Positions 1 to 64,000 of a DNA stretch of 64,000 bases are shown piece after piece (within the stretch, counting starts at the first letter, position 1; each line of letters starts with the position of its first letter). The notes beneath the pieces are model-generated. The model ran no database searches, was not told where the DNA came from, and saw only the letters and a list, made by a program, of their open reading frames with translations. Position numbers and translations under genes: made by a program. The DNA lies in IMG/VR virus record IMGVR_UViG_3300045988_085459; one strand, given 5' to 3'. This DNA is from a virus.

Positions 1-98
1 TTCTAAACATTAGGAACAGTTCCAACAATAATAAAACCAAGATCACAGAGTTTGCGTGCTAACTTTACTGTAAAAACTTTATAAGTATCATTAGTCAT
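1..98 (-). CDS. hypothetical protein, 5' part only (continues past window start)
   Basis: Minus-strand ATG at 98-96 after an AGGAGA SD; reads MTNDTYKVFTVKLARKLCDLGFIIVGTVPNV then an in-frame TAG and runs off the window edge. Confidence 0.4.
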
Positions 99-113
99 TT
101 AGTTTAATCTCCT

Positions 114-251
114 TTAGTCTACTTTATTTTTCTCAATATATTCTTTTATAGCCCATCTAATAAGCTATGACAATTTAATATCGTGCTCTCTACAATACTT
201 TTCTAACTCTTGTTTTTCTTCCTCAGAAATACGAGCTGCTATCTAAGCCAT
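114..251 (-). CDS. ribbon-helix-helix (CopG/Arc-like) DNA-binding protein, 45 aa, two in-frame TAG
   Basis: Minus-strand ATG 251-249 with a GAGAGGTGA SD; product MA[Q]IAARISEEEKQELEKYCREHDIKLS[Q]LIRWAIKEYIEKNKVD fits the RHH beta-alpha-alpha pattern; faces the divergent control region. Confidence 0.55.
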
Positions 252-305
252 ATAAATCACCTCTCTACTATATCTTTACTTTTATTATAACATAATTAAT
301 TGCGG

Positions 306-465
306 TTGTCCAACTTTTTTAATATTTTTTTATTACAATTATACTATGTCCACAATATCAGATTTTAGACCAACCATTAGAAATTTCTGGACAACTTATT
401 AGAAAAAATTGGACATTTTATTAGAAATTTTTGGACACTCGTAGAAAATTTTGGACAAAAATGCC
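306..465. repeat. four tandem ~21-bp direct repeats TTAGAAAWTTTTGGACA (377-461) plus an inverted half-site TTGTCCAA (306-320)
   Basis: cattagaaatttctggacaa / ttagaaaaaattggacatttt / attagaaatttttggacactc / gtagaaaattttggacaaaa read directly; lies in the divergent intergenic region. Confidence 0.6.
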
Positions 466-496
466 TCTATGACCATTTTATTAAAATTCCTGCGGG

Positions 497-540
497 ATTG
501 CCAATTTTTCTGTCTAAAAAATTCCCGCATCTGTGAGAAA
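497..540. promoter_or_regulatory. imperfect inverted repeat GCGGGATT ... AATTCCCGC (operator-like)
   Basis: ctgcgggattgccaatttttctgtctaaaaaattcccgcatctg; 8-bp arms with one bulge, ~20-nt loop. Confidence 0.4.
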
Positions 541-574
541 TTATGACGGTTCGTTATAATCCATAAGATTTACT

Positions 575-633
575 TGCGTATCTTAATAAAATATGGTAAT
601 ATATTTATATAAATAAGAAAAGAGGTTTTACTT
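575..633 (+). promoter_or_regulatory. promoter and SD for the gene at 634
   Basis: cTTGCGTatcttaataaaatATGGTAATATatttatataaataagaaaAGAGGttttacttATG. Confidence 0.45.
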
Positions 634-1140
634 ATGCCATTAGCTATTGGATTCTTTATATTACTCATGGTTACATCTCTTATAGTATTATATAAAGACT
701 GTGACTCTTTTGCAGAATATCTATTCTCTACAATTCTCGGAGTTGTACTTTCAGCATTTATCGCTTTCTTATTTGCGATTATAATTTGTGGTATTGTTAT
801 TTTTGTTGAACCTGCAACCTATTCTGCGAAAACCACTCAAACATATTCTATTACTGCTTTGAGTGATAATTTTAGTTCTTACGTAGGCCGTTATTATACA
901 GAAGATGGGCTCTATTACTCATTCCTGTATCAAACAGATAAAGGTATAACCGCCAAATCTATTGAGGCAGATCAGTCCTATATTAAGAATACAGATGATG
1001 CCCCATACATAAAAGAAAACAAAATCCGTTTTAAAAACCCAGTTTTGAATTTCCTGCTTGGACCCTGGTCTACCGAGTATACCATCTATATTCCAGAAGA
1101 TTCATTTATCCAAGAGAATTATGTAATCGACCTTGAGTAA
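634..1140 (+). CDS. hypothetical membrane protein (two N-terminal TM helices)
   Basis: ORF track 168 aa; hydrophobic N-terminus; terminator follows. Confidence 0.6.
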   Translation: MPLAIGFFILLMVTSLIVLYKDCDSFAEYLFSTILGVVLSAFIAFLFAIIICGIVIFVEPATYSAKTTQTYSITALSDNFSSYVGRYYTEDGLYYSFLYQTDKGITAKSIEADQSYIKNTDDAPYIKENKIRFKNPVLNFLLGPWSTEYTIYIPEDSFIQENYVIDLE

Positions 1141-1180
1141 AATAAAGACGCTCTTTTAAGAGCGTCTTTATTTTTTTATA
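1141..1180 (+). terminator. rho-independent terminator
   Basis: AAAGACGCTCTTttaagAGCGTCTTT followed by ATTTTTTTAT. Confidence 0.7.
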
Positions 1181-1229
1181 AAATTATTATATAATATATA
1201 TAGAAAGTTAAGGAAAGGAAGTAAAAGTT
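1175..1229 (+). promoter_or_regulatory. conserved promoter plus 5'UTR module
   Basis: ttataaaattattaTATAATatatatagaaagttaaggaaaggaagtaaaagttATG; same module recurs more than 25 times. Confidence 0.6.
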
Positions 1230-1664
1230 ATGAAGATTAGTGAACTGATTAAATCAGAAGGATATAAGAACTCCACTGTAAGAATCTGCGAGTTCCTCGG
1301 CTTTTCTGATACAGACCAACTCAAAAGAGCTAAATTCTTCGCTATTCAAGAAACTTATAGTCCTATTCCGGTTCTTGGGGTCAGCATTAATAATGGAGAC
1401 CCAACTTGGCGGTTATGCGAAGTAGATAATAATGTAAGAGATCTCTATTCTGTTGATGAAGGATATAAAATTCGCCTTAAAATTTGCAACGAGTTCGGAG
1501 GTCGTACTTACTATCAAAGTGACTTTCTTTCCTTGCTAAAAAGTGGACATATTGTTTACTGTCCCGATGAAAATAAATATGAAATTAAACACATTGTTTG
1601 CGCAGAAAAAATCAGTGATGGAGCAATCTTAATTCATGAATTTGATTCTGTAGAGGAGGTGTAA
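1230..1664 (+). CDS. hypothetical protein
   Basis: ORF track 144 aa, preceded by the conserved leader and SD. Confidence 0.6.
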   Translation: MKISELIKSEGYKNSTVRICEFLGFSDTDQLKRAKFFAIQETYSPIPVLGVSINNGDPTWRLCEVDNNVRDLYSVDEGYKIRLKICNEFGGRTYYQSDFLSLLKSGHIVYCPDENKYEIKHIVCAEKISDGAILIHEFDSVEEV

Positions 1665-1667
1665 AAT

Positions 1668-1859
1668 ATGGATATGTCATTTCTCGCATACACTGGCGCT
1701 TTTGAACTGGCTGCTCGAGAATTAGCTTCAAAGCCATGGACTATGAACGATCCATCTCAGCAAGCTCAAATCTGCGCAAAATACGGTATCTTTTTTGATA
1801 ACATAACAGATGATGAAATTGATATGCTTTCTCAAATGGTTGAAGAGTATTCTAATTAA
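1668..1859 (+). CDS. hypothetical protein
   Basis: ORF track 63 aa; GGAGG SD directly upstream. Confidence 0.5.
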   Translation: MDMSFLAYTGAFELAARELASKPWTMNDPSQQAQICAKYGIFFDNITDDEIDMLSQMVEEYSN

Positions 1860-1875
1860 AGAAAGGAAGAGAAAT

Positions 1876-2412
1876 ATGATTGGAAAGACTATTACTGTAA
1901 ATGGAGTAAAGTGCCTTGTTCTTGACGAAATTGATGGTAACCCCTTCGTAATTGCACTTGAAGTAGGAATTGATTTTGTTTTTGGAAATTCTAATAACTA
2001 TAAAGAGAGTACATTGCGGAAGGGCGCTGAGGCTTGGCTTAAGAAAACTGACATCAAGGCTATTCCGCGCAATGTCGACCTGACTGCAATGGATGGATAT
2101 AAAGGATATGGTTCGCTAAACACCACTGTTGCACCACTTACCTTCGATGAATATCGAAAGTATAATCATATTCTAACCCCTCATATCAAGGATTCGTTCT
2201 GGCTTGTTACTCCTTGGGGAAGCCCTGAAAAGGATAATTGGGCCTCGTACGGCGTTTGCCGTGTCTTCGGCGATGGGTCTGCGAGCGGCAGCGGCTACAG
2301 CAGCAGCGGCGGGCTGGCGCCGGCTTTCATTCTTGATAAAAATGGGAAATCTCTTAGTGACTTTACTAACGAGGAGCTAATTGCTGAACTCAACAAGAGA
2401 CTGAAGGTATAA
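1876..2412 (+). CDS. hypothetical protein (Gly/Ser-rich segment)
   Basis: ATG 1876 after AAAGGAAGAG SD; in frame with track ORF 1810..2412. Confidence 0.55.
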   Translation: MIGKTITVNGVKCLVLDEIDGNPFVIALEVGIDFVFGNSNNYKESTLRKGAEAWLKKTDIKAIPRNVDLTAMDGYKGYGSLNTTVAPLTFDEYRKYNHILTPHIKDSFWLVTPWGSPEKDNWASYGVCRVFGDGSASGSGYSSSGGLAPAFILDKNGKSLSDFTNEELIAELNKRLKV

Positions 2413-2415
2413 GAT

Positions 2416-3318
2416 ATGTATATCCTCAATTCAAATCTTATAAATCTTATCCTTACCGAATACGCCGAAAAAGTTAAATTCGGTTATAATAAAATTTCGT
2501 ATGATTCGTGGAGAACCCTAAAGAAACTAAGTAATACTAGTACCGATTATATAGTCAAAATAGAGATTACAGATAAAAACTCTATGCTCTATTTAACTGA
2601 CACCCGAACTGATATTACTAGCGCGATCCCTGTAACTGATGGATTCGCTTATGTTGTTAAAGAAAGGACTATTCATATGGTTGACACTAATTCTAACATG
2701 GGTGTACCTAAGACCGAGAATAAGAAGACTACTGACCACACTTCCCGCAGAGGCCTTAACCTCAATTTTGATTTTGGCCCCATGAACGACGGAGTCGCTT
2801 TTTCTCCTTATGGTCTTGCTGTGTGCAACTCTAAGGGAGAATTTTATACCTACAACCCTGCAACCGCGCAGACCATTGATGTTACCGGCTTTACCTTTGA
2901 TTTCAAAGGTATGATTTATCGTATGCCGGTTGCTGTAAAAGACATCAAGGTTGGCGATATGATTATCCACAAGCACAAGCCTATGTTCGTGACTTCTATT
3001 GATAATACCAATATTGAAGTTATCGACATTCTTGATTCTGAAATCAAGAGCATCATTCCTACTACCAATCCCTTTGGCTTCAATTTCGTTACCAAGATTG
3101 TAAGTCTTGTAAACTTTGGTGGTAGTGCACCCTCTTCCGATCAGCCGTTTGGTAATATCATGCCCATGATGATTGCTAGCGCAGTTCTTGGCGACAGTAA
3201 TGGTGAAGGTTCCATGTTTGAGAATATGGATATGGGCAAGCTCTTTATGCTCAATATGATGACCAACGGTTCTAACCCCTTCGGAAACCTCTTTAACTTC
3301 GCGGAAACTCAGGTATAA
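2416..3318 (+). CDS. hypothetical protein
   Basis: ORF track 300 aa; overlapping minus ORF 2593..2976 judged antisense artefact. Confidence 0.6.
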   Translation: MYILNSNLINLILTEYAEKVKFGYNKISYDSWRTLKKLSNTSTDYIVKIEITDKNSMLYLTDTRTDITSAIPVTDGFAYVVKERTIHMVDTNSNMGVPKTENKKTTDHTSRRGLNLNFDFGPMNDGVAFSPYGLAVCNSKGEFYTYNPATAQTIDVTGFTFDFKGMIYRMPVAVKDIKVGDMIIHKHKPMFVTSIDNTNIEVIDILDSEIKSIIPTTNPFGFNFVTKIVSLVNFGGSAPSSDQPFGNIMPMMIASAVLGDSNGEGSMFENMDMGKLFMLNMMTNGSNPFGNLFNFAETQV

Positions 3319-3346
3319 AGCGCTTTAAAGAAAGGAATGATTCTCT

Positions 3347-3598
3347 ATGAAAAAACTCTATGTAGTCTACTTTTGGCCTGATTTTGAAGACTTACCTAAA
3401 AATTTAGTTGCTGTAAAGTCTGAGGCAGAAGCCCAAGAACTAGTCCTTTCTTTCTGGGAGAATGCCGCTTACGATAATTATCTTTCTACTCTTAGCTGGG
3501 ATCCAGTTGCTGATCCAAGAGATTTTTGGGATGATGAATCTTATGCTCTTGATTTCGGCTACAATAAAGTAAATTTTCTTGGAGAAGAGCTTCCTTAA
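3347..3598 (+). CDS. hypothetical protein
   Basis: ORF track 83 aa; AAAGGAATG SD. Confidence 0.55.
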   Translation: MKKLYVVYFWPDFEDLPKNLVAVKSEAEAQELVLSFWENAAYDNYLSTLSWDPVADPRDFWDDESYALDFGYNKVNFLGEELP

Positions 3599-3617
3599 TG
3601 GAGGCTCTTTTTCTTTT

Positions 3618-3677
3618 GCAAAAAATAAAAAATAATGATATAATATTTATAGAAGATGAGGAAAGGAGATAAAAAGT
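3618..3677 (+). promoter_or_regulatory. conserved promoter plus 5'UTR module
   Basis: aaaaataaaaaataaTGATATAATatttatagaagatgaggaaaggagataaaaagtATG. Confidence 0.6.
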
Positions 3678-3899
3678 ATGAAGAATTATTTTGAGTATAA
3701 GGTTGAAGTTTGGGAAGATGATGATATTGTCACTTATCGTGGAGTTACCTATGGCGATGATTTTAGTGAATCCGTAGATAACATTGTTGAATTTTTCGGC
3801 GAAAGAGATATTGTTTCTCTAAAGGTTAAGCCTTGGGAATGTGAAGGTTGTCTTATCATGAGCAAAGAAGTAATTGACGAAATTCGGAAAACTATCTAA
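3678..3899 (+). CDS. hypothetical protein
   Basis: ORF track 73 aa. Confidence 0.55.
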   Translation: MKNYFEYKVEVWEDDDIVTYRGVTYGDDFSESVDNIVEFFGERDIVSLKVKPWECEGCLIMSKEVIDEIRKTI

Positions 3900-3912
3900 G
3901 GAGGTTTAAATC

Positions 3913-4395
3913 ATGCCTGTTGCACCTAGTTTTCAGTCCTATAAGCGCATTACTGAAGAGCCTTTCATTAAAAATGGTAAATATTATGTTACCGTAGAGC
4001 ATCCAAATACTAAGAATCATCGAGATGTTCGCTACTACAGTGATGCAGAATATGCAAAAGCCTACGGTAAGAAGATTGTTGATACCGATAAAGGCTATGA
4101 TGGTCTAAAGCATGCTCGCGGCTTTGACAATGGGCCTATTCTTGTAATTCGTGGGAATAAGGCTGCTGACGAAGATTGGCTGCGGGAGTCCGTAGCTAGA
4201 TATGCCGTAGGGATTGGTTGGTATATCGCTTCTACCGATATTTTCCCTGATGATGCTCCTGAGCATCTGAAGTATCTCCTGCTCGGTTGGGACGAATTCC
4301 GCGATGGAGATGACCGTCATATGAAGAAACCTGCGGATTTGTCTACCTTACTCGATAAAAAAGCTAGAAATAAAGAATGGGTTAAAATGAAATGA
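3913..4395 (+). CDS. hypothetical protein
   Basis: ORF track 160 aa; AAGGAGG SD at 3897-3903. Confidence 0.6.
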   Translation: MPVAPSFQSYKRITEEPFIKNGKYYVTVEHPNTKNHRDVRYYSDAEYAKAYGKKIVDTDKGYDGLKHARGFDNGPILVIRGNKAADEDWLRESVARYAVGIGWYIASTDIFPDDAPEHLKYLLLGWDEFRDGDDRHMKKPADLSTLLDKKARNKEWVKMK

Positions 4396-4584
4396 AAACT
4401 ACTCTGCTGCTAATACTATATATGTTTCTTGTCTTTTCGTCTCTAATACTTCTGTATTCTTCACCAACAATACTTCACGCAGTCTTATATAGTATCTGCG
4501 CAACTTGTTGGATTACAAATCTAATCCTTTTCATTAGAGATATTTGACATAAAAATTGCCACTTCAGCCAAGGAATCGGTTTGC

Positions 4585-4642
4585 AAAAAACAAAAAAATA
4601 AGTTATAATAAATATAGAAAGTAGGAAAGGAGATTTCTTGTA
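4585..4642 (+). promoter_or_regulatory. conserved promoter plus 5'UTR module
   Basis: caaaaaaataagttaTAATAAatatagaaagtaggaaaggagatttcttgtaATG. Confidence 0.55.
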
Positions 4643-4951
4643 ATGAGCGTTAGCTATTTTACTAAAATCGTTTATGGAGTTCGTCTTGAGAATGACGAAA
4701 TTAATATCTTAAATCAGAAGGATGATGAATTTTGTGATAAAAATTGCGATTTTATTCACAGAGCTAACTACTATGATAACGATGAAGATATTGTAATTGG
4801 TATTCAAGTAGGCGATAACGTTGAAGAAGGGACAATTAGAGAAATCACTTTCTCTAATAACAATCTTGAAACCAGTGAACTTAAAAACATTTTGGGCGCG
4901 TTAAACATTACACGAGAACCTAAATGGTATGTAGTCCATTGTGTTTTGTAA
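4643..4951 (+). CDS. hypothetical protein
   Basis: ORF track 102 aa. Confidence 0.55.
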   Translation: MSVSYFTKIVYGVRLENDEINILNQKDDEFCDKNCDFIHRANYYDNDEDIVIGIQVGDNVEEGTIREITFSNNNLETSELKNILGALNITREPKWYVVHCVL

Positions 4952-4967
4952 ATTACAAGAAATTTTC

Positions 4968-5033
4968 TTGACTTTACTCAAAAAATATCATATAATATAA
5001 ATACAATAAAACAAGAGAGGAATTGATTAAATT
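4968..5033 (+). promoter_or_regulatory. sigma70-type promoter
   Basis: cTTGACTttactcaaaaaatatcaTATAATataaatacaataaaacaagagaggaattgattaaattATG. Confidence 0.55.
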
Positions 5034-5474
5034 ATGTCTAACACTGTAAAGAAGCCCACAAAGAAAGCCAATTATAATGCTATTTTGAGCATTTTGTCTG
5101 TCGCTGAGAACGAGGGTCTTGTCCTCGAGTCCAGTGAAATTACTTATGACAGCCTGCGCGAGTTCGTCGAGCACGAGGTAGAGTTGCTTGACAATAAGGC
5201 TGCTGCTGCCGCTAAGAGAGCTGCTGCTAAGAAGGTCGAGGGAGATGCTCTTCGCGAGAAGATTTATGAAGTCCTTGGTGATGAGCCTATGACTATCAAT
5301 GATATTGTAAAGGCTTTGAACGACGAGGACATTTCTGCTCAGATGGTTACTGCTCGTCTAACCCAGCTTGCTTCTCCTGAGGTCAATCGTGTTGCTAAGG
5401 AGACCGTAAGTGTTCCTGCTTCCACTGAGGGTGGAAAGTCTAAGAAGCTCTCTGCTTACCGCAGAATTGGCTAA
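5034..5474 (+). CDS. hypothetical Ala/Lys-rich protein
   Basis: ORF track 146 aa; terminator follows. Confidence 0.6.
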   Translation: MSNTVKKPTKKANYNAILSILSVAENEGLVLESSEITYDSLREFVEHEVELLDNKAAAAAKRAAAKKVEGDALREKIYEVLGDEPMTINDIVKALNDEDISAQMVTARLTQLASPEVNRVAKETVSVPASTEGGKSKKLSAYRRIG

Positions 5475-5629
5475 TTAAAACCTTTAGAAAGGTATCTACG
5501 AAAAGTAGATACCTTTCTTTTTAGCCATACTTTAGTACAAATTGCAAATCCAGAAGGGCCACCTGGAAAATTCATAATATGAAATGCCGCGAATAATATT
5601 ACGCAAATAGCGATAATAATAAAAACCAC
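5452..5629 (-). CDS. possible small hydrophobic protein (weak call)
   Basis: Minus-strand GTG 5629-5627 after an AGGAG SD; VVFIIIAICVILFAAFHIMNFPGGPSGFAICTKVW...; overlaps the terminator and an upstream gene end; contains one TAG. Confidence 0.25.
5485..5525 (+). terminator. rho-independent terminator
   Basis: AGGTATCTACgaaaaGTAGATACCT then TTCTTTTT. Confidence 0.75.
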
Positions 5630-5767
5630 AGTTAAAACTCCTTTTTTATTTATATATTTATTATAACAAAAGCAAAAGGATTTGTCAATTTGGCATTTTC
5701 ATCTCAAGATTGACGGATTTTTTATTATATGCTATAATAAATATATAAATAAAGGAGGGCTTATTTA

Positions 5768-6544
5768 ATGATATTTAGTGTAAATTATCATTCCAGCAAT
5801 ATAAAAATGGCTGGAGAAATACGTTGCCCCTACAATCAATTAGGAACAATTATTAAATTTCTTAAAGAAAATCCAAATAAAAGGTGTAATATAATTATTC
5901 CAGATGAATTAACTCAGGTGCAATTAACAAGATTGGCTGAGCAAGTTGAGATAATTAAAACAATAGCAAATGATTACACTATTCAATGCGGAAACATATA
6001 TCAATTAAATGATTTAAAAGATATGGGATATAATAGATATTTGCGGTTCCCGGTTACTGATTGGGAAACTTTTCAAGAATTGCGGGAGGCCAAGGTTAGT
6101 GATATCTATATAGATGGACCATTAGGGTTTCAAATGGAGTTATTAGAAAAGGTTAAAGGAGATATTAAGATAAGAGTATCACCCACCATTTCCCCTAATG
6201 TCTCCCTATCCGCAGAAAGAAAACCTTCAAGTTTTTTTATTCGCCCGGAGGATCTCCATTTATATTCTGCTATTGATGTAATAGATTTTAAGCAACCTAA
6301 TTTAGAAAAAGAAGATACTTTGTTTAATATCTATAATAGAGGTTCATTTAATTATGACATAAATCTTCTTATTGATGGCTTACCGGCAAGAAATAATCTA
6401 ACATTTAAAGAAACATTTGCAAAAACTCGTTTAAACTGTGGGCAAAAATGTAATATACCCGGTCATTCTTGTCATTATTGTGATACTTATTTTTCAGTAA
6501 TCTCGCATTTCCATGAACTTGCTAGACTTAGCAAAAAGAAATAA
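5768..6544 (+). CDS. hypothetical protein
   Basis: ORF track 258 aa; AAAGGAGGG SD. Confidence 0.6.
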   Translation: MIFSVNYHSSNIKMAGEIRCPYNQLGTIIKFLKENPNKRCNIIIPDELTQVQLTRLAEQVEIIKTIANDYTIQCGNIYQLNDLKDMGYNRYLRFPVTDWETFQELREAKVSDIYIDGPLGFQMELLEKVKGDIKIRVSPTISPNVSLSAERKPSSFFIRPEDLHLYSAIDVIDFKQPNLEKEDTLFNIYNRGSFNYDINLLIDGLPARNNLTFKETFAKTRLNCGQKCNIPGHSCHYCDTYFSVISHFHELARLSKKK

Positions 6545-6609
6545 TTAGATTTTATTATTTTTATATATTATAATATTATTATAAAGATAATAAAAGGAGT
6601 GTTTCTAAA

Positions 6610-7323
6610 GTGAAATGGTCGGAAATTCTTCCTCAAGAGGCACTGGATTTAAGTGTTCAACTTGAAAATCATGCTTTAGAAGAGCGCTCTAAAGGAAAGA
6701 TTTTATTTCCAGAATAGGATAAAATCTTTAGAGCGCTTAATCTTACGCATCCAGAAGATGTAAAAGTTTGTATTGTAGGACAAGACCCGTATCATACCCC
6801 AGGCGCAGCAAACGGGTTAGCATTTTCTATTTCTGATGGGAGCCCCATTCAACCATCTTTAAGAAATATTTTTAGCGAACTTAATAGCGATTTAGGGATT
6901 CCAATTCCGCGGTCTGGAGATTTAACATCTTGGGCAGAAAGAGGAGTATTGCTTCTTAATGCAAGTTTAACTGTCTATGAACATCAAGCCAATAGCTGCG
7001 TTAATTGGGGATGGAGTAGGTTTACAACAGCGGTGCTGAAAGCCGCAACCCATTTGCCACAACCTATTGTTTTTATGTTATGGGGAGCTAATGCTCAGAA
7101 TTTATTAAAAGATTTAAATTCTAGTCCTATGGTATGGGATGGACCTGGAGTTGCCAGAGAGAATTTGATTAAGAAGGCTTATATTTTATCTTCCCATCCA
7201 AGTCCTTTTAGTGTAAGTAAACCATGCAAAGGAACTCCTGCGTTTAAAGGTAGTAAACCGTTTTCAACAGCGAATGATTTATTGCTTTCTATGGGTGGAG
7301 AACCGATTGATTGGAGTTTATAA
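6610..7323 (+). CDS. ung: uracil-DNA glycosylase family 1, one in-frame TAG at 6715-6717
   Basis: GTG start after AAAAGGAG SD; motifs VCIVGQDPYHTPGAANGLAFSI, GVLLLN and HPSPFS match Ung; the TAG sits between ILFPE and DKIFRAL where E. coli Ung has PPQKDVF. Confidence 0.85.
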
Positions 7324-7344
7324 GATGGGAGATATAATGTATAG

Positions 7345-8649
7345 ATGATAGAATTACAGAAGTTACAAAATGATTTTGAATCTGTACTTGTCCATTCTCA
7401 AGATTATCCATTTTATCTCGATTCAAAAAATTTAATCGAACAATGGGCAGAAGCGAAAAAAGATATAATAAATCTTTTTGGCGGAGAATTGATATTAAGA
7501 AGCAAGGAACCAATTAAAATTTTTTTGACAGAAGAGCAGAAGAATAAAAGATTTGAAGAGTTTATTCAAGCTCTTGATGAAAATGGAATCTTAACTACTG
7601 ATCTCGAATTATTTTTGAGAGATAATAAAGGAGGATTTTTTGATAACAGGGTTTTATTACCATATCCTTCTTTTAATATTCCACTAGGCTCTAAATTATC
7701 CAAATCTTTTAAGCGATTTATTAACAGTCAAGAGATTGTTAGATGGGCACAAGATACCGCTTCAAGATATATGCAAGAAAATAAAATAGAAGGATATTTA
7801 TATCTTTCTATTCATCCTCTTGATTTCTTAACTGTTTCAGAAAACAATGAAAATTGGTGGTCATGTCAGTCTCTTGATGGAGATTATAGAAGTGGAAATC
7901 TTAGTTATTTAGTAGATAAAACAACTATTGTTGCTTATTTATCTAATGGTAAACAAGAGCATCTAAAATGTCTTCCATTAGGAATGAAATGGAATAGCAA
8001 AAAATGGAGAATGTTAGTCCATACAGATGGTATCAGAAATATTTATTATAATAGACAATATCCATATGAATCAAGAGATTTACTCGCTTGTGTACATAAT
8101 ATGTTACTTAAATTGATTAAATTTGATATGTCTCTTCCTCTTGATTATGGATTTAAAGTAATCCAAACTCAATGGGGTAGTGAGCAACTTATATATAATC
8201 AAATAAATGCAGGTGGACGTATTCATGATACGAGAGATGTAATTGATATGAGTGATTATTTAGGATATTCTGATTTAGTTATTTCTAGTACGTACGCACC
8301 GATTATATCAGTAAATAATGGAAAGTATGAGGATTATACAAAGCATTTAGATCAAAATAAATATGTGGAAGAACTATATTTTAATGATGTTTTTCAAATC
8401 AAAATTGGTGAAAGACCAATTTGCCCCTGTTGTGGAACAGAACATATAAATAGAGAAGATTCATTTTTATGTAATTTCTGCATATCAGAGAAAGAGGCAG
8501 ATGAAGATTTCTTCTTGACTTGTAATAGTTGTTATCGTAGAATATATGATGAAGATAAAATTTATTGGATGGATGGTAGGCCGTATTGTAAGACTTGCCA
8601 TAATCTAATGAAACAAGAGGATAGATTAATCGAGGAGGACGATGAATAA
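7345..8649 (+). CDS. hypothetical protein with C-terminal multi-Cys zinc-finger cluster
   Basis: ORF track 434 aa; CPCCG..CNFC..CNSC..CKTC near the C-terminus. Confidence 0.6.
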   Translation: MIELQKLQNDFESVLVHSQDYPFYLDSKNLIEQWAEAKKDIINLFGGELILRSKEPIKIFLTEEQKNKRFEEFIQALDENGILTTDLELFLRDNKGGFFDNRVLLPYPSFNIPLGSKLSKSFKRFINSQEIVRWAQDTASRYMQENKIEGYLYLSIHPLDFLTVSENNENWWSCQSLDGDYRSGNLSYLVDKTTIVAYLSNGKQEHLKCLPLGMKWNSKKWRMLVHTDGIRNIYYNRQYPYESRDLLACVHNMLLKLIKFDMSLPLDYGFKVIQTQWGSEQLIYNQINAGGRIHDTRDVIDMSDYLGYSDLVISSTYAPIISVNNGKYEDYTKHLDQNKYVEELYFNDVFQIKIGERPICPCCGTEHINREDSFLCNFCISEKEADEDFFLTCNSCYRRIYDEDKIYWMDGRPYCKTCHNLMKQEDRLIEEDDE

Positions 8650-8957
8650 TGGCAGTTAGACGAGGAGATGCCGCGAAAGACCTAATTACAAAGACAATTC
8701 TTTCAACATTTGAAGGCTCTTTTGTTTCGGATAAAAAGATTTACATTTCAGTAAAAGATGGAGCGAGTGGAGAAGTTGTTCAGATTGCTGTATCACTTAC
8801 AATGCCTAAGACACCGATTGCGGGCGGAGGAGATAGTACGCTCTCTACATCAAGTTCTGATACTCCATCCGCAAATAGTTTTACTCCAACTGAGTTGGCT
8901 CCAGAGGATAAAGCTAAGATTGAGGAACTTAAAGCCAAGTTGGGAATTACTGATTAA
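8649..8957 (+). CDS. hypothetical protein
   Basis: ORF track 102 aa; start overlaps the previous stop (ATGAATAATGG). Confidence 0.5.
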   Translation: MAVRRGDAAKDLITKTILSTFEGSFVSDKKIYISVKDGASGEVVQIAVSLTMPKTPIAGGGDSTLSTSSSDTPSANSFTPTELAPEDKAKIEELKAKLGITD

Positions 8958-9027
8958 AAATTTTGGGTATGGGTAATTAAGATATTTAATATAAAGTTTA
9001 ATAATAGTACAAACTTCCTTACTAAAA

Positions 9028-9075
9028 GGGAAGCGTAAGAGAAATATTTTCTAGAACTTACGCTTCCTTGAAAAA
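9028..9075 (+). terminator. long hairpin, terminator-like
   Basis: GGAAGCGTAAG ... CTTACGCTTCC 11-bp stem, then TTGAAAAATAAAAAAAATT (also the -35 of the next promoter). Confidence 0.5.
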
Positions 9076-9132
9076 TAAAAAAAATTATTATATAATATAT
9101 ATAGAAAGTTAAGGAAAGGAAGTTTTGAGTTT
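9070..9132 (+). promoter_or_regulatory. conserved promoter plus 5'UTR module
   Basis: gaaaaataaaaaaaattattaTATAATatatatagaaagttaaggaaaggaagttttgagttt ATG. Confidence 0.6.
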
Positions 9133-9306
9133 ATGAGTAAATATACTTATGCAGTTTCTTTCACTATCCTTGCTACTATTGAGAGTGATGAACCTCTAGC
9201 GGAGGAAGAGATTATTTCTCAGGCAGAACTTGAAACTTGTGTGACTAGAGATCTATGTAATGATATTGATATTACTGGTCTTTATGGAACACCTACTCCT
9301 TATTGA
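9133..9306 (+). CDS. small acidic hypothetical protein (57 aa)
   Basis: ATG 9133 at canonical distance from the leader; MSKYTYAVSFTILATIESDEPLAEEE...; below the ORF-track size cut-off. Confidence 0.4.
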   Translation: MSKYTYAVSFTILATIESDEPLAEEEIISQAELETCVTRDLCNDIDITGLYGTPTPY

Positions 9307-9309
9307 TTA

Positions 9310-9350
9310 TTTGAAAAATAAAAATAAATATTATATAATATTTATATAAG
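9310..9350 (+). promoter_or_regulatory. promoter upstream of the first tRNA
   Basis: TGAAAAAtaaaaataaatatTATATAATatttatataag; -10 element identical to the protein-gene promoters. Confidence 0.5.
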
Positions 9351-9434
9351 TTATCGACAGTAACTATAAATAATTGCACAGGTAAGGCGTGAGTGGGGCT
9401 GATATGCGTTAAATAAAATACTCACTTTATCTAT

Positions 9435-9507
9435 ACTCCGGTAGTTCAAAGGTTAGAACGGGCGACTTATAATCGCTTGATGCTTGGTTCGAGTCCAGCT
9501 CGGAGTA
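9435..9507 (+). tRNA. tRNA-Ile (anticodon TAT)
   Basis: Acceptor ACTCCGG/TCGGAGT, D-arm GTTC-AAAGGTTA-GAAC, anticodon arm GGCGA-CTTATAA-TCGCT, T-loop TTCGAGT, CCA encoded. Confidence 0.7.
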
Positions 9508-49903: not shown

Positions 49904-50758
49904 ATGGGATATAACATTAAAAAACATAGTCTCTATTCTTATGTTCAAATTGTAACAATTCCATTCGCAGACATTGAAAAAATTGACTTTGCCTTATGCA
50001 ATCAACCGACGGAAACTCCAGATGCTTATTATAAAAGACAGACTACTAAACCAGATATTATTACTAATGGAGGGTTCTTTGCTATGAACAATGGCAATAC
50101 CTGCTTTAGTTATAAAGACGAAGGAACTGTTATTTAGTCTGATTTTCGTCATGGAGTTGCAATTAGCGGCAATAAAACACTTATATATACGACATTAAAA
50201 GATTATGAAACCGCCAGAGATTTTATTGCAGCTTATCCTGCATTAATTGTAGATAGCAAAAAAGTAGTTATAACAGATGGAAAAGAATTAGATCATAAAG
50301 CCCGCAGGACTTGTATTGGATGGAATAAAAATAATTATTATATTGTAACCGTAGATTCTCCAGGTCTTGTTTATGCTGCCCTATAGCAAATTTTTCTTGA
50401 ATTGAAAGTAGAATATGCTATTAATTTAGATGGAGGCGGATCTACTAGATTACTAATAGATGGGAAAAGAAAAACTTCTCAAATTTATGCAAGACCAGTT
50501 GATAATGTAATGTGTGTATATTTTAAGAAAGAACAAGAGGTAGTTCTTTACAGAGTTCAAGTAGGAGCATTTCTATCTAAAACCAATGCAGAGAATATGT
50601 TAAAGGAATTGGAAGAGAAAGGATTTAGCGGGTATGTCAAGAAAGTAGGAATTTTTTATAAAGTTCAATTAGGTGCTTTCTCTGTGAAATTAAATGCAGA
50701 AAGACTAAAAGATAAATTAAAATCTGCTGGATATAGCTCTTTCATTACAAAAAAATAA
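49904..50758 (+). CDS. DUF2233 (phosphodiester glycosidase-like) domain protein with two C-terminal SPOR repeats, 2 in-frame TAG
   Basis: ATG 49904 after AAAGGAGATAAAGT SD; NGGFF ... NLDGGGST; YRVQVGAFLSKTNAENMLKEL and YKVQLGAFSVKLNAERLKDKL are SPOR-like; TAG at 50135 and 50384 read through. Confidence 0.6.
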
Positions 50759-50760
50759 AA

Positions 50761-51939
50761 ATGACTAATGCTCAAATTATTTGGAAATACTTTAAAGGCA
50801 AAGGTTTTAGTGATTGCGGAATTGCCGGTTTAATGGGTAATCTTTATGCCGAAAGTGGACTTAATTCTATTAACTTATAGAACACCTATGAAAAAAAATT
50901 AAAAATGACCGACGCAGGATATACCTCCGCAGTTGATGATGGAAGGTATAAAAACTTTGTAAAAGATGGAGCGGGATATGGATTGGCTCAATGGACATTT
51001 TGGAGTAGAAAACAAAATTTGCTTTAGTTCTGTCAAAGTCGAGGCAAATCCATTGGAGATTTAAATACTCAATTAGATTTTTTATATTAGGAGTTAATTA
51101 CAAGTTTTTCTAGTTTAGTTAAAATTTTGATTTCTGCCACTTCTGTCACAGAAGCCTCTACCGCGGTATTACTCTAGTTTGAAAGACCTTCAGACTAGAG
51201 TTTTTCTATGCAACAAAAGAGGGCTAATTATGGTCAATAGTATTATAATAAATTTGCTAACATTTCAAATGTAATTGAAGGAGGTAATAAAATGAAATAT
51301 AGCGATAGCAATAAACCACTTCAATGTATGATGACAAATAGCACTTGCTATAAACAAACACGCACCATGCAAGTTAAAGGAATCTTATGGCATAGTACTG
51401 GTGCAAATAATCCTAATTTAAAAAGATATGTATAGCCAAGCGATAATGATCCTAACTACACCAGTTTAATAAATAAATTAGGAAAAAATACTAGCAAGAA
51501 TGACTGGAATCATATATCTGTTCAAGCTGGATTAAACTGTTGGATTGGTAAATTGGCTGATGGAACAGTAACAACAGTATAGACAATGCCATGGAATTAT
51601 CGTCCTTGGGGATGCGGTTCTGGGTCTAAAGGTTCTTGTAATAATGGATGGATTCAGTTTGAAATTTGCGAAGATGGATTAAATGATGCAAATTATTTTA
51701 ACAAAATTTATGAAGAGGCTTGTCAAATTACTGCTTATTTATGTAAAATGTATAACATAAATCCATTGGGAACCACTACTTTAAATGGTATCACCGTTCC
51801 GACTATTTTATGTCATGCTGATAGTCACAAGCTAGGATTAGGATCTAATCATGCAGATGTAAACCATTGGTTTCCAAAATTTGGAAAAAGCATGGAAACC
51901 GCAAGAACAGATGTTTATAATTTAATGTCAAATATCTAG
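50761..51939 (+). CDS. two-domain endolysin (phage lysozyme-like N-domain plus type 2 amidase/PGRP C-domain), 8 in-frame TAG
   Basis: ATG 50761; frame open to TAA 51937 only if eight TAGs are read as sense; N-domain GIAGLMGNLYAESGLNS ... GYGLAQWTFWSRK; C-domain ILWHSTGANNP ... CHADSHKLGLGSNHAD; internal ATG 51293 has its own GAAGGAGG SD. Confidence 0.6.
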
Positions 51940-51954
51940 GAGGATGATGAAGAT

Positions 51955-52170
51955 ATGACTGACGAGAAATTCGCTGAACTTATGAATACTTGGCTTACTA
52001 ATAAAGCTAATGAAAAAGAAACTTGGGGCACCGATAATCTTGAATGGGCTAAAGCGAATGGGATTATGGCTGGAGACAGTGCTGGAAGAATGATGCCAAA
52101 TAAATTCTGCACTAGATTAGAAACTGTAACTATGTTAAGAAGATTGGCTGAAAAGCTGGGTTTAAAATGA
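51955..52170 (+). CDS. hypothetical protein
   Basis: ORF track 71 aa. Confidence 0.45.
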   Translation: MTDEKFAELMNTWLTNKANEKETWGTDNLEWAKANGIMAGDSAGRMMPNKFCTRLETVTMLRRLAEKLGLK

Positions 52171-52502
52171 AAAAATTAGAATTTTCCAAAAAACTTATAA
52201 ATGATATTCGTATGTTATTATGGGTCGTGACTGTGTCAGGTATCCTTTTGGCATTTATGTGTGTTTATATGGGATATTTAGGAACCCTTCCATGGATTAG
52301 TGCTCTTGTTGGTCTACCATGGAGCGCCCACGGAGTAGTTTGTTCTTTTTATTTAGCAATGGCTAAATCAGATCACAAAAAAGGCGGCATTACTTATGAC
52401 CTAGCTTTAAAAGAAACTGAATTCAATTCTGCATATAACATCCCCGCAGAAGATTTTTCAGCCTCTAATGATATTCCCATTGATCTCGATGGTCCTATTT
52501 AA
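52167..52502 (+). CDS. membrane protein, possible holin
   Basis: ORF track 111 aa; two TM helices; next to the endolysin. Confidence 0.4.
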   Translation: MKKLEFSKKLINDIRMLLWVVTVSGILLAFMCVYMGYLGTLPWISALVGLPWSAHGVVCSFYLAMAKSDHKKGGITYDLALKETEFNSAYNIPAEDFSASNDIPIDLDGPI

Positions 52503-52504
52503 TA

Positions 52505-52550
52505 TAAAGGCTTAATGAGTTAAATACTCATTAAGCCTTTATTTGTTTGT
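52505..52550 (+). terminator. rho-independent terminator
   Basis: AAAGGCTTAATGAGT-taaat-ACTCATTAAGCCTTT then ATTTGTTTGT. Confidence 0.75.
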
Positions 52551-52628
52551 AGTTTGATTTTTCTTAAAATATATGATATTATATATTAAGAAAATAAAAA
52601 GAATAAAAATAAAGGAGCATTTGTATTT

Positions 52629-53093
52629 ATGACTATATATACTGATGGTTCTTGCTTAGGAAATCCCGGTCCAGGAGGTTTTGGGGTTATAGTAGTTGAT
52701 GATAATGGTATTGTTATAGCTGCTTATACAGAGCGTGAACCTAAAACTACTAATAATAGAATGGAAATGTCTGCTATAATTTATGCTCTTGAAAACTATG
52801 GAGCTAAAGATGGAGATTTCTTTGCCCCTATTGTTTATAGCGATTCCGCTTATTGTGTAAATAGTTTTACTTCATGGATTAAAGGATGGAAAGCTAATGG
52901 TTGGACAAGAGCTGGAGGTAAAAAGCTAGAAAATCTTGATTTAATTAAGACCTATGATATGTTAAGCAAAGACTATAGAATTGATTTAAGAAAAATCAAA
53001 GGTCATGACGGAGAGCTTTATAATGAACTAGCTGATGCATTAGCTACTGGAAGAATGACCTCAGAAGAAATTTTAAGAGAGTATGGTGAATAA
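52629..53093 (+). CDS. rnhA: ribonuclease HI
   Basis: ORF track 154 aa; IYTDGSCLGNPGPGGFG. Confidence 0.8.
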   Translation: MTIYTDGSCLGNPGPGGFGVIVVDDNGIVIAAYTEREPKTTNNRMEMSAIIYALENYGAKDGDFFAPIVYSDSAYCVNSFTSWIKGWKANGWTRAGGKKLENLDLIKTYDMLSKDYRIDLRKIKGHDGELYNELADALATGRMTSEEILREYGE

Positions 53094-54983
53094 ATGTCAG
53101 ATAAGTTATATAATGAAAAAAGTATTGAGTCATTAAGTCCTCTAGAATTTACTCGTTTAAGACCTGGGGTATATTGTGGAGATACATCAACTTCTACTCA
53201 ATTAGTAGTAGAGATTGTATCAAACTCGGTAGATGAATTTAGATTGGGTCACGGTAATGAAATAGACGTACAAATTAATGGTGCCAGAGTGTCTGTCAGC
53301 GATCATGGTCAAGGATTTATTCCTAATTCTTTTAGAGAAGATGGGAAAACAATTTTGGAAGCCGCATTTAGTGTATTAAATACCAGTGGTAAATATAGAG
53401 AAGATGGAACTTATGAGGGAACTTCTCTTGGTAGTTTTGGTATTGGTAGCAAACTTGCAACTTATCTTAGTCATGAATTAACTGTGTGGACATATAGAGA
53501 TGGAGAAGGAGAACAAGTAAGATTCAAAGAGGGCATTTTTGAATCTAGAGATTCTTGTAAGGTTGATAAAAATGTTCATGGAACTTCTGTTTTCTGGATT
53601 GCAAGTGAAGAGTTTTTTACTGATCCAAAGCCAGACGCAAAAGCATTAAACTCCTTATTTAAAACTATTGTATGTCTCTGTCCGGGGCTAACTATCAAAC
53701 TAGATGATAATGGAAAAAAGACAGAGTTCTTCTCTAAGAATGGTCTTATGGATTTGTTAGATGAAGGCGTTAAGGGAAAAGAGATTCTGAAAAATCGTTT
53801 CTCAATTAATTTTTCCGAAGGTAAAAATAAGTTGGATTTAGCTCTAACTTACACAAATAACTACTCTTCTACGATTGTTCCATATGTAAATACTGGTTTA
53901 ACAGAAGCAGGTCCGCATATTACGCAAATTAAAACCCTTTTAACAAGAGAATTTAATAAATTCTTCCGAGAAAAAGGGTGGCTAAAAGATAAGGATGAAA
54001 ATCTCTCTGGAGATGATTGCCAAGAAGGAATGTATCTTGTTTTTAATATTACAGCACCAAATATTGGATATGATGCTCAAGTAAAATCTCGTGTCACAAA
54101 ACTAGATATGAAACCTTTTACACAAGCAATAGCAGAAGAGCTGCAATATTGGTTCACAACAAATGAAAAAGAAATTAAAAGTATCGCGGATAAAGCATTA
54201 AATGCTAGAAAAGCAAGAGAGGCAGCTCGTAAAGCAAGAGAGGCAGCAAGAGGAATAAAGACAAAGAAAGAAACCGGATTAAAGGCAAAAATGAAACTTA
54301 GTAATAAGTTTATTGATTGCGGAAATCGTAGTCCTAAAGATCGTAATCTCTTGCTTGTTGAGGGACTATCAGCAGGAGCTTCCGCAGTAGAAGCACGAAA
54401 TCCTAAAACTGATTGCATTTATATGTTGCGAGGAAAGATTATCAGCCCATTAAAGACTGCTATTGATAAGCTGCTTTCTAACCAAGAAATGTCTGATATT
54501 ATTAGGATCCTTGGTGGAGGTTTTGGTAAAGATTTTGATATTAGTAAATTGACCGTTGATAAAGTTGTAATCACGGCCGATGCAGATAGTGATGGTGCAG
54601 ATATTGAATTAATGCTTATTACTTTCTTCTATACATATATGCGTCCTCTTATTGAAGCTGGTAAGTTATATAGAGCTGTAACTCCATTATATATTATTCG
54701 ACAAAAAGGAAAAGAGTATTACTGTTATAGTGACAATGAACTTGAAGAGTGGAAAAAGAATCATAGCGGCAGTTATGATTTACTTAGAGCTAAGGGATTG
54801 GGAGAATTAAATCCAGAGGATCTGCAAAAAGTATGTTTTATGAATGAAAGATATAAACGCATTACTATTAGTGATGCCAAAGCTACCACAGAATTGCTCG
54901 AAATTTTGATGGGAAGCGCAGTTGAACCCCGCAAGCAATATATCTATGATAATGCAGAAGAATTAGGATTTAATTTTGAATGA
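53094..54983 (+). CDS. type II DNA topoisomerase, ATPase/Toprim subunit (GyrB / T4 gp39-like)
   Basis: ORF track 629 aa; GHKL ATPase region, Toprim LLLVEGLSAG and DADSDG. Confidence 0.85.
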   Translation: MSDKLYNEKSIESLSPLEFTRLRPGVYCGDTSTSTQLVVEIVSNSVDEFRLGHGNEIDVQINGARVSVSDHGQGFIPNSFREDGKTILEAAFSVLNTSGKYREDGTYEGTSLGSFGIGSKLATYLSHELTVWTYRDGEGEQVRFKEGIFESRDSCKVDKNVHGTSVFWIASEEFFTDPKPDAKALNSLFKTIVCLCPGLTIKLDDNGKKTEFFSKNGLMDLLDEGVKGKEILKNRFSINFSEGKNKLDLALTYTNNYSSTIVPYVNTGLTEAGPHITQIKTLLTREFNKFFREKGWLKDKDENLSGDDCQEGMYLVFNITAPNIGYDAQVKSRVTKLDMKPFTQAIAEELQYWFTTNEKEIKSIADKALNARKAREAARKAREAARGIKTKKETGLKAKMKLSNKFIDCGNRSPKDRNLLLVEGLSAGASAVEARNPKTDCIYMLRGKIISPLKTAIDKLLSNQEMSDIIRILGGGFGKDFDISKLTVDKVVITADADSDGADIELMLITFFYTYMRPLIEAGKLYRAVTPLYIIRQKGKEYYCYSDNELEEWKKNHSGSYDLLRAKGLGELNPEDLQKVCFMNERYKRITISDAKATTELLEILMGSAVEPRKQYIYDNAEELGFNFE

Positions 54984-54995
54984 GGAAGTGTATAA

Positions 54996-57362
54996 ATGAG
55001 TAGTTTAATTACAGAAGTAGATATTCTTGATGAAGCAAAAAACACATTCTTAACATATGCAGAAGAGGTTTTAACTGATAGAGCCATTCCTGCGGCGGAG
55101 GATGGGCTGTTAAGCGCGCAAAGAAAAATCATTTGGACTATGGAAGATTATTTAAAGATGAATAATAAGAGTAAGACCAAAAAGTGTAATGCTATTGTTG
55201 GTTCTACTCTAGCCACCTCTTACTTTCATGGCGATATTGCTTGCTATGGTGTTCTTCGAAAGATGGCGCAACCATTTTTAATGCGTTATCCTCTTATTAC
55301 AGGACAAGGACAATTAGGAACTCAAGAAAATAATGATATGTTTTCTTCTTCTCGTTATACAGAGGCAAAACCTTCACTATTTGCTGATATAATGATGAAT
55401 GATTACAAGAAAAATGTAGTTCCAATTAAAGAAACATATAATGGAGAATTTATGGAGCCAGTGATTTTACCAGCCCTTTTTCCAAATGCTATTTGCAATG
55501 GAAGACAAGCCATTGGTATTTCCATGGCCCATAATAGCGCTCCACATAATTTAACAGAAGTATGTAATGCAGCAATTGCTCTAATTCAAAAAGGCTCGCT
55601 CACTATTGATGAATTACTAACCTATATTCCTGGCCCAGATTTCCCTCTTGGCGGAACTGTTCTAAATATCAAGGATGTAAAGAGCGCGTTTAAAACGGGA
55701 AAATCCACAATCTCTTTGAAAATTCAAGGCGACTATGAGATTGATGGGCAAAAAATTATCTTTACAAGTATTCCTTATAGAACCTATCGAAATAAAATAA
55801 AAGAGCAAATAGAGAAGAATATTGAAACATTAAGTGAGATTATTGAAGATTTTGATGATGAATCAAATATCGGTAATAATAGGCTTGTATTTTATGTAAA
55901 AGATGGTGTTTCTGTATCTAAAGCATTAAATCAATTATTTGTATTAACTGACTTACAATCTTCTATTTCTTATAATATGAATTATATTGTAAATGGAACT
56001 CCTAGACTTTGCTCAATGATAGATTTATTACAGATTTATGTCAGCCATCAGGAAGATGTATTAATTAAAGCAACTCAGTTTGATAAGGAAAAAGCTGAGG
56101 CCCGCAAACATATTCTTGAGGGATTGATCGCTGCTGTTGATAAGATTGATGAAGTTATCAAAATTATTAAAAGTGCAAATAACACTAATGAAGCAAAGAA
56201 AGAACTAATTGCTTTCTTAGATGTAGATGATATTCAAGCTAAAGCTATTTTAGATATGAAACTTGGCAAATTAACTCGCATTGATAAACAAGAGTTAGTT
56301 GACGAGCTAAACGAAAAAATAGAATTTATAGCTAAGTGTAATGAGTTGTTAAATAATAAAGAAGTAAGGAATAATAAGTTAATTAAACTTATTACCGAAC
56401 TTAAAGATACATATGGAGATGCTCGCCGCACAAAACTTATTAATACAGAAATCCCTAAACAAGAGAAAGAACAAGTAGTTATAGAGCCAGAAGATTGCGT
56501 TGTTATTATTTCTAGTAAAGGCACAGTAAAAAGAATTGCGAAAAAAGCCTTTAAACCTCAAAAAAGAAATACCACTGGAATGAAAATTAATGACATTATA
56601 GCATTTTCTTCTGCTACAAATACACAAGATACTTTGATGATATTTTCATCAAAAGGAAAGATGTATAGACTGCTCGTGGATAATATTCCAGAAGGAAATA
56701 ACAATTCTATTGGCGTACCCTTATCTACTTTGATTACTTTTGAAGATAATGAAACTCCTATGGCATATACTACTTTAACAAGAGATACAAATAAGAAGTT
56801 TATATTCTTTGCTACTAAAAAAGGAATAGTCAAAAAAGTTCCTCTGGAAGAATATGACGCAATGAAGAGAACTGGAATTGTATCAATTAAGTTAAAAGAT
56901 GGTGATGAACTCGCCGCAGTAACTTTTATAAATCAAGAGGAAATGATACTTGTTACTAAAAATGGAATGACTATAAGATTTAATACTGCGGAAATGCCGA
57001 TTTCTTCTAGAACCGCGCAAGGAGTAAAAGGAATGAATATATCCGATGATGATAGTATTATCGCTGCATTACCAATAAGCAATAATGCAGATTACCTTGC
57101 TATTATTTCAGAAGATGGTCTTGGAAAGAAAATTGAGCTAAAAGAGTTTAATAAACAAAACCGCGGTGGCAAAGGAGTATCATGTTACAAAGGAACAGTT
57201 GTCGGAGCAGAATTGGTGTCTGATGATAATGATATTTTAATTTCTGGTAATAAGAGTTCTATTGTCGTTAGTGTAAAAGATTTTCCCAAGCTATCAAGAA
57301 TTTCTATGGGAAATATAATGATAAAAAATAATGATAAGATTATTTCAGTAGCCAAGATTTAA
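54996..57362 (+). CDS. type II DNA topoisomerase, DNA-cleavage subunit (GyrA / T4 gp52-like)
   Basis: ORF track 788 aa; active-site Tyr context FSSSRYTEAK; GyrA-like winged helix and tower. Confidence 0.85.
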   Translation: MSSLITEVDILDEAKNTFLTYAEEVLTDRAIPAAEDGLLSAQRKIIWTMEDYLKMNNKSKTKKCNAIVGSTLATSYFHGDIACYGVLRKMAQPFLMRYPLITGQGQLGTQENNDMFSSSRYTEAKPSLFADIMMNDYKKNVVPIKETYNGEFMEPVILPALFPNAICNGRQAIGISMAHNSAPHNLTEVCNAAIALIQKGSLTIDELLTYIPGPDFPLGGTVLNIKDVKSAFKTGKSTISLKIQGDYEIDGQKIIFTSIPYRTYRNKIKEQIEKNIETLSEIIEDFDDESNIGNNRLVFYVKDGVSVSKALNQLFVLTDLQSSISYNMNYIVNGTPRLCSMIDLLQIYVSHQEDVLIKATQFDKEKAEARKHILEGLIAAVDKIDEVIKIIKSANNTNEAKKELIAFLDVDDIQAKAILDMKLGKLTRIDKQELVDELNEKIEFIAKCNELLNNKEVRNNKLIKLITELKDTYGDARRTKLINTEIPKQEKEQVVIEPEDCVVIISSKGTVKRIAKKAFKPQKRNTTGMKINDIIAFSSATNTQDTLMIFSSKGKMYRLLVDNIPEGNNNSIGVPLSTLITFEDNETPMAYTTLTRDTNKKFIFFATKKGIVKKVPLEEYDAMKRTGIVSIKLKDGDELAAVTFINQEEMILVTKNGMTIRFNTAEMPISSRTAQGVKGMNISDDDSIIAALPISNNADYLAIISEDGLGKKIELKEFNKQNRGGKGVSCYKGTVVGAELVSDDNDILISGNKSSIVVSVKDFPKLSRISMGNIMIKNNDKIISVAKI

Positions 57363-57410
57363 AGATAAGAGTGGTAAAACCACTCTTATCTTTAGTTGAT
57401 TTTTCTTTTT
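57362..57410 (+). terminator. rho-independent terminator
   Basis: AGATAAGAGTGG-taaaa-CCACTCTTATCT then TTAGTTGATTTTTCTTTTTT. Confidence 0.75.
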
Positions 57411-57443
57411 TATTATTATAATATATTTATATAAAGAGAAAAA

Positions 57444-57650
57444 ATGAGGTTTTATATGACTGATAAATTAAAAAATTCTACTCTTATTAAATTCATACTA
57501 GTTGACATTCTTCTTGTCTTCGTTTTAGCTATGACAATATTTTTACCAATCATCTTATGTTTTACTGTTAGTCTTTGGTTTTTATTTTTATATGCCATTC
57601 CTATAGGAATTTACTTTGGATATAAAGAATATAAGGAGTTTGATAAATAA
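57444..57650 (+). CDS. small membrane protein
   Basis: ORF track 68 aa. Confidence 0.45.
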   Translation: MRFYMTDKLKNSTLIKFILVDILLVFVLAMTIFLPIILCFTVSLWFLFLYAIPIGIYFGYKEYKEFDK

Positions 57651-58756
57651 TGTATCCTGAAGCTAAAATGATAGATGCTATGAAGGTGTGGAAATTACCT
57701 GCTGGTAAAGAATCTATGCTTTCTGAAATGTGCCAATCTGGAGATTATTTTCTCGAAGAAAAAATTGATGGATATTGGTATGAGTTTGAAAAGACAGATA
57801 ACTACAGTTATCTATTTTCTCGTAATACAAGTACAACAACTGGATTACTCTCTGAAAAAGGTGCAAATGTGCCTCATATTATTGAAGCCTTAAATTGTAT
57901 GCCATCAAATACAATTTTAATTGGCGAGATTTATTATCCTGGAGGGACATCTAAAACAGTAACAAGCATAATGGGATGCCTACCAGATTTAGCTATCAAA
58001 AGGCAAAAAGATAATCCTATTCATTATTATATACATGATATAATTGAATATGATAATATTAATTTAGTAAATGTCGGTGCAGAAGATAGATATAAAATCC
58101 TTGCGGCAGTATGGGAAAAACATAATTTATCACAATATAGTTTCTTGCGGCTAGCAGTAAAAGTAGACACTAATCTTGAAGAAGAAATCTCTCGAATCTT
58201 GAAAAGTGGAGGCGAAGGCGCGGTTTTAAAGAAAAGGGATTATCCTTATACTCCTGGAAAACGTCCCGCTTGGTCTACAATTAAAATTAAACAGATGGAT
58301 TCTATTGATTTAATCTGCATAGGTTTTTGTCCTCCAACAAAAGAATATACAGGAAAAGAGATAGATACATGGGAGTATTGGGCTATTGAAAAACAAGGCG
58401 AGAATGGAGTATGGGTAGAACAAGAAAAAATAAATTCCTATAAAGCAATTAGATCTCCCGATTATAGAACAATCCCTATTAGTAGATACTATTTCTATGG
58501 ATGGAATACAGCAATTAAAGTTGGCGCTTATGATAATCAAGGCAAACTAATAGAATTAGGTACTGTTAGTTCTGGTCTAACTGATGACATGAAGCGCGAT
58601 ATGACTGAAAATCCGCAGAACTATCTTAATAAAGTTGTTTCTCTTGATTGCATGTCTATTGATAAAAAAGAACATACATTAAGACACCCAGTATTAAAGT
58701 TGTGGAGAGAAGATAAAGATACAAAAGATTGTATTATAGATGAAATTTTCTCATAA
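57650..58756 (+). CDS. ATP-dependent DNA ligase
   Basis: ORF track 368 aa; motif I EEKIDG, motif IV/V EGAVLKK. Confidence 0.8.
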   Translation: MYPEAKMIDAMKVWKLPAGKESMLSEMCQSGDYFLEEKIDGYWYEFEKTDNYSYLFSRNTSTTTGLLSEKGANVPHIIEALNCMPSNTILIGEIYYPGGTSKTVTSIMGCLPDLAIKRQKDNPIHYYIHDIIEYDNINLVNVGAEDRYKILAAVWEKHNLSQYSFLRLAVKVDTNLEEEISRILKSGGEGAVLKKRDYPYTPGKRPAWSTIKIKQMDSIDLICIGFCPPTKEYTGKEIDTWEYWAIEKQGENGVWVEQEKINSYKAIRSPDYRTIPISRYYFYGWNTAIKVGAYDNQGKLIELGTVSSGLTDDMKRDMTENPQNYLNKVVSLDCMSIDKKEHTLRHPVLKLWREDKDTKDCIIDEIFS

Positions 58757-58854
58757 AATCTAACTTTGCTGAGATATTTACCTAAAATTCTTGACTTAAA
58801 AAAATATTTTAGATATAATATATATGTAATTCAGGGATAAAGGATAGAAATTAT

Positions 58855-59058
58855 ATGACCCGAAAATAGATGAAAAAGCTCGCTCAAGAACTTTATAAAT
58901 GTGAGCAAATTCACCAAAATGAAACTTCCTCAAAGGAAGAAAAATCCCGAGCCGATAATCGAATTATGCAGATTACCAATCAAATTATGTCATTAAGCGA
59001 CGGGATAAATATTATGCTAGAAATTGACACTATGGTTCAAGATTTAGCAACAAATTAA
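58855..59058 (+). CDS. hypothetical protein, one in-frame TAG
   Basis: ATG 58855 after AAAGGATAGAAATTAT leader; MTRK[Q]MKKLAQELYKCEQ...; in frame with track ORF 58870. Confidence 0.4.
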
Positions 59059-59086
59059 ATTAAAATAAATTTATTATTAAAGGAGA

Positions 59087-59362
59087 ATGTCTACTATGGC
59101 AGCTATGAAAGAAAATACTCGTAAGGTTTTAGATTATTTAAAGGAGCATAATGGTGAAAATTTAACAGCGGCAGATGTTGCTGAAGCTCTTGGACTTGAG
59201 AAGCGTCAAGTTGATGGTATTTTTACTTCTGCTTTCCAACGCAAGGGACTTGGAGAGCGCGTTCCTGATGAGGTAACTCTTGAAGATGGTTCTCATCAGA
59301 AGGTAAAGTATCTCCATTTAACTCAAAGCGGGCTAGATCTCGACCCAGACGCTCAAGAGTAA
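59087..59362 (+). CDS. hypothetical protein
   Basis: ORF track 91 aa; AAAGGAGAATG SD. Confidence 0.5.
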   Translation: MSTMAAMKENTRKVLDYLKEHNGENLTAADVAEALGLEKRQVDGIFTSAFQRKGLGERVPDEVTLEDGSHQKVKYLHLTQSGLDLDPDAQE

Positions 59363-59365
59363 TTT

Positions 59366-59400
59366 TGTTCGGGGAGAGGTTAACTCTCCCCGAATTTTTT
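59366..59400 (+). terminator. rho-independent terminator
   Basis: TTCGGGGAGAG-gttaa-CTCTCCCCGAA then TTTTTT. Confidence 0.8.
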
Positions 59401-59404
59401 AAAT

Positions 59405-59962
59405 ATGATTATAGGGTTATTATTAATTACTATAATCGGGTTAATAATTTATATCTATTATCTCAAGAAACAAGAGCATCAAATAATTGAAGTTAATATA
59501 GATAATTAGAGGAAAAACTCCGAGATAGAATAGGAAATAAAACATAATAGAGAAGTATTATCTAATATAAAAGAAAATATATACTCTGAAAATGAAATTC
59601 TTTCTTCTCTAGTAAAATCTTAGGAAGAAATGCGGGAAAATGCACAAAAGCAAGCTGATGAGGCATACTAGATTCGCATTTCCGCACTTTTAAAATCCTA
59701 TGAAGAAAAAGAAAATGAGCTTACTATGACTTTTGATGCTAAAAGTCAAGATTTATCAAATAAAATTTCTATCGAATCCAGTAAATTAGCGGATTTACAA
59801 GCTAAACAACTTGCTTATATTTAGGCTCAACTAAGATAGGAAGAGATTGACTCTAATCAAGATTACTATCGTTTAGCTCTTGATGAAATTGATATAAATG
59901 ATATTACATTATTGCGTGAGTTGCAACCTAGATTTGTCAAAAAAGAAAGCATAGATAAGTTA
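59405..59962 (+). CDS. membrane-anchored coiled-coil protein, 7 in-frame TAG
   Basis: ATG 59405; N-terminal TM helix MIIGLLLITIIGLIIYIYY then heptad-rich sequence; open to TAA 59960 only with TAG as sense. Confidence 0.45.
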
Positions 59963-59970
59963 ATATGGGA

Positions 59971-60316
59971 AGTGTATTATAAACCAGCTTATGATATATT
60001 AACAGCTCGGTTATTCCCAAAAGCAATTAAATATTGTGGGATTTATAGGATAACTGATTTGACCACTGGGAAATCCTATATAGGATAGTCAGTTGATATA
60101 AAAGAACGTTTTAGACAACATATTAAATCTGCTTTAACTTACGGAAAAGCAACCAATAAACTATATTCTACCATGTAGAAATCTGGAGTTCATAATTTTA
60201 CCTTTGAGATTTTAGAAGAAGTTTCAAGGGAAAATTTAAATGAGAGAGAAACTTATTGGATTGAGTTTTATAAAACGAAAGATTTTGGTTTAAATACTAC
60301 TCGCGGAGGATCTTAA
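59971..60316 (+). CDS. GIY-YIG endonuclease domain protein, 2 in-frame TAG, start uncertain
   Basis: Frame open from 59920 (after TGA) to TAA 60314; GIYRITDLTTGKSYIG[Q]SVDIKERFRQH ... RETYWIEFYKTKDFGLNTTRGGS; no in-frame ATG upstream of the motif; GTG 59971 is the first plausible start. Confidence 0.55.
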
Positions 60317-60591
60317 TGTTTAGAATTATTAGTAACAGATGTACTGGAAAAACCTATCAACTAATGCAATATGCTAAAGATAATGATGCTATTTTTGTAT
60401 GTAGCAATCCACGCTCAATGAGAATTAAAGCAGAACAATATGGAATTATTGGACTAAATTGTATTAGTTATTCTGAATTTCTAAAAAGTAGAGATTTGAA
60501 GGAAAAATTCGTAATTGATGAAGTAGAGATATTATTGCGATTAATAAATCCTTGTATGGAACTTATTGGATATAATTTAAGTGAGGAATAA
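60316..60591 (+). CDS. hypothetical protein
   Basis: ORF track 91 aa; start overlaps the previous stop (TAATG). Confidence 0.5.
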   Translation: MFRIISNRCTGKTYQLMQYAKDNDAIFVCSNPRSMRIKAEQYGIIGLNCISYSEFLKSRDLKEKFVIDEVEILLRLINPCMELIGYNLSEE

Positions 60592-60592
60592 T

Positions 60593-64000: not shown

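Follow-up and report, generated by a model that had tools for sequence, protein, structure and literature searches.

The lysis cassette of the phage recorded as IMG/VR IMGVR_UViG_3300045988_085459 lies in the 64,000-nt stretch of DNA analyzed here (the window) and comprises three consecutive genes, coding for a NAGPA-SPOR protein (gene A), an endolysin (gene B) and a holin-like membrane protein (gene C), with a terminator-like hairpin on either side (Table 1). The domain assignments bear out the lysis module that an initial annotation had placed at this locus; the module also takes in gene C, which lies beyond the bounds given there. Gene A starts behind a strong SD (AAAGGAG), the ATG of gene B follows the stop of gene A by 2 nt and has no SD of its own, and the start of gene C overlaps the stop of gene B (ATGA) and has a weak SD. 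A search for sigma-70 promoters at the cassette gave matches no more common than in shuffled sequence, and no promoter was detected.

Table 1. Coordinates of the lysis cassette, its predicted signals and the phage tRNA(CUA) in the window
Feature	Position	Strand	Basis
tRNA, anticodon CUA	27598..27672	+	ARAGORN, labelled Pyl
Terminator-like hairpin, 12 pairs and T tract	49854..49881	+	Between PhoH/PIN gene and cassette
Gene A, NAGPA/DUF2233-like phosphodiester glycosidase and SPOR, 284 aa	49904..50758	+	ORF, Pfam, fold
Gene B, endolysin, 469 aa with TAG as Gln	50761..52170	+	ORF, Pfam, fold, relatives
Predicted internal start 1: SD GAAGGAGG 51277-51284, ATG 51292-51294	51277..51294	+	SD, in-frame ATG
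TAG 51937-51939 and predicted internal start 2: SD AGGAGGA 51938-51944, ATG 51955-51957	51937..51957	+	SD, in-frame ATG
Gene C, holin-like membrane protein, 111 aa	52167..52502	+	Position, size, hydrophobic segments
Terminator-like hairpin, 17 pairs and T tract	52504..52542	+	Closes cassette

Gene A consists of a NAGPA-like domain (residues ~1 to 208; Pfam match 52 to 206) and one SPOR domain (residues 216 to 282), is devoid of a signal peptide and carries two in-frame TAGs, at 50135-50137 (residue 78) and 50384-50386 (residue 161). Pfam scores (NAGPA, PF09992, 72.5 bits with a cut-off of 25; SPOR, PF05036, 58.2 bits with a cut-off of 21) and predicted folds agree with the DUF2233 and SPOR domains and the two TAGs that had been assigned to this ORF. 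In structure models, which were built from the near-identical database proteins P0001 and P0122, the NAGPA fold is predicted with a pLDDT of 92 and is closest in the PDB to structures of NAGPA and DUF2233 proteins (Foldseek E about 1e-9). Two SPOR repeats had been proposed; there is a single domain, whose best solved match is Bacillus subtilis CwlC (1X60; sequence E = 2.9e-12, target-normalised TM-score of the fold 0.81). Closer inspection of the NAGPA-like domain revealed the motif DGGGS (D176-S180), which is invariant in 50 family members, as is an Arg downstream of it. In NAGPA, DGGGS is needed for the recognition of GlcNAc-1-phosphate and for catalysis (PMC13474241); sequence alignment with human NAGPA gave a reliable match of functional residues for this motif only.

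The endolysin was initially described as a two-domain lysozyme and amidase that ended at 51939. Both domains were found by Pfam, Phage_lysozyme2 at residues 3 to 165 (121.5 bits, 4e-35) and Amidase_2 at residues 202 to 353 (45 bits, 1.7e-11), and the predicted folds match phi29 gp13-N, AmiE and PlyL. The end, in turn, has to be moved: 51937-51939 is an in-frame TAG, the frame stays open to the TGA at 52168-52170, and the part beyond 51937 adds a third domain, a single SLH motif (residues 422 to 454). The SLH profile (PF00395) scores 19.8 bits in the full protein, just under the cut-off of 20.8, and 23.7 bits in the 71-aa C-terminal piece alone; furthermore, a profile search matched the Sap SLH structures 6BT4 and 3PYW at 9e-6, and the TRxE motif is present as TRLE. 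Three tandem SLH motifs, which would form the binding pseudotrimer, were sought in the endolysin and only one was found; the SLH module would need to oligomerise, as LysBT1 does. In its hydrolase domains and its wall-binding domain, the enzyme conforms to the modular endolysins of the Gram-positive type. The in-frame TAGs are located at 50878, 51025, 51088, 51175, 51196, 51238, 51433, 51580 and 51937, so the eight counted before are those upstream of 51937 and the total is nine, or 11 instead of 10 for both genes together. A hairpin at 51171-51201, which has two of the TAGs in its arms and is followed by a U tract, was considered as a translation-sensitive attenuator and rejected: it occurs only in the window and in two other sequences (L011 and L083) and is gone at 91% identity.

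The product of gene C has at least one strong hydrophobic segment and no Pfam or PHROG match; its position, size and hydrophobic segments suggest a holin. Its gene is kept beside the endolysin gene in relatives; in 19 of 27 loci, it overlaps the endolysin stop or is no more than 4 nt away.

Genes A and B have 11 TAGs in 753 codons and the flanking replication genes none in 2357 (Fisher p = 1.6e-7); this excess is not due to chance. In relatives with no TAG, lysozyme, amidase and SLH lie in a single ORF, and TAG-free homologues in general, which were inspected for separate small ORFs, carry the same proteins as continuous ORFs. The window also encodes a tRNA(CUA), presumed to decode the TAGs of the cassette as an amber suppressor. 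That the TAGs are genuine stops and the region holds decayed or separate small ORFs in the standard code, as the fragments of 31 to 118 aa in a table 11 reading and the 77-aa and 118-aa hypothetical proteins in the JGI/IMG annotation of the same phage would have it, is already contradicted here and retains a negligible probability, given frames free of TAA and TGA over 284 and 469 codons, fragments that join to complete, confidently folded domains, continuous TAG-free relatives, TAGs aligned with conserved Gln and the encoded tRNA(CUA). The locus is a clean and well-supported case of lysis genes being fragmented when a recoded phage is annotated in the standard code.

TAG is a sense codon in the cassette, as initially proposed, and the amino acid is most likely Gln. 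Among 52 distinct relatives, the TAG column at endolysin residue 225 holds Q in 50 and TAG in 2, residue 274 holds Q in 47 and TAG in 5, and residue 40 holds Q in 30 and TAG in 18. Gln is the most common aligned residue in six of the nine endolysin TAG columns and makes up 33% of the residues aligned to any of them, compared to a background of 4.4%; the other three columns (residues 89, 160 and 393) are variable and uninformative on the amino acid. In relatives of gene A, TAGs fall on two SPOR Gln positions (YRVqLGAF and WKIqLGAF), both of which are invariant in the 50-sequence family alignment. The nearest matches of the tRNA(CUA) are Lys and Trp tRNAs (~71%), and it is not especially close to the tRNA-Gln genes of this phage itself, so it is the alignments that carry the Gln reading.

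The source is most likely a gut phage of ~146 to 150 kb that reads TAG as glutamine, and its host is probably a clostridial (Oscillospirales-like) bacterium. A scan of GTDB genomes gave no cellular homologue of more than 31% identity across most of the NAGPA domain, and therefore the host cannot be read from this domain. Neither did a nucleotide search with positions 48500-53200 against 50,697 GenBank phage records reveal a relative; its only hits were short ones in PhoH and RNase H. At the protein level, these records yielded neither a three-domain endolysin nor a full-length NAGPA-SPOR protein.

Does translation of the endolysin end, wholly or partly, at TAG 51937, giving a lysozyme-amidase of 392 aa and a separate SLH piece (51955-52170) that associates with it later? 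The ATG of this piece begins 16 nt after the TAG behind a strong SD (AGGAGGA, −10.7 kcal/mol), the piece alone exceeds the Pfam threshold, the junction is a variable linker, and suppression is unlikely to be complete where the tRNA has to compete with host RF1, we infer. However, this SD and ATG are equally conserved in relatives with a sense codon at the junction and an uninterrupted ORF, and therefore they mark an internal start and not a separate gene. Moreover, the other eight TAGs of the ORF need readthrough anyway. In relatives, the junction column holds Glu more often than any other residue and never a TAA or TGA stop, TAG occurs there in only the three closest relatives, and database proteins of 443 to 487 aa span 94 to 100% of the 469-aa query. 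We consider a stop at 51937 improbable and a continuous endolysin the better reading.

The endolysin gene probably yields three nested products, i.e., the full-length enzyme, amidase-SLH and SLH alone, as judged from its two predicted internal starts. Start 1 lies in the low-confidence linker ahead of the amidase and would give an amidase-SLH protein of 292 aa; start 2, whose SD is overlapped by TAG 51937-51939, would give the SLH motif alone in a TAG-free product of 71 aa. All 53 sequences have the ATG and SD at the amidase border (mean −12.3 kcal/mol), and 40 of them have those at the SLH border (mean −11.8 kcal/mol), compared to a mean of −3.7 kcal/mol for other in-frame ATGs; the 13 sequences without the SLH-border ATG include all relatives with an SH3-type C-terminus. 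Both starts are situated in linkers with a pLDDT below 50, and one lineage (L006) has amidase-SLH as a stand-alone gene. Part of the SD signal at the SLH start could reflect a protein-level constraint: the sequence before it, GAGGAGGA, doubles as coding sequence for an acidic linker. However, GAG is the less used of the two Glu codons (27%). Internal starts within endolysin genes are an established phenomenon (PMC9430671).

The role of gene A is the next question. Its NAGPA-like domain looks like a lysin module, because it keeps the DGGGS motif and because members of this NAGPA clade occur elsewhere in fusions with amidases and M23 peptidases (Amidase_2, Amidase_3 and Peptidase_M23, in addition to SH3_3 and SLH). 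Hundreds of phage proteins from metagenomes contain the domain, as do phage entries of UniProt that are named endolysins; one variant of gene A (P0392) occurs on 250 contigs, and a 2026 survey of gut-phage endolysins lists the architecture CHAP-NAGPA-SH3_3 (PMC13284279). The pairing with SPOR had been called unusual for a phage; this holds for the NAGPA-SPOR pair, which is absent from isolated-phage records, but not for the NAGPA domain, which recurs in phage proteins. SPOR domains bind denuded glycan strands from which amidases have removed the peptides (PMC6895207). Action on teichoic-acid or polysaccharide linkages, as initially suggested, is plausible since the DGGGS motif is kept, and the substrate may be a wall polymer attached via a sugar-1-phosphate diester, such as teichoic acid or a secondary wall polymer linked to MurNAc.

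Gene A might instead modify wall or capsule, be associated with entry or be a mobile accessory gene that sits beside the endolysin by chance. NAGPA-SPOR stands alone amid tRNA or replication genes, with no lysin detected nearby, in about two-thirds of the other lineages sampled (L007, L009 and L177-L182), gene A is missing from the slot in L001-L005 and in relatives whose endolysin is 65% identical, and the NAGPA domain is also found within proteins of 800 to 1400 aa that are possibly virion or cell-surface proteins. Against this stand its position immediately before a lysin gene in L006, L183, L185 and the window lineage (with a holin-like gene following in all except L185), single polypeptides that combine NAGPA with amidase and M23 domains, the SPOR domain of the endolysin wall-binding type, the lack of a signal peptide and the junction with gene B, whose ATG follows at 2 nt without its own SD. 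A function outside lysis thus seems unlikely to us.

In our model, to which we assign a probability of roughly 0.75, the three genes form a late lysis cassette (49904-52502) of a gut phage that reads TAG as Gln. Gene A would provide an accessory wall enzyme of cytoplasmic origin, a NAGPA-type sugar-1-phosphate phosphodiester glycosidase, and its SPOR domain would direct the NAGPA domain to the wall, onto glycan strands stripped by amidases. Gene B would be translated through all nine TAGs, including that at 51937, into one endolysin of 469 aa; the two conserved internal SD and ATG sites probably add amidase-SLH and free SLH, and the nested products could assemble via the SLH motif, whose working form is a trimer. 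Gene C would give the enzymes access to the wall. All catalytic products would depend on the phage tRNA(CUA), and the SLH-only piece and the holin-like protein are TAG-free.

Whether the TAGs serve to time lysis is a separate matter. The endolysin has the highest TAG count in the window, as had been noted, but its density (19.2 per 1000 codons) is below that of the ORFs at 59405-60316 (26.4) and 21946-22512 (26.6). A homing-endonuclease-like ORF matches the lysins in TAG density. Dependence of lysis genes on a suppressor has been hypothesized to avert premature lysis (Borges et al., bioRxiv 10.1101/2021.08.26.457843), and this idea was also raised for the present locus. Gene C has neither a TAG nor a Gln codon in the window. 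In canonical lysis, the holin is the timer. With no TAG in gene C, the idea of suppressor-gated lysis is weakened locally, and any such dependence would have to act via translational coupling.

The enrichment could also have arisen without a regulatory role, by neutral CAG-to-TAG drift that is tolerated in genes whose expression begins after the suppressor has become plentiful. TAG numbers and positions vary among close relatives (9, 10 and 11 at 91 to 98% identity; 0 to 5 at 51 to 70%), several TAGs are at variable sites, the putative timing gene is free of them, and the density in the homing-endonuclease-like ORF fits this view as well. On the other hand, the sharp contrast with the adjacent replication genes (0 TAG in 2357 codons), the lineage-independent bias of lysis genes reported by Borges et al. 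(bioRxiv 10.1101/2021.08.26.457843) and the one to three TAGs in the holin-like gene of recoded relatives speak against drift. It is the strongest of the competing explanations and has a substantial, though minor, share of the probability.

A more far-reaching version of our model combines two proposals. The NAGPA-like domain would represent an unrecognised class of lysin activity and cut the sugar-1-phosphate diester that joins teichoic acid or secondary wall polymer, and with it the S-layer anchors, to MurNAc, guided by SPOR to amidase-stripped strands; and the three nested polypeptides would build an SLH trimer, the amber codon in the last SD setting the ratio of SLH-bearing to SLH-free enzyme by the suppressor level. 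Taken together, they are speculative, somewhat less doubtful than a stop at 51937 or a function of gene A outside lysis, and hold a smaller share than drift.

In sum, the cassette belongs to a known type of system, but its enzymes are longer and more elaborately built than was initially assumed. The corrected gene models may serve as enzybiotic parts against gut Clostridia. Two predictions arise from the analysis: phosphodiester-linked wall polymers would be the target of a phage NAGPA-like module, and an SLH trimer would be completed by three nested products of one endolysin gene. The amber codons would gate the catalytic enzymes here and not the holin-like protein, a point of relevance to the published proposal that lysis is timed by recoding.

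Like the code 15 gut phages (Borges et al., bioRxiv 10.1101/2021.08.26.457843; Peters et al., PMC9523058; phAss-1 group, PMC10607447), whose structural and lysis genes are recoded, the phage studied here has in-frame TAGs in lysis and tail-fibre genes and none in replication genes, encodes a large number of tRNAs that includes the suppressor tRNA(CUA), shows TAG-Gln alignment and has a large gut genome. It differs in that the lysis cassette is surrounded by replication genes free of TAG (PhoH, RNase H and gyrase), in its TAG-free holin-like gene and in that no GenBank phage relative was found at the nucleotide level. Gene A shares the fold and the invariant DGGGS with the NAGPA "uncovering enzyme" and bacterial DUF2233 proteins (PF09992; 6PKU, 6U11 and 3OHG; PMC13474241), although with less than 20% identity, and it is a phage protein with SPOR and without EGF stalk or membrane anchor. 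A C-terminal SPOR is also the wall-binding module of known lysins (B. subtilis CwlC, 1X60, to which the SPOR of gene A is 42% identical over the aligned domain; the endolysin of Faecalibacterium phage FP_Lagaffe; phrog_20388 and phrog_15001), but there it is joined to an amidase or lysozyme and not to a NAGPA-like domain, a pairing found in no isolated-phage record.

An SD and an in-frame ATG in an inter-domain linker are known from Lys170/LysIME-EF1 (PMC7098653), CTP1L (PMC4777826), phi2638A (PMC12203907) and a survey of endolysins (PMC9430671), and here, too, the predicted C-terminal product shares the wall-binding module with the full-length enzyme. In contrast to these systems, two nested starts are predicted, one of each published type, for a total of three products, and the wall-binding module is an SLH motif. 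The closest parallel to the C-terminal part is LysBT1, an Amidase-SLH enzyme of a Brevibacillus prophage with an amidase followed by a single C-terminal SLH with TRxE, which trimerises through SLH (PMC12285257). To this arrangement, the enzyme of the window adds an N-terminal lysozyme-like domain, predicted internal starts and nine TAG codons.

All genes of the cassette region lie on the plus strand, and with only TAA and TGA as stops, both the NAGPA-SPOR gene (gene A) and the endolysin gene behind it stay open through in-frame TAGs. The observation made in the initial annotation is real, but its gene models had to be corrected. It ended the endolysin at 51939 with eight TAGs; eight do lie upstream of 51937, but the codon at 51937-51939 is itself a TAG, beyond which the frame stays open to a TGA, and the total is nine. 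The domain calls were borne out by Pfam: gene A comprises NAGPA (residues 52-206, 6.5e-20) and SPOR (residues 216-282, 1e-15), and the endolysin Phage_lysozyme2 (residues 3-165, 4e-35) and Amidase_2 (residues 202-353, 1.7e-11), with a weak match to SLH (residues 422-454). The SLH assignment holds after further checks: the 71-aa C-terminal piece by itself scored 23.7 bits (Pfam threshold, 20.8), a profile of the domain matches B. anthracis Sap in its SLH part (9e-6), and the TRxE motif reads TRLE. Only one SLH motif is present.

Features of the lysis cassette and the presumed suppressor tRNA
Feature	Position	Strand	Remarks
tRNA, anticodon CUA	27598-27672	+	ARAGORN
Terminator-like hairpin	49854-49881	+	upstream of gene A
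Gene A ORF	49904-50758	+	284 codons, only TAA/TGA as stops; in-frame TAGs at 50135 and 50384
Endolysin ORF (gene B)	50761-52170	+	469 codons; nine TAGs; TGA end at 52168-52170
Predicted internal start 1	ATG 51292	+	in frame; SD GAAGGAGG, -13.8 kcal/mol; start of amidase domain
Predicted internal start 2	ATG 51955	+	in frame; SD AGGAGGA, -10.7 kcal/mol; start of SLH motif
Holin-like gene	52167-52502	+	111 aa; at least one strongly hydrophobic segment
Terminator-like hairpin, stronger	52504-52542	+	downstream of holin-like gene

Judged from the sequences of relatives (80 loci on viral contigs and five from metagenomes), the TAGs are sense codons in both genes. Database proteins of 443-487 aa span 94-100% of the 469-aa endolysin query, each as one chain. 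In many relatives (51-70% amino-acid identity), the endolysin gene is free of TAG, and a single continuous ORF covers lysozyme, amidase, and a C-terminus of the SLH or SH3 type, which argues against the TAGs being genuine stops that separate small ORFs in homologs. Indeed, in an alignment of 52 distinct relatives, most TAG columns of the window endolysin hold Gln: residue 225 is Q in 50 and TAG in 2, residue 274 Q in 47 and TAG in 5, residue 40 Q in 30 and TAG in 18, and residue 146 Q in 37. Gln makes up 33% of the residues aligned to any TAG, compared to a background of 4.4%. The junction TAG (residue 393) lies in a variable linker column in which Glu is commonest; TAG occurs there only in the window and its three closest relatives, and TAA or TGA in none of the aligned relatives. 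In gene A, the TAG at residue 161 aligns with Gln, and TAGs in its relatives fall on two SPOR Gln positions that are invariant across the family alignment. The sequence of the tRNA(CUA) gives no indication of the amino acid carried. In the public JGI/IMG annotation, the same phage has "hypothetical proteins" of 77 and 118 aa, which are the lengths of the first and the last fragment into which the TAGs split gene A under the standard code.

Genes A and B carry 11 TAGs in 753 codons, compared to 0 in 2357 codons of the flanking genes (PhoH, RNase H, gyrase-like, and neighboring genes; Fisher p = 1.6e-7, or 5e-6 with Gln-type codons alone). By number of TAGs, the endolysin ranks first in the window, but it is not, as first proposed, the densest user: its 19.2 TAGs per 1000 codons are exceeded by 26.4 in ORF 59405-60316 and 26.6 in the tail-fiber-like ORF 21946-22512. 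ORF 59405-60316 (+; 303 codons, 8 of them TAG) encodes a hydrophobic segment at the N-terminus, then a long stretch that resembles coiled coil on visual inspection, and at the C-terminus a GIY-YIG homing-endonuclease domain (phrog_314, 5.5e-21); its gene model is uncertain because the first ATG has no SD. At 21946-26147 (+), tRNA genes are interspersed with four ORFs that contain 2-5 TAGs apiece. Of these ORFs, the first has matches in tail-fiber and tail-spike families and the remaining three in families of unknown function only; an N-terminal motif is common to three of the four.

ARAGORN found 31 tRNA genes, the CUA suppressor included, at 9435-28729 (+). Two further tRNA-like matches, 19970-20086 (117 nt, perhaps intron-containing) and 20277-20361, came from Rfam only. 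The array also holds a full-length tmRNA at 17282-17602 (+; Rfam 76.8 bits, gathering score 47, E = 4.6e-28), absent from the ARAGORN output. Together with TAG recoding, a phage-borne tmRNA could be relevant to the rescue of ribosomes at ambers that are not suppressed.

Most window genes have SD strengths of -7 to -14 kcal/mol, and gene A has -11.5 kcal/mol. The first ATG of the endolysin has no SD and lies 2 nt downstream of the gene A stop, and the ATG of the holin-like gene follows a weak SD and shares the tetranucleotide ATGA with the endolysin stop; relatives without gene A upstream have a strong SD at the endolysin start. This arrangement suggests serial translational coupling along the cassette. 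Within the endolysin, the amidase border has an ATG with SD in all 53 distinct sequences (mean, -12.3 kcal/mol) and the SLH border in 40 of 53 (mean, -11.8 kcal/mol); the 13 without the latter ATG include all relatives with an SH3-type C-terminus. The remaining in-frame ATGs average -3.7 kcal/mol. GGAGG is kept although the linker peptides vary among relatives, and the TAG at 51937 is part of the SD for the second site. Both starts sit in the sole inter-domain segments with pLDDT below 50 in the predicted structure (residues 168-176 and 393-398). Three products are hence predicted: the full-length protein (469 aa, nine TAGs), amidase-SLH (292 aa, three TAGs), and SLH only (71 aa, no TAG). Amidase-SLH occurs as a stand-alone endolysin in the related phage locus L006. 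SLH motifs function as trimers. LysBT1, an endolysin with a single SLH, forms trimers (PMC12285257), and therefore additional SLH-bearing chains could complete a trimer. A strong hairpin within the endolysin gene at 51171-51201 (+; -16.5 kcal/mol, z = -4.7), with a U tract behind it, holds TAGs 51175 and 51196 in its arms; it occurs only in the window and two related loci (L011 and L083), is missing in a relative at 91% identity, and is probably incidental.

The holin-like product is a candidate holin. Family searches with it gave no match. A homolog adjoins the endolysin in most relatives; at 19 of 27 loci, the start of the holin-like gene overlaps the stop codon of the endolysin or is no more than 4 nt away. 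Related phages (L183, 5850-6641; L006, 6875-7723) have another catalytic domain on the same SLH tail, next to the same holin-like neighbor, and the cassette therefore evolves by module swapping; in L006, a GIY-YIG homing endonuclease is inserted between lysin and holin-like gene. Directly 3' of the closing terminator, a promoter-like site with an extended -10 (TG) at 52554-52582 (+) stands upstream of the RNase H and gyrase genes.

The structure of gene A, predicted from a database protein 98% identical to the window protein (P0001; pLDDT 92), is closest to vertebrate NAGPA and a Bacteroides DUF2233 protein (E about 1e-9), and its SPOR part to B. subtilis CwlC. The DGGGS loop, required for GlcNAc-1-phosphate recognition and catalysis in human NAGPA (PMC13474241), is invariant in the family (D176-S180), as is Arg197. 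Metagenomes gave 397 matches, the best 120 all 243-335 aa long and nearly all of the same two-domain architecture; 50% clustering gave 79 clusters at E <= 1e-30. One full-length variant (cluster of P0001) is on 250 contigs, and the lineage is therefore common in gut metagenomes. Among cellular genomes of 185,579 species, no relative exceeded 31% identity over most of the NAGPA domain, and the family appears phage-specific. The pairing, initially called unusual for a phage, is indeed found in full in no isolated phage, but the NAGPA module itself is not rare: its clade is fused to Amidase_2, Amidase_3, Peptidase_M23, SH3_3, and SLH, UniProt phage proteins sharing the fold bear names such as PlyB-like endolysin, CHAP domain protein, and autolysin, and a 2026 survey includes CHAP-NAGPA-SH3_3 endolysins (PMC13284279).

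NAGPA-SPOR lies directly 5' of lysin and holin-like gene in the window lineage, L006, and L183 (which also shares the PhoH, RNase H, gyrase synteny with the window) and upstream of an amidase-SH3 lysin in locus L185; it stands alone in L007, L009, and L177-L182 and is missing from the cassette slot in L001-L005. Given the fusions and the repeated lysin linkage, a lysin module is the best reading of gene A. From NAGPA chemistry, we favor as substrate a sugar-1-phosphate diester in a wall polymer, for example, the linkage unit between teichoic acid or secondary wall polymer and MurNAc. SPOR domains bind glycan strands whose peptides were removed by amidases (PMC6895207), a preference that fits an enzyme working beside the neighboring amidase. 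Most interesting are two predictions, an NAGPA-type lysin activity in a phage and a triple-product endolysin assembling through SLH. Among annotated endolysins, the closest relatives belong to phages of Faecalibacterium, Oscillospiraceae, Evtepia, and Acutalibacter, a weak hint at an Oscillospirales host.

Internal start sites characterize a documented class of endolysin genes (PMC9430671, PMC7098653, PMC4777826, PMC12203907); the window endolysin has the same type of signal, but with two nested sites. Large TAG-recoded gut phages of similar kind are known (PMC10607447). Borges et al. described in-frame TAGs in lysis and structural genes alongside replication genes in the standard code and a suppressor tRNA, and proposed that recoding and suppressor block premature lysis, a hypothesis that the initial annotation restated. 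Going by the codons, all catalytic products of the window would need suppression and the holin-like protein, whose gene has neither TAG nor Gln codons here (1-3 TAGs in recoded relatives), would not; control of timing would therefore need translational coupling or transcription. With TAGs in its lysis genes, TAG-free replication genes, and a suppressor tRNA, the window phage resembles those of Borges et al.
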